From NCBI GenBank assembly GCA_963817895.1, contig CAWFQB010000010.1, positions 128,001 to 192,000 on the forward strand: a DNA stretch of 64,000 bases, written 5' to 3'. The DNA comes from an uncultured Chthonomonadaceae bacterium (GTDB taxonomy: Bacteria > Armatimonadota > Chthonomonadetes > Chthonomonadales > Chthonomonadaceae). Positions 1 to 64,000 of this stretch are shown here, one piece after another. A program made the translations under genes and the position numbers. The notes beneath the pieces were generated by a model, which saw only the letters and a program-made list of their open reading frames with translations, searched no databases and was not told where the DNA came from. Positions within the stretch are counted from its first letter, which is position 1, and each line of letters starts with the position of its first letter.

Positions 1-17
1 CACAGCAGGCGATTACC

Positions 18-2150
18 GTGATTGTGGCAGACTTTGTCAATGTCCGCACCAAAACGACAGATGCAATTGCCATCCAGGCGCGCGACGCCGTAGCCGTTGA
101 GTTAGCCTCGTCCGGGCAGGGCCGCTTCAACCCGATCCCCCAGAAAGAGTTGTATACCGAAGCGCGGCAGTTGGGTATTCGCGTACCCAGCAACCCCAAT
201 CTACCCGCGAACTTCTCCCGCGCCGACCTGACCCGCCTGTCGAAAGCTCTGAGCGCTGAAGGCGTGGTGACGGGCAAAGTGAATGTGGCAATCAACAAAG
301 CGGGCCGCGTCACGACCGTCGCCATTGACACCACGATTGTGGACGCGATTTCCGATAAGGCTTATCCCATCAATGGAGCCGTATCCAGGCAGGCAGTCGT
401 ACCCCGCGCCGGTGAAGCGGTGGAAGAGGCCGTGACCCGCGCCATTGGCGATACGGGTCTGGATGTCGTGCGCCAGATGGTGCAGCGCCAACTGGTTACG
501 GCGACTGTTCTCAACATCAACGTGGAAACCGTTATCATCAACCGGGGTACGCGGGATGGCCTGCACGTCGGCGATGACCTGCTGGTGCTGGAATATCAGC
601 CCAACGGCTCTACCATCAGCAAGGGCACCATTCGGGTTGCGCGGGCGTATGCCACCGACTGCGAATGCGACGCCACGCTGAACAATGGAATTCGCCCGGA
701 AAACATCGCCCGCGCCCTGTATCGTCCCAACGTAATTCTGGGCATTGACAATCTGGAATCCAGCAACGAGCGCAGCACCCGCATCAACTTCAGCACGGTC
801 GGCAAAACACTCGCCGCTCTGGGCCTGGGCGTACTGATCGCGGTCGCCATCAAGGGCGGTCAGGGTTCGCTGACAAACGCCACGGCGGAAGCCACGACTG
901 AAAGCAACACGCCTGCGGTTCGCGTTCGCTTCGCGGACAACATCTTCGGCCAGGGCGGCGTTTTGGAATATAAAGTTTATCGCGACCCGGACTTTCCGTT
1001 CACTTCCCCCGGCAGCGGCAGCAATAACGGCGGTGGCGGTGCGGGCGGTGGAACGAACGGAACTATCCTGCCCTCCATTCCGGTCGGCGTGACGGCGGCT
1101 ACCAATCGCGAATTTTTTGACCGGCCCTCACCTAACTTCCCCTTCAATACAGGAAGCTTTCTGGTGGCGCAAAGCAATGGCGGCAACAACACGGGCGGCG
1201 TCAGCAGCGGCAGCGGCAGCACCGGCGGCACCACAACCACAACCGGCGGCTGCGGCTCGGGAACCACAACAGTTGACCTGGGCTTTACGCCCGGACGCAG
1301 CTACCGATACGAAATTACCGCAATCATTCTGCGCCAGATTGTTCAAAACGACGCGGGTGGCGGCGGAACCGGAACCGGCGGATTGGGCGGCGGCGGCGCG
1401 GGCGGCTCCGTGGGAACCGGCGGCAGCACGGGTACGGGCGGCGGCGGCACAGGTAACGGCAATGGCAACGGCCAGTCCGGCAGCAGCAGCCAGTGTGTCG
1501 AAACCGATCCCATACGGACGGGAATCGCCACGCCGGTCAACCCGGTTCTGGTGACAACCCCCATCAATGGCGCGACCAACATTGACCTGCGCACCTTTTC
1601 GCCCTCCTTCGGCAGCCGAAACGGCGCAGACCTGTTCCAGATCGAAATTTCTACGGATCGGACATTTACCAATCCCAAACTGATCTTCCGCCAGCAGGTG
1701 ATCTCTACAGCGGCTTTTCAGGACAATGTGGCGCAAAACCTGAGTACGCCAATCAATCTGACCCAGGCGCCGGAACTGCTGGCAAATCAGACGTTTGCAA
1801 ACTTTGTCGGCTCGACCAGCACAACCACGCCGCAACTGCCGCAGCTGTATATGCGGATCGGCGCGCGGCATGACGAGGACGTTCCCGGCCCGGTGCATGC
1901 CATCAGCCAGAACGCTTCTGACCGGGACAAGACTTTCCGGTTCGTGTACAGCCAGATAGTAACGTTCCAGCCCGTTCCGCTGCCCCCGGCCAACCCGGGC
2001 AGCACGTCCAAAGTGGCGGGCATCCTCAATCGCAACAACACCGCTTCGCGCGCCCTTCTGCCCCTGCCGGGTTCGCGCCGTTCGCTGACCGGTACGCACA
2101 CCTCCAGCCCGCAGGAAATTCTGTCGGGACGCGGCAGGCTGCGTAACTAG
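18..2150 (+). CDS. Envelope protein, probably 5'-truncated by the window edge: CsgG/FlgT-like N-terminus, FlgT_C-like domain, hydrophobic helix, Gly/Thr-rich linkers, FnIII-like C-terminus
   Basis: 710 aa ORF; IVADFVN start; ATVLNINVETVIINRGTRDGLHVGD resembles FlgT C-terminal domains; hydrophobic LAALGLGVLIAVAI; poly-Gly tracts. Confidence 0.55.
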   Translation: MIVADFVNVRTKTTDAIAIQARDAVAVELASSGQGRFNPIPQKELYTEARQLGIRVPSNPNLPANFSRADLTRLSKALSAEGVVTGKVNVAINKAGRVTTVAIDTTIVDAISDKAYPINGAVSRQAVVPRAGEAVEEAVTRAIGDTGLDVVRQMVQRQLVTATVLNINVETVIINRGTRDGLHVGDDLLVLEYQPNGSTISKGTIRVARAYATDCECDATLNNGIRPENIARALYRPNVILGIDNLESSNERSTRINFSTVGKTLAALGLGVLIAVAIKGGQGSLTNATAEATTESNTPAVRVRFADNIFGQGGVLEYKVYRDPDFPFTSPGSGSNNGGGGAGGGTNGTILPSIPVGVTAATNREFFDRPSPNFPFNTGSFLVAQSNGGNNTGGVSSGSGSTGGTTTTTGGCGSGTTTVDLGFTPGRSYRYEITAIILRQIVQNDAGGGGTGTGGLGGGGAGGSVGTGGSTGTGGGGTGNGNGNGQSGSSSQCVETDPIRTGIATPVNPVLVTTPINGATNIDLRTFSPSFGSRNGADLFQIEISTDRTFTNPKLIFRQQVISTAAFQDNVAQNLSTPINLTQAPELLANQTFANFVGSTSTTTPQLPQLYMRIGARHDEDVPGPVHAISQNASDRDKTFRFVYSQIVTFQPVPLPPANPGSTSKVAGILNRNNTASRALLPLPGSRRSLTGTHTSSPQEILSGRGRLRN

Positions 2151-2241
2151 ACAGTTGATACTTCATCGTTGATAGGGATACAAGAACTGTGAACTATCAA
2201 CGATTGGCGGTTTAGAAACGCAGAACAGCATAGAGTGGAAC

Positions 2242-2287
2242 AGCCAATCGCTTTTAAGGGAAGCAATTCCTCTTCAGGCGATTGGCT
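2242..2287. terminator. Hairpin downstream of the first gene
   Basis: agccaatcgc...gcgattggct inverted repeat. Confidence 0.45.
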
Positions 2288-2576
2288 CCCCCCTTGATAT
2301 GTCTGGAATGATAGATTATGATGCTTCTGAACAGCATCCCTTGCGATTGTCAGGTATACTGTTGGTAACTAAAAATGTTCGAGTGTTCCAACACTCTGAG
2401 ATGCGGGCCGAACCCCCAACCTGCATCACTGCATAGCATCCACCGGCGCGAGCTGTTCTGTGTCGGTTCAAACGCCTTATTCATTTTTCGCGTTATCCCT
2501 GGTGTCGCTCCCTCCGCGCTGACACAGTCTGCACGGCGTATGCTCCGGCATACCGCACGGACAAGGAGTTTCTCTT

Positions 2577-5500
2577 ATGCTTCATTTTCGCAAATCTCTC
2601 TTGAGCCAGACACTGCTCGTCACCGGGGCTTTGGCTTCGGTGGCAGGCGTGGCGTCAGGGCAGGCAAGGCGTCTGCGTCGCGCTGCCCCGCAAGTTGTAC
2701 AATCCGTGCCAGGACAAATTCTACTCTACTGCCAGCCTAATACCACTCGAAACGATGTGAATCGCCTGGCAAATCTTGTCGGCGCTCAGGTAAAGCCTTT
2801 GCTGCTCACCGATGGGTATCTGTTTACCCTGGATGCCGATCATTCCACGCAGCCGGCAACCGCTGCCGCCATTGCGACACTTCAGGTTGACGCTTCGGTG
2901 CGGGGCGTGGGACCGAACAATCTTTCGTATAAGCGTCAGACCGGCGGCGGCTCCGGCACGGGAATAAGCCCTAATGATCCCCGTTATGTGAAGGGCGATC
3001 AGTACGCGCTGCCGGAAATCAATATGCCTCTGGCATGGACGCTGCAAAAAGGGAACGTCAACTTCAGTGTCGCCTGCATCGACTCCGGCTGCGACCCCAA
3101 ACACGAGGATGCGCCCATTATTTCACCCGGGAGTTTCGATGTTGCCGATAACGACACCGATGTGACTGCCGATGGAGCCGATGGTCCAGGCGAATACGAT
3201 CACGGCACCGGCACGAGCGGCGTCATGCTGGCGCATACCAACAATGGGCTGGGCATAGCGGGCGTGATCTGGAACCAGATGCCTTTGTTCTTTGTCAAAG
3301 TGGAAAAAAAGGGCGATACAACGGGCGGGTTTACTAACGACGTTTTGATCAACGCGTTCGTTTATGTGGCGAAAAACGCTCAAAAGTATAACATCGTTTC
3401 CGTGAACTTCAGTATCGGAGCGGATGCCGCGCCCAATGTTCTCGATCCAACGGGGATGCTTGTGGCAGCGCAGCAGTCGTGTATCACAAACGGGGTGCAT
3501 GTCGTGGCAGCTGCCGGCAACAGCACGTACGGGGGACCGGACAGCGCGGATGTGCCAGGCGTGCTGAAAGTTTCCGCTGTGGGCAAATCTACAACTCAAT
3601 TGGCCTACTATTCCAACTTCAATAACATCGCGATTGCTGCCCCGGGCGGCGACCAGCAGGCGGATACCGGCGTACTGGTATTGAACCAGTCCACGGCTCC
3701 CAGTCCCGCGCCTTACAGCTTTGAGCAGGGAACGTCCTTTGCGGCCCCCCATGTCACCGCTGTGCTGGCGCTTCTGCGCTCCGTGCCAGGCGTTACTTAC
3801 GCCCGCGCCGAATCCGCGCTGCTGACGCAGGCCAACCACAACATCACCGGGCAGACAAGCGTGCCGGATAACAGGTTCGGAGCCGGATTGCTGGATGCCT
3901 ACGCCTCCCTGATAAGCGTTTCCAACGTGGTTTTCATTACCGACCCGCAGGGCGTGGACCCGGCAACGAACTCGTCTACGGCTCCCAATCAGGCCGCGCC
4001 CCTGCCGGTGGAAACTCTGCGCCCGCTGATTCGGTTCCGCGCCACCAATACCAAAGTGGTGAATGGCGTGCCGCAGTTCACCGTAACGCTGACAACTCCC
4101 TCCGGTATCTCGGCCCCTGATTACCAACGGCCTGGTTGATCCGGGCGCGACCTCCTTGGTGACAAACTTCTATGTCAACAATGTCTCCACCGATCCGTCT
4201 TTCGGGCAGTACGATGTGTCGTTTCGCTATACGGCAGGCACCTCAGTAACCACACAGCAGCAGCAGATTACGGTTGTCTCGACGCCCATTGATCCCACTT
4301 TCCCTGCCGCATCGGCATCGCTGTCGTACAACGTGACGCCGCATATCTTCCCGGCGGGGATTTCGATGGTGTCCTTCCCCGTTGCGGAAACCCCGGCGGA
4401 CTCGCCGACCGGAAGCTATCGGGATATCAAGGCGATTTTGGGAGACAACAACGTTATTCTGTACCGCTGGATCAATGCGCCGGTAGTAAACGCGAAGGGC
4501 AGCCAGACGGTTCAGGGGCAGTACGCCATCAATGGTTCCGGGACGAGCGATACGCTGAATCAGTTCGCGACCCTGCATCCGAGCGATGTTACGACCACTC
4601 CCATTCCTACCATTGACCCGCGCGATAATCCCAATGATCCATCCAGCGCTACGCCGGACTCGACGCCGGTTGGCCTGGGGTACTTCATCAATCTGACCTC
4701 CGGCGCGGCCGTGCAAAGCTACGGGCGCACCTTTACGCAGCAAACGATTCGCGTTCCGCTGCATGAGGGCTGGAACATGATCGGCGATCCGTTCCAGTTC
4801 CCGATTGCGTTTGCCAACCTGACTGTTCAGGCTCCCAATGGAACGCTGTACGCCTCTTCGGACGCGGTGACGGCAAAACTGGTGCTGCCATTCATCTATC
4901 GCTTTGTGGGCGGTGATTACCAGTTCCAGGCGCTGCCCAATGGCACGCTGTATCCCTGGGAAGGTAACTGGATTTATGTGATTCCGAAGGACCCGACCAA
5001 CGTAAATCCAAGCCCCAACGCCCTGACCCTTGTGATGACGCCCACACAGGCGGGAACCACGCGCGGCATTCGCGGCGCGGTCTTGAATAACAGCGTCACG
5101 CGGGCGGCGCAATCTATGGCAGCCAAACCGGATGTGCGCGGGCCGGGAAGCTGGGCGTTGCGACTGGTGGCGCGCTCCAAAAACATGGTGGACGCGCACA
5201 ACTACATCGGCATGTCGTCAACGGCGAAAGATGGCGACGATCTCACCAAAGCGCCCAAGCCGCCGCGCGTCGGCTCCAACGTCACGCTGGGAATTCAGCG
5301 GAGTTCGCATGGCGGATTGTACGCGCAGGATTTGCGTTCCCTGGGCGGCACAAAGACCTGGGATATCGTTGTCACGACGGATCAGCCCAATGCGGATGTA
5401 TCGCTCTCGTGGCCGGATGCCCACGCGCTGCCACGCAACTACCAGTTCACGCTCAAGGATAACACGACAGGGCAGGTAGTGGACATTCGCAATCGCTCTA

Positions 5501-5895
5501 CATTCCAGTTCAATTCCGGCCCGAAAATGCAGGCGCGCGCGTTCACCGTCACAGCGGAACCCGGCAACAGCGGAGAGCGAGTTGTCTTCAATAGCGTGTT
5601 TGTCACGCCGCGCGGACTCTCCAAAGCGACGGGGCTGTCAACCTATCAGATTGACTACAACGTGTCGCATGAAGCTCAGGTAGATGTGTCTATTCTGAAC
5701 ACGGGCGGACGCGTGATCTCGCAACTGGAAACAGGACGCGCGGCAACCAGCGGCGATAATCATACCGTATGGAACGGGCGGGACAGCCAGAATCATGCCG
5801 TGCCTGCGGGAGCCTATATCGTTCGTCTGCGCGCGGTCTCCTCTGAGGGCCGGGTGACGCAGTACCACTACCCGCTCACTGTGACCGGGCGCTAG
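2577..5895 (+). CDS. Secreted S8 (subtilisin-like) peptidase with a large C-terminal module ending in an FlgD-Ig-like domain; one frame break near 4110-4150
   Basis: Signal peptide; triad motifs VACIDSG, HGTGTSG, GTSFAAPHV; oxyanion AAAGN; ORF 4156-5895 continues it and ends WNGRDSQNHAVPAGAYIVRL. Confidence 0.85.
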
Positions 5896-6182
5896 AAAAC
5901 AACTCGTTTCGCATTCGCAGTGAAACCAGGGAAAAACTGCGAAGATGCCGCGCAAGATGTTCTGAACTTTTTCAACAATTCGGCATACCCCGTGCCGGAT
6001 TGTTGAAAAGTCAGAACCCGGTGTGTGGGCGCGGACCGCAAAACCGTCGTGATACAACTGCCATAAGCAACGGCAAACAGCCTTAGCGGGTCACGAATGC
6101 AATCTTAACTTATCAACCTAGAAGCATGGTGGTTCCCCCAGCTATGCTGTGAGAGAACAAACGTCTCCAGGGAGGACTTCCA

Positions 6183-9100
6183 ATGGGGTGGAAACACAGA
6201 ACAGCCAGGCGCATCGCCGAATTTCTGCTGATGACGATGGCAATGGCGAGTATATCGAAGGTAGCGGCGCGGGCGCAGGAGATATTTCCGCCCGGCAATG
6301 GGCCAGGCGTTTATAATCCTGGCACTCGTCCCGCGATTGGCGATAATGAATTTATCACCATCGGCAACAGCGACCTGCTTTTGTCTATGGGCCGGGGCAA
6401 AAACTGCGGCGGCTCCATCGGCATATTCACGACCGGCTCGAATTCGACGGATCCGGATAATACGCTGTTCTTCTATGGCAAGCTGATCCCGCCAGCCAAC
6501 ATCCGCCTATTTGGAACGCGCGTGTTTGTGCGCGTGGATGGCGGAATCAATGGCGGGCAGTCCGGTTTTGATTATGAGTTCGGGCAGCCGGATACCGCCA
6601 GGGGCGGCGTGTGGCTTACCCTACCCTACCTGGTGAACAGCCATCTTGTCGCCCGCTGGCAGACCTATCCTCATGCTCCCCTGGCGGGAACCGGTGGAAC
6701 GGGCGGTGGAACGGGCGGTATAGGCGGCGGAACGGGCGGCGGCACGACCGTAACGATCATTGATCCGAAAATTGAAGTTGATCTGGTGGCCTCCTTCGTG
6801 CATGACCAGATTCGCTTTCAGTTCAACATCATCAACAACGATACAGGCCACAGCCATACCGTAGGTCTCGCGTTCCTGCAAGATTATAATTTTGATCCGG
6901 TGAACTTTTCTACAAGCGCGCCGATTATCATTCCCAATCGGCCCTATCTTCGCGTAGAAACCGCTCTGGGCGGCAATGATGTGCCGTCTACCTGGCTGAT
7001 TCAGCGACCCGGACCGGTGCCGACCGGGAGCGGCACCACGCAGTCTATTCACACCGTAGAGGGCGTTCTGCGCCCGACGGCGACTTCCGGCAATGAGCCG
7101 ACCGTGCCATCCCGCTTTGTGCTGGGACGCGGACGTTTGCTGGAGGGCAGCGATCCGCCGCCCACTTCGCTGACAGGCCCGACGGGAACCACCACTTCGG
7201 TTCCCGGACCGAGCGGACGCTACTTCGACAGCATCTGGGGCTTTGTGCCAAATCCCAACATACGCTTCGATACCGCCGGTTCACAGGATGCTGCGATTGT
7301 CACATTTTATGACGAGCAGACGATTGCGCCAGGGCAAAACATCCCCATTACCACTTATATAGGGCAAGGCAGCGGCACAATAGATGCCGGACAGCCGATC
7401 AGCCTGTTTGTCACCGCTCCGAGCGCATTGCCGTTCAGCGCGAGTAAGCCGACTTCCACGTTCACCGTGTCGGCGTATGTCACCAACCTGCTGGACTTGC
7501 AGCCGGGAGCGGGCATCAGCATCAGCCCGGTCAGTCTCAGCCTCGACCTGCCCACCGGCTTGCAGCTTGCAAACGGAGATACAGCGACCAAAGCGGTCAG
7601 CAGTATCGCGCCCGGAAACGAGGGCGGCGTTTCGTGGCAGGTGCAGTCGAACGGAGCCGCTACCGGATCCCTGCGGTTTACGGTCACGGCTGCGGCGAAT
7701 GTGGGAAGCGGCAAGGTCGTTCAGCGCGACATCATCGTTCCGAGCGCGCCCGCCATTGACCTGAAAGGCAACGCCAACGCGAAGGGGCTGTACCAGATGC
7801 TGTCCTTCCCGCTGGATTTCCACGGGGTGACGCCCTCGACCGCGCTGTTCCCCGGCCAGGACCCCAACGTTGTCGCGCCCGACCTGGCGCACTTCGACGC
7901 CACAAGCGGCAAGTATGTCACGGTTCCAACCTTTGTGCCGGGACAGTCTTACTGGGTTCGCAGCCGCATCACGCAGGACTCGCACATTCTGCTGGATCCC
8001 ACAACCTACCCGCCGCTCAACAACCAGATTCAGCCCACATCGAACGCCTACAAAGTGGTGTACAATCTCGGCTGGAACCAGATCGGCAATCCGTATGTGT
8101 ATCCGATCAACTTTGCCGAGGTGCAAATCTTCGACCCGGATACGCTTGCGGTTTCCAGCGTGGGCGATGCGTCCAGCCCGACCAACCAACTGGTGCTTCC
8201 GGCTGTATACCAGTACGATACTTCCGATCCCAACCCGAGCAACTGGCACTACACTCTGGTAGACAGCATCGGATTTACCATGCAGCCGTATATCGGTTAC
8301 TGGCTGTACGTGAAAAAGGCCAATCTGCAGTTCCTGTATCCGGGCGTGGATATTCCCGGCACTTCTGTGGGACGCGCCGCGCTGATGGGCGTAGGCTTCA
8401 AGAGCCGCACACGCTCGGCAGGCGTGGAAAAACTGGGACGCGGCACGTCCGACAACTGGCGGCTGAAAGTGAGCGCGCGCAGCGCGGCGGGTTACGATCC
8501 TGATAACTTTATCGGCGTCGCGCCCAAAGCCACCGACAATATGGACGGCTACAAATACAGCAAAGCGCCGGAAATGAACAAGACGCTGACGCTGGACATC
8601 GTTCACAGCGACTGGCCGCAGGGGACGCGCCTGGCGCATGACCTGCGTTCGCCAGCCACAGGCGTGAAAACATGGAACATGGCCGTGCGTTCGAGCAAGG
8701 CCAATGACAGCGTGACCCTGAGTTGGAACAGCATTTCGCGGGATGTGCCGCGCAACTACACTCTGACGCTGATTGACCCCGCCACCAACAAGCGCGTGAA
8801 TATGCGCAGCGCGGCCTCGCACATTGTCAATGTGGGACCGACGGGAACGCAGAACGTTCAGATCGTGGCTGAACCGGTCAGCCGGGGCAGTCGGGTTCAG
8901 ATCACCGCGTTCGACGTGCTGACGTCCGGGGATGCGTCTCGCGCTACCCGCAGCGCCAACATTCACTTCACGCTGACGCGAGCCGCTTCGCAGATGAGCA
9001 TCAACGTTCTTAATGGACGCGGGCAGATTATCCGCCAGCTCAACAACCTCAGCACCCGCGACGCGGAGGGTGGCGCGGCTACGGGAACCGCGCTCTGGGA

Positions 9101-9218
9101 CCTGAAAACCCAGCAGGGTACAACCGTATCCGCCGGACAGTACAACGTGGAGCTGCAAGTGCAGACGGAAGATGGACAGCGCGCGCGCCGAGTTCAGCCG
9201 CTGGTCATCACCCGTTAG
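6183..9218 (+). CDS. Large secreted protein with a NEW3/CARDB-like Ig domain and the same C-terminal module (FlgD-Ig end) as the S8 peptidase
   Basis: 1011 aa; signal peptide; LDLPTGLQL...IAPG...VSWQV Ig motif; GWNQIGNPY; ends WDLKTQQGTTVSAGQYNVEL. Confidence 0.75.
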   Translation: MGWKHRTARRIAEFLLMTMAMASISKVAARAQEIFPPGNGPGVYNPGTRPAIGDNEFITIGNSDLLLSMGRGKNCGGSIGIFTTGSNSTDPDNTLFFYGKLIPPANIRLFGTRVFVRVDGGINGGQSGFDYEFGQPDTARGGVWLTLPYLVNSHLVARWQTYPHAPLAGTGGTGGGTGGIGGGTGGGTTVTIIDPKIEVDLVASFVHDQIRFQFNIINNDTGHSHTVGLAFLQDYNFDPVNFSTSAPIIIPNRPYLRVETALGGNDVPSTWLIQRPGPVPTGSGTTQSIHTVEGVLRPTATSGNEPTVPSRFVLGRGRLLEGSDPPPTSLTGPTGTTTSVPGPSGRYFDSIWGFVPNPNIRFDTAGSQDAAIVTFYDEQTIAPGQNIPITTYIGQGSGTIDAGQPISLFVTAPSALPFSASKPTSTFTVSAYVTNLLDLQPGAGISISPVSLSLDLPTGLQLANGDTATKAVSSIAPGNEGGVSWQVQSNGAATGSLRFTVTAAANVGSGKVVQRDIIVPSAPAIDLKGNANAKGLYQMLSFPLDFHGVTPSTALFPGQDPNVVAPDLAHFDATSGKYVTVPTFVPGQSYWVRSRITQDSHILLDPTTYPPLNNQIQPTSNAYKVVYNLGWNQIGNPYVYPINFAEVQIFDPDTLAVSSVGDASSPTNQLVLPAVYQYDTSDPNPSNWHYTLVDSIGFTMQPYIGYWLYVKKANLQFLYPGVDIPGTSVGRAALMGVGFKSRTRSAGVEKLGRGTSDNWRLKVSARSAAGYDPDNFIGVAPKATDNMDGYKYSKAPEMNKTLTLDIVHSDWPQGTRLAHDLRSPATGVKTWNMAVRSSKANDSVTLSWNSISRDVPRNYTLTLIDPATNKRVNMRSAASHIVNVGPTGTQNVQIVAEPVSRGSRVQITAFDVLTSGDASRATRSANIHFTLTRAASQMSINVLNGRGQIIRQLNNLSTRDAEGGAATGTALWDLKTQQGTTVSAGQYNVELQVQTEDGQRARRVQPLVITR

Positions 9219-9221
9219 GAA

Positions 9222-9306
9222 GTTGATAGTTGATAGTTGATAGTTGATAGTTGATAGATTGCGGCTATCGTCTTGCTATCAACTATCAACTATCAACTAT
9301 CAACTA
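9222..9306. repeat. Inverted heptamer arrays (GTTGATA)x5 / (TATCAAC)x4
   Basis: Read directly; the two arrays are reverse complements around a ~19 nt loop. Confidence 0.95.
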
Positions 9307-9335
9307 CTTAGCCTTCGGGCAATGGAGCAGACTGT

Positions 9336-10226
9336 ATGTTCACCAACAAGCAAGACCAATTGAACATTGTTACCGGGCAGGCGAAGTTCGCGCGCGTGTC
9401 CCGTTGGAGCGGATTCGCGGCGGCAATGCTGTTGCTCGGCGTCTGCGCAGGCCCGGTTCGCGCGCAGCAGGACAGCACCGATGGCGTACCTCGAACCGGT
9501 GATAAGCCCGATACGACGGTCAAAAAAGACAGTGTTCCCATGGGGGCCAAAACAAAACAGGCCGCCAAAAAGAGCGACAAGAAAACCGATAAAGGCATGG
9601 CAAAAACCACGCCCATGAAAACATCGGGCAAGGACGCTAAAAAGGGCAGCGGCAAGACCGGGTATGTCGCCAAACGCGTGGTACTGGTGTTTCCCGTAGA
9701 CGCCAAAGGAGCCGCCGCAGAGCAGTTGTCCGACATCATCACCGATGTGGAAAAAGCGCGTCTCGCGGCTACAGGCAACTTCGGCACAGTCTCGTTCCTC
9801 GCCTCTCTGCCGTCCATCCGGCGCGGATTGAGTGAGCAGTCCCTGACCCCTACCGACATTCACGCGCCATTTGCCACCACCGCCAAAGCGCAGCGCCTGA
9901 CCACCGCCGCCGGTTACGACGCGGCTATGATCAGTTCGCTGGACTCATACGAGTACAATGCCGATAACCAGAATGTCACTATGGTATTGAGCATTCAGAT
10001 GATTGATTATTCCGGCGCGACCCCCCGCAACTACACCGCCGCCAATACCGTGACCACACCGGCAAAATCGGTCAAGAACGCGACGGACACAACCGCTACA
10101 ACGGAAGCCGCGCGCAATCTGACCGAACAATTGATGACCGATGTATTGAAAGCGGCTGCTGCCGCCAAAGCCATGCCTGCCGGAGGAACCGGAACCACAG
10201 GCGCGGCAACGCCCCCCGCTAAGTAA
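9336..10226 (+). CDS. Secreted protein with a Lys-rich N-terminus and a CsgG/TolB_N-like alpha/beta domain
   Basis: 296 aa; signal peptide ending VRA-Q; RVVLVFPVD strand; fold call is inference. Confidence 0.55.
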   Translation: MFTNKQDQLNIVTGQAKFARVSRWSGFAAAMLLLGVCAGPVRAQQDSTDGVPRTGDKPDTTVKKDSVPMGAKTKQAAKKSDKKTDKGMAKTTPMKTSGKDAKKGSGKTGYVAKRVVLVFPVDAKGAAAEQLSDIITDVEKARLAATGNFGTVSFLASLPSIRRGLSEQSLTPTDIHAPFATTAKAQRLTTAAGYDAAMISSLDSYEYNADNQNVTMVLSIQMIDYSGATPRNYTAANTVTTPAKSVKNATDTTATTEAARNLTEQLMTDVLKAAAAAKAMPAGGTGTTGAATPPAK

Positions 10227-10234
10227 ATTCGTAC

Positions 10235-10322
10235 AGGGAGTAGGGAGTAGGGAGTAGGGAATAGGACACTTCGCGAGTTGAACAGAGCCTTTCCTACTCC
10301 CTACTGCCTACTCCCTACTCCC
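10235..10322. repeat. Inverted heptamer arrays (AGGGAGT)n / (ACTCCCT)n
   Basis: Read directly, about 4 units per arm. Confidence 0.95.
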
Positions 10323-10354
10323 AACCTTTGCCCCCTTCGGAGAACCACTTCGCC

Positions 10355-12321
10355 ATGCGGACTCGAACTGTGCTGACATTGTGCTGCCTGCTGTTGACAA
10401 CCCTGTTTGCATGTTTGACGACGCTGACAGCGCATGCCGTAACGACTATCTCGCTTCATGCCAACAAAAGCGCCCTGCTTGCGGATGGCAAGCAGCAGGT
10501 AGAGTTGTTTGTCACCGTTCAGGGCAATCCGGTCAGCAATTCCGAAGTGACGTTTACCACGACAAAAGGCACTCTGCGCGAAAGCCGGGTTCGCTTTTTC
10601 GGAGGCAGCGCGCATACCACGCTGACCAGCGCGCCGATTGCGGGCTATGCCGATGTGACCGCGTTCGTTAATGGAGCCGCCAGCAATACCCTGCGCATCG
10701 AATTTACCGATGATCCCGAAGCCACGTTCGAGGGGAATAACTACATTCTTATCACCGGCAAAGGCTACCTCGCGTATAGCGCCAATGATAAGGTTATTGA
10801 AGCGGAGGGCAAGGACGGGGGAGCGCATCTGGCGTTTCGTAACTATGATTTGACGGCGGACGGATTCAACTGGAGTGCAACGACGTTGCCAACATTCGCG
10901 CCAGCGGCAACATTACGCTGAAGCGCGGCAAAGATGTCATTCATGCCATCAAAATGCACTACAGTCTGCAAAGTGAAGAGGGACAGGCCATCGGCGAACT
11001 GGACGGCAAGGTACAGCCGATTACTGTTACCGGGGCGCATCTGCTCGCCAAAGCCGATCCCGCCCCCGCGCCCTCCTCGCGCTATATCTACCCCGAACTC
11101 TCGGTTAAACTCGTCATTACCGCGCGCAGCATTACGTACTTCCCCGGTGACCGTCTGCAATTCCGCGCGCCCAACTTTTTTCAGGATCAGGCTAAAATCC
11201 TGACGCTGCCCTACTATGAAATCGGGCTGAACTCGGATGAGTTGTTCTCGGATCATTTTGTCAGCGTCGGCACAAACGGCTTTGGCCTGGAAGTGCCGTT
11301 TTACTACAATCTTTCGCCGCGCGGGTCGGGCATCGCGTACCTTCGGCATGGACAGCAGATTGGACGCAGTTACTTCGCCACAGATCCCGGCTGGGCAGTG
11401 GATGTGATACAGGGGTATAACTCGCAGGGAGACAAGCACGTCGAGGGCGCGTATGGCTTTACGGGCCTACTGCGCGGCGACTGGGGATTCCGCTGGACGC
11501 ACAATCAGGAATTCAATCCCTCCACGCAAGGCTCGATGTATATAGATTTCCCGCATCACGACAGCGTGTATGCTAATACCAGCCTTTCCAAGCAGACCAA
11601 TACCATGCGCTTTGGCATCAACGCGACGGAGGGGCAGTCGTTTACCAGCGACGGCGAAAACACCTTCCATAACGACGCTTACGCGGAAACTCTGCCGCAC
11701 CGACTGTTCGGTTCCAAAGACGTGCAGTATGTGTTCGGAGGCAGTTTCAATACCAGCCACCTGACCAGCCACTTGACAACCGTGCCGGGTATCAGCGATA
11801 CGTCCGAACAGGTGACGATGCGCGCCTTTACCCGTCCTCTGAAACTGGACACGCGCACCACGCTGACCAACAGTTTCACGTTCGGGCAATTGTGGAACGG
11901 ACGCGCCAATACCGGGTTGCTTGGCCTGGCAACCATGTCCCTGGACCATACAGTCAAGGGCGGCGGCTCCATCAACCTGACCTATGATTATCTAACGCGC
12001 CCGCAAAGTTCGCTGGATACAGGCGGCAAGCACCGCATGAGCCTGAACTTCAATGTCGCGAATACCAAAAAGTTCCAGATGTCCATTTTTGGCAGCACGT
12101 TTCTGGATGCGCAGGACACCAGCGTTCTGGCGGATGCCGCGTACCGTTTGAACAGCAACTGGCGGCTGCTGACTTCGGCCACGCTCCAGCGCTTCGAGGG
12201 GCAAAGCTACAGCGACCTGGAATTCACTCTGGGTCGGCGTATCGGCGCGCGAGAACTGCAACTGACCTACTCCACGTTCAACCATCGCATCTCTTTCGAC
12301 CTGACGGCGACACGATTTTAG
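10355..12321 (+). CDS. Invasin-type Ig domain plus LptD/OstA-like region and probable outer-membrane beta-barrel; frame break near 10865
   Basis: Signal peptide; ALLADGK...VTFTTTKG Big_1-like motif; amphipathic beta strands; C-terminal Phe (ISFDLTATRF). Confidence 0.6.
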
Positions 12322-12355
12322 TGGTTGGTGACTGGCGATTGGTTCAACGTAATGA

Positions 12356-12397
12356 ATACATCCCTGACAGAGTTCTTCTGTCAGGGATATACTTTTG
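12356..12397 (+). terminator. Rho-independent terminator
   Basis: atccctgacaga/tctgtcagggat stem followed by a T-tract. Confidence 0.7.
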
Positions 12398-12597
12398 TTG
12401 GCGCAAAAAGAAAAACAAACATCCGGTAGGTTTGCGTGTACAGATTTACACAGGGGCGTGGAAAAACCCTGATGGAGGGCGTTTACGCGCGGCAGTCTCT
12501 TTTCCGGGAGGGCTGTTGTGGGTGTTTATGCAGACGGCAGAGGGCCGACGACACGCATAAATGCGCTGAGAGGCACCAGCGCAGACGGTTTCCGAAA

Positions 12598-12659
12598 AGT
12601 GAGAGTGGAGAGTGAGAGTGAGAGAACATGCGTCTTTACTCTCACTCTCCACTCTCACT
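12598..12659. repeat. Inverted (GAGAGT/GAGAGTG)n repeat hairpin abutting the leuD stop
   Basis: agtgagagtggagagtgagagt ... actctcactctccactctcact; sister copy at 46932-46987. Confidence 0.9.
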
Positions 12660-13273
12660 TATACTGCTACTCCCCGTTTCCATGCGGGACGCCGCGCTTC
12701 AAACGCGCCAATATCCGCTACGCGCTGAAGCGACAGGCCGATGTCATCCAGCCCGTTGAGCAGGCAGTGACGGCGGAAACTGTCCACTTCAAAATGCTCT
12801 TCAAACCCCTGCGCGTCGGAAATCGTCTGCTTTTCCAGATCAATAGTCATTTGATAGCCCGGATTGGCTTTCGCTGTTTCCAGCAGCGCGTTGACAGTGG
12901 CTTCCGGCAACACGATGGGCAAAATGCCGTTCTTGAAGCAGTTGTTGTAGAAAATGTCGGCGTAGGAGGGGGCGAGTATGGCGCGGAAGCCATACTCCTG
13001 CAAGGCCCAGGGCGCGTGTTCCCGCGACGAACCGCAGCCGAAGTTCTTGCCCGCAATCAGAATGGACGCTCCCTGCAAAGTGGGCGCGTTCAGTTCAAAC
13101 TCCGGGTTGGGCGTTTTGCCGTCCTCCCGATAGCGCCAGTCAAAGAACAGAAATTGCCCGAAGCCCGTCCGCTCAATCCGCTTGAGAAACTGCTTGGGAA
13201 TGATCTGATCGGTATCCACATTGACGCGATCCAAAGCCGCGGCGATTCCCGTCAACCGTATAAATGCTTCCAT
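12659..13273 (-). CDS. leuD: 3-isopropylmalate dehydratase small subunit
   Basis: [37 protein letters not shown]. Confidence 0.98.
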
Positions 13274-13295
13274 ACTGAAGTTATCCTTAGAGGTA

Positions 13296-13967
13296 TTAGG
13301 CAGCGCGGCGTTGTTGCTTCAACAAACGACGCGCAATGTTTTGAGCCTGATCGAACGTTGCAACCGTAAGATTGCTGGCGATATGTCCGTGAGCGGCTTG
13401 ATTGCGCGCGGATAGGATGCTCATAAGAACATCGTAGTTATCACGACCAAGATTGCCTTCGGACACGAGTCTGGTAATCAGGGTGGCAGGAGTATCACCA
13501 GAGGACTCCAGGTTACACTTTTGCGCCAACTTGCGCAGAAGCGCTTCCAGGGCTTGCCAGGTGACAACCAGGGCGCTGTCCAATAAACTGTTTTGAGCAA
13601 GTTGATTGCCGGCTTCCAGGCGTTTCTCAATATCTTCGTTGGTAAGCAGAGGCTGAAAGCCGTTGAGCAATTCCTCCTCCCGCAATTTCCGAACAACAAT
13701 CTGTAATTGCCAATTCGGATTGGCGGCAATAGCGTGTCTCAAATGCTGCCAGTATTCTTTGCCTCGTACGTCTCCTTTGCGCCTGACTTCCACGTAGAGA
13801 TATGTGTTTTGAGGCATTGCTACGATTAAATCCGGTTGGAATTCCTGTAAAGAGGAAGGCATTTTCTCTTTATCGGGTTGGATTTCGACACCGAAATCTT
13901 TTTGTCTGTACGACTCGGCGACCTCACGCACCAACTGTTGATGCGCCTGTTCAGTAGCAGTAGACAT
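13296..13967 (-). CDS. PD-(D/E)XK nuclease-like domain (REase_AHJR-like) fused to a HEPN-like domain
   Basis: QPDLIV...YVEVR; C-terminal R-x4-H motif RNQAAHG; lower GC than the flanks. Confidence 0.6.
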
Positions 13968-13971
13968 TAGA

Positions 13972-14400
13972 CTAAATCTCCTCACTTTCCCAGGTAAGCA
14001 CGAGATGCAGAAACTCATCGAATTTAGCAATAGCATCGGTAACAAGGTCAGAAGGCAACTTGAAATCAGCGCTTCTCAGATCAATACGTTCGCTGGTAAT
14101 CTTGTAAATCAACGCATCATCTTTGTAAATGCGCTTGTAAGTGTTGGCAATCTCTCGCTGATTTCTGTTTGATAGTAGGGGAGGTTCGTTCGCGTTTAGG
14201 CCGTCGAGCGTCCATTTAAGAACATTATCCACATCGTAGAGAACATCTCTACAATACGTCGTCACGTAGACTTCCATTGCAGCCGTAACAGGCAGTGCAT
14301 CGCGGGAACGTCCTTCTGCTATCCATTGCCTGTAGGCAGCAACTCCGACCGCCTGCTTCCTTTCCGTTTTACGCTTTGAGTTATCATTATTTGCTGTACA
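13972..14400 (-). pseudogene. Probable 5'-truncated fragment of an unknown gene
   Basis: Frame stays open upstream of the called Met with no clear start or RBS; AT-richer. Confidence 0.35.
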
Positions 14401-14481
14401 GGGAGGGCCTTCAACAACAAAATTCGAATCTGTTTTGCGGCATTACAGGTTAGTGGCCCTCCTTAAAAGTTGACTTTGCTG

Positions 14482-15918
14482 TTAATTCTTTTTCCAGTCC
14501 CGAATGTCTACTAAATGACCGGCGATGGCGGCGGCGGCGGCCATTTGTGGGCTGACGAGATGGGTGCGCCCCCCCTTGCCCTGCCGCCCCTCGAAGTTGC
14601 GGTTGGACGTGGACGCGCAGCGCTCTCCCGGCTGCAAAATGTCGGGGTTCATTCCCAGACACATGGAACAGCCCGCTTCGCGCCAGTCGAAACCGGCGGC
14701 CTTGAAAATCACATCCAATCCCTCCGCTTCGGCCTGTAGTTTCACCTGCGCGGAACCCGGCACGACAAGGGCGTGAACGCGGGAATTTACATGCTGTCCC
14801 TGCGCAATCGCCGCCGCCGCCCGCAAATCTTCAATGCGTCCGTTAGTGCAGGAGCCGATGAACACTTTGTCCAGTTGCAGGGATTGCAGCGGCATACCCG
14901 GCTCCAGCCCCATGTATTCCAGAGCGCGGCGCGTGGCGCGTTGTTCGGCCTCGCTTTCGAGAGCGTCCGGGGTGGGAACCAAATCGGTAATCGGCAGCAC
15001 CATGCCCGGACTGGTTCCCCACGACACGTAAGGCGCTATTTCTCCCGCGTTCAGGACGATGGTTGTATCATAAACCGCGCCCTCATCTGAAGGCAACTGC
15101 TTCCATTCAGCAAGCGCGGCTTCCCACTCCGCGCCCCGCGGCGCGAACGGACGGCCTTTCAGATATTCGTAAGTCTTCACATCCGGCGCAATCATACCCG
15201 CACGCGCTCCCGCTTCGATGCTCATATTGCACACAGTCATGCGGCCCTCCATCGAAAGCCTGCAAATCGCTTCACCCGTGTATTCCACCGCGTAGCCCGT
15301 CGCGCCATCCGTGCCGATTTTGCCGATGATGGCGAGAATAATGTCTTTGGCCGTGACGCCGCTGCCCAACTGCCCGTCCACGCGGATTTCCATGGTTTTC
15401 GGGCGCGACTGCGGCAGGCACTGGGTGGCGAGAACATGTTCCACTTCGCTGGTTCCGATTCCGAAGGCGAGCGCGCCGAACGCGCCGTGTGTGCTGGTAT
15501 GGCTGTCGCCGCAAACAATGGTCAATCCGGGCTGCGTCAGTCCCAATTCCGGGCCGATGACGTGAACGATGCCCTGTCGTTTGTCGTGGATGTCGTAAAG
15601 CGTGATGCCGAACTCGTTGCAGTTGCGGGCCAGCGCGTCCATCTGGCGGCGCGAAATATCGTCAGCGATGGGAAGGGAACGGTCGGTCGTCGGCACGTTA
15701 TGATCCATTGTGGCGACCGTCAGTTCGGGGCGGCGGACGCTGCGCCCTGTCAGGCGCAGGCCATCGAACGCCTGCGGACTGGTCACTTCATGGACAAGAT
15801 GCAGGTCAATGTAAAGCAGGGCGGGCTGTCCCGCCTCCTGTGTGACGACATGCGCTTCCCAAATCTTCTCGAACATGGTTTTGGGGGCTTGATACGGCGA
15901 GGTTGTAGATACTGTCAT
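14482..15918 (-). CDS. leuC: 3-isopropylmalate dehydratase large subunit
   Basis: [55 protein letters not shown] before ATG 15918. Confidence 0.98.
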
Positions 15919-16183
15919 AGTAAAAAAGACTCCTGTCAGGGTTGTACTCCTATTATAACCCTTCTTGCAGGACTGGCGCAAACTATTGGGTCAATTCATC
16001 GCGCAGGCAATCGTTAATGAGAGTAAGGAGCTTCTGCTTACCGAACGGGCAAGCGCGGTGTAACCACTATGAACTCGTATCAGCGGCAACAAATGTCAGT
16101 GTGAAGCGTATACCCATTAGTATCAGCCTGTGCAGAGATTTTTGCGACGAGTCTGCATTTTGCTGTGAAAGGACTTATGAGAT

Positions 16184-16999
16184 ATGAACCGACGAATTTT
16201 TATACGCTCGCTTGTGGGAACGGGATTGCTCGCGTTGACTGCGGCGGGAGTGAGCGCGCGGCAGGAACCCAATGCCAGCCAACCCACGCCCGGCGCTGCT
16301 CCCATGGCGATGGTACGCATTATTCACGCTTCCCCGGATGCCCCCGCTGTGGATGTTTTGATGGATGGCAACAAGGTTCTGGAAGCCGTGCCGTACAAGC
16401 GGGTTTCTGATTACCTGCCCGTAGCAGCAGGCAAACATATCGTGAAAGTGGTGGCGGCGGGCAGCGACAACGCCGTGATAGATACCACGCTGAATTTCAA
16501 GTCCGGCGTCAACTACACCGCGCTTGCGATTGGCAAAGCCTCCGATAAGAGCATCAAATCGCTGGTACTGGAAGACGTGACGCCGACCACGCCCAAAGGC
16601 AAGGCGCGCGTTCGCGTGATTTACGCTATTCCCGACGGCCCGCCGGTTGATCTGGTGATTCCCGGCGACGCGACCAAAAAGGGATCGCCCAAATACATCG
16701 CCAAAAACCTGAAAACGGGAACGGCAACCGCGTACTTGACGGTTCCGACCGGCCCCTACGATGTGGAAGTGCGCCCCGCGGGAATGAGCAACGTGGTCAA
16801 AAAGGTGAGCGTCACGGTTGCGAGTGGAACGGCTTACTCGGTCGTCACCTTCGGACTGGTCAGCGACTCGGCCAACATTGACGTGCAGCCTTTGACAGAC
16901 AAGACCCTGTCCGCTAAAAAGATAAACAAAGACCACACGCCTAATATTGATCCCAAAGGCCGTCCCATTGATTCGACGCCCGTGCCGCCAAAGTTCTAA
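16184..16999 (+). CDS. Exported DUF4397-domain protein
   Basis: Twin-Arg-like signal MNRRIFI; VRIIHASPDAPAVDV and a second repeat VRVIYAIPDGPPVDL. Confidence 0.85.
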   Translation: MNRRIFIRSLVGTGLLALTAAGVSARQEPNASQPTPGAAPMAMVRIIHASPDAPAVDVLMDGNKVLEAVPYKRVSDYLPVAAGKHIVKVVAAGSDNAVIDTTLNFKSGVNYTALAIGKASDKSIKSLVLEDVTPTTPKGKARVRVIYAIPDGPPVDLVIPGDATKKGSPKYIAKNLKTGTATAYLTVPTGPYDVEVRPAGMSNVVKKVSVTVASGTAYSVVTFGLVSDSANIDVQPLTDKTLSAKKINKDHTPNIDPKGRPIDSTPVPPKF

Positions 17000-17089
17000 C
17001 GGGCTGGCAGTAACTCCGTCGGAACCGGAAAGTGCAGGGCAAACGCATCTAAAATTGTGAACAGCTATCAAGGCCGTCGTTGGAGTAAA

Positions 17090-17491
17090 CTAAAGCCTCC
17101 TTTTTCTGGAGGCTTGTATGCTTCCGGCGCATGGCGTCTTGAGTATGATGACCGAGTAGTTGCGCTTCGCAGGCGGCGGTTTGTTCGCGCCAATTCCACG
17201 CTTTGTAGAGGAGGTCGCGTTGGCGATAGGTTCGGGCGGAGTGCCTGCCAGAGCCGCCACAAGACGCTCGGCAGCCCGATATTCGCCGCAATCCAACGCT
17301 AACGTTGCCGCGCTGCGATGCAATACAGAGCGCGTCGGTTCCGTCTGCGCCTGTTCCGCCGCCTGCTTTTCCAGTGCAAAAGCGCGATAAGCCAGAGAAC
17401 GCGCGGCGGCGAGATCGTTGTGCTGTCGAGCAATAAACGCCTGCTCCGCCAACTCCATTGCCTGCCGATGCTGTTCGTTAAGACTACTCAT
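17090..17491 (-). pseudogene. Decayed helical hypothetical protein (EPTRSVLHRSAATLAL...GTPP type), frame-broken
   Basis: Coherent N-terminus, then reading continues in another frame (RDLLYKAWNW). Confidence 0.45.
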
Positions 17492-17732
17492 CTCGCTCCA
17501 TCCATGCTTGTGGCGTATGAAACTCCACAACGATAATATACGCCGAGTATGCGCCTGTGAAACGAGCGCAGAGGATAGCGCAACATCACCCGTGCAATTT
17601 CTTCAATCTGAGATCACAACATCTACGCTACAGGTAATTTCGCTATATACAACCTCCATAAAAAGTAAGTGGCTGTTATCAAGGCGAGGAACAGCAGTAT
17701 TTTAGGCTGTTCAAGTTCATTCGTCGTCGTAT

Positions 17733-18017
17733 TTAGAGCGCTGTATGTGGATAGTTTCTTGTGGGTTGTTTAAAAATTCTATCAGTTCTTTTATGACAAT
17801 TAAGTCCATCTCTCTGACCACTTTGTACATTCGTCACGACATGAGTAATCCCGGGATATTGCCTCTCCCAAAGGTTATTGGGGTCAAGCAGAGAAGTAAT
17901 CTTGTAACTTCCTTGATAATCGCTTCCGGTTTCCCATACAACCACTAAACCCAAGTCTTTGGGATTCTTATCTCCATTGCCGATGTCTTCAATCAATGCA
18001 TCTAGTGCAGACGGCAA
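17733..18017 (-). pseudogene. AT-rich C-terminal fragment of an unknown gene
   Basis: Short ORF without a convincing start; DLGLVVVWE motif; low GC. Confidence 0.3.
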
Positions 18018-18186
18018 AAGTGCATGTCATGATGGTCTTACCCTTACTGCCTGATAGCTCTGTCCACAGAATTCGCAGGAAGTGCTTTCGATTGTCGGGA
18101 ACGTTTGCGCCGATTTACTACAGCAGCTAGAAGATTCCGGACGCGCTGGTTGCGCTCGGAATCTTCATCGCCCGAATGCGGGCCAA

Positions 18187-19044
18187 TTACTTCGCGGTGG
18201 GGCTGATGTCGGTGAAGGGAATAGTGGGCGAGCCTATCATCGGCGGCCTGCCGTCCCAGCGCTCTATCGCCATTTTTTGCAGTTCCAGACGTTTCAGTTC
18301 CACCATTTTGTCGTTGCCCTGCTGCAACAGCCGGTTGAGTTCCGCCTGCTTGCTGGCATTAGTCAGCGAGGTTTTAGCTTCAATGTCCGCCCGCTGCCGC
18401 TCGTTCTTCGCCAGTTCGAGTTGGTTTTTCAGCGTGATGCGCTCCTCGATTTTCCGCTTTACTTCCTCGTTGGGATACACTTCCCCGATGTACACGTCGT
18501 CTACAGTTATGCCCCATCCGAGCAGCAGGGGCGCAATCGCCTTTTTCACATCCGGCCCGAACTGCGCCCGTTCTTTGGACGACAGATCGAAAATAGATTT
18601 TGTGCCGGAAACCGTGTTGACGCCGTAGATGGTCGTCCAGCGGATGAACTTGCGCTGAATCACGCCCAAATTTTCCGTGCCGAAATTGTTGAACGCTTTC
18701 AGCACGTCTTCGGGCGCGACGTGGTAGGCGACGGTTATATCAACGGGCAAAATCGCGCCTTCCGATGTGCTTGCCGGGATGCTGTCATCGCCGTTTTTCT
18801 CGCCCTCATGCGCGCTTTTGACATACGTAGCATTCTTAATGCTTGTCGGATACACGATCAGCTGTTCCCGCCAGCCCATCCAGACCACCTGCGGCTTGAC
18901 CAGTTTCGTCGAAATGCCCGAATTGGCGTTGAACTGGACGCCCACAGACGCGGGCGGAACCTGCCGGGTACAGCCGTTCAGGAGGGGCAAGGCCAGCAGC
19001 GTCAATGCTGCGCCCGCATAATTTCTGCCGTTACTGATTTTCAT
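18187..19044 (-). CDS. SPFH/prohibitin-family lipoprotein (second paralogue)
   Basis: MKISNG...LLALPLLNGC lipobox; SPFH motifs; IERWDGRPP tail. Confidence 0.8.
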   Translation of the reverse strand: MKISNGRNYAGAALTLLALPLLNGCTRQVPPASVGVQFNANSGISTKLVKPQVVWMGWREQLIVYPTSIKNATYVKSAHEGEKNGDDSIPASTSEGAILPVDITVAYHVAPEDVLKAFNNFGTENLGVIQRKFIRWTTIYGVNTVSGTKSIFDLSSKERAQFGPDVKKAIAPLLLGWGITVDDVYIGEVYPNEEVKRKIEERITLKNQLELAKNERQRADIEAKTSLTNASKQAELNRLLQQGNDKMVELKRLELQKMAIERWDGRPPMIGSPTIPFTDISPTAK

Positions 19045-19959
19045 TGCCGTTGTTCCGCCGGGTTGGCCGTTCGCCGCGCCGCTTGTCATGCCGTTCATCA
19101 TGTCCTGCCCCACGATAATGGTTTGATTGGGTTTGGATTCGAGTACGGGCAATTGTCCGTTCCACTTTTTCAGGGCGGCTTCCGCCACATCGAGTTTGAG
19201 CATCTGGATACTTTTGCCCTGCACCTGCGCCGCGCTCACTTGCCGCGATTGGGCTTCCGCATTTGCCCGCACGAGGGCTGTTTCTTTCTCAATGTCCGCC
19301 AATTGTCCGCGCAGCCGCGAAATTTGCAGTTCCGTCAGCGAGTTGACGCGGGCTGTAATTTTGCTTTGCACTTCGGGCGTGGGATAGCAGCCGCCGAGCA
19401 TCACATTTTCAACGGAAATGCCCTTGCGCGATAATCGGTTTTGCAGCTCTTTCGTAATCAATTCGGAGGCTTCCTGACGCTTCGGCCCCATCAGTTGAAA
19501 CACATCGTACTGCGTTCCGACCACATTCACGGCTTCCTTGACCGCGCGGCGAATATGCTGAACCTGAATATCCTCAATCGGGATCGGGCCGAACTCGTTG
19601 AACACGGTCAGCACGTTCTCCGCCTGAACGCGGTACATCACGACCACATCGAAAACTGTGTTGGCGTTATCGTTCGTGGTGATGAGAATGCCGTCCGCCG
19701 ACCTGTCTTCGCCCTCGTTTACATCCTGCGTGTAAATGGCGGCCTGCAACTGCGTGGGATAGGTGTACAACTGCTGCCGCCAGCCGACGTACACGGCGCG
19801 GGGCTTGATAACATTTTTTTGCAGTCCGCCCTGCGCGTCGTAAATCACGCCGATGTGCCCTGCGGGAATCCATTGCGTCCGCGAATAGACAAACCCCTCG
19901 TACAGCGCAAACACCCCGACGAGGCCGCCGACAATCGCCAATGCGCGTTTAAGCTTCAT
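19041..19959 (-). CDS. SPFH/prohibitin-family membrane protein (first paralogue; appears fused to the second in this assembly)
   Basis: N-terminal TM; IPAGHIGVIYD; KKWNGQLP tail. Confidence 0.8.
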
Positions 19960-20392
19960 CGCTGATTTCTTTCTGAACCGATTTGCTGAACCGGTTCTTC
20001 CTCAACCCTGGTTCCGGCGGCTTGCCCGCTGATTCACCTTCCGCCGCTCCGAAATATACGTAGGAATTCTTGTGCGCCGGTTGTGGAACTGTCCGCGCCA
20101 CTTTGCGAGGTGGTTTCCGGCGCTGTAAAATGTCGTCATGGCAATATTCGCGCATTTCCATCTGCGCCTTGCGCCGACACTCCGCTTCCTCACGCTGCTG
20201 CTGTTCCAGTCGCATATCCCGTTCATACCAACGTCGAAAATACGTGGCAATGCGCGGCCAGAACGGTTTTGTTAGAAAGGCAAAACCGGCCAGCGCGATC
20301 AGAACCAATCCCACTGCGGTAAGAAACACCTCTAATGCCGGTCCGATGAGAACCACCTCCTCATACCAAAACCACAGGGTGCGCAACACCAT
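19949..20392 (-). CDS. Hypothetical membrane protein (TM plus coiled coil), overlapping the SPFH start
   Basis: 147 aa; hydrophobic N-terminus; 11 bp overlap with the SPFH gene. Confidence 0.55.
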   Translation of the reverse strand: MVLRTLWFWYEEVVLIGPALEVFLTAVGLVLIALAGFAFLTKPFWPRIATYFRRWYERDMRLEQQQREEAECRRKAQMEMREYCHDDILQRRKPPRKVARTVPQPAHKNSYVYFGAAEGESAGKPPEPGLRKNRFSKSVQKEISDEA

Positions 20393-20514
20393 TTACCATA
20401 GACGCGCCAAACCCTTTATCCGCTACCATTTGTTAAAATTAGACGAGCGAGGCCACTCTCCTGCCCGCGCCAACAATGTAAAAGAAATACCCACCGAAAT
20501 TATTCGCGACCATA

Positions 20515-20543
20515 TTGACAATTTTAGAAAAGCCCCCTATAAT
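20515..20543 (+). promoter_or_regulatory. Perfect consensus sigma70 promoter with no credible downstream sense gene
   Basis: TTGACA (20515-20520), 17 nt spacer, TATAAT (20538-20543). Confidence 0.9.
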
Positions 20544-20549
20544 AAAGAT

Positions 20550-20825
20550 GTCCCTGTCGGCAGCGGCCAGCCACCGACAGGAACGCCTATGCTCTAAAGC
20601 ACTTTAGAGCGGCGGCGCTGGCGTTTTCGCTGCTGTCGTTTAAGCCAGCGGCACAGCAAGTAAATTGCCGTACCGATGGTGACGACGTTGGCGGCAACAG
20701 CCAGCCAGAACAGGAAGCTTGTCATCAGCTTCTCCTTTCTGCGAGAAAATCAGCGTTTGCGCGCTGACCACTCGAGTTTGATTTGGGAGTGTGGCGTTGG
20801 CGCGCTGCACTCCCGTTTTATTTTA
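20550..20825 (+). ncRNA. Candidate antisense (antitoxin-like) sRNA
   Basis: Follows the consensus promoter; hairpins at 20551-20581 and 20591-20610; ends either near 20645 or at the terminator gggagtg...cactccc-gttttatttt (20785-20825). Confidence 0.55.
20594..20725 (-). CDS. 43 aa hydrophobic peptide with a basic tail (type I toxin-like), absent from the ORF track
   Basis: MTSFLFWLAVAANVVTIGTAIYLLCRWLKRQQRKRQRRRSKVL*; AAAGGAG Shine-Dalgarno 6 nt upstream. Confidence 0.7.
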   Translation of the reverse strand: MTSFLFWLAVAANVVTIGTAIYLLCRWLKRQQRKRQRRRSKVL

Positions 20826-20989
20826 CCTCCTCGCTCGCTTGTTTTTACCTCACTCCACCCGTCCTGCCCGACAACTTCAATGAGCGGGTCCGCTGCGTAG
20901 CGGACCCGCTTCATTACGCCAGAGGAGGGGCTTTTCTTGCCTGGAAAATCAACGTAAATCATGCAAAATATATAGAAATATTATCGCGG

Positions 20990-21018
20990 TTGCGGCGCGT
21001 TCCTGAGACTGGTACAAT
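20990..21018 (+). promoter_or_regulatory. Probable promoter of the yyaL-like gene
   Basis: TTGCGG-17-TACAAT with extended TG. Confidence 0.5.
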
Positions 21019-21074
21019 GGTTTATCAATATATTTATCACCCATTGACTTTGAGAATAAGGATGAACATTCGAT

Positions 21075-23154
21075 ATGAACGCCGTGAAACATACCAACCG
21101 CTTGGCGCAGGAAACCAGTCCGTACCTGCTTCAGCATGCCCATAATCCCGTAGACTGGTTTGCGTGGGGTGAAGAGGCGTTTGCGCTTGCCCGAACTGAG
21201 AACAAGCCAATTTTGCTGTCTGTCGGCTATTCCGCGTGTCACTGGTGTCACGTCATGGAACGCGAGAGTTTTGAAAACGAGGCTATTGCCGCGATTATGA
21301 ACCGCGAGTACGTGTGCATCAAGGTAGACCGCGAAGAGCGCCCGGATGTGGACGCCATTTATATGAGCGCGGTGCAGTTGATGACAGGACAGGGCGGCTG
21401 GCCTATGACCGTGTTTATGACGCCGGATGGCAAGCCGTTCTTTGGCGGCACGTATTTCCCGCCCGAAGATATGTACGGACGCCCCGGCTTTCCTCGTATT
21501 CTGGAAGCCGTCGCGACTGCATGGCAGACGGAACAGGCGGGCATCGAGGCGCAATCCGACACCATCCTGTCCCACATGGATCAGGGCAACGATTTGACAC
21601 GCGATTTGCAGGACAGTCTCTTAACGCCTAAAATTCTGGAAAACGCTTATACAACGCTTTCTTCCTCATTCGACCGGCAGCACGGCGGGTTCGGCAATGC
21701 CCCGAAGTTCCCGCAGCCCGCCAATCTGGATTTTCTGCTCCGCTTCCACGCGCGCAGCAAGCGTCAGGAACCCCTGCAAATGGTGGAAAAGACGCTGCAA
21801 AAAATGGCATTGGGCGGCATGTACGATCAGTTGGGCGGCGGTTTCCATCGTTACAGCACAGATCAAGTCTGGCTTGTCCCTCATTTCGAGAAAATGCTGT
21901 ACGACAACGCGCAGCTTGCGCAAACGTATGCCCATGCGTTCCAAATCACGGGCAAAGCGTTTTACAAGGGCGTGGCGGAAGAGACATTGGAATATGTTCT
22001 GCGCGAAATGACCAGCGTGGAGGGCGGCTTTTACTCGGCGCAGGACGCGGACAGCGAGGGCGAAGAGGGCAAATTCTTCGTATGGACGCCCGAAGAGGTG
22101 ACGGCCATTTTGGGCGAACAGGACGCCAAAGTGTTCAATGCCTTTTACGACGTAAGCAAGGGCGGCAACTGGGAAGGCAACAACATCCTGCACGTTGTTA
22201 TGGATGCGAAGGACGTAGCGCAGCAGTTCGGTTTAACGGTGGAACAGGCCGCGCAAATTCTGGACAAGGCCCGCATCGCAATGCTGCAAGCCCGCGAAGC
22301 AGCGCGTGAAGCCCGGACTGGACGATAAAATTCTGACCGCATGGAACGGCCTGATGCTGGCCGCGTTTGCCGAGTGCGGCGCGATCTTCAACCGTCAGGA
22401 TTTCATAGACGCGGCGGTTAAGAACGCCGACTTTATTTTGAGCGAGTTGGCGCAGCCGGACGACAAAACGCGCTTATTGCGAACCTACCGCAATGGGCAG
22501 GCGAAACTGAACGGCTACCTGGAGGATTACGCCTTTTATGCCGATGGCCTGCTGCATCTGTATCAGGCAACTTTTGACACAAAATGGCTGGCTGAAGCGC
22601 AGACGCTTGCCGACACCATGCTGGAACATTTCTGGGACGAGGCGCATAGCGGTTTTTACACGACCAGCAACGACCACGAACAACTGGTACAACGCCTGAA
22701 AGATTTGGACGACAACGCCACGCCAAGCGGCAATTCCGTTGGCGTGGAAGTTCTGCTCAAACTATGGGCATTTACGGGGGGTGAGCGGTATCAGCAAGCC
22801 GCCGCCCGCGTGTTGCGCAAACTCGGTCCGGTTCTGGAAAAGCATCCCTACGGTTTCGCCCGACTGCTCGGCGCGTTGGATTTGTATCTTGCTGGCCCGC
22901 AGGAAATCGGACTGCGCGGCGAACCGTCCGATCCAATCACGCAGGCCATGCTCCGCGCCGCCTTCACGCCCTTCCTGCCCAACAAGGTAATCGGCTTACT
23001 GCCAAATACCAACGCCGCCGGAAACAATATTGCGTTCCTCAATGACCGTCCCGCCGTGAATGGTCAGCCGACTGCGTATGTGTGCCAGAAGTTCGCCTGC
23101 AAAGCGCCTGTTACGACTACGGAAGCCCTTGTGAGACAGTTACAGGAGGGATAA
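21075..23154 (+). CDS. Thioredoxin-domain protein of the YyaL/SSP411 family; frame break near 22295
   Basis: [45 protein letters not shown]; second half [16 protein letters not shown]...C. Confidence 0.92.
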
Positions 23155-23159
23155 TTCAC

Positions 23160-23305
23160 CACCCGCTGCGCTAGAGACACAGAGGCGCAGAGGAAAAGCC
23201 AGTACGAGAAGGAGATACGAGAGGGAACCGCGAAATACACGAAATACACCAAAAATCAAAACGAAATAGACAGGATTAACAGAGTTTTCAGGATTAACAG
23301 GATCT
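23160..23305. repeat. Mosaic of short degenerate tandem repeats (CACAGAG, GATACGA, CGAAATACA, CAGGATTAA)
   Basis: Read directly between the yyaL stop and the XisH fragment. Confidence 0.7.
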
Positions 23306-23314
23306 TCGTACAAA

Positions 23315-23645
23315 CAGTCTTCGTTGATTTGGGCGCGGAAAGGCCACTCGCGGCGGAAAAGAGGGGCGCAAGATTGCCGTTGAGATCAAGGGATACAATC
23401 CTTTGTCGCCCATTTACGCCATACAAAGAGCGTTGGGCCAGTATCTTTTTTATCGCTATCTCGTGCAGCAGCGGCAACCTGAGCGTGTTGTTTGGCTTGC
23501 GCTACCGCAGCAGACATTGGAATTGTTTGAGCAGGAACCCGAAATTGGCGACATGATGCAGTATTATGGCGTGTTCAGGCTCATCTATGATGCAGAAGAG
23601 GAGACGATTATTCAATGGATCGAACCGAACGCTACCGAATCGTAA
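23315..23645 (+). pseudogene. xisH: XisH-family protein, 5'-truncated and frame-broken
   Basis: VDLGAERPLAAEK / KIAVEIK / ALGQYLFYR / PERVVWLAL / IIQWI. Confidence 0.8.
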
Positions 23646-23950
23646 TCAAGGAACTGCTTCAAGAAGTGGCAGGCTACGTGCCTTCCACAGACAGCGTTCG
23701 CACGGAACTTCTGTTTGACGATGAGCGCGGGCATTATCAACTCTGCGTTGTGGGGTGGGAAGGAAAAAAGCGCGTCCATAATATTATGATGCACTTCGAC
23801 CTCATAGACGGCAAGATATGGGTTCAGGAGAACGCAACGGATATTGATATTGAACACTACTTTTTTCAGGCAGGTGTCCTCTTCGAACATATTATGCCGG
23901 GATTGGTTTCGCCGGAAGAGCGGCAGTACTCCGGTCTTGCTGCCGCCTGA
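23615..23950 (+). CDS. xisI: XisI-family protein
   Basis: LFDDERGHYQL...GW...HFDLIDGKIWVQEN.TD. Confidence 0.9.
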   Translation: MDRTERYRIVIKELLQEVAGYVPSTDSVRTELLFDDERGHYQLCVVGWEGKKRVHNIMMHFDLIDGKIWVQENATDIDIEHYFFQAGVLFEHIMPGLVSPEERQYSGLAAA

Positions 23951-24094
23951 CTAGACTAATCGCTTGTACGGCTTCGTTACAACAAACTGTTCATCCGCAA
24001 GCACCTGAAACTTGCCAAACTTCCGCTCCTCCCAGGTAATGAACAATACCGACAGTTCTTTGAACGGTACATGACTTTGATTCAATTTCAGGGT

Positions 24095-24456
24095 ATCAAA
24101 TAACGCCCCAATTCTGCCGCAGCGCGAGGCGGAACTTCTTGCAGGCATGGCGCAAACCGCTAAGTATGAGGGACAAGCCCGCTACCACGACTTGAACGCA
24201 GAGTTGGGACACTGCGTCCTGACACCGGGCGAACAAAGCGAACTGCGCGAACTCATCGCCCTCTCCCAAGCGCAAACCGCGCAACGACTTTCCCTGTTGC
24301 TTGAGTTGTCTCAACTGCGCCGTATTTCGCTTTCCACTCTGATGAAACAACTGCAAATCAAGGCGCCCGGCGTCGTCTGAATATGTATCGAAGCGGCTCC
24401 GCGCGGAGATTGCCCGCCACGCAGGAGGCCGTTGTAAATACTGTCGAAAGAGTATT
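24095..24456 (+). pseudogene. Remnant of a helical antitoxin-like gene plus the N-terminal stub of an HNH nuclease
   Basis: LTPGEQSELRELI...RLSLLLELSQLR; then YVSKRLRAEIARHAGGRCKYCRK (24382-24450). Confidence 0.5.
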
Positions 24457-25953
24457 ATGAACGAACGCTTTAGAAGAATATCGCGGCTTTTGAGTGTTGT
24501 TGCGTTTCTTACGCTTGCCAATGCCGTGTACTCGCAGGCACGGACAGAGGAAGGCGCCGAAACCCGCTATCTGGCCTTTCAAGTGTTCACCGGTTCGCCC
24601 GACCCGGCAGTACCCATTGGCGATTCGGGGCTGCTTCCGCTCGGCCCTATCCCTTCGCAAGACGAACTGAGCGCGTTTGTTCAGGACGTTGTTCACCGGG
24701 TTGGCAGGAGTGGCGATAAACATACCCATCTGGCAATCATCTTCGGCCCGCTGTCGTTTGACCATTCTGATACGGAGGCGCGACACCTCGTCGCGTCGGC
24801 CTTTGCTATCGCTTTGAAACAGAACGTCGCCATCGGGTTTCATCTGGACGATTCGATGTTCTGGGCGCGGCGCGCCGACCTGTTGCGCAGCCCGGATAAT
24901 GTAGAATGGCTGGACTGGAACGGAACGCCATCAACCGGGCGGCGCATTGAGTGGGGGCCGCAGCCCAAAAAGATTCCGCCACAGATGTGTTTCAACAGCA
25001 AATCAGTTCAGGCCGAAGTACGGCGACGCGCCACTGAAGTCATCGGCAAAGCCATCAAAGTGGGTGTAGACCAACTCCGGCAACAGAGAAAAGAAGACCT
25101 TTTCGTGGGCGTGATTGCGGGATGGGAAACGCAAATTGGGCAGGACTTCGACACGGGGCGCTATTTGGGCTACCATGCGCTTACCAATCGCGGTTTCAGC
25201 AAGAATCATCTGCCTCCCGATATGGATAAAGAGCGCGAAAAGATCGTGCAGGAGTTTATTAACGTCTGGTGCAAAGGGCTTGCGGACGCGGGGATTCCAA
25301 CCGACAAAATATACTCGCACACCGCTTTTTTGTCGCGCCGGTTATTCGAGGGACAGCCTGCGCAGACCGTTTCTTACTCGGAACACAACCATTTCGCGTC
25401 GCCGTCCATCGCTTTTGGGCCGTCGCATCGTCCCGGCTTCAGCACGTATCCGCAGCCCGGACTTTTCGAGCAAATCTATGCGGAAACCGCGCAGCGCGGT
25501 CAGACCGGGTGGGCCTCCAGTGAAGGCACGAACTTGCAGCTCGGCAGCGGGCCGGGGCAGTCGGGCATGAACATGGAAACCTATCTGGCGAAGATGTTCA
25601 ATCATGGGGCTACGCTGGTAAATATTTTCTCGTGGGGCGTTGGCGGCGAAGCGAACAGGAAAATAGACTTTCGCGTGGTGACGGAGGGGGAAGAAGCCCT
25701 GAACGCCTATCGGAAGTTTTTGCAGGGCGAACGGCTTGTGGAAACCGTGTCCACCTCAACCTCCTATCTGGAGCGGCTTCCCGCCAAAATCCATCGTATA
25801 CAGCAGGAGTTGCCCGCATGGATTCAGAAAACCGGGAAGCAGGCGCAGGCCGAACCGTTGATGCGCAAATTGGAGGCCGCGCTGAAAGCCAACAACTTTA
25901 CGGAAGCGGAACAGACTGCCGATAGTCTCTTGAAACTGCTGGCCTCCCCATAA
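24457..25953 (+). CDS. Secreted hypothetical protein, possibly a glycoside-hydrolase-like TIM barrel
   Basis: 498 aa; signal peptide; NVEWLDWNG, PQMCFNS, GWET, SSEG; family call is inference. Confidence 0.55.
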   Translation: MNERFRRISRLLSVVAFLTLANAVYSQARTEEGAETRYLAFQVFTGSPDPAVPIGDSGLLPLGPIPSQDELSAFVQDVVHRVGRSGDKHTHLAIIFGPLSFDHSDTEARHLVASAFAIALKQNVAIGFHLDDSMFWARRADLLRSPDNVEWLDWNGTPSTGRRIEWGPQPKKIPPQMCFNSKSVQAEVRRRATEVIGKAIKVGVDQLRQQRKEDLFVGVIAGWETQIGQDFDTGRYLGYHALTNRGFSKNHLPPDMDKEREKIVQEFINVWCKGLADAGIPTDKIYSHTAFLSRRLFEGQPAQTVSYSEHNHFASPSIAFGPSHRPGFSTYPQPGLFEQIYAETAQRGQTGWASSEGTNLQLGSGPGQSGMNMETYLAKMFNHGATLVNIFSWGVGGEANRKIDFRVVTEGEEALNAYRKFLQGERLVETVSTSTSYLERLPAKIHRIQQELPAWIQKTGKQAQAEPLMRKLEAALKANNFTEAEQTADSLLKLLASP

Positions 25954-26031
25954 ATTTTCATCACAACGCGCCCTGTTTGTTCTTTTTTGTATTCTGTTCT
26001 TTTTTCGTTTATTTCGCGTGTTTGGCGATTT

Positions 26032-26613
26032 CTACTCTCTTCTCCTCTCTATTCCGGCAAGCAGTTCATTGCGGTGGGCGGCGAACTCTTCCTCTGACAG
26101 CGCAGGCGTCAAGTTGTGAAGAGGAAGCGGGCGGTCGAGTGTAACCCATGATTTACAGCCGACATATGCGGCCTGCATATCCAGCGTGACGGGGTTGGGC
26201 AGGTTGTAAACGCGCAGGATGAGCAGGTACAGCGGGTCGTAGGGATTAAAGTCGAAGCGCTGCTTTACGTAAGCGGCGTTCCAGATGTGGCTGTCGGCAA
26301 GCGCATTTACCTGCGCATCATCCCGCGCCTGTAAAATGGTGTCCACAATGGCGTACGCGGAAATCGTGACTCTGTCCGAGTCGCTCGGCTCGGCTTGCAG
26401 GGCGTGAAGGCGCGACACCCATTCCGGTTGTAATAGCGCGGCGTCCTGATGCTCATACGTGGGCATCAGGAAGAACTCGCGGTCTGTAATGGTAAAGTTT
26501 CCCTCTTCCTCGCGTATCCCGCCCTTGCGAATCAGCAGGATTTGCTTTCCGCACTGCAACGCCTCACAGGAAACCGCCCACTCCTTAAACGCCCGGTCAC
26601 ATTCTGCTTTCAT
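26032..26613 (-). CDS. DUF1802-family protein
   Basis: AFKEWAV...GKQILLIRKGGIRE, PTYEHQ, GCKSWV. Confidence 0.9.
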   Translation of the reverse strand: MKAECDRAFKEWAVSCEALQCGKQILLIRKGGIREEEGNFTITDREFFLMPTYEHQDAALLQPEWVSRLHALQAEPSDSDRVTISAYAIVDTILQARDDAQVNALADSHIWNAAYVKQRFDFNPYDPLYLLILRVYNLPNPVTLDMQAAYVGCKSWVTLDRPLPLHNLTPALSEEEFAAHRNELLAGIERRRE

Positions 26614-26742
26614 TGAGATTGCTCTCCCTTTCTCGTCTTTTCTCGTTTATTTCGCGTGTAATGCGGTACTCTCTCCTCAATTTCCTCTTCTTTTCTCTGT
26701 GAAGTCTCTGTGTCTCTGTGGTGAACCGTATTTTCGTTTTTG

Positions 26743-28431
26743 CTAATCGGCGGATTCGCAGCCGTGCCGGAGTACGTTCAACGCGCTTTTGGCTTGCGGG
26801 GCGATGACGGCGGTGACGCGGGTATGGGGTTCCAATCGGGTGTCGGCAATCGGAACCCATTCGCGGCTGCCCTCCCGGCAACTGATAAGGATGCAGCCGG
26901 GGGGCAAGCCGAGTTCGCGCACCAGTTTGCCCGCGAACGGCGCGTTCGGCTCCACTTCCAGTTCCAGCACGAGGGGTTCTTTGGGATCGGGAAGCGGGCC
27001 GCCGCGCAATAGATCGCGTTCCAGCAGGTTCTCGTAAATGGGCAGTTCGCCCAACCCTTCGGCAACCGCATACGCGCCGAAACACGCCACGAGCAGGGGC
27101 AGCATCTGCGCGTAATTGCCGGTCATTTCAATAATCAGCACGATGCCGGTCAGCGGGGCGCGAACAATGGCGGTGAAGTACGCGGCCATGCCCACGACGG
27201 CGAAAATGGCGGGATTGGGAACCAGATGCGGGAACAACTGCCCCGTCACTTTGCCGATTCCTAATCCTATCAGCGCGCCAAGCACGAGCAGGGGCGCGAA
27301 AATGCCGCCCGGAGCGCCTGTGCCGTAACTCGCCATTGAAAGGACGAAGCGCAGCCCGAACCAGAGCGGTATGGCCCATAATGCGGCGTTGCCATCCAGA
27401 AACATTTCCGCAAGTCCGTGTCCACCCCCAACACTCAGGGGTGAAAACCACGCGACTAATCCCACCAGCCCGCCCGCGACAATGGCGGGAAGCAGGCGCA
27501 GGCGTTCCGGCAGGCGGGCGACAAGATTGAGCGTGGCGATAAGCGAACGGTTGTACAACACGCCGAGCAGTCCGCACGCAATGCCGAGCAGGGCGAAAGC
27601 GGGCAGTACGCTCAGGTCGGGAACCGGATAACTCGGAACACGGAACACGGGAACCTGCCCGGACGCGAAACGCGCCACAATGTCCCCGGTTGCCGCCGCG
27701 ACAAAAGCCGCGCCGAAAACCGCCTGCCGAAAATCTTTTTGCACCTCTTCCAGCACGAAGATCAGGCCGGCAAGCGGCGCGTTGAACGCGGCGGCTAACC
27801 CGGCTCCCGCGCCCGCCGCCATCAGCGTCAGGCGGTCACGCTGCCCGACATTCAGCCAACTCGCCACTGCCGCGCCCACCGCGCCGCCCATCTGCACGGT
27901 CGGCCCCTCCCGTCCCAACGCCAGTCCGCTCCCCAGCGCCAACGCGCCGCCGAAGAACTTTACGGGCAGAACGCGCTTCCAATTCAGTTCACGCAAACGG
28001 TGCAGCACGGCCTCTAAATGCGGGATGCCGCTGCCGGACGCTTCCGGCGCGTAACGGCGAACAAGGTAAACCGAAGCCGTCGCGCCCGCCATGCCGAACA
28101 AAACGGGAAATATCCAGCCAAACACGGGCCAGTGATGGGCGCGGACAAGCAGCAGGTTACGCAGGTTGTCCCCGCCGGTTAAAATCGCCCGGAACGCAAC
28201 CGCCAGCAGTCCCGCCAGCAATCCCACAAGCGCGGCGCGGGGGAACAGGCGGCGGCGCTGCTGCTGAAAACTCAGATAGTCCTGTATTTCGGAGCGTACC
28301 TGCGCGGAGGACGCTTCTACTTCCGCCACCGTTGCTTTTCCTTCAGTTGTGGCAGTATTCACGTCTCGCGCGGCAGTGGAAGCGTTTTCCGCAACCGTTT
28401 CTATGGATTCGTCGGCGTGTTCTGGTTTCAC
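26743..28431 (-). CDS. clcA: ClC H+/Cl- antiporter with a C-terminal TrkA_C (RCK_C) domain
   Basis: GSGIP, GREGP, GGIFAP signature motifs. Confidence 0.93.
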   Translation of the reverse strand: MKPEHADESIETVAENASTAARDVNTATTEGKATVAEVEASSAQVRSEIQDYLSFQQQRRRLFPRAALVGLLAGLLAVAFRAILTGGDNLRNLLLVRAHHWPVFGWIFPVLFGMAGATASVYLVRRYAPEASGSGIPHLEAVLHRLRELNWKRVLPVKFFGGALALGSGLALGREGPTVQMGGAVGAAVASWLNVGQRDRLTLMAAGAGAGLAAAFNAPLAGLIFVLEEVQKDFRQAVFGAAFVAAATGDIVARFASGQVPVFRVPSYPVPDLSVLPAFALLGIACGLLGVLYNRSLIATLNLVARLPERLRLLPAIVAGGLVGLVAWFSPLSVGGGHGLAEMFLDGNAALWAIPLWFGLRFVLSMASYGTGAPGGIFAPLLVLGALIGLGIGKVTGQLFPHLVPNPAIFAVVGMAAYFTAIVRAPLTGIVLIIEMTGNYAQMLPLLVACFGAYAVAEGLGELPIYENLLERDLLRGGPLPDPKEPLVLELEVEPNAPFAGKLVRELGLPPGCILISCREGSREWVPIADTRLEPHTRVTAVIAPQAKSALNVLRHGCESAD

Positions 28432-29826
28432 GAGGCTGCGCTCCTGCCGGATTGCGCGTGATCGGAGCCGTCAGGAGAGCGCGAAAGGCCATTGCCGGAA
28501 GCGGCGGAGGCAAGACTTGCAAGGGCTTCGGGCATGTTCTGGATAATCACGGTTTGAATATCGGTGGGCATGGAGATATGTTCGTGGTCGAAGGCGTCCT
28601 TCACGCGCCGCATACACCGGCTGCCGACGCGCATGTAATCAGCTCGCTGCGAACTGGCATAAAAGCGGATGCGCAGATTGACCGTTGAGGCGGCGAGTTC
28701 ATCAATCAGCACATCGGGCGGCGGGTCTTCCGCCACGCCATCGGTGCCGCGAACGGTTTCCAGCGCCACTTCCTGCGCCCGGTCAATGTCGTCCTCATAG
28801 CCGATGCCGATAATAAATTCGCGCCGCCGGTGCGGACTGGCCGTGTTCGATGTGACAATGGACGTAAATACGTCGCCGTTAGGGATAATTACGAGCCGGT
28901 TGTCATAGGTGCGCAGGTACAGGGCGCGGAGTTCGATACGCTCTACCGTGCCTTCAAACTCCTTGACGACAATCTGATCCCCGATGTGGAACTGCCGCCC
29001 CATCAGCAGCATAAAGCCCGCGAAGAAATGCGACAGTATATCCTTGAAGGCGAAGCCAAGCACAAAGCCGGAAATTCCCAGCGTGGTGGCGATGCTACCG
29101 CTATCCAGTCCGATTGTGGACAAAATGGCGAGCGCCCCCACTGTCCACGTTCCGTAAAACGTGAGCGCGATAAATAATTGTCGCAGATTGGCGTCGAAGC
29201 GGGCGTGGGAGATCAGGAACTTCGCGATTTTTCTATTGATGCGGGCCAGCCCCCAGAAGATAAAGGTGAGGACTATAGCCCCGGCGAAGTGCGGAATCCA
29301 GCGCAGCACAGACGCCAACAGGTCGGAAAACGAGTTGCGAATGAGTATGCCCGCGCCCGTCACCGGGTTACTGTGCGCGGTGCGCAGCGTCAATCACGGC
29401 CCGCGCCATTTTCTCGCCCCATTTTTGCGCCAACGCCTGCCGGGTGGTCAGCGCGTCCTGCGCGTCCGCGTCCGTAATGGTCATTACGGTGTCGCCGCCG
29501 ATCTGAACGATTGTCTGATTGTCCTTCTCCTGCAAATCCTGCGGCGAAAACGGCGGCACGTCGTTGGTGCGCAAAATCAGGTTGACCAGACGGCGGTGTA
29601 TTTTGTCGGCGCGTTCGGCAGCCGTCAGGCCACTCCCGGCAAGCACATCGAACAGTTTACGATTGTCCAGTTTTACAGAGGCGTAGGCTCCCGCAGGCGC
29701 GGCAGGCGCGCTGCTGTCCGGGGCTGTGCCTCCCGGCGTCTGCGCCCGGATAATTACGGGAAGAAGTAATCCAAACACAACAAGCGCAAACAGGGTGACA
29801 AGGGTAAGGCGTCGAACCAATTTCAT
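28428..29826 (-). CDS. mscS: MscS mechanosensitive channel with an exported N-terminal domain; frame break near 29390
   Basis: GFAFKDILSHFFAG, FHIGDQI, IIPNG; upstream ORF with signal peptide overlaps out of frame. Confidence 0.85.
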
Positions 29827-29850
29827 ACGATTTCCTTTTGAATACAGCGT

Positions 29851-29905
29851 AAAGGAGTGTTCCTGTCGTAAATACGTCAGGAACACTCCTAATGTTGTCT
29901 GTCTG
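29851..29905. repeat. Palindromic element, direct copy of 32150-32205
   Basis: aaaggagtgttcctg...caggaacactcct-aatgttgtctgt versus aaaggagcgttcctg...caggaacgctcct-tatgttgtctgt. Confidence 0.85.
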
Positions 29906-30007
29906 CTCATGCCTGCCATCATACATGCTCACGAGTCAGTCTGGCGCGTTTGTCGGGGCGCGTAATTTCCAGAGAACAATCGTAATCTACCAGAACGCAA
30001 CGGGGCT

Positions 30008-31894
30008 TTATTGTGCCCCGGTGGTTGTGGCCGGTTTCTGAGTGATAGGTGTCGTAATTGCCAGGTGTAGATCAGAACTGTCTACTATACCTATTGCCGT
30101 CTTTCGTGGCCGTAGTCCCAACAACATCTGTCGCTCGTGACGATCCTTATAGACATGCAGCAGAGGCTGTAAATACAGGGTCTGTTGCTCCTGGTCGCCT
30201 GTCAGAGTGTTGAAGTTCAACTCTCCCTTCAGTAAGGTCGTCCGTTGGTCGGCATTCAAGCTTGCATAGAACAGCATCAGGCGATAGTGTAACACTAAAA
30301 TTTCTATCTGTTGTCTGAAAGGGGCATACGGGGTTCGTGCCTGCGGAGCATCAGAAGGTATGTGCCTTATATCCATCCCCCAGGCATACTGTTCCCTGTT
30401 CTCCGGTGGAAGAGTGACATAAGCAAGCCCATTGAAAATCTGCCAGGGCGTGAGCGTACTCACGACTTCCGCCTGCCAGTCCAGCATACTTCGCGTCAGC
30501 GCTGCCTTTGCCTCCGGGGAAACGGGCGATTTGCTGGCCGATGCCTTTGCCCATTCTCGAACGTTTTGAACCAGCCACCGGCGCAACAGGGGAGCGGGAA
30601 CCTCCAATCCGTCGTCCCGGTACCAGCGATTGTCGCGGCACAGGTAGATGTCGCCCGACTGCTTCCAACTTAGGTCCAGTTCCGCAGCGCACAGATTTAG
30701 TTCTTCCTTGAGGCCCATTCTCAATTGGGCAGGCATTGTCGTGGGATGCGTTCCCCCCATCAAAGAGTAATAATCTGCGACAAACTCCAGGTGTGCCAGG
30801 TCTGCCAGCCACTCCAGCGCCTCCGCGCGATTTTGGTAAGACAGGTGGGTTTTGGAGGGCAAATCATTGGGCCAGACGCGACTCTCCTGATAAGCGGCGA
30901 GTTCTTTCCAGACGGAAGGAGCATTGCGCCCCATCTGTTTGACCCTTCTGGGCAAAGCCTCATGATCAATGCGAAAAGCAGGCTTTTCGGCATCGAAGTT
31001 TACGTCAATGTGGAAGCCGGCGGGCAGCAAGTCGCCATTGAGATTTACCACATCCGCCGAGATGATGCTTCCGACGTTCTCAAAAAGAACATAACTATTG
31101 TCCAGCGTATCGGTTTGGGAATTGTAAAGGCGCAATCGGGCCGATAACTGCTCCTGAGCCTGGGGAGGCAGGGCGTTTAAGGGAACGATTACGGCACCCT
31201 CATCCATGCCATTCTGCCAGATGTGGCCTCTTTCCTGATAGTAAGGCGTCTGATTAAGGCTGTACGCGATCTTCTCCTGGAGGGGAGCGGACAGCAGATT
31301 GAAAAATGTAGGGCCGGCGAGGAGCTGCTGTTTGAACCCCTCGTGGTTGCCGTCGGCGGAAGTCACCTCTCCTTTGATCTCCGGCCGCGCCTGCATCGTT
31401 TGCAATGCCCGCCGGGGTATCTCCTCCCATAGCCGCTGTCGCTCTCCCAAAAAGAGATTCCACCAGCGCTGACGACGGCTCACTGCGGACTGGCTCATCC
31501 TCAGAATATAACCTTTGCCGTCAGGGGCGTGATACCAGGCGCCCGGAACCAGTTGAGCCAGTGAGTTCATAAGTTGACGCACAGGACGATTGAGTAGATT
31601 CAGATGAAGTTTGAGAGTGTCACAGTTCCGATCCGCTGCAAGGGCAAGGTCATCGTGGTTTACTTTGATCAGGAGCGAGTTCAGCGGAATACCGATCTCA
31701 TGCAGGCTGATTTGGCGATCCAGACGGGTATCGGCAGCAAGATCAGCGGGGCGGGTATCATCTTTGCCATTCATAGACGTGATGCTGTGAGATGCAGGAG
31801 CCTTCTGCGCGTGTGCTGGATTACAAAGACAGAGGCAGCAACCGAAATTCAGCCCCAACAAGAGATACGCAAGCGGATTTCTGAGCAGTGCCAT
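30008..31894 (-). CDS. Secreted hypothetical protein with a possible STN/secretin-N-like N-terminal domain
   Basis: 628 aa; signal peptide ending AHA-Q; DTRLDRQISL. Confidence 0.6.
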   Translation of the reverse strand: MALLRNPLAYLLLGLNFGCCLCLCNPAHAQKAPASHSITSMNGKDDTRPADLAADTRLDRQISLHEIGIPLNSLLIKVNHDDLALAADRNCDTLKLHLNLLNRPVRQLMNSLAQLVPGAWYHAPDGKGYILRMSQSAVSRRQRWWNLFLGERQRLWEEIPRRALQTMQARPEIKGEVTSADGNHEGFKQQLLAGPTFFNLLSAPLQEKIAYSLNQTPYYQERGHIWQNGMDEGAVIVPLNALPPQAQEQLSARLRLYNSQTDTLDNSYVLFENVGSIISADVVNLNGDLLPAGFHIDVNFDAEKPAFRIDHEALPRRVKQMGRNAPSVWKELAAYQESRVWPNDLPSKTHLSYQNRAEALEWLADLAHLEFVADYYSLMGGTHPTTMPAQLRMGLKEELNLCAAELDLSWKQSGDIYLCRDNRWYRDDGLEVPAPLLRRWLVQNVREWAKASASKSPVSPEAKAALTRSMLDWQAEVVSTLTPWQIFNGLAYVTLPPENREQYAWGMDIRHIPSDAPQARTPYAPFRQQIEILVLHYRLMLFYASLNADQRTTLLKGELNFNTLTGDQEQQTLYLQPLLHVYKDRHERQMLLGLRPRKTAIGIVDSSDLHLAITTPITQKPATTTGAQ

Positions 31895-32038
31895 GAATCA
31901 TCTCCATACGAAAGGGTTCAAGGAGTTTTCCACCAGAGGAGGTAACGTACTGAACGCCTTGCAGTTGCTGGCGCTCAGTACGTCAGGGAACGTAATTCGC
32001 ATGATCATCAGATAGAAACTTATTTATCTTCTACTTCA

Positions 32039-32075
32039 TTAGTGGTGTGAGAGGGGAAAGTGTAACAGAGCAGGA
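32039..32075 (-). promoter_or_regulatory. Putative ECF promoter, copy 2
   Basis: TCCTGC-n3-GTTAC-n17-CACTAA on the minus strand. Confidence 0.55.
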
Positions 32076-32243
32076 GAAACTTTTTTCGCGCCGCATCAGG
32101 CGCAAGGGAAACATTGACAGGCGAAACGGATACTCTTCAATCAGAGTGCAAAGGAGCGTTCCTGTCATGAATATGTCAGGAACGCTCCTTATGTTGTCTG
32201 TTTGTCAGGCGTATTTGGCGTGACAGAAACTGATGGGCAGTGT

Positions 32244-33847
32244 TCAGGGAGTAGAGGAAGCGCCGTTGTGGAGCAGTCCGAATTGGGACACTTTCCAGCC
32301 TGCCGGACGCTTCACGAGATAGAATCTGGCTGCGGTTTTATACTCCTGTCCATCTGCCAGACCCGCGCTCATCCAGGCGAGAACATTCAATCCGGGCAGC
32401 GTATGATCCAGGTTCCACTCGCCCACATTGAGCGGAACCTCATCCAGCAGGCGCGGCGCGGATTCAAACGCGAAGTCTGTATTGAACACCAGATAGGACC
32501 AGTTGGGCTGACTCTGCATACGCTTCAGCCACACGCGCTGCCATACGTCTTCACGAGTCAGTCCGGCGCGTTTGTCCGGGCGCGTGATCTCCAGGGGATA
32601 ATCCAAATCCACTGTGTTTCGCAGCAGGACGGCATCGTGATGCTTCCACGCCGTGGTGAATGTCCACACAACTCCCTCAATTTCAGCCTTCTCCTGCTTT
32701 GTCATTGTGAGCCATACAGGCTTTATCAGGCGTTCCGGCGGAACAGTTGTCACTTTACCAGGCAGTTTATACGCCAGCGCGATAGGCCGACCGGGGGGCA
32801 AATCCGGCGCGGCTAATTGCGGAAGGGGTTCTGCGGGATAGTCTACAAACATATCCTCGTACAGAAGGCCATCAGGCGAATTACGTAGCTGTTCCAGAGC
32901 GCGTTGCAATCGTCCCTCAGAGTTCGAACCACAGCGTCAGCGCGTCCGGCGCCTCTCTGCTATCGCCGGGGCCATCGGATCGCCTCAAACCTGCCTTCAA
33001 ATCACCGAGGGATACTTTGTACTGGAACGGATTATTGATTGTGTTGTGTCCGAGTTGTACCTGGGCCTGCGCCTGGGCTGTTTTGCCACGCTCTGCAATT
33101 TGCTGACACCAGGGGCCATACCGGTAGGCCGGGTACTGAAGTGGATTGTTTGCCGGCTGCGCCGGGTCGGATGGACTCCAGTCCAGTTGAATGGGTTTGT
33201 TCGAGCGGCCTTCAGCCTCCCATTGCAGCGTCACGCCGCCCGGAGTGCCATACCCGTAACTTAATATGGATTCTGAGGCATTCCCACTATCGTTGCCCGA
33301 CGCTGCCGCCTTTTGTTGCGAAGTATGAGAGTAGTAGTAGCCTTTGCGCCACCATGTGTTGAAAAACCGGGTACCCACCCCCCCCCTTCGCGTCTCGGAA
33401 ATGCCGTATCTCGTTGACATGGATCGAATTCTCATTGCTGTATCGGGACACACTGGACGCGGCGCTCAGCAAGGCTCTCTCCTGTGAGTTGTAGGGGAAG
33501 AATTTGTGGCGTATGGTATTGGCGACACACAGGGTTCCCACGATGCAGACCGCCAGCCGGGGCAACAGCCAGGCGCGTGTCAGACGATGTTTTCTTCCGC
33601 CCCATAAAGAGGATTTGTCTGGCTGCGTGACAAGCCGCTCCTGAAACGCAGGGTACAAATCCGGCAAAGGCATTTGCGGCGCGGCGGCATCCTTTTGCAG
33701 CAGGGAAACGGCGCGTAACAGAGTTTCCTGCTCATTAGCGCAGACAGGGCAGGTATCCAGGTGAGAGCGTACCTGACTACCCACCGCCTCGGAAAGTTCG
33801 CCTTCCAGCAGGGGCGAAAGCAGATTGGAAACATGCTTGCACTTCAT
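32244..33847 (-). CDS. zf-HC2 anti-sigma factor with TM and extracellular domains, probably one gene with two frame breaks
   Basis: CKHVSNLLSPLLEGEL...HLDTCPVC; TM; ORFs 32917-33453 and 32244-32909 continue it out of frame. Confidence 0.7.
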
Positions 33848-34421
33848 TTTTCGTTCTCCCATAGCGGTTTGAGCAAATCTTTCAAAGCGTTTTTGGCGCG
33901 GTGGCGCGCATTTTGGCCTGCCCCACATTGCAGTTCAACACTTCGGCAATCTCCTCGCTGGAAAGCTGCTCGTAATACTTCAATATCAGCGTCATACGCG
34001 CATCATCGGGCAGGCGCTGTAGGGTTTCCTGAACCAGCAGGCTTTCGGCGCGGGGCATGCCCTCGGCAGCAGGCAGTTCGCGCAACGATTCCAGAGAAGC
34101 GGAACCCTGCCTGCGCCGCGCCAGGCGCTTTTGGCGTTCCCCGCACTTGCGAACCAGAATCCGGTACGCCCAGGTGTGGAACGAGGAACCGTGTCGAAAG
34201 TGGCGCAGGCCGTGATAAATGTCAAGAAACGCTTCCTGGGTTACATCCTCGGCTTCCCCATCGTCGTTGAGGAACCGGCGCGCAACGCTCAGAAAACGCC
34301 CCTGATATTTGCGGAACAGCGCGGAAAACGCGCCCTCATCCCCCGCAAGGAATTGCGCAATCAGGGTTTGGTCTTCGCTGTCCGTCGAAACTGCAAACGG
34401 TATTGCCGCCTCATTAGTCAT
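33844..34421 (-). CDS. ECF RNA polymerase sigma factor; frame break near the C-terminus
   Basis: AEDVTQEAFL, SFHTWAYRI, LSSEEIAEVL; HRAKNALK tail in another frame ends with an ATGA overlap to the anti-sigma. Confidence 0.9.
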
Positions 34422-34475
34422 GTAGCGCCTCAAAAGTAGGTTGTCAGTTGTTGAATTTCTGTCTTCTTCATTCTG

Positions 34476-34513
34476 TTAGTGCGCGTGTCGGCATAAAACG
34501 TAACGGGGCAGGA
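34476..34513 (-). promoter_or_regulatory. Putative autoregulatory ECF promoter, copy 1
   Basis: TCCTGC-n3-GTTAC-n18-CACTAA on the minus strand. Confidence 0.55.
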
Positions 34514-34545
34514 AAAATCATTTTGGGTGACGAATACAACGCGCA

Positions 34546-35286
34546 ATGAAAGCATCGGTAAAAAACATACTCGCGCCCGTGTCGCCCGAAGCAATGGCGC
34601 GGGCGGAAGTCAATCATAAGGCGCGGCTGGCGCATACGACTTATGTTGTGGAGCAACTCGAAGGTTTGTACGGCGTTGCCGAATGGCTGCCCCGGCTTGA
34701 TCCGTTGGAAGAACTGGTCGCCTGCATTTTGTCGCAGCATACCTCGGATGTCAACTCGTTTCGAGCGTTTGCGCGTTTGCAAACAAAATATCCCTCCTGG
34801 CGAGCGGTGGAAGAAGCGCCGGTTGCGGAACTGGCGGACACAATTCGTTGCGGGGGATTGGCGGACAGCAAAGCGCCGCGTATTCAGGCCGTGCTGCGGG
34901 CAATCGAGGCCAGACACGGCGCGTTGAACCTGACTTTTCTCAACGCGATGCCGGATAGAGAAGCCCGCGCCTACCTGATGTCCCTGCCCGGCGTTGGCCC
35001 CAAAACAGCGGGCATCGTGCTGTGTTTCGCGATGGGCCGGAATGTCCTGCCCGTAGATACCCATGTTTTTCGCGTTTCGTGGCGATTGGGCTTGATTGAA
35101 AAGAGGATCGGTGAAGCGAAGGCGCACGACGCCCTGCAAGCCCAAATACAGCCCAATATGACGTACCGCTTTCATGTCGCGCTCATCCGGCACGGACGCC
35201 AAATCTGCAAAGCGCTTGCGCCCCGCTGTGCCGAGTGTCCATTGACGGATGTGTGTGAGTTTTATAAGGTGACTGGTGGCTGGTGA
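34546..35286 (+). CDS. nth: Endonuclease III-like HhH-GPD DNA glycosylase with a 4Fe-4S motif
   Basis: ILSQHTSD, LPGVGPKTA, VDTHVFRV, C-x6-C-x2-C-x5-C. Confidence 0.88.
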   Translation: MKASVKNILAPVSPEAMARAEVNHKARLAHTTYVVEQLEGLYGVAEWLPRLDPLEELVACILSQHTSDVNSFRAFARLQTKYPSWRAVEEAPVAELADTIRCGGLADSKAPRIQAVLRAIEARHGALNLTFLNAMPDREARAYLMSLPGVGPKTAGIVLCFAMGRNVLPVDTHVFRVSWRLGLIEKRIGEAKAHDALQAQIQPNMTYRFHVALIRHGRQICKALAPRCAECPLTDVCEFYKVTGGW

Positions 35287-35390
35287 TTGGTGGTTGGTTG
35301 TCCTGTGTGAACATTTTGCATTGTCAGCAGGGTTTAATCAGGAAACCGCCATACTGTTAATTTAGCCCTCAACCACCAATCACCAACCAC
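35268..35390. repeat. Inverted heptamer arrays (TGGTGRY)n / (ACCAAYC)n
   Basis: ggtgactggtggctggtgattggtggttgg ... caaccaccaatcaccaaccac; sisters at 12320-12343 and 50770-50892. Confidence 0.85.
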
Positions 35391-35402
35391 TACGGAGTAT
35401 TT

Positions 35403-37043
35403 ATGCTGCACGACATTATAACAGAGGGCGCGCGGACGCGCCCGCAGGATGTGGCGTTGATTTTTCGGGATCATCCGCAGACGTTTGCGGAACTGGCCGC
35501 AATGGTAAACCGCCTGAGCGCGGGATTGTTGGCGCTTGGCATTAGCCGGGCGATAAAATCAGCCTGCTGCTGCCCAATTGCCCGCCGTTTGTGTGGGCGT
35601 ATTATGCCGCGTCGCAAATTGGCGTGGTTGTCGTCCCCGTCAATCCCCTCCTCAAACCCGCAGAACTGGAATACATCTGGCGGGACGCGGACATTAAACT
35701 TGTAATGACGGCGGGACCGCTGCTGCCATCCGTACAGGCCGCCCGCGCCAACCTTCCCAATCTCCTTCATGTTATCAGTATCACGCCCCGCGAAGAACTC
35801 CCCGACCCCGCGCTTGCCGCCATACCGGGACTGTCTTTTCTGGCAGATGCGCTGGCTACGGGGGAAGAAAAAGGAGAAAAGGAGAAAAGGAGAAGAGGAG
35901 AAGATACGAGATACGAGATACGAGATACGAGAAGGAAAGAATTCATCCCTCATCCCTCATCCCTCATCCCTCGAATGTGCCGTCATCATCTACACCTCCG
36001 GCACAACGGGGCATCCGAAGGGCGCGATGCTGTCGCATCAAAATTTGACGCGCAATGTGGAGCAGGTACAGGCGCGATTGCAATTTCTGCCCCATGACCG
36101 GTTTGTCACCGTGCTGCCGCTGTTTCATGCCTTTGCCGCGACTGTTTGCATGAATATGTGTCTTGCGGCGGGCTGCGCATCTATCCTGTTGGAAAACTTC
36201 GCGCCGGTTCGGACGCTGGAAACCATTGCCCGCCATAAGGCCACTATTTTCCCCGCCGTACCCGCTATTTTCAACGCTATGCTGAATGTGCCTGCCGACC
36301 AATCTCCCGACACATCGAGCCTGCGCGTACTGGTATCAGGTGGCGCTCCCTTACCTGCGCCCACGCTTGCCGCATTGGAAGCGCGATTTGCCGTTCCGGT
36401 TCTGGAAGGGGATGGCCCCACAGAGTGCAGCCCGGTCACGTCCGTCAATCCGCTGGACGGCCCGCGCAAAATCGGCAGCGTCGGCCCCGCGCTTCCCGGC
36501 GTTTCCATCGCCATTTTCGATGAACAGGATCAGCCGTTACCGATAGATACGATTGGCGAAATTGTGGTACGCGGCGACAACGTGATGCTCGGCTACCTGA
36601 ATCAGCCGGAAGCGACGCGCGAAGCCATGAGCGGGGGATGGTATCACACGGGCGATCTTGGCACGATAGACGCGGACGGCTACGTGTTCATCGTGGATCG
36701 CAAAAAAGACATGATTATTACGGCGGGGTTGAACGTGTATCCCCGTGAAGTGGAGGATGTCTTACTGTCGCGCGCCGACGTGGCGGATGTGGCCGTTATC
36801 GGGATGCCGGACGCGCTGCGGGGTGAAGACGTGCTGGCGGTAGTCGTTCTCCGCCCTGATGTCACGCCAATGCCAACCGAGCGCGACCTGATTCGCTTTT
36901 GCCGCGAACGATTGGCAAACTACAAAGTTCCGCGCCAAATTCTGTTCCGCGAAACTCTGCCGCGCGGCGGAACCGGCAAAGTGGTCAAGCGCCTGCTCAA
37001 AAAGGAACTGGAATTGGAAACCAGCCCGGTATCTGTCACGTAA
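35403..37043 (+). CDS. Long-chain fatty acid-CoA ligase (AMP-binding); two frame breaks and an internal repeat insert
   Basis: YTSGTTGHPKG, GPTECSP, YHTGDLG, DRKKDMII, NYKVPR. Confidence 0.88.
35861..35972 (+). repeat. Intragenic composite repeat (AAAAGGAG)n-(GATACGA)x4-(TCATCCC)x4
   Basis: Read directly. Confidence 0.95.
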
Positions 37044-37101
37044 CCTACATGACTGGCATGGCTTGCCACTGATCTACTGTGTTTCATTCTGGAGGGTTCT
37101 T

Positions 37102-37320
37102 ATGAGTGACATACTAACTCAACCTACATTGCAAAATGAAGACGAAGAAGTTGACTCGCGCCAGTTGTTCATTGAAATGCAGTGTCTCAACGACTTGATG
37201 CGCCAGGATCAAGTAGATATTGACCGCCTCAAAATCGAAACCAATGTCTTGAAAGCCGAAACACTGCGCCTTAAAACCGAATCGCGCGCGCTTCTTGTAA
37301 AATTGGGAGCCGTGATATAG
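37102..37320 (+). CDS. Small coiled-coil hypothetical protein
   Basis: GGAGG RBS; IDRLKIETNVLKAETLRLKTE. Confidence 0.55.
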   Translation: MSDILTQPTLQNEDEEVDSRQLFIEMQCLNDLMRQDQVDIDRLKIETNVLKAETLRLKTESRALLVKLGAVI

Positions 37321-37323
37321 ATC

Positions 37324-37615
37324 ATGCTCAAAAGACTTTGTAAGTTTCGGCAAGCAACTCTTTGCAGTAACCCGCGATGTGCAGCAAAACAAGGCCGACA
37401 TTAAGGAAGCGCGCGAGGATATGAAGGAACTGCGGCAGGAGATCAACCAACTGCGGCAGGAATTTACCGCGCTTGCGCGTGTCGTTGAGCGTATGTCCTA
37501 CGAGATGCAACGGCAACATGAAAACGCGGCGCAGGAACACAAAATACAGCAACTGGAAATTGCGCGGTTCGAGCGGCGGCTGTCACCTGGCGTTCCGCCG
37601 GAGGAAACAGAGTAA
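37324..37615 (+). CDS. Small coiled-coil hypothetical protein, frame break near the start
   Basis: MLK/DFVSFGKQLFAVTRDVQQNKADIKE... Confidence 0.5.
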
Positions 37616-37707
37616 CTAAACTGTGGCCTCGTTTGCAATATGAAAACCTTAGCAGAGATTTAACCTCCGCTTAATGCTCGCTTAACATCGGTGGTTTAGA
37701 ATGTAGA

Positions 37708-37810
37708 CGCGCTCACTCTCCGAGCGACGATCACCCTTCTTTTCTCGGGCGCGACAGTATGCCGTCGCGCCTTGAACCGGACGCCCGCAAAGTGTCCGGT
37801 ATTTTTATTT
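37708..37810 (+). ncRNA. Candidate ~100 nt sRNA
   Basis: -10 TAGAAT at 37697-37702; three hairpins, the last followed by a U-tract; no ORF. Confidence 0.4.
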
Positions 37811-37898
37811 GTGGGTGGAAATGGAAGAAATATAAACAACCCCTCTCCTGGCGCGTTGCGCGACTAGGAGAGGGGTTGGGGTGAGGTGAACTGGAATG

Positions 37899-38108
37899 CT
37901 ACTGTTTGCCGCCCCCTGAAATGCCTGGCGGCAGGTGTTCGGTATACTTCGGGTCGTTGGGGTTGCTGGGCTTGACGATAACCGCTTTGCCTTCGCTGCC
38001 GCCATCATTCCCGCTTCCCCGAAACACTTTGATTCCGATGAACGCGACGATGAGAACAGCCACGACTGCCACCGCGATTCCCACTGCCGGATTGACTTTT
38101 TGACTCAT
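37899..38108 (-). CDS. Small single-TM protein downstream of the DUF1559 gene
   Basis: MSQKVNPAVGIAVAVVAVLIVAFIG; flanked by REP-like hairpins at 37838-37878 and 38169-38200. Confidence 0.7.
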   Translation of the reverse strand: MSQKVNPAVGIAVAVVAVLIVAFIGIKVFRGSGNDGGSEGKAVIVKPSNPNDPKYTEHLPPGISGGGKQ

Positions 38109-38237
38109 AAGCCACAACTCTCTTTCGTTGAACCAAGACTGTTGCACACTGTAGCGAAGTGAACTACGTCCCCTTCTCCCAGGCTTTTTGGGAGAAGGGG
38201 TATGTCCACAAGTGGACGCCCGGGTTGAGGGACGGGC

Positions 38238-39014
38238 TTACGGATCGGGAATGCAGGTGTCGGATATATTGAATTTGTAGTGCGCGTCGTTGACATCCAT
38301 CCAGGGGTTCAGATACAGGGAAGGGTCCTTGCAGTTGATGACCGCATCGGGATGCCACAGCACGGACGTACCCTTGGCCCATTTGGCGTGTCCGTCGAAA
38401 AAGGTCAGGTTGGTTCCATCCGTATGCCGCGCGCCGATGCTGCCCGCGCTGGAAGAGTTGTAGGGGATGTTCAAGGCTGTGTTCCCGAACAGGTAGCCGC
38501 GATAGCCGTCCACAAGCGGACCAGGAACCGAGTCCGCGAACATCACGTTCTTAGCGGGATACTGGATGGTCGGCAGGGAGGGCAAAATCATCTGACCACA
38601 AGCGTCCGTGACATAGTACCAGCCGCTGATGGTCTGATTGTAGCCGGAGGATACTGCGCTGCGGGTATTCCAGGTATCTCCGTACTTGGACATGGTGGAG
38701 GAGGGGCAGACGAAAATCTGTGTGTTTTTGATGTACGGCTGAATGGTGGCCGTCCACAGCAGATGGTCGTCGGGAGTGGCGGCCGGCCCGGTGCTGGGGC
38801 AAGCCTGATAGCGCGGCAGCACCATCTCGTCATAATCCTGAAGGTACATGGTGAAAGCGACGCCCAACTGTTTGAAGTTGGACAGGCAACTCGTGGCACG
38901 CGCCTTTTCGCGCGCCTGCGCAAAGACGGGGAACAGAATGGCCGCCAGAATTGCGATGATAGCAATAACTACCAACAACTCGATAAGCGTAAATCCCTTG
39001 CGAACCTGGCTCAT
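38238..39014 (-). CDS. Prepilin-type N-terminal cleavage/methylation protein (DUF1559, H-X9-DG motif)
   Basis: [49 protein letters not shown]. Confidence 0.95.
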
Positions 39015-39234
39015 GAGAAACCCTCCCATCGAAAATAGAAGAAAACTGCAACAGGAAAAGAGATAGAGAAAAACGAACAGTGACCAAACACAAAAAACGC
39101 CATGTCGCTATCCTGCAAGACGAGGCTTTTCCACAGGGAAGAAGACTCGGAACTCTGCATGGATGCGCAAGGCGTCATTGACTTTTCTGTACCGACACCA
39201 TCGCCGGATACAGAAACAACTGAGATATATGGCT

Positions 39235-39263
39235 AGTATACTTGCCGGTAACTGGTTTGTCAA
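39235..39263 (-). promoter_or_regulatory. sigma70 promoter of the DUF1559 gene with an operator-like palindrome in the spacer
   Basis: TTGACA-17-TATACT on the minus strand; spacer contains GTTACCGGCAAG. Confidence 0.7.
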
Positions 39264-39359
39264 CCCGAAAACAGTGTTTTTAGAAAAAGTTATCACATTT
39301 TTTCTGTAGGCCGAACTAAAACGGCATTTTGCGCGTCGTTTCGCGCCATAATCCTTCTC

Positions 39360-40669
39360 ATGAAATATCTCACGCAAATCCTTGATAAGCGGGTTCTTGA
39401 CCCGGATGGCGTTCTAATCGGGAAAGTGGTGGATACCATTGCCGATCTGGAGGGCAGATTGCCCGCTGTCCGCGCCATTCTGGTGCGGACAGCGCAGGGC
39501 GAAGTGTGCCTGCCTTTTGACGCGCTGGAATTCGACGCCGACCCGCGCGGACCGGAAGGCAGCGGCCACATTCGGGGCGACATTCGCCTGCGCTCGTCGC
39601 TTGCCGGACTGACGCACTGCCTTCCACAGGACGCGGATTTGCGCCTGCGCCGCGACATTCTGGACAAGCAGATCGTGGACGTGCAGGACTACCGCGTGGT
39701 TCGCGTCAACGATGTGCGGCTTGCCGAAGTGGGCAATAGATACTGCGTGGTGGGCGTGGATGCCAGTTTGCGCGCCATGCTGCGCCGCTTCGATCCCTTC
39801 CACAAGCCGGTCGAGGCTCTTGCCCGCTTGTTCCGTCACCCGCTCCGCTCTAATCTTATCGCGTGGGATGATGTCAACGCGCTGGAACCCAATACGGTGG
39901 GCGGACGCATCCGCCTGAAAGTGTCACACGACAAAATAGCCCGCCTGCATCCCGCCGACATTGCCGACATTGTGGAACAACTCAGCCCGCAGCACGCGCA
40001 GGAGGTAATCTCCGCGCTGGATACCGATGTGGCTGCGGAAACAATGGCGGAAATGGAGTCGGAAACGCAGGTGCAGATTATGACGCACCTGCCTGACGAA
40101 ACCGCGACGGACATTCTGGAAGAGATGGAACCCGACGAGGCCGCCGACCTGCTCGATGACCTGCCCGACGCCCGTTCCAACAGCCTGCTTGGACAGATGG
40201 AACCCGAAGAGGCCCAGGATGTTCGGGAACTGATGAGCTACGACGCGGACACGGCGGGCGGGCTAATGACAACGGAACTCGTTGCTCTTCATGCTAATTT
40301 GACCTGCGAACAGACCCTTGCCCGCCTGCGCGAACTGGCCCCCAAAGCCGAAACCATCTATTACGTGTATGTCACAGTGAAGAGGATCGCCTTGTCGGTG
40401 TCCTGTCTCTGCGCGACCTTGTTGTTTCCCCCCCGGCAACCTACATCCGCGACATCATGGTACACAATGTCATTCATGTGTATGTGGACGACCATGCCGA
40501 TCAGGTAGCGCAAATCATCGGGCGCTACAACCTGCTCGCCGTTCCTGTCGTCAGCGAAGACGAGCGCCTGCTCGGTATCATCACCGTTGACGACACTCTC
40601 GAACGTCTCCTGCCCCCCGAACGCCGCCGCCGCCTGCCGATGCCCGCGCTCGAAAAGGATGAAGGATGA
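39360..40669 (+). CDS. MgtE intracellular-domain protein (PRC-barrel, MgtE_N, CBS pair); frame break near 40375
   Basis: ILDKQIVDV, LHPADIADI, DTAGGLMTTE, YNLLAVPVV, GIITVDD. Confidence 0.88.
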
Positions 40670-40955
40670 AGGATGAATAATAGTGTTCTGCTCTCATCCT
40701 TAGTGTGAGTACCCACGCAAAATTGCGAGAGATCGCATTGTAAAAGTGATAATGTTAAATTTTGCAAATAATATATTTTATAAATTCTTGAAACAGCCTC
40801 TGCTTTGCGCATGTTGGCATGATTTATGCAATATAACCCTTAACAGGCGCATTGTTCATGAGAACAAATCCCTGCTGCCCGCTTCCCCGCTGAAGTCGCT
40901 CTCCTGCCCATAGTCGTCTGCTCACCATTCTCTCCTTCTCATCGGAGGCTCTGCT

Positions 40956-42236
40956 ATGTTCCTCTTCCGTCGAACGCATCTCTCCTGGGCAACGCTGGCT
41001 TTTTTTACCCTGCTGCCCGCTCTGCGCGCTGAAGCGCAAACGAATGTTTTCGTGGACTTTACCAATTTTGGAACCCGCTTGAACGAATCGGCGGCGGCGG
41101 CTCAGGCGCGGGACGCCATGAACGCTACTGTATTTGCCGACGCCAACTTCACCAACGCGGAAGTGACTGCCATTCAGAACAGTATTCTGGCCCAAATCCC
41201 GACCATCTACAAAGGTTTCACTGTCAACTTTGTCACGACAGCGCCGGCTATGGGCAATTACGAGCGATTAACCTTCGGCCAAACGACAGCCACCACCCTT
41301 TATGGCCTGGCCGACAAATTGGACTATCGCAATCAAAGCGCGAACGATACCGCCCGCGTCTTCTCGGCCAACTTCAGCGATTTCATTGACAGCAATGATC
41401 GCCCGACCGTGCTTTCTCACATCGCGACCAGCCTGTCTGGAACGGGCGCGCACGAACTTGGGCATGATCTGGGTTTGCAGCATTACGACAACTATGGCGA
41501 CCCACGCATCACCCCTGCCAGCTATAAGGATACGGGCGGCGTCCAGAATACGCACATCATGGCGACGGGCGGCATCAATGATGATGGCAGCCCCAATCTC
41601 TCCGGCATCACCACCGCGCAGCGGGAACAGCCGCGTACCTTCTCGCAGTTGGAAACGGGCAAACTGGAGTTCGGCACGGGCCTGCGCGCCTCCATTCCCA
41701 TGAGCATTACGGAACAGGCCGCCGCGCATGCCACCACTGCCACCGCGCAGGCGCTGACATTTACCAACCTGCCCCTGTCGGGACTGAACGCCGCCAACAT
41801 CATCGGGGGCATCGGCACAGTGGGTGAAACGGACTTCTACTAGTTTACCGGGGCTTTCGGGGCGGAGTTCACCGCCGATACCTTCACCACGTCTCTGACA
41901 ATTGACGGCACAGGCGGGGCAACAGGGCGCGGTTCCAATCTGGATACCCTGCTGACGCTGTACGCGGCGGATGGAACGACGGTTCTGGCAACTAATGATG
42001 ACATAACCTTCATCGGCGATACCATTTTCAACGGCGGCGCGTACAGCCGGGAGTTGTTGATTCTCAACTATATCCTGCCTGCCACCTCGACCTATTACCT
42101 GCGTGTCACAGGCGCCGGCGCCGGCAATTATGAACTGTTTGTCGCCGTGCCTGAACCGGGCAGTATCACCCTGTTCGCAGGCGTAGTGGTCACGTTTAGC
42201 GGCGTATGCCTTCGTCGTCGGACTCGAAACGTGTGA
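40956..42236 (+). CDS. PEP-CTERM zinc metalloprotease-like protein with a PPC domain, interrupted by an in-frame TAG at 41841-41843
   Basis: Signal peptide; HELGHDLGLQH; after the TAG the same frame gives DTLLTLY...NDD and VPEPGS-TM-RRR. Confidence 0.85.
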
Positions 42237-42482
42237 CATTGTTATCTTCCCCGCGCTTGCCAAACGTCCTACTCCCTATTTGAGGAGTGGGGCGTTTTAT
42301 CATCCGGTTCACTGCAAGAATTCATCCTTCATCCTTCATCCCTCACCCTTTGCTTTTCTCCCCTCAACTTGTCTGCTGCTTTCGCCGATAATCCCCTGTC
42401 AGCAGTTCATGCGCGGGGCGTACCCTGCCTTAATGAACCCGATTTGTCTTAAATTAGAAAATATGGCAGGAGAGTTACACGT

Positions 42483-43244
42483 ATGAATTGGGAAGAAGAC
42501 CCGCATGGACACGCCAATGATTTCGATAACCAGCGCGCGCCGTTTGCGCCAATTCCCGCGCCCCTCTCGTTTGCAGGAGGCAGTTGGGAAAATATTGCTG
42601 CGGACAGTATGGAAGATAAATTCGCGCGGCGTTTAGATTATCTGCTGCCGATAGATGGGGAAACCGGCGTCGCCACACATGAAGCGGTGTGTACCTATTT
42701 AGATACGATGATTGAAATGGTGTCCCGGCACGGCCTGCCCCTCTCCGTGTTGAGCATTGCGGTAGACGATTCGCCCGTGCTGCGGTTTTTGGGCATGGAG
42801 GGCGCGGCCCTGGTCGGCAGGGGCGTGGCGCGGTGTCTGCGGCAGGAGACGCGCACCCATGATGTGGTGGGACACGCGGACCCTGAAATCTCGCCCGACG
42901 CTTTCACCTTTATCATCATCTGTCCGCTTCTGCCGGAACATCAGGCGACCAGCCTGGCGGAGCGGCTGCGCGCGGCCATGACCGCCACATTAGGCGAACA
43001 GCAAAGCCCCTGGCTGAATCTCAGCGTGGGTGTCGCGCCCATGTCCCTGGATGTCACCGACTCGAAACTGCTGATTGCGCGGAGCATGGACGCGCTGCGG
43101 CGGGCGCGGCGGGGCGGCGGCTGCAAAGTGTGGCGGCATACGGACACCCTGCGCCGAATTATTGACCAGGCGCATGAACACTTTGACGATGCCGAAATCG
43201 CCGAACAGCACCGGGACAACAATGAAAATGAAGCGGACGCCTGA
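42483..43244 (+). CDS. Degenerate GGDEF-domain protein
   Basis: PLSVLSIAVD, LAERLR, LSVGVA, AL..A..GG; GGDEF motif replaced (SPDAF). Confidence 0.75.
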   Translation: MNWEEDPHGHANDFDNQRAPFAPIPAPLSFAGGSWENIAADSMEDKFARRLDYLLPIDGETGVATHEAVCTYLDTMIEMVSRHGLPLSVLSIAVDDSPVLRFLGMEGAALVGRGVARCLRQETRTHDVVGHADPEISPDAFTFIIICPLLPEHQATSLAERLRAAMTATLGEQQSPWLNLSVGVAPMSLDVTDSKLLIARSMDALRRARRGGGCKVWRHTDTLRRIIDQAHEHFDDAEIAEQHRDNNENEADA

Positions 43245-43322
43245 ACCGCGTTCCAATCGAACCGCTTGAATCACGCTGTTCAATCGGGGCTGCCTGCAAA
43301 CGCAGCCGGGGAGTCATGCGTT

Positions 43323-44375
43323 ATGTTTCAGCCCAGAGCGCGCCGTGCTGTATCGCAGGAATCTTGCGACTCTTGCGAGGCGGGGCGTATTCAGATTCTG
43401 GTCGTAGATGATGATGATCTCGTCCGCGATACTTTTGCCGTGATGCTGGAATCGGACGGTTACGACGTATGCTGCGCCGGGGGAGGCGCGGAAGCGCTGG
43501 CGCTGCTGAAGCGAACGGCTTTTGACATCATGCTGTGCGACATTTTCATGCCGGGGCAGAACGGGCTGGAACTGCTGCCGCTTGTGCAGGCCGCCTACCC
43601 GGAAATGCCGGTTGTGCTGATTACGGGCTACGGCAATGTGGACATGGCGCGAACCGCGCTGCATCAGGGCGCGAGCGATTTCATCACCAAACCCCTGCAG
43701 CCGGGTGAACTGCCCATCATCATCGAGCGCAACCTGACGCGGCAGGCCGTGCAGCGCAAAAACGCGCAGCAGTACCGGCAGGCGTTGATTACCTCCAGCG
43801 AGACGGTTCTGGACGCCCTGATGACCGCGCTGAATACGCGCGATACGGAAACGCAGGGCCACTCGGAGCGTGTCACGGCCTATACCATCGAAATCGCCGA
43901 CCGGATGCAGCTAAACGAGGCCGACCTGACCCACATCGAGCGGGGCGCGCTGCTGCACGACATCGGCAAAATCGGCGTTCCCGACAGCATCCTGCTCAAA
44001 CCCGGCAAACTGACGCCGGAAGAGTGGGTGGAGATGCGCAAGCACCCGGTTATCGGCTACGAAATGTGCGCTAAAATTGACATGCTGAAGGACACCGCGA
44101 GTATCGTCCTGCATCACCATGAGGCGTGGGACGGCAGCGGCTATCCGCATGGCTTGAAGGGCAACGCCATTCCGCTCGGTTCGCGCATTTTTGCTGTTGC
44201 CGATACGCTGGATGCCATGACCAGCGACCGCCCCTATCGTCCGGCCCTGCCGTTTGCCACCGCCCGAACGGAAATCGAAAAGTTCAGCGGGAGGCAGTTC
44301 GACCCTCAAATTGTCGAGGTTTTCCTGAGCGTGTCCGAACCCCGCTGGCAGCGCGTTCTTGCGCAGGCCGCGTAG
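43323..44375 (+). CDS. Response regulator with an HD-GYP phosphodiesterase domain
   Basis: ILVVDDD, CDIFMPG; HSERV, LHDIGK, HHEAWDGSGYP, RPYR. Confidence 0.95.
   Translation: MFQPRARRAVSQESCDSCEAGRIQILVVDDDDLVRDTFAVMLESDGYDVCCAGGGAEALALLKRTAFDIMLCDIFMPGQNGLELLPLVQAAYPEMPVVLITGYGNVDMARTALHQGASDFITKPLQPGELPIIIERNLTRQAVQRKNAQQYRQALITSSETVLDALMTALNTRDTETQGHSERVTAYTIEIADRMQLNEADLTHIERGALLHDIGKIGVPDSILLKPGKLTPEEWVEMRKHPVIGYEMCAKIDMLKDTASIVLHHHEAWDGSGYPHGLKGNAIPLGSRIFAVADTLDAMTSDRPYRPALPFATARTEIEKFSGRQFDPQIVEVFLSVSEPRWQRVLAQAA
44313..44375 (+). repeat. 63 bp direct repeat, copy 1 (3' end of the HD-GYP gene)
   Basis: 61/63 identical to 45786-45848. Confidence 0.95.
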
Positions 44376-44380
44376 AATAA

Positions 44381-45721
44381 TCAAACCACCGAGGACACGG
44401 AGAACACAACTTCCGATGTGGCGTAGACTTTTTCGTCGTCGCCTATTTTTCCGAGGGGAGAGAGAAGTTGCCGGATAGCGAATTTGTCTTGCAAGATTTG
44501 CGCCAAACCATCGCTGTTGTTGCCGCACTCCTGCCACATCGAACTGAGTATCACGACTCCGCCGTTGGGACGCGCTAAATCCTGTAGTTTGGCGGCGTTG
44601 TTGATGGCTGCGCCAATGTAATCGTTGGCTCCATTCTCATAAGTGATGCGAATGACGTGTCCGGCATCCACGCCGATACCCAGGGCGGGCGGCACACTGC
44701 CCAACTCCTGTTCCCAATCCTCCGTTTTGAGCCACACGCCATACTCGCTGTAGATTTGGTAGGCCAGCCGCGCTTCCGTTTCGGCGCGTTCCCACAGCCG
44801 TTTTCTGTCGGGAACTTCCCACACAAACAAGAACCCGTCCCCCAGAAACTTGATAAAGTCCGGGCGATTGTCGGGAAAACTCAACGCCTGATTACGCGCC
44901 CACTCCCGCAAACTGTCCATAAACAGCCCCACCTGCGACGCGCTGCGCTTTGCCGTCACCTGTTTGGCCCATTGCGAGGAGCCGCGCAGGTCAAAGAAAA
45001 TGGCGACCACATTGACATTGGACGAACCCCCCACAAACCGCAGGCGCGACGTGTCCGAAAGTCCCCATGCCACCGCGAGCGCGATAAACAGCATGGTTAA
45101 AACGGTGCTGCTCGCGCTGTCGAGAATCGCCCGCGCGCCCGGTGAAGAGGTTTGCAGAGCCAGCAGAAACTGTTTCGCGATCTGGTAGAGGAACGTCAGG
45201 CCCGTCAGCGCGGCCAGATACTGGTTGTTGTAAATATAAAAAGAGTAGATAAGCCCCAACCCCAAAATGATAAGGGCGAGGCTGGAAACGGTCGCGTCAA
45301 TCACTTTGGCCGCCGGGGGCGCAACGAACAACAGAATCCACTCTATCAGGGAAGCGGCGACTACACAGGCAACCATGTTACGCGGCCAGAATTTGCGGTC
45401 TTTGTTGTGAAACAGTTCTCGGACGCGGGCAAGCTGAAAGGCCGTCATGGTAAACAGGATACTGCTGACCGGGGAGAGGGTGTAGCTGATGGCGTCCGCG
45501 TTGCTGATCTTCCAGGGGCCGGAAAGCAATTTGGAAGCGTGAATAAGCGCCCAACTGAACAGGCTGATACACAGCCAGAGCAGGCTCCGGTCTTTCACAT
45601 CGCGCTGTCGCAGCCATAAATGGAGCAGCAGCAGAATCACCGCGCCGCACAGCATTTGCGTCGCGGAAATCGCCGCCATAATAACCCCGGTATTGGGATT
45701 GTTCCAGAGCGCGTGATCCAT
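44381..45721 (-). CDS. Multi-TM (about 7) protein with a C-terminal class III nucleotide cyclase domain
   Basis: AIFFDLRGSS, KFLGDGFL, LGIGVDAG, DYIGAAINNAAKLQ. Confidence 0.8.
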   Translation of the reverse strand: MDHALWNNPNTGVIMAAISATQMLCGAVILLLLHLWLRQRDVKDRSLLWLCISLFSWALIHASKLLSGPWKISNADAISYTLSPVSSILFTMTAFQLARVRELFHNKDRKFWPRNMVACVVAASLIEWILLFVAPPAAKVIDATVSSLALIILGLGLIYSFYIYNNQYLAALTGLTFLYQIAKQFLLALQTSSPGARAILDSASSTVLTMLFIALAVAWGLSDTSRLRFVGGSSNVNVVAIFFDLRGSSQWAKQVTAKRSASQVGLFMDSLREWARNQALSFPDNRPDFIKFLGDGFLFVWEVPDRKRLWERAETEARLAYQIYSEYGVWLKTEDWEQELGSVPPALGIGVDAGHVIRITYENGANDYIGAAINNAAKLQDLARPNGGVVILSSMWQECGNNSDGLAQILQDKFAIRQLLSPLGKIGDDEKVYATSEVVFSVSSVV

Positions 45722-45785
45722 CGTTGACTTCCTTCCCTGTTTCTGTCCTCGTGTCCTTCATGTTCCCCTTCTCCCCAAAAAAGCC

Positions 45786-45848
45786 GTCGAGGTTTTCCTG
45801 AGCGTGTCCGAAATCCGCTGGCAGCGCGTTCTTGCGCAGGCCGCGTAG
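45786..45848 (+). repeat. 63 bp direct repeat, copy 2
   Basis: gtcgaggttttcctgagcgtgtccgaa..ccgctggcagcgcgttcttgcgcaggccgcgtag. Confidence 0.95.
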
Positions 45849-45996
45849 GGAAAGCAAAGAAGAAAAGCAGAATTCACTACCGGACCCATTTTGAAGCAGG
45901 TGGCGCGAGGCTGTGGCAAGAAGATACCCGGGCCGCGCAGGACAACAAAAGGTGTCCGATAGTGAAACAACCTGATAACCTGACGACCCTCCTCCG

Positions 45997-46905
45997 CTAC
46001 CGCGCATGCTCTTTCATCATCGCGTGGAAATCATTCGCCATTTGAATGGCCTGCTCATAGGGACGCTGCCAGATGTTGCGCCCGAAAATCAGGCCGGTCG
46101 CGCCCGCTTCCATCGAGCGCTTCGCTTTCAGATGCAGAGCCGCGTCGTCCTCGTGTTCGCCGCCCGAAATCAGCGTCAGGGTTCGGCCCGCTGTAGCGAT
46201 GACGCGGGCGATCATGGCGGCTTCGTCCTCGTTCAGGTCGTTGTAGGGCGCGGGCATTCTGGCGCGGTCTTCGGGTGATACCTGCTGCGGGAAGTTTACT
46301 TTCACCACGTCCGCGCCCAACTCGGTCGCCACCCTTGCCGCGTAATCCACCGCCCAGATACTGTCCTGCCCGCCCTTCGCCTTGACGTTTTCGCCGCGCG
46401 GATACGCCCACACGATCACAGGCATTCCCAACTTTTCCGCCTCGTCCCGAACGCGGGCAAACTGCTTGAAATCCTCATCCTGACGCGGCGAACCGACGTA
46501 CAGCGTGTAGCCAATCGCGTCCGCGCCCAATCGAACCGCGTCTTCCACGCTGGACTCGACGGGCGAAAGGGGCGCGTCACCGCCGGAAATCTCGGTTTTG
46601 CCGTTCAGTTTCAGCACGAGGGGAACCAGTCCGGCAAAATCGCGCATGTACTTGTCGGCCAGTCCGTATTGCAGCGCGATGCCCGTGAACTTGCCGTCCA
46701 GCGCGACATTCAGTTCAAATTCGGGGTTGGCGCTGGCGGGATTGACGAAGAAATCGCGCGGCCCGTGTTCCAATCCCTGATCAATGGGTAAAAACAGCAG
46801 TGTGCCGTTCGCCGGCCCGTGCTGATACAACAATCGGTGCAGGCGCGTCCGCTTGCCCAGATTCAGATGCGTCATGTCGCTCAGGGTGATGGGTTTGTTT
46901 GACAT
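45997..46905 (-). CDS. Class I fructose-bisphosphate aldolase (DhnA/FbaB family)
   Basis: LPIDQGLEHGP, WAYPRG, LGADVVKVN, GLIFGRNIWQR. Confidence 0.92.
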   Translation of the reverse strand: MSNKPITLSDMTHLNLGKRTRLHRLLYQHGPANGTLLFLPIDQGLEHGPRDFFVNPASANPEFELNVALDGKFTGIALQYGLADKYMRDFAGLVPLVLKLNGKTEISGGDAPLSPVESSVEDAVRLGADAIGYTLYVGSPRQDEDFKQFARVRDEAEKLGMPVIVWAYPRGENVKAKGGQDSIWAVDYAARVATELGADVVKVNFPQQVSPEDRARMPAPYNDLNEDEAAMIARVIATAGRTLTLISGGEHEDDAALHLKAKRSMEAGATGLIFGRNIWQRPYEQAIQMANDFHAMMKEHAR

Positions 46906-46986
46906 AGGGATGCTCCAGGTGAGAGGAGGATAAGTGAGAGTGGAGAGTGAGAGTGGAGAGTGAGAGAACAAGCATTTACTCTCACT

Positions 46987-48159
46987 TCATTCTTTCACTT
47001 TCTCCATAAACTCGTTGATTTTGGCGCGAAAGGCTTTGACATATCCTTCGATGTTGTCGGCGGTGAGCGTATCGAACGCGCTGCCATCTACGACAGTGCC
47101 GCCTGCATAGGCTTTATTGACATTCTCCGTGGCGTATGCGGCCTGAAACGCGGCGCGTACATCCGCGTCCGTAAGGCGGGCGAGTTGTTTGCGGAACCAT
47201 TGCGCGTGGGTAAGGGGAATCTTCTCGTGAACCCCAACCATGCCTGCAATCACATCCTCAAACTTCAGCAAAACTGTGCCGTTTTCCACCTTGCGGATGA
47301 AACTGCTCTCCTTCTGGTAATCGCTGAGAACGCCTTTCGATTTCATCTGCCCGAAACTCGCGCCCCAATCGCTTACGATATACAAATTTGTCGCGCCGTC
47401 CGTGTTGGCGATGTGGACGACCTTGTTGTTTTTGGGCTGCGCGTCCCAGTTGTGTACCATCACTTCCAGTATCAGCAGGCCGGAAAGCTGTTCGGGCGGA
47501 ACGCCGGGATTTTTGCGCTCATCCCAATCGGCGTCGTTGTCTTCGTCTTTGGGGTTGGCTTTGTTTTTAGTTTCGCCTTTAAGGTGCTTGCTCTCTTTAT
47601 CGTGCCGCTTGAACCGCGCTTCGCCGAACGCGCCGTCCGCGCTGATAAACGGCTTGCACTTGCCCAAATCCGTATCCGCGCTCAATCCCTCTATTTTGCC
47701 GACTTTCACATAGTAGCTTTCGTCCACGCCATAGCCGAGCGCCCACGCGAGACGGGGCGCGGCCACATCCGAGTGCGCTTCGGCCCCGAACTTAACCGTC
47801 CATTTCACGCCATTCTTGTCCGTCATGCGGCATTTGGGGCTGGTTCCATCGTTATCCTTTTCAAAATTGGAAAACGGCGGCGCAGGCAGGCGGGACGCGG
47901 GGTTCTGTTCCCGGCTCGCCGCGCCCCAGAACACCTGCGCGGGCGTCAGAGTCCCCCGGTCTTCCCATAAAAGCGCTTTGCCCGCTGTGATGCCTGGCGG
48001 CGCCGCTGCCTGCTTACCGCCTGCTTTTCCCGCCTGCTCGATTTTAAGCGCGGCCCTGTCTGTGTTCGCGCCTGAGTTCGGCGCAGACTGGCAGTGTCCC
48101 GCCGTCATACAGCACCCCATCATGCCAACCGCCAGCCAACTGCGATACCCCTGTTTCAT
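46987..48159 (-). CDS. Secreted hypothetical protein with atypical kinase-like motifs
   Basis: Signal peptide; GTSPK, WTVKFGAE, RLAWALGY, NWDAQPKNN, VSDWGASFG. Confidence 0.55.
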   Translation of the reverse strand: MKQGYRSWLAVGMMGCCMTAGHCQSAPNSGANTDRAALKIEQAGKAGGKQAAAPPGITAGKALLWEDRGTLTPAQVFWGAASREQNPASRLPAPPFSNFEKDNDGTSPKCRMTDKNGVKWTVKFGAEAHSDVAAPRLAWALGYGVDESYYVKVGKIEGLSADTDLGKCKPFISADGAFGEARFKRHDKESKHLKGETKNKANPKDEDNDADWDERKNPGVPPEQLSGLLILEVMVHNWDAQPKNNKVVHIANTDGATNLYIVSDWGASFGQMKSKGVLSDYQKESSFIRKVENGTVLLKFEDVIAGMVGVHEKIPLTHAQWFRKQLARLTDADVRAAFQAAYATENVNKAYAGGTVVDGSAFDTLTADNIEGYVKAFRAKINEFMEKVKE

Positions 48160-48356
48160 TCTGTCCCGATCTCCTCACCGTTTCAATTACGCAAAAGATG
48201 TCAGGAAATATGCGGTATATTCGCATACTGTTCCAGCAGATTACCCCATCTCCAGACAGGTTTATCTGCATACCTGGCCTGAACGGAAAACGCTGTGGCG
48301 AGGTTTCTGCCTGTTCACAGCGTTCGATATGCCGACGGCCTGCGTTGAGAAATGTA

Positions 48357-48737
48357 TTATTCGTGTTCTCGATAATCTGCCGTGATGACGGACGAGAAGC
48401 CGCCGCGCACGGCGAAATCGCCCGTAATGGTCATCTGGCGCGGGCGGCACACGGCTACCAGATCGTCCAGAATACGGTTGACAACCGCCTCGTAGAAAAT
48501 CCCCTGCTGCCGAAACGCGAAAAAGTACATTTTCAGCGATTTCAGTTCCAGACAAACCCGATCCGCCACATAATCAATGGTGATCGTGGCAAAGTCCGGC
48601 TGCCCGGTTTTGGGACATACGGACGTGAATTCAGGACACGTATGTACAATACGGTAATCCCGCTCCGGGCGCGGATTGTCGAACACTTCCAGTATCGCGA
48701 CCTGCTCATCGCGCGTAATTTCGTCCAAAACCATCAT
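48357..48737 (-). CDS. queF: NADPH-dependent 7-cyano-7-deazaguanine reductase
   Basis: [29 protein letters not shown]. Confidence 0.95.
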
Positions 48738-48833
48738 TTTCTTCCTCTTCCATCCCCTGCGCACTGCTATTACTTTTGTTAGATTCTTCTCCTCTATTAT
48801 ACTCGTTTTCGGTTTGCTCTGCCGGGGTACGCC

Positions 48834-48879
48834 TTGACCGCATTGCGATTCTCTAGTATAATGGGACGTTACCGGCAAC
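48834..48879 (+). promoter_or_regulatory. sigma70 promoter with a downstream palindrome
   Basis: TTGACC-17-TATAAT; GTTACCGGCAAC at 48868-48879. Confidence 0.7.
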
Positions 48880-48938
48880 TCTGGTAGACATTGATATACT
48901 TCGCGCTTTTCATTTTGGCGTTTGAAACGTGACGGCTT

Positions 48939-49229
48939 ATGGCACAGCGAATAGAGGTCGTGATCGGGATGCGGGTACAGTTGCGCAAGCAGCACCCGTG
49001 CGGCAGCGATGAATGGACTGTGACGCGGGTTGGGGCCGATGTAGGCCTCGCGTGCGCGGGGTGTGGCCGTCGCATTATGCTGGAGCGCGAAGATTTTGAG
49101 CGGCGCGTGAAGCGGATTGTATGCGCCGCGCCGGAGCTTCCGACTGCGTGGAACCCCTCTGCTCCCGCCGTTCCCAACAACGGTCTTACGCCGGACGCAA
49201 TCCCGACGTCCGACAAGACCGTGGAGTGA
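48939..49229 (+). CDS. DUF951-family protein
   Basis: [12 protein letters not shown]...RVGAD...CAGCGR. Confidence 0.92.
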
Positions 49230-49238
49230 TTTTGTGTT

Positions 49239-50772
49239 ATGGTTCAACAGCACCAACGGGGGCGAAACACGCGCTCCGTCCGCCAATCCCGCGCTCATGC
49301 CCTGCGGCTGAGTGGGGCAATGGCCCTGATACTGGGAAGTGTGGCCGCCCGGCATTTGACCGCATCTTCTCATAACGCGCGCCCGCTGAACGGCGTGACC
49401 ACGCTGACGCCGATTCGTTACGAGGCGAAACAGACAACACCAACAGAGCAGCCGCCCGTTCCTGTTCTCGTTTCCGTGGATGGGCAGGACGCCCCGGCTG
49501 CGGATTCGACACCCCTTGCCGACGCGTTGCGCGGCTTTGCCATCCTGCCCGACAGTCTTCCCAATGCCGCCCCGGATAGCGGTTCCACGCCCCTGCCCGC
49601 ATGGTTCGAGCTGGGCGCGTCTGGACGGCAAACGCGCCCATGTTCAGGTAAACGCGCCCGCCGCTATGAGCGCAGAGGGGTTGGGCGCTTACGCCACGCG
49701 CGGCGAATGGGGAACCTCCCTGTGTCTGGTCAATAAAACCAACTTTCGCCTGCTGACAACCGCGCAACTTCGCCTGCCTCGCGGCGTCTATACGATTGAG
49801 CGACTTACGATAGGTCAGGGAACAGAAGAGGAGAAAAGGAGAAAAGGAGAAGAGGAGACTCAATCCGCAATCCGCAATCCGCAATCTACAACAGATTTAT
49901 CCTTCATCCTTCATCCTTCATCCTTTGCTCACCTGGAAGGCTGCGATTTCGGGGGAACGGGGACGGTACGGAAAGTGTTTTGCCTCGAACCGGGGCAGGC
50001 GTGTTTGTACCGCTGCGTGGATACGGCGCGGGAAGCGCGGGCGGCATGGTACGATGTCTTTACGCAATTACACGGGATGGCGGCGCATCAGCCCGGACCG
50101 GCGCATCGCCTGAGCGTGATGCTGCGCGAAGCCGACAGCTACCTGTCGGGCGTTCGGGGCGGCGGCAATCATGGCGGGCGCGACGCGCGATTGGAGTGTA
50201 TTCACCATCTGCTGCTCGTGACCGCGCAGGCGCACTCGCTGCACCATAATTATCAGATGCGGCGTACCGTAGAGGAGACTTCTGGCAAAGAAGTGTTTGC
50301 GGCGATGGATCGCCTGACGGTCGCGCTTTCCGAAACCAGCGCGGTTTTATTAGGCCTGGTTCCGCAGGTATCGGTGACGCCCAACTCCATTTTGGGCGCG
50401 CAGGCGCGAACCGCCGCGTTCATTCGGGAACAAACCGAAATTCCAAATACGAATAAAAAGGAAAAGGATGCGGGCGCGGCGAATATATCCGCGCGCGTTG
50501 ACCGCGCCGTTGTCGTATCGCTGGAAAATACGGGCGGGCGCAGCGTCACCCATGTCAAACTGGGCCTGAACATGGCCGGGATGCCGAACGGCGCGACCTG
50601 TGAGCCTGCCGATCCCGCGTATTTCGATGCCCTGCGTCCCGGCCAGAGCGTTCGCGCTGTCTTTCACGTAAAAGGCGCGGCAGGCGCGGATTTGCCCACC
50701 GCGCTGTTTACCGGCGATGTCTCTTATTTCGCGGGTACGGCTCCCGCGCATTTGCGCCCACGGGCCTGGTAA
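49239..50772 (+). CDS. Hypothetical exported protein with an Ig-like C-terminus; frame break near 49610-49640; internal repeat insert at 49824-49925
   Basis: Two overlapping ORFs; N-terminal hydrophobic segment; VSLENTG...LRPGQS. Confidence 0.55.
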
Positions 50773-50905
50773 TTGGTGGTTAGTGGCTGGTGATTGGTTA
50801 AAACCGTCGCTGCTATAATGGCTGTTAAAAGACGCGCGAAATTTCGCGTTGAGCAAGCCAACCGCCAATCACCAGTTACCAACCACCAACCAAAAGGTTC
50901 AAACT

Positions 50906-52633
50906 ATGCTCATAATTCCAACCTGGAACCCTCCCATACGCCGTGTCGCGCGGCCCGGTTCGCTGTTTGCCCTTCTGTCGCTGTTGGGGCTGCTGGCGTT
51001 TACGGGCGGACGCGCCCATGCTGCCGTCACCATCAATTTTGAACTCAAGGATGGCGTGAAAGTCAGCGATGTCGTGAAACTGACCACCAAAGCCGACAGT
51101 CCCGACGGCATTGACAAGGTGGAGTTCCGCATTGACGATCAACTCAAGTATACGGATACCAGTACGCCCTACGAATACGATTGGGATACGCTGGCCGACA
51201 AAGAGGGACCGCACACTGTGACGGCAACCGCCTTCGATTCCAACGGTCAAACGGCCCGCGCTGTTATCAAAGTGACCGTAGACAACGAACTTAATACGGG
51301 CGCGGACACGCTGGCGAAACGGGCGCAGGACGCGCTGGCGAATAAGGACGTGGAGGGCGCGAAACGTTTCAGCCGCCGCGCCCTGAAAGCCGATCCGGGT
51401 AACCTCAACGCCGCGCGCTCCCTTGCGGGCATTTATGTTTCCGCTCTGGACTATGACAAAGCGATTGCCACGCTGGACAAGGCGAACGGGCTGGACAACA
51501 ACGCGCAGGCCATGAATGAACTGGCGACCTACCGGATGCGCCGCGCCCTGCAGCCGGACATGGCCCCCAAGTTTTTCAGCGAAGCGCAGACGGTCAGCGA
51601 CCTGCGCCGCAAAGCGGGCGACCTGACCGTTGTCGATGTTACCAAAAAACAGGCGGGCGCGAACACGCCTGCCGCGCATGACGCTATCGGCGACGCGCTG
51701 ATGCGGGCGGGACGTTTCCACGACGCGGCTGCCGAATATTCCAAATCCGGCACGAGCGACGAGACGCCGATTCCGAGCATCAACCGTTACGGGCTGGCGC
51801 TGGTAATGGACAATCGCCCCCTCGAAGCCCTTGCCGCCGTGCATAATCTTCAATTGGGCAAGCGCGATGATGCGCAGTCCCGCGCTGTTGTTGGGTTGGC
51901 GCACCTGCGGATGCAGCATTTTATGGAGGCCCGCGACGCCGTGAAGCAGGACTTGCCCGACCACGTTCTCGCGTCGCTGATTGTGGCCTCGTATGCCGAT
52001 ACCGCCCTGAGCAGCGCGTCCACCACTCCGGCGGAACACAAACTCGCGATTTCCGCGCATAAACTGGCGGTAGATGAGGCGATGGACGCGGTTACGCTGC
52101 AGCCGGATCTGGGCGAAGCGCAGTACGCCCTTGCCCTCGCGTCCACCAAAATCGAAGAGGCCGACACGGCTCTGAGCAAAGCGCTGTACCTGTCGCCGTT
52201 CCAATCCGGCCCGTACCTGAGCTACGCGACGGAGCAGGCGTTCCAGAAGCGGCAGGACAAGTACGATCAGGCGCTGAACCTGACCGACCTTGTGCTGAAA
52301 CAGGAGCCGGAAAACGTGCAGGCCAAACTCACGCAGGCGCTGATCTACGTGCATCAAAAACGGTACACGGAAGCGCAGCCCCTGTTGGCTGACCTGCAAA
52401 AGAAGTACCCCGAATCCCCGGACGTGCTGACCACTATCGGCGTGTTTTATCAGGCGAAAGGCAACAATACCAACGCGGGGCAGTTCTTCGAAGCCGTGCG
52501 CAAGTCCGACCCGAAGCGTTTCAACTACACCATTCCGCCGACCTCGCTGGACCTGCTGGCGCGTCTGCGCAGCCTGCACTACCGCTCGGATTTCTTCCTG
52601 ACACCCGCCGCGCTGTATCCGGCGACGAGCTAA
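50906..52633 (+). CDS. Secreted Ig-like (Big) plus TPR-repeat protein
   Basis: Signal peptide; IDKVEFRID...PYEYDWDT...VTVDN; TPR helices. Confidence 0.85.
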   Translation: MLIIPTWNPPIRRVARPGSLFALLSLLGLLAFTGGRAHAAVTINFELKDGVKVSDVVKLTTKADSPDGIDKVEFRIDDQLKYTDTSTPYEYDWDTLADKEGPHTVTATAFDSNGQTARAVIKVTVDNELNTGADTLAKRAQDALANKDVEGAKRFSRRALKADPGNLNAARSLAGIYVSALDYDKAIATLDKANGLDNNAQAMNELATYRMRRALQPDMAPKFFSEAQTVSDLRRKAGDLTVVDVTKKQAGANTPAAHDAIGDALMRAGRFHDAAAEYSKSGTSDETPIPSINRYGLALVMDNRPLEALAAVHNLQLGKRDDAQSRAVVGLAHLRMQHFMEARDAVKQDLPDHVLASLIVASYADTALSSASTTPAEHKLAISAHKLAVDEAMDAVTLQPDLGEAQYALALASTKIEEADTALSKALYLSPFQSGPYLSYATEQAFQKRQDKYDQALNLTDLVLKQEPENVQAKLTQALIYVHQKRYTEAQPLLADLQKKYPESPDVLTTIGVFYQAKGNNTNAGQFFEAVRKSDPKRFNYTIPPTSLDLLARLRSLHYRSDFFLTPAALYPATS

Positions 52634-52638
52634 AGCGC

Positions 52639-52765
52639 AGGGAGTAGGGGTAGGGAGTGGGGAGTAGAAGCTCGTTCCTTGTTTGCTTCGCGTTAAATGC
52701 AAGCAAACAAAACCGAGCATCTTCATAATTCGCTCCTACTCCCTACTCCCTACCCCCTACTCCCT
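52639..52765. repeat. Inverted (AGGGAGT)n / (ACTCCCT)n arrays
   Basis: Same unit as 10235-10322. Confidence 0.9.
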
Positions 52766-52766
52766 T

Positions 52767-53549
52767 ATGAACACTCCGCCCCCCGGATCGCCCATAGAAG
52801 AGGCCGCGTTTGTCGAGGTCGCGCCGTTGTACGACATGCTCATGACGGGCGTGCCGTATACGATGTGGATCACATATCTGCGGCAGTTGCTGGAGGAGCG
52901 CAAGGCGCGTCCGCGTCAAGTGTTGGATCTGGCCTGCGGCACGGGCAACGTGTCGGAACTGCTGACGGGCGAAGGCTTTGCGGTGACGGGCGTGGATATT
53001 GCCCCCGGCATGATCGCGCAGGCGCAGGCGAAAGCGGCGGCGGCGAACCTGCAAATCGCGTATGCCGTGCAGGACGCGGCGGTTCTGGATTTACCGGGCA
53101 AGCGTTTCGATCTGTGCGTGTCCCTCTTCGACAGCCTCAACTACATCACCGACCCTGCCCGCCTGCAAATGGCGATGGAGCGCGTGGCCGCGCATTTGAC
53201 CCGGAACGGCATTTTCATCTTCGATTTGAATACCGAGTACGCGCTGGTCAACCACTTTTTCGATCAGGACAACCTGAGCAGCAGCGACCGCCTGCTGTAC
53301 GATTGGAAAAGCAGTTTCGATCCGCAAACCCGCCTGTGCCGCGTCCAGATGAACTTCCGCTACCGCCCCGAAAACGGTAGTGAGCGCGTGTTCGAGGAGG
53401 TTCACTGGCAGTACGCCTACCGGACGGAAGAGATCATTTCCATGCTGGAGCAGGCCGGCTTCGACCAGATAATGACCTATAAAGCGTACACCCTCCGCCA
53501 ACCCGTCCGCTCTTCCGACCGCATTTTCTACGTTGCCCGCCGCCCGTGA
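52767..53549 (+). CDS. Class I SAM-dependent methyltransferase
   Basis: VLDLACGTG, GVDIAPGM, FDSLNY, GIFIFD. Confidence 0.92.
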   Translation: MNTPPPGSPIEEAAFVEVAPLYDMLMTGVPYTMWITYLRQLLEERKARPRQVLDLACGTGNVSELLTGEGFAVTGVDIAPGMIAQAQAKAAAANLQIAYAVQDAAVLDLPGKRFDLCVSLFDSLNYITDPARLQMAMERVAAHLTRNGIFIFDLNTEYALVNHFFDQDNLSSSDRLLYDWKSSFDPQTRLCRVQMNFRYRPENGSERVFEEVHWQYAYRTEEIISMLEQAGFDQIMTYKAYTLRQPVRSSDRIFYVARRP

Positions 53550-53605
53550 AATCCTGTCCATTAGTGTTAGATATGAGGAGTTTCAGAGAAAGTAGAAATT
53601 AGCCC

Positions 53606-54136
53606 GTGAGCATGCCTGCGCGTACTGCTGCAACATTGAAAATGTACCTGTCGCGCCCCGACGCGCAACTGCCTGCGCAGATCGAGAGCAGAGAAGCCGC
53701 GCAGGAAATCATGCGGTTGTATCTTGCAAATGGAGGCGCAACGTTTAGTTTACGCTTTGGTAATCAGTCCGGGCAGCGTTTGTACGCGGTGTGCATCTAT
53801 CCTGAGCGCAGTTTGATCCTTGAAGGAGGTGACATCAGCATTGAGGATATTCACGATTATTTATCTGTAAACAAGGAGTGGCTTGCTGATCCGCGCTGCT
53901 GCATCGGGATATGGTACAGCGAGGAGAGTGATATAACCTATCTTGACATTTCCATCTTGTTGCCGCAAAAAAGAGCGGCTCTGGTGCTTGGAAAGCGGTA
54001 CAATCAAGAGGGCATATTCGATCTGTATCGCGCAAAGTATATTCCAACGGGCGGCACAGGCGAACCGACGGGAAGCATGCCTGCAATCAAGCAGAGACTA
54101 CCCATTTTGATGCGTGGGCGGAGGGGAAAGCCGTGA
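53606..54136 (+). CDS. Hypothetical protein
   Basis: 176 aa; IGIWY...YLDIS...ALVLGKRYNQEGIFDL. Confidence 0.6.
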   Translation: MSMPARTAATLKMYLSRPDAQLPAQIESREAAQEIMRLYLANGGATFSLRFGNQSGQRLYAVCIYPERSLILEGGDISIEDIHDYLSVNKEWLADPRCCIGIWYSEESDITYLDISILLPQKRAALVLGKRYNQEGIFDLYRAKYIPTGGTGEPTGSMPAIKQRLPILMRGRRGKP

Positions 54137-54414
54137 AAACACAAACGATAAAATTGCGTGTGCGTGTGGGTGGCCTTGCAGAAGGCAATCCGCCGATGCT
54201 GGCCTTTTCCAAACTGGTGGCGCGACCAGACGGCAAAACCAAACTACATTCTCAAATGGCGCAGGTGACGGATATGGCGCTGCTGGCAAAATTACGCTGC
54301 GAAGCGAACAACGGAGTGGAAGCGGATGTTGTTCTGGAAACCCGGCTTTCCAGCGAAGAGATGTCCACAACGCTCAAAGAGTTCATCTTGGTTCCATCTG
54401 GCGTTATGGCGTAA
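54133..54414 (+). CDS. Hypothetical protein, translationally coupled (GTGA overlap)
   Basis: 93 aa; GGAGG RBS. Confidence 0.55.
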   Translation: MKTQTIKLRVRVGGLAEGNPPMLAFSKLVARPDGKTKLHSQMAQVTDMALLAKLRCEANNGVEADVVLETRLSSEEMSTTLKEFILVPSGVMA

Positions 54415-54442
54415 AATATGAACAGAATGAAAGGCTACTTCA

Positions 54443-54997
54443 ATGCAGTTACCCATCCGTATGTTTATGTGTCTTACACTTCTCACTATCATGTGCATAG
54501 GTGGCTCGGCTCAATCTCCACTACAAGGCAATCCGCCTGCTCGGGTAATAGCCGCAGGCAACCCTCTGGTATTGCAAGGAATACATGACCTTGCAGTTGT
54601 TGTATATGCTCCTCCAAAGGAGTTAGCAGCCTTCGGATTAGATCAAACAACATTGCAAACTGATGTGGAATTGAAACTCCGTTTAGCAGGGATAAACGTG
54701 TTATCCTCAAAAGAGAATGAGCGCACACCGGGCTTTCCTCATTTGACTGTAACAATAGAAGCGATGCGAATGGATGCTCCCATCCAAGATGTCTTCATGT
54801 TTAACCTGAAAGTTCGACTTAGAGAAAACCTTCTCTCTGTTCGTATGCCGCGATCCACTATCCTTTCTATTCCCACATGGGAAGACGGGAGTTCTGGAGT
54901 AATAGGAGTGAACAAAATACCGCAATTGCGCGAGAATGTCAAAGATAGGATTGATAAATTTCTAAATGACTACCTAACCGCTAATCCTAAGAAGTAG
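54443..54997 (+). CDS. Secreted hypothetical protein, AT-richer
   Basis: Signal peptide; LQTDVELKLRLAGI; KFLNDYLTANPK. Confidence 0.7.
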   Translation: MQLPIRMFMCLTLLTIMCIGGSAQSPLQGNPPARVIAAGNPLVLQGIHDLAVVVYAPPKELAAFGLDQTTLQTDVELKLRLAGINVLSSKENERTPGFPHLTVTIEAMRMDAPIQDVFMFNLKVRLRENLLSVRMPRSTILSIPTWEDGSSGVIGVNKIPQLRENVKDRIDKFLNDYLTANPKK

Positions 54998-55104
54998 CGA
55001 GTGGACGCATATATTGCACCTGCCTCGTTGCTGAGAATCTGATTTTGCTTTGCCGATAATGGAGGGGAACAGGTTCAAAACAGAAGCAAAGGGGACGGTA
55101 CGGC

Positions 55105-55654
55105 ATGGCGATGATGGGAATGGCGAGTTTGCGGAGCAGTCGGGTGCAAATAGGACTGGCGATTGTGGGGGCGGCGGGCGTGTTCGCGGGGGCGCGGCTT
55201 TCCAGAGCGCATACGGTGAGCGGCGACAGCGCATTAACCGTCGCCACTGTGGACGGAACCTGGGAACTGCAATCCGTCGGGGGAGATCCCATCGGGCCGA
55301 ACGTGGAATTCGGGCGTCCTTTCGCAGAGAGTGGTTTTCGGGCATGGCGCGGTGCAGGGGGAAACAAAGCTTCTTGCCGCCAGCGCTGCCGGAACCACGA
55401 CGATGCCATTCCCCGACCTGAGCGTAGCAGAGGTTCAGGAGAGCGCGGACAGCCATACCGTCACCGTCACCTGGCGCGGAACCTACGCCGTTTTGCCTAA
55501 CAGCCGCCTTGACCTGCGCATCGGCAAGGCGCAGTACAAACTGGCCGGCAAATTCAACCCCCAAACCCACCTTCTGGAACTGGAACAGGACGCCATTCTC
55601 ACCTACAAAGGCGCGGCGCTGTACCGTCCCACACAAACCCTCGCCCGCAAGTAA
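55105..55654 (+). CDS. Lipocalin-like exported protein; frame break near 55310
   Basis: Signal/TM; VDGTWELQSV; continuation WRGTY. Confidence 0.5.
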
Positions 55655-55706
55655 ACTTGTTTCGTAACACGAATCAATTTGCAACATTGAAAGTTTTCCG
55701 CCGTAT

Positions 55707-55745
55707 AAGCCAGAGGAGTCCGCAAAGACTTCTCTGGCTTGTTTG
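55707..55745 (+). terminator. Rho-independent terminator
   Basis: aagccagag...ctctggctt followed by gttt. Confidence 0.6.
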
Positions 55746-55872
55746 CGCAATCCTGACGCGCAGCCATTCGTAAAACGAACTGGTATACTGATGTTGACGA
55801 ATTCGCGCCCGACGCGCTTTTAGATAAGTCTTACTTTAGTTGTTTGCAAGAACGGAAAGGCATACCCGACGC

Positions 55873-58260
55873 ATGGCTTTGCTCGACACGCTGCCCGAAG
55901 AGGTAGAAAATACATTGCGGGATCTGCGCGCCAACGCCGCAGTCACCAATGGTGAGGGAAAAGGGAAAAGGGAAGAGGGAAAAGAGGAGATACGAGAAGG
56001 AGAGGATTCATCCCTCATCCTTCATCCTTCATCCTTGCCTGACGATGACGACAATCTGGAAAACGCGCCGATTCCCACAGCCGAAAACCCGCTCGTGTTT
56101 GAAACCGACATTACCCCGGAGGGCGCGTTTCATCCCGAATGGCTGGTTGTGGACGATGCGCAGGTGTACGTGTTTTCGCGCAATGGCGGTAACAGGGCCA
56201 AAATGCGCCACGCCATTCCGCTGACGCGAATTCAGGAAGCCAAAACCGATACGCTGGTCGGCAACGGTTCCATTCAGATTCGGACGGATGAAGAAACGAT
56301 CTCTCTTGTGCGATTTTCGCAGGCCGAAATTGGCGAAGCCAGCATTGTGGCGCGGCAACTCAACGCCCTTGCCAAAGGCGAACCGCCCAAACAGGAGAAG
56401 GTAGACGAGAAGCGCAAGAACTGCCCCAACTGCAAGCGCCTGCTGCCCTCCGACAGCGAGATTTGCCCCGCCTGTATCAACAAGCGGGCGGTCATGCTGC
56501 GCCTGTTCCAGTTTTTGACGCCCTACAAACAGCAGGTCGCGCTTGCCATCGGCCTGATTGTGGGTATCACGCTTGTTGACCTGCTGCCGCCCTGGGTTGC
56601 AGGCCGCATCATAGACACCATCAACGCCCAGACTCGCGCCCATGATACCACGATGCGGCCCCTGCTCGGCTTTGTTGGCCTATTTGCCATTGCCCGCGTC
56701 GCCAATGCCGGGTTTGTGTACGGGCAACGCCGCCTGAACCCCTGGCTCGGCGGGCGTATCACGATGGACATTCGCATGGCGCTGTACGACAAGTTTCAGC
56801 AGTTGTCCCTCGCCTATTACGATAAGCGCAGCACGGGCAGCGTGATGGCTCGCGTCACCAACGACGCCGAAAACCTGTGGGACTTCCTCGCGGACGGCAT
56901 CCCCTGGCTTATCAGCAACGTTCTGACTCTGATCGGCATCGGCTTCGTGTTGTTCAAACTCAACTGGCAACTGGCCCTGCTGATGCTGACGCCCGGCCCG
57001 TTCATTTTCGCGCTGACGCGCTGGTTCATGCCCCGCGCCCGCAAGAAATACCATGTCGTGTGGCGGCGCATCAGCAAAATGTACTCCACGCTTAACAGCA
57101 CCCTGACAGGTATGCGGGTCGTCAAAGCCTTTGCGCAGGAGGGCCGCGAGGTCAACAACTTCCGTACCCGCAACACCAATGTCTTTCAGGCCAGTTATGA
57201 GGCCAACGCCTTTCGCGCCACGTATGTCCCGCTTCTCGCGCTTCTGATGAGCAGCGGCAGCTACATCATCTGGATCGTTGGCGGGCGTCAGGTTCTTAAC
57301 GGCATCACCATCAGCGGCCATCTCATGTCCATCGGCCTGCTGACGATGTTCAACGGCTACCTGATTCAGTTCTATCAGCCGTTCCAAAACTTCTCGCAGG
57401 TTCTCGACTGGTCTACCCGTTCGCTCACTGCAGCCGAGCGCGTGTTTGAAGTGCTGGATACCGAACCCGACATTCGCGAAGCCGACAACGCCGTCCGCAT
57501 CCCCGACATTCAGGGCGAAGTGGAATTCAAGCACGTCGCATTTACCTACGACAAAGCCAACCGCGTCCTTGACGACTTCAATCTGCATGTTCAACCGGGG
57601 GAAATGATCGGCCTTGTCGGACACAGCGGCGCGGGCAAATCCACCATTATCAACCTCCTCTCCCGCTTCTACGAGGTTACGGAGGGGAAAATTCTGGTAG
57701 ATGGGGTGGACATACGCAACATCGCGGGCGAAGACTTCCGGGGGCAATTAGGAATCGTCTTGCAGGAACCGTTTTTGTTCCCCGGAACCCTGCGCGATAA
57801 CATTGCCTATGCCAAACCCGACGCTACGATAGACGAAGTGTTTCTCGCGTCCAAAGCCGCCAACTGCCACGAGTTCATTCTCAAGTTTCCCGACGGCTAC
57901 GATACCTATGTGGGCGAACGGGGACAACGGCTATCGGGCGGCGAACGCCAGCGCATCTCCATTGCCCGCGCCATCCTGCACAACCCCAAAATCCTGATTC
58001 TGGATGAAGCGACCGCCAGCGTGGATACGGAAACCGAAAAACTCATTCAGGAAGCTATCACCCGCTTGATTGAAAACCGCACCACCTTCGCCATCGCGCA
58101 CCGGCTTTCCACTCTGCGCAACGCCAGCCGCCTCGTCGTTATGAAAGAGGGCAAAATGGTCGAATGTGGAACCCACGAAGAACTCATGGAAGTGGACGGC
58201 GAGTACGCCAAACTCGTCAAAATCCAAACCGAAGTCAACCAGATACAGGCCGCCGTGTAA
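55873..58260 (+). CDS. ABC exporter (PH-like N-terminus, Cys ribbon, TMD, NBD)
   Basis: CPNC...CPAC; GHSGAGKST; LSGGERQR; ILILDEAT; repeat insert at 55950-56035. Confidence 0.93.
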   Translation: MALLDTLPEEVENTLRDLRANAAVTNGEGKGKREEGKEEIREGEDSSLILHPSSLPDDDDNLENAPIPTAENPLVFETDITPEGAFHPEWLVVDDAQVYVFSRNGGNRAKMRHAIPLTRIQEAKTDTLVGNGSIQIRTDEETISLVRFSQAEIGEASIVARQLNALAKGEPPKQEKVDEKRKNCPNCKRLLPSDSEICPACINKRAVMLRLFQFLTPYKQQVALAIGLIVGITLVDLLPPWVAGRIIDTINAQTRAHDTTMRPLLGFVGLFAIARVANAGFVYGQRRLNPWLGGRITMDIRMALYDKFQQLSLAYYDKRSTGSVMARVTNDAENLWDFLADGIPWLISNVLTLIGIGFVLFKLNWQLALLMLTPGPFIFALTRWFMPRARKKYHVVWRRISKMYSTLNSTLTGMRVVKAFAQEGREVNNFRTRNTNVFQASYEANAFRATYVPLLALLMSSGSYIIWIVGGRQVLNGITISGHLMSIGLLTMFNGYLIQFYQPFQNFSQVLDWSTRSLTAAERVFEVLDTEPDIREADNAVRIPDIQGEVEFKHVAFTYDKANRVLDDFNLHVQPGEMIGLVGHSGAGKSTIINLLSRFYEVTEGKILVDGVDIRNIAGEDFRGQLGIVLQEPFLFPGTLRDNIAYAKPDATIDEVFLASKAANCHEFILKFPDGYDTYVGERGQRLSGGERQRISIARAILHNPKILILDEATASVDTETEKLIQEAITRLIENRTTFAIAHRLSTLRNASRLVVMKEGKMVECGTHEELMEVDGEYAKLVKIQTEVNQIQAAV

Positions 58261-58312
58261 GCAGGATATGTTACGCTGTAGACGAATTTGGAGTTAAACA
58301 TGTAAACTCCGT

Positions 58313-60382
58313 TCACAGCGCGTGTTGTTCCAGATAGCGCCGGTACAGGTCGCAGCGGAATATCACTTTGCCGTCCCGCGTCTGCTTGATGATACCCGCC
58401 GACAGCAGGCGATAGTACGAATCCTGATCATTGCGCGGGCTTCCGGCCAGCAACGCCCGCGCGTACTCCACGACGGCGGGCAGGCGCGTCACCGCCACCA
58501 GAAGCCGCTTCAAGTGGTCGGAAAACGGCCCGTCGTCGCGGGCGGCCTGCGCGTTGAGCGTGTCCAAATCCATTTTGCCGGTCGCCAGCGTGTCCAGCGC
58601 GCGGCGGGTCAGGAACGGCTGTCCCCCGATCAGGCCATGCAGAGTTTCCACTTCCTGATAGTTCTTTAAGGGACTGCCGTAGCGTCCGTTCAGGTCTACG
58701 GTTTGCTGAATGTTGAAATCTTCTAAATCCAATCGCCGCCCGACGTTGAACGGCGACTGGTTCAAATCCTGAATAAACAGATGCGCTTCCGTGGCATACG
58801 CGATTACGACGGTCAGCTTGTTCCAGGGGCCGTCCGGTTCCGTCGAGCGCGAATTGTGCCACGAGCGCACCAGCCCGAAAAAGTCACTTGCGAACGGGGC
58901 GAGGAACAGTTTGTCTACTTCATCCATGTACCAGACAAGCGGCTCTTCCGCGCTGTCGAGCAGTTCGCGCAGGAAGTTCTCCATATTCAGGTTCGCGCCA
59001 AAAATCTCGTCCCACTCGCTTGCAAAGTCGTACTTGAACTTCAACTGCCGGGCAAGGGTGGCGGCAAGCAGGCGGTAAAACGTTTCTTCTTCCGCCATCT
59101 GCGACGAGTTGAGTTTCTGAAAATCCGTTATTCCCACCCGCCAGCCCATCTCTTTGGTATGCTTCGTTCCCTGCGCCAGCAGACTGGTTTTGCCCATTTG
59201 CCGCGCCCCTTTGACCAGCAGAATACTCTCCTGATGTTGCAGCGCGAGTAGAAACTCCTGATCGCAGGCGCGCGGCACATAGAAGGGCGAGTCGGGCGGC
59301 ACGGCTCCCCCGACCGGTTCCAGTTTGACCTCTTCCTGCCGCGCTTTCAGCGGTTCGGTAATGGCCGACAGCAGTTCCGCCAGCAATTTTTGCGTGTCCC
59401 CCTCGCCCGTCCACGCGAACTGCGCGTGGGGACTGATGAGAGTGGAAATCACGCCTTCCGGCACATCCTCGCTGCCGATACGCACGGGCAGCAGGATGGG
59501 CTTGGCCGTCCGCGTAAGTTGGTCATTCGCGATTTCGATCTCAAATTCCAGCATCTCGCTTTGCAGGGATTTGGGCGAAACAATGGCGATCACCGCGTCC
59601 GCCGTTCGGATGCGGTCCTCTACGGTTCTGGCCCAGTTCGCGCTGATTTTCGTCTGGCTGTCCGTAAACACTTCGTGTCCGCTTTCGCGCAGGCGCTCCT
59701 CCAGAAACCGCAAAACATGTTCGTCCGGCTGCTGATTGGGTTTGTACAGCAGGGCGATTTTCTGCGTTTTGCCCGCCGGCGTAGAAGTCCAGTTGGAAGC
59801 GACGGGCGCGGCCTTCATGCGCGAAGGCGGCGCATGGTTTCCGGCCTCTCCCGAGTGGAGGCTGTACAGATGCACAACCTGATCGTGCTTGGCCCTGCTT
59901 TCGCCCAGCGGCTGAATGTGGGACGCCCAATCCTCGAACTGCTGTAGCCAGTTGGCGTACTGCACCGACATCAAAATGTGTCCCGCGTCGCCCATGTCCA
60001 TCACGCGCTGCGCGGTATTGATACCCTCGCCGACAACATTCTCCTTGCCCGTAATATCAATCTGCCGCTGCACCAATCCGCTGTGCAGCCCCATGCGAAC
60101 GGGCAGTTTCGTCGTGCCGCCATGCAGTCCGAGCGCAACGTCAAGGGCGCATTGCGCGGGCGCGATCACATCGCTGTAAAACAGCAGCGCCATGCCGTCA
60201 CCTGTCGGTATCGGCTGCACGGCATTGGCGGCAAACGCATCCGCGAACGCTTTAGAGGCCGTGACCGCCGCATTGAGCCGACTCAGCATCTGGCTCTGCA
60301 TCCCCGTCGTTTCGCGGGAATATCCAACGATGTCCAGAAACAATACATGCGCGATCTGCGCCGAGCGGGGTTTATCAGTCAT
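58313..60382 (-). CDS. Class III nucleotide cyclase - TIR-like - AAA_35 (STAND) ATPase
   Basis: LFLDIVGYS, TGDG, RMGLHSG, GINTAQRVMD; EVFTD...I...DAVIAIVS...SEMLEFEI; GARQMGKTS, YMDEVD, SPFNVG, GGQPFL. Confidence 0.88.
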   Translation of the reverse strand: MTDKPRSAQIAHVLFLDIVGYSRETTGMQSQMLSRLNAAVTASKAFADAFAANAVQPIPTGDGMALLFYSDVIAPAQCALDVALGLHGGTTKLPVRMGLHSGLVQRQIDITGKENVVGEGINTAQRVMDMGDAGHILMSVQYANWLQQFEDWASHIQPLGESRAKHDQVVHLYSLHSGEAGNHAPPSRMKAAPVASNWTSTPAGKTQKIALLYKPNQQPDEHVLRFLEERLRESGHEVFTDSQTKISANWARTVEDRIRTADAVIAIVSPKSLQSEMLEFEIEIANDQLTRTAKPILLPVRIGSEDVPEGVISTLISPHAQFAWTGEGDTQKLLAELLSAITEPLKARQEEVKLEPVGGAVPPDSPFYVPRACDQEFLLALQHQESILLVKGARQMGKTSLLAQGTKHTKEMGWRVGITDFQKLNSSQMAEEETFYRLLAATLARQLKFKYDFASEWDEIFGANLNMENFLRELLDSAEEPLVWYMDEVDKLFLAPFASDFFGLVRSWHNSRSTEPDGPWNKLTVVIAYATEAHLFIQDLNQSPFNVGRRLDLEDFNIQQTVDLNGRYGSPLKNYQEVETLHGLIGGQPFLTRRALDTLATGKMDLDTLNAQAARDDGPFSDHLKRLLVAVTRLPAVVEYARALLAGSPRNDQDSYYRLLSAGIIKQTRDGKVIFRCDLYRRYLEQHAL

Positions 60383-60440
60383 AAAACGCGCATATCCTTT
60401 TCTTTCCAATTGTCTTCCAGGTAACTCCCGGTCACGGGAG

Positions 60441-63400
60441 TTACTTGGAAGACACCTTCCCAAGCCGCGTGTCATCCGCAAACCATACTTTCGCCGTGCC
60501 ATCATTACTGCCCGTGACTATGCGCTTACCATCAGATGAAAACGCGACGGATCTAATACCATCCGTATGCCCTTTGAGTGTCAAAAGTTCTTGTCCGGTT
60601 TGCGCGTCCCACACCTTTGCGGTCTTATCGCTACTGCCCGTAACGATGCGCTTGCCATCAGGAGAAAAAACAACAGAACTGACACTGTCGGTATGTCCTT
60701 TGAACGTCAAGATTTTGTACCCGGTCTGAGCATCCCACATTGAGGCCGTGTTATCCTGGCTGTCTGTGACAATCTTTGTGCCGTCTGGAGAGTAGGAAAC
60801 AGACCGGATATAGTCTATGTCCCCTTTGAGCATCAACACTTCATGTCCCGTCTGCGCATCCCATACCTTTACAGTGCCATCGGCACTGCTGGTTACAACG
60901 CGCTTGCTATCCGGTGAGAACGCAACGGCGAAAACAGAGTCCGTATGTCCTTTAAACGTCAGCGCTTCCTGCCCGGTCTGCGCATCCCATATTTTTGCGG
61001 TATTGTCCTGACCGCCCGTAACAACGCGTTTTCCATCAGGAGAAAAGGCGACAGTATCCACGCTAATGGTATGTCCTCTGAGGGTTAGCGCTTCATGCCC
61101 TGTTTGAACGTCCCACACCTTTGCGGTCTTGTCACCACTGCCCGTCACGATGTGTTTACCATCAGGAGAAAAGGCGACAGCATTGATACTGCCCGTATGC
61201 CCTTTAAGCGAGAGTAGGAATTCACCTGTTTGGGCATCCCATACTTTTGCTGTCTTATCGCTACTGCCTGTGACGATTTTTGTGCTGTCGGGAGAAAAGG
61301 CGACAGAACTGCCAGCGTTCGTATGTCCTTTGAGTTCCAGCACATCATGCCTTATTGTAGCGTCCCAAATTCCTGCTGTGTTATTGTTACTGTTGGTAAC
61401 GATGTTTTTACCATCAGGAGAAAAGGCGACAGAACTGACGCCATCCGTATATCCTTTGAATGTCAGCGCTTCATGCCCTGTTTGGGTATCCCACACCTTT
61501 GCGGTCTTATCGCTACTACCTGTGACGACGCGCTTGCCATCGGGAGAAAAGGCGACAGAACTGACGCCGCCCGTATGCCCTTTGAGCGAGAGTAGGGATT
61601 TACCTGTTTGGGCATTCCATATCCTTGCAGTGTTGTCATCACTCCCCGTGACGATCTTTGTACCGTCTGGAGAAAAACAAACAGACGAGACACGGGAAGC
61701 ATGTCCATTGAGCGTCAGCATTTTATGCCCCGTTTGCGCGTCCCATACCTTCGCCGCGCCATCCCAACTGCCCGTAACAATTCTTGTGCCGTCAGGAGAA
61801 AAGGAGAAGGATGAAATTCCATTTGCAGCGCCTTTGACAGCTAGGAGTTCATGCCCTGTCTGCGCGTCCCACACCTTCATAGCGTCCAGGCAACCCGTAA
61901 CGATGTTCTTGCCATCAGGAGAAAAACCAACAGATTCGACGCCGGTCTTACTGGCATCTATTTCGACATGCATCTTACCATCATCAACAGAAAAAGAAAT
62001 AGAACTGATGCCTTCTGTACGCCCTTTGACAGATAGGAGTTCGTGTCCGGTCTGAGCGTCCCATACCTTTGCGGTCTTATCGTGACTGCCTGTAACAATC
62101 TTTGTGCCGTCAGGGGAAAAAGCAACAGCGCTGATATAATCAGTGTGGCCTTTGAGCGTCAGCAATGCTTCGCCTGTCTGAACATTCCACACCTTTGCCG
62201 TCTTGTCCATACTGCCCGTAACAATGCGCTTGCCATCAGGAGAAAAGGCGACAGAGTTGACGCCGCCCGTATGCCCGCTAAATATTTTCAAACTTAGATG
62301 ATTCAGACGGTTCCAATATCCCCACTCGAACCCGCGCCCTTTGTACCCATCCGTCGCCTTCAGCAACTCCAGCACATGCGCAACATTGTTGCTCTCCCAT
62401 TCCCGTTGTATCAGGTTCATGTTGGCGACATACAGGTTGTAGTCGGCATTGTCACGGGCGCGATTCGCTTCCAGCGTTTTGTCGTTGGCAAGTTGGGCGT
62501 TGCGGCGGGCGGCGCGGGTTTGGACAAAGCCATAGACCGCCAGCCCGGAGAGTATCACGGCAATGGCGGTTCCCATCACGGCTGCGCGTACCATGCCCCG
62601 CCAATAGGCGGTCTTCTGCCGTCGCAGTTCGGCGTCCGCGGTATGGTCTGCCACCCACTTTTTGTCGAACACCTGCGCGTAAATGCGGTTGCGAACCCGC
62701 AATAACCCGTTTTCCACCCGCGCCACGCCGGACAGTTTCAGCGCCGCGCAGAGCGGATTGGTGTCGTCATCCGCAACCCGCTTGCCATCACGTACCTGCC
62801 CGTACAAATCCAGCACAGCCGCCGGTTCCGCATCGCTTTTAAGCAGCCGGTCGCGCACAAACGTCAGGTTGTTGTCGCTCTCCTTCGCCGTATGCGTCAG
62901 AAACAGGTCGGCGCAGAGTTTGTCAACAGAGGGTGTTCGGTGTTCGGTATTCGGTATTCGGTATTGGGCTTCTACGATGGCGCTGCACAAACGTTGTGTA
63001 AGATACGGGTGTCCATTCGTCCAATACAGCACTCTTTGCAGCAACTTTTCCCCGTGTCCCCCGTGTTCCCCGTGGTTCAATCCCTTTGCCAGCGGCGCGG
63101 CTTCCTGTGGGGTGAAGTCAGTCACTTCCACGCGCCTGCCTATGTTGAACGGGCTGATGCGCGTATCTTGGATCAAATCCGAGGGCGCGGCGGTTCCGAG
63201 CAGGCAGAAAGACAGCCGTTTCAGCGCGGGATTGACGGCGCGTTCGACATACAACTGCCGAATCGCGCTGAAAAACTCATCCGCAGAAAACGGCAGACTG
63301 CGCGTGGCGTCAATCTCGTCCACAAAAACCACAATCGGCGCATCGGAAGCCGGCAGCGCGACCTCTTCCAATGCGCCGAACAAACGCGGCAACGGCCCTA

Positions 63401-63773
63401 CTCCCTGCGCGGCCTGCGTTTTCCAGTACGCCAGAAACTCACCCCGCAGCCCCAACTCCCGCCCCATGACCGACAGCAGGCCCGCGTACCACTGTTCCGC
63501 GCTCAGGTTGCTGCCGCCAAGTTTCGTCAAATCCACAAAAACGGTTCGGACGCCCGCCTGCCGCAATCGGCCCATTGTGCGAACGCACAGGCTGGACTTG
63601 CCCATTTGCCGCGAATTCAGGACGTAGCAGTATTCGCCCGCCATCAGCGCGTTCCGCAAATCCTCATCGGCCTGCCGGGTGACGTAGGAAGAGGCTTCGG
63701 GCGGCAATGTGCCGCCCGTAATGTAGAACGGGACTGCGGAGGGCGCGGGAACCGACGCCGAAGTAACAGACAT
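60441..63773 (-). CDS. AAA_35 (STAND) ATPase - hydrophobic helix - 14 WD40 repeats
   Basis: NSRQMGKSS, VFVDEID, SPFNIG, GHPYLTQ; AAVMGTAIAVILSGLAVYGFV; repeats of GH...V.SVAFSPDG..IVTGS.D.TAKVWD. Confidence 0.93.
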   Translation of the reverse strand: MSVTSASVPAPSAVPFYITGGTLPPEASSYVTRQADEDLRNALMAGEYCYVLNSRQMGKSSLCVRTMGRLRQAGVRTVFVDLTKLGGSNLSAEQWYAGLLSVMGRELGLRGEFLAYWKTQAAQGVGPLPRLFGALEEVALPASDAPIVVFVDEIDATRSLPFSADEFFSAIRQLYVERAVNPALKRLSFCLLGTAAPSDLIQDTRISPFNIGRRVEVTDFTPQEAAPLAKGLNHGEHGGHGEKLLQRVLYWTNGHPYLTQRLCSAIVEAQYRIPNTEHRTPSVDKLCADLFLTHTAKESDNNLTFVRDRLLKSDAEPAAVLDLYGQVRDGKRVADDDTNPLCAALKLSGVARVENGLLRVRNRIYAQVFDKKWVADHTADAELRRQKTAYWRGMVRAAVMGTAIAVILSGLAVYGFVQTRAARRNAQLANDKTLEANRARDNADYNLYVANMNLIQREWESNNVAHVLELLKATDGYKGRGFEWGYWNRLNHLSLKIFSGHTGGVNSVAFSPDGKRIVTGSMDKTAKVWNVQTGEALLTLKGHTDYISAVAFSPDGTKIVTGSHDKTAKVWDAQTGHELLSVKGRTEGISSISFSVDDGKMHVEIDASKTGVESVGFSPDGKNIVTGCLDAMKVWDAQTGHELLAVKGAANGISSFSFSPDGTRIVTGSWDGAAKVWDAQTGHKMLTLNGHASRVSSVCFSPDGTKIVTGSDDNTARIWNAQTGKSLLSLKGHTGGVSSVAFSPDGKRVVTGSSDKTAKVWDTQTGHEALTFKGYTDGVSSVAFSPDGKNIVTNSNNNTAGIWDATIRHDVLELKGHTNAGSSVAFSPDSTKIVTGSSDKTAKVWDAQTGEFLLSLKGHTGSINAVAFSPDGKHIVTGSGDKTAKVWDVQTGHEALTLRGHTISVDTVAFSPDGKRVVTGGQDNTAKIWDAQTGQEALTFKGHTDSVFAVAFSPDSKRVVTSSADGTVKVWDAQTGHEVLMLKGDIDYIRSVSYSPDGTKIVTDSQDNTASMWDAQTGYKILTFKGHTDSVSSVVFSPDGKRIVTGSSDKTAKVWDAQTGQELLTLKGHTDGIRSVAFSSDGKRIVTGSNDGTAKVWFADDTRLGKVSSK

Positions 63774-64000
63774 AGGACACCGCCTTACAGACAAATCAGA
63801 TAAACATGGTACTGCCGTACCTTTGCGAGTATATTGATCTGGTTGAGATCATAATTGAGGAGAAAAATGGAATATGGGTTCTTTCTCAATCTCATGGCTC
63901 AGCCGAAAGGTGAATGACATCGGCAAACCAGATTTTAGCGGTTTTATCTGCGCTGGCAGTGACAAGGCGCTTGCCATCCGGGGAGAACACTGCCGAATAG

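Follow-up and report, generated by a model that had tools for sequence, protein, structure and literature searches.

A stretch of 64,000 nucleotides from an uncultured Chthonomonadaceae bacterium (the window) carries two neighbouring genes, A and B, that encode related ATPases. The question raised by this locus is whether the two products form a divided sensor and executor, where the sensing part resides and what the output serves. The original prediction had described two co-oriented genes 58 bp apart, one with WD40 repeats and one with cyclase and TIR domains, as an NLR-like pair for defence or signalling. The features of the locus are the following.

60441..63773, minus strand: gene A, 1110 aa; A-type AAA_35 STAND ATPase, transmembrane helix, helical linker and 14 WD40 repeats
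62619..63740, minus strand: ATPase module of A, aa 12–385; Walker A K59, Walker B D152-E153
62523..62585, minus strand: predicted transmembrane helix of A, aa 397–417, preceded by an Arg-rich segment
60474..62291, minus strand: 14 WD40 repeats of A, a variable module of two-propeller size
63892..64000, minus strand: 3' end of A', a second A-type gene, 118 nt upstream of gene A
58313..60382, minus strand: gene B, 689 aa; class III cyclase, TIR domain and B-type AAA_35 STAND ATPase at the C-terminus
59843..60358, minus strand: class III nucleotidyl cyclase of B, aa 9–180; D17, D62, N122 and R126 kept
59357..59764, minus strand: TIR domain of B, aa 207–342; E281, D241 and W250 invariant, first strand atypical
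58316..59329, minus strand: ATPase module of B, aa 352–689; NBD, helical domain and winged helix

Genes A and B lie on the same strand, separated by 58 nt. In profile searches both products matched AAA_35 (PF14516), A over aa 21–271 (E 1.1e-25, 90.6 bits, cut-off 27) and B over aa 359–685 (E 3.5e-76, 256.6 bits, cut-off 27). Both contain Walker A (RQMGKS/T), Walker B (DEID, DEVD), SPFN.G and G.P.L motifs, which confirmed this part of the original prediction; Walker A and Walker B were invariant among A homologues and among B homologues. The two-gene description was correct for A and B, but had overlooked A' just upstream. This gene extends over G000:C10:191892-195140, mostly outside the window, and encodes 1082 aa with the layout AAA_35-TM-14 WD40. 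The gene order is A'-A-B, with two sensors and one B, and the flanks are an ABC transporter and recG. Counts of promoters and terminators were no higher than in shuffled sequence.

Gene A and its predicted membrane helix

Profile searches found 14 WD40 stretches in A (E 1.7e-154). An N-terminal extension of more than 80 aa was present in none of 91 A homologues, and A carries no output domain. The original prediction was right on the repeats and on the absence of an N-terminal effector, but had missed the transmembrane helix at aa 397–417. By hydropathy this segment reaches KD 2.05 over 21 aa, and it sits between the ATPase and the WD40 repeats. It is kept in 88 of 91 single-module A homologues, in 40 of 43 complete A genes of metagenome loci (3 of 43 are without it) and in 114 of 128 evaluable A representatives, L107 being one that lacks it.

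The helix has a KD of at least 1.6 in 81 of 83 A homologues, yet is only 29% identical among them, which is the pattern of a transmembrane segment. Lys and Arg residues were more numerous before the helix than after it in 53 of 83 homologues, equal in 17 and fewer in 13; at 5.2 vs 4.1 Lys and Arg the bias is modest, and the segment following the helix of A is also basic. In relatives of A, the position after the helix is occupied by PEGA, CarboxypepD_reg, DUF2092 ('predicted periplasmic') or CHASE2 domains, and also by WD40 or TPR repeats. Judged by hydropathy and charge bias, A is most likely a single-pass membrane protein with its propeller outside the cytoplasm.

Domains of gene B

Ahead of its ATPase, B matched Guanylate_cyc (aa 12–174, E 3.4e-5, above cut-off) and TIR_2 (aa 219–309, E 2e-14) in profile searches. 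The absence of sensor repeats from B was confirmed, and the ATPase was C-terminal in 81 of 81 complete B genes of metagenome loci. Conservation was counted in 104 full-length B homologues. In the ATPase, K398 and D487-E488 were each found in 104 of 104. The cyclase has a full catalytic set, made of two metal-binding Asp (D17, 100 of 104, the remaining four being gaps; D62, 104 of 104) and an Asn/Arg transition-state pair (N122, 104 of 104; R126, 102 of 104). These four residues had been predicted and proved near-invariant, but the base-selecting positions had been overlooked. Adenylyl cyclases have K and D at these positions, and guanylyl cyclases E/C. In B, pairwise alignment to 3et6 and 5oyh set them at I58 and N115, a non-canonical combination that is neither the adenylyl nor the guanylyl pair; among the 104 homologues, position 58 is L in 64, I in 24 and F in 9, and position 115 is N in 95. 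K/D and E/K base-selecting pairs are named in the cyclase literature (PMC11224242; 10.64898/2026.08.12.744502). The unusual base pocket of B may confer a new cNMP specificity.

The candidate catalytic Glu of the TIR domain (E281, helix C) was kept in 104 of 104 homologues, as the original prediction would have it, but the atypical first strand had gone unnoticed. The usual TIR motif there is FISY, and B reads ALLY; Y213 is kept in 98 of 100 homologues, and the preceding Phe and Ser positions are V/A and L.

An AF2 model of B (pLDDT 91.9, pTM 0.60) consists of three loosely linked domains. In this model the cyclase matched 3et6 (Z 19.6, rmsd 2.3, 169 aligned), the TIR domain matched the SARM1 TIR 9hq0 (Z 15.0, rmsd 3.0, 127 aligned), and the ATPase matched 2qen (Z 21.5, rmsd 3.9, 307 aligned) and 2fna (Z 20.9, rmsd 3.8, 306 aligned). 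The ATPase also resembles the wheat resistosome 9h2l (Z 18.1) and CED-4 (Z 16.5) over about 280–310 residues, and the top Foldseek match of B was the TIR-NLR RPP1 (7dfv, E 7e-11). With a modelled NBD, a helical domain with a GxP motif and a winged helix, the B ATPase can be assigned to the STAND NTPase class. Weak ATPase_2 matches and an Arg-containing P-loop were also observed; a PDB sequence search with the ATPase returned nothing beyond weak P-loop matches, and an NCBIfam search gave no family above cut-off.

Pairing, fusion and exchange of modules

The ATPases of A and B are 28% identical; they align over 327 columns (probability 100) and split cleanly in a quick tree of 69 rows (SH-aLRT 100). 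By sequence comparison, A and B are two old AAA_35 subfamilies. Their genes were repeatedly found together. An A accompanied B at 51 of 79 metagenome B loci, and at 17 of 20 of those that were well flanked, so that the two types are usually neighbours; the 51 pairs were arranged as B-A (41), A-B (7) or convergently (3). The source genome has about 13 A and 10 B copies, and 9 of 10 B genes adjoin an A. Since an A was missing from 3 of 20 well-flanked B loci, and since 3 of 13 A genes in the source genome were solo, the partners need not be cognate neighbours. An A/B pair was present at all four plasmid loci examined, of 39 plasmid matches, on cyanobacterial and Chloroflexota plasmids. Adjacency spans at least four phyla, and includes intact B-A neighbours in Nostoc PCC 7120 and a pair with consecutive locus tags in Capsulimonas corticalis. 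In named genomes, 12 close cyclase-TIR-B loci were compared; many had no complete A, most of the contigs being short.

The two ATPases also occur in single chains. B-A fusions were P0243 and the P0244-48 family, whose members are 88–94% identical to one another and therefore represent one fusion event; A-B fusions were P0250 and P0252, from named cyanobacteria, as well as P0249 and P0251. At least two A modules were present in 43 proteins, and in 38 of them two modules were less than 60 aa apart, many by 3–5 aa. P0242 (kinase-B-A-TM-WD40) and P0284 were not counted as fusions: they lack the B winged helix or the beginning of B, a likely sign of a frameshift or of a join made in assembly. The AF2 model of the two-ATPase part of the B-A fusion P0244 (pLDDT 90.8; pTM 0.62, near the 0.60 of B alone) had a disordered linker and was neutral on contact; it was built from an alignment in which B cores stood beside B-A fusions and A-A tandems.

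Both subunits vary outside the ATPase. The heads of B include TIR, cyclase, Ser/Thr kinase, Trans_reg_C, BTAD, trypsin and CHAT domains; GT4 and HEPN were not found among the heads scanned. TIR was present in 58 of 81 complete B genes of metagenome loci. In the source genome the commonest head was a transcription-activator-like module, as our own profile detected a BTAD-like head on 6 of about 10 B genes; Pfam BTAD was seen in one of two such heads scanned. The tails of A are WD40, TPR or extracytoplasmic domains. The ATPase of P0123 has 88% identity to that of A, and its WD40 part 46%; this WD40 part is 76% identical to that of another paralogue in the source genome. GC3 is 0.50 in the WD40 part of A vs 0.71 in its ATPase part. 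Change was enriched at top-face WD40 positions (132/162 vs 497/987), but the propellers under comparison are unlikely to be orthologues, and the enrichment was therefore not read as selection. The split into sensor and executor proposed originally was supported by the adjacency (17/20; 9/10), the two subfamilies and the natural fusions.

At an E threshold of 1e-30, the A and B types of AAA_35 together have 5,912 representatives. Within the class the distribution is patchy, covering 26 of 61 genomes; one congener has the cassette at another place, and a second was not found to have it at the flanks seen here. No phage relatives and no viral-contig relatives were found. PADLOC 2.0 recognized no system, its best matches for the pair being partial TIR or ATPase; no Avs family appeared among its matches at E up to 0.01, in a 2023 library that predates newer Avs. 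In a neighbour scan of the best 80 of 475 matches, performed without a background control, PADLOC matches were obtained for 9 of 147 neighbouring ORFs, never two per locus. AbiEii and a restriction enzyme were found near two A/B loci, and the defence-island signal around A/B loci was weak. TIR Glu invariance, patchiness, cassette mobility and the 39 plasmids are also compatible with a conflict role.

Proposed mechanism, competing readings and known systems

We propose, as on balance probable, that the locus encodes a two-subunit membrane-spanning STAND signalling relay, with A and A' as receptors and B as the cytoplasmic transducer whose output enzymes are switched on. A and A' would cross the inner membrane once, with the ATPase on the cytoplasmic side and the WD40 propellers on the other, and B would be a soluble ATPase of the sister subfamily bearing the output enzymes. 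An extracytoplasmic ligand would cluster or reorient A, whose ATPase would exchange nucleotide and then join the B ATPase head-to-tail, together with other A's, in a mixed oligomer. Class III cyclases require dimers; clustering would pair the B cyclase domains as dimers and stack the B TIR domains. The output would be a cyclic nucleotide, which need not be cAMP, perhaps accompanied by a product derived from NAD, and the role would be environmental signalling or surveillance. This role seems the most likely, given that elsewhere kinases and transcription activators are run from the same chassis. Of the two roles first suggested, defence is possible, but signalling fits better, BTAD-like heads being the commonest in the source genome; general signalling or surveillance likewise fits better than phage-triggered suicide, itself possible.

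If this relay operates, a membrane receptor split from a sensor-less transducer would carry STAND switching across the membrane, and would account for the large unstudied AAA_35 family. In the literature consulted, STAND/NLR proteins are treated mainly as cytoplasmic sensors, and the tested bacterial ones as single-chain anti-phage proteins. A tentative extension, which we regard as possible, is that AAA_35 A/B pairs form a general transmembrane transduction class beside two-component and ECF/anti-sigma systems, in which receptors would share transducers combinatorially through a mixed ring, nucleated by the receptor, with interchangeable outputs; here two WD40 receptors would drive one enzyme giving both a non-canonical cyclic nucleotide and a TIR-derived signal, and the locus would amount to a Toll-like receptor on an NLR core.

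A rather unlikely alternative keeps the transmembrane pair and dedicates it to immunity: at the envelope the propellers would sense a protein from a phage, predator or competitor, the mixed oligomer would set TIR to depleting NAD+, which would kill or arrest the cell, and the cyclase would amplify or relay the alarm. The invariance of E281 (104/104), the frequency of TIR heads (58/81), the rapid turnover of the sensor vs the stable ATPase, the patchy, mobile and plasmid-borne distribution, the AbiEii and restriction enzyme near two loci, and trypsin, CHAT and FGE-sulfatase variants that recall predicted conflict systems (PMC8195603) all favour it. A preprint also puts STAND-fused cyclases in general in 'immune clade 1' (10.64898/2026.08.12.744502). 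Yet PADLOC gave only partial TIR or ATPase matches and no system, defence neighbours are few, winged-helix, BTAD-like and kinase heads are common, the TIR first strand has neither the usual Phe nor Ser, and the locus is flanked by an ABC transporter and recG. The prevalence of transcription-activator-like heads suits signalling better than suicide.

It is improbable that the pair is cytoplasmic, with the A helix buried or a mere tether and WD40 sensing a ligand in the cytoplasm, for instance a phage protein, in the manner of NAIP-NLRC4 and Apaf-1-like STANDs. The STAND fold, the sensor/executor split, the minority of A's without a helix, the basic segment after it and the WD40 sensors of cytoplasmic defence STANDs (PMC13581612) are in keeping with such a pair; against it, the helix is hydrophobic in 81/83 homologues and only 29% identical, and it lies between the ATPase and repeats whose place is taken by typically extracytoplasmic domains. 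The NLR-like division of labour is supported, but not its cytoplasmic setting, the sensor being a predicted single-pass protein with its propeller most likely outside. Equally doubtful is that A and B are independent homo-oligomeric paralogues, each acting alone or with other partners, whose proximity would go back to an old duplication and to joint transfer. The existence of A and B genes on their own, the variable gene order and the many close cyclase-TIR-B loci without a complete A (12 loci, mostly short contigs) would agree with independence; it is difficult to reconcile with an A that has no output domain (0/91), a B that has no sensor (81/81), adjacency in at least four phyla and fusion in several lineages. 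The original prediction is, overall, partly supported.

The membrane relay was then compared with known systems. Sensor/helper NLR pairs include NAIP-NLRC4 and plant RRS1/RPS4. As in these, sensor and output are divided between two paralogous STANDs, here A and B respectively, and B resembles RPP1 in having TIR directly N-terminal to the NTPase. In contrast with them, A crosses the membrane, B has no repeat domain, the ATPases come from another STAND clade, and outputs include cyclase, kinases and transcription activators. Leipe, Koonin and Aravind are said to have described in 2004 MNS-clade STAND ATPases, which group an Npun2340/2341 family with archaeal MJ/PH/SSO-type ATPases. In the model, the B ATPase is structurally closest to archaeal PabY2304 (2qen) and SSO1545 (2fna), solved relatives of that family. 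The Npun2340/2341 family, compared by description, has a name that suggests two consecutive genes like the A/B pair; it is named in PMC8195603, and in the supplement rows examined the label 'MNS-Npun2340' stands on single TPR-GreA/B-PIN proteins and on no pair.

Avs/AVAST and bacterial NACHT proteins share with A/B a STAND core, a variable repeat sensor and TIR-type effectors, but both are described as single tripartite cytoplasmic proteins sensing phage proteins (PMC13581612), whereas in A/B the effector and the sensor are encoded by different genes, each with its own ATPase, and a TM helix is present. Neither A nor B has the effector-STAND-sensor layout in one polypeptide, although rare natural fusions do join the two. 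The nSTAND2 two-gene system is similarly an operon with a STAND in each gene and a predicted hetero-multimer, and one of its partners varies in effector. In nSTAND2, GT4 or HEPN is attached to an ATPase that has eroded (PMC8195603), whereas A and B both keep Walker A/B and belong to AAA_35, and A has a TM helix and WD40. Literature searches on the pair returned no description of a TM-receptor/transducer STAND pair, though the 589-clade tables of PMC13581612 may list the clade, and no experiment on an A/B family member was found. The A/B pair matches no catalogued system among those compared (PADLOC and literature). Synechocystis Hat/Slr0143 reportedly (Hisbergues, 2001) has WD repeats joined to an N-terminal domain through a hydrophobic linker some 20 residues long, is membrane-located and has an inorganic-carbon-uptake phenotype; its likeness to A in layout, with a non-defence role, is by description alone and serves as a lead.

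Finally, Pycsar/Pucsar resemble B in having a class III cyclase with altered base-selecting residues beside TIR (PMC11224242; 10.64898/2026.08.12.744502). They differ in that B holds cyclase and TIR in one STAND-fused chain, and no cNMP-binding domain was found in A, B or the scanned flanking genes; the arrangement of a separate cyclase with a CNBD-TIR or CNBD-TM effector did not occur at the locus. By fold, the modelled B cyclase ranked canonical adenylyl/guanylyl cyclases above PycC (Z 19.6 vs 13.8–16.7).

Layout and family assignment of the locus

The original prediction described two co-oriented genes 58 nt apart, each with an AAA_35 ATPase. ORF and Pfam analyses bear out this account for both ORFs and their domains:

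63773–60441, minus strand: gene A, ORF of 1110 aa, Pfam domains AAA_35 and 14 WD40
60382–58313, minus strand: gene B, ORF of 689 aa, Pfam domains Guanylate_cyc, TIR_2 and AAA_35

It had overlooked a hydrophobic helix in gene A and a second A-type gene upstream, A' (1082 aa, laid out as gene A and 57% identical to it), whose end occupies the final 109 nt of the window. The order is A'-A-B, with an ABC transporter on one side and the recG region on the other. Close gene B relatives carry Armatimonadota labels, mostly Chthonomonadales. Three window ORFs had no Pfam match at E 1e-5 (46987–48159, minus; 53606–54136, plus; 54443–54997, plus), the first and last with signal-peptide-like N-terminal stretches.

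Both proteins belong to the STAND class and the AAA_35 family. Leipe 2004 is said to place an Npun2340/2341 family in the MNS clade. A and B are probably members of this family, which is named in the accessible text of PMC8195603. The possibility that the pair was an already catalogued system was considered, and A and B lacked defining features of Avs, Pycsar and the nSTAND2 pair alike. Their mode of action would be that of a sensor/helper NLR pair, with the difference that the predicted A sensor crosses the membrane. No description of the pair was found in the accessible parts of PMC7159879, PMC10907252, 10.64898/2025.12.03.692087 and 10.1101/2020.01.06.895854, nor any account of it in a literature search whose coverage mostly excludes subscription papers; the clade tables of PMC13581612 may list the clade with a defence score.

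Gene B: conserved catalytic residues and variable heads

The AF2 model of gene B resolves three domains (pLDDT 91.9, pTM 0.60). The best fold match of the ATPase was the archaeal STAND-type ATPase PabY2304 (Z 21.5, rmsd 3.9, 307 aligned), followed by archaeal STAND-type SSO1545 (Z 20.9, rmsd 3.8, 306 aligned); plant resistosomes and CED-4 ranked lower. For the cyclase, the matches were class III cyclases (Z 19.6 to 3et6); for the TIR domain, SARM1/TIR-1 (Z 15.0–15.5). The canonical TIR first-strand motif includes Phe and Ser; gene B retains the Glu and Tyr, and its first strand lacks the customary Phe and Ser.

Conservation was counted in 104 sequences of 650–720 aa, gene B included. TIR residue E281 and ATPase residues K398 and D487-E488 are kept in 104/104, as are D62 and N122 of the cyclase, with D17 in 100/104 and R126 in 102/104. 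Because these catalytic residues are near-invariant, the cyclase is probably active; its product is uncertain, since the base-selecting positions are L/I/F and N across homologues instead of K/D. According to the accessible text of PMC11224242 and 10.64898/2026.08.12.744502, Pycsar/Pucsar cyclases shift specificity via such residues.

Nearly all of the best 120 of 3,764 gene B matches share the cyclase-TIR-AAA_35 architecture, five with an extra N-terminal kinase. The ATPase forms the C-terminal end of B in 81/81 complete genes from metagenome loci, so that the absence of sensor repeats predicted for gene B holds for these homologues. Heads comprise TIR (58/81), cyclase, kinase, Trans_reg_C, BTAD, trypsin and CHAT. 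By our own head profile, a BTAD-like head is present on 6 of the approximately 10 B genes of the window's genome (G000). Some 30 further G000 ORFs match this profile without an AAA_35 module, a predicted large expansion of SARP/AfsR-like regulators; the accessible part of a sigma-factor survey has AAA_35 among accessory domains.

Gene A: predicted membrane helix and sensor exchange

The hydrophobic helix of gene A (aa 397–417, 21 residues) lies between ATPase and repeats. A region search gave 120 homologues, sorted by script into 91 single-module and 29 multi-module proteins (three of the latter being one module interrupted by an insertion). Each of the 91 single-module proteins begins with the ATPase, in agreement with the predicted lack of an N-terminal effector, and 88/91 have a helix with KD of at least 1.6 directly after it. 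Identity across homologues is 29% in the helix and 64% in the ATPase, and the surrounding charge bias is modestly in favour of an N-in topology. The helix is followed by WD40, TPR, PEGA, CarboxypepD_reg, DUF2092 or CHASE2 domains, several of which are typically extracytoplasmic. Against an extracytoplasmic sensor, the helix is missing from a minority of A proteins (3/43 at metagenome loci, and locus L107).

The sensor part is exchangeable: the homologue P0123 shares its ATPase with gene A (88% identity; 46% in the WD40 part) and its WD40 with a different G000 paralogue (76%). The WD40 half of gene A (60441–62300) has a GC3 of 0.50, against 0.71–0.75 for its ATPase half and the genes around it, which would fit a module brought in by exchange. 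Swapped effectors and sensors had been proposed as a point to survey, and both B heads and A tails vary.

At least two A modules occur in 43 proteins, and in 38 of these two modules are <60 residues apart, which suggests head-to-tail packing within an oligomer. P0125, P0140, P0166 and other homologues have two or three covalently linked A-type modules ahead of the TM helix; one of this group ends in CHASE2.

Pairing, spread and possible role

Genes A and B are intact and are one member of a widespread predicted paired membrane STAND system. The cores of A and B share 28% identity and are divided by a single branch (SH-aLRT 100; quick tree, 69 rows). About 13 A genes and 10 B genes occur in G000, and several of them contain frameshifts; in a hand-merged list, 9/10 B and 10/13 A have the other type within 5 kb. 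The best 80 of 475 metagenome matches gave 79 B loci, with A at 51 and at 17 of the 20 having at least 7 kb upstream and at least 3 kb downstream, so the proposed adjacency is frequent (B-A 41, A-B 7, convergent 3). All four plasmid loci opened, from 39 matches, carry B-A (two Nostoc, one Chlorohelix, one Abditibacteriota). Both modules share one chain in 11/26 long B relatives; with one likely assembly join dropped and one close family merged, natural fusions are B-A in two lineages and A-B in four proteins, two from named cyanobacteria.

The cyclase-TIR query matched 26/61 genomes of the class, with both domains covered in only about half of the 26. The congener G002 has orthologous A-B on other contigs (83–86% nucleotide identity), and its 53-kb stretch that includes the ABC transporter and recG yielded neither an A nor a B gene. 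In the congener G001, the slot adjoining recG (C2, L128:3970–5706) is occupied by a 578-aa ORF in which nothing lies between a B-type cyclase and WD40 repeats. This ORF lacks the TIR, the ATPase and the TM helix and resembles a B-A pair turned into a chimera by internal deletion.

The observations cover the domain make-up, the conservation of motifs, the pairing, the fusions and the swapping of modules. STAND oligomerisation is established, and class III cyclases have dimeric active sites. From these properties we infer that a ligand bound outside the cytoplasm would drive the A ATPase into an oligomer, which would recruit B, possibly by direct binding, and so cluster its cyclase and TIR domains. 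General signalling or surveillance is, on balance, the role we favour; Synechocystis Hat/Slr0143 is a possible lead for a non-defence role of the A-type layout. Dedicated abortive defence seems rather unlikely: the invariant TIR Glu, the frequency of TIR heads, rapid sensor turnover, patchy, plasmid-borne spread and the 'immune clade 1' of STAND-fused cyclases in the accessible text of preprint 10.64898/2026.08.12.744502 argue for it, but BTAD-like heads are common in G000, a search for phage and viral relatives found none, and only 9/147 neighbouring ORFs from 21 loci (165 picked) match PADLOC, a count without background control. These matches are mostly partial, never two in one locus.

L019 (G000:C2:628253–633101) is a B-A-A triad: one in-frame TGA interrupts its TIR-bearing B, one A is a bare module, and the other A is short, has two TM helices and lacks a sensor. 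A and B lie about 4.5 kb apart at G000:C5:509283–517125 and C9:82743–91509; between them at C9 are prepilin-type genes with an N-terminal methylation motif and a protein that looks exported, and the C5 pair has similar genes on its flanks. Frameshifts or stops, which are probably assembly indels, interrupt AAA_35 paralogues at G000:C10:71217–76716, C5:144690–150497, C1:699987–704142, C9:82743–86224 and C14:435356–436472. In G002, genes for a Clp-like ATPase, a Lon protease, a CHASE2 protein and AbiEii come after the near-duplicate B loci L132 and L133 (C58, C57).
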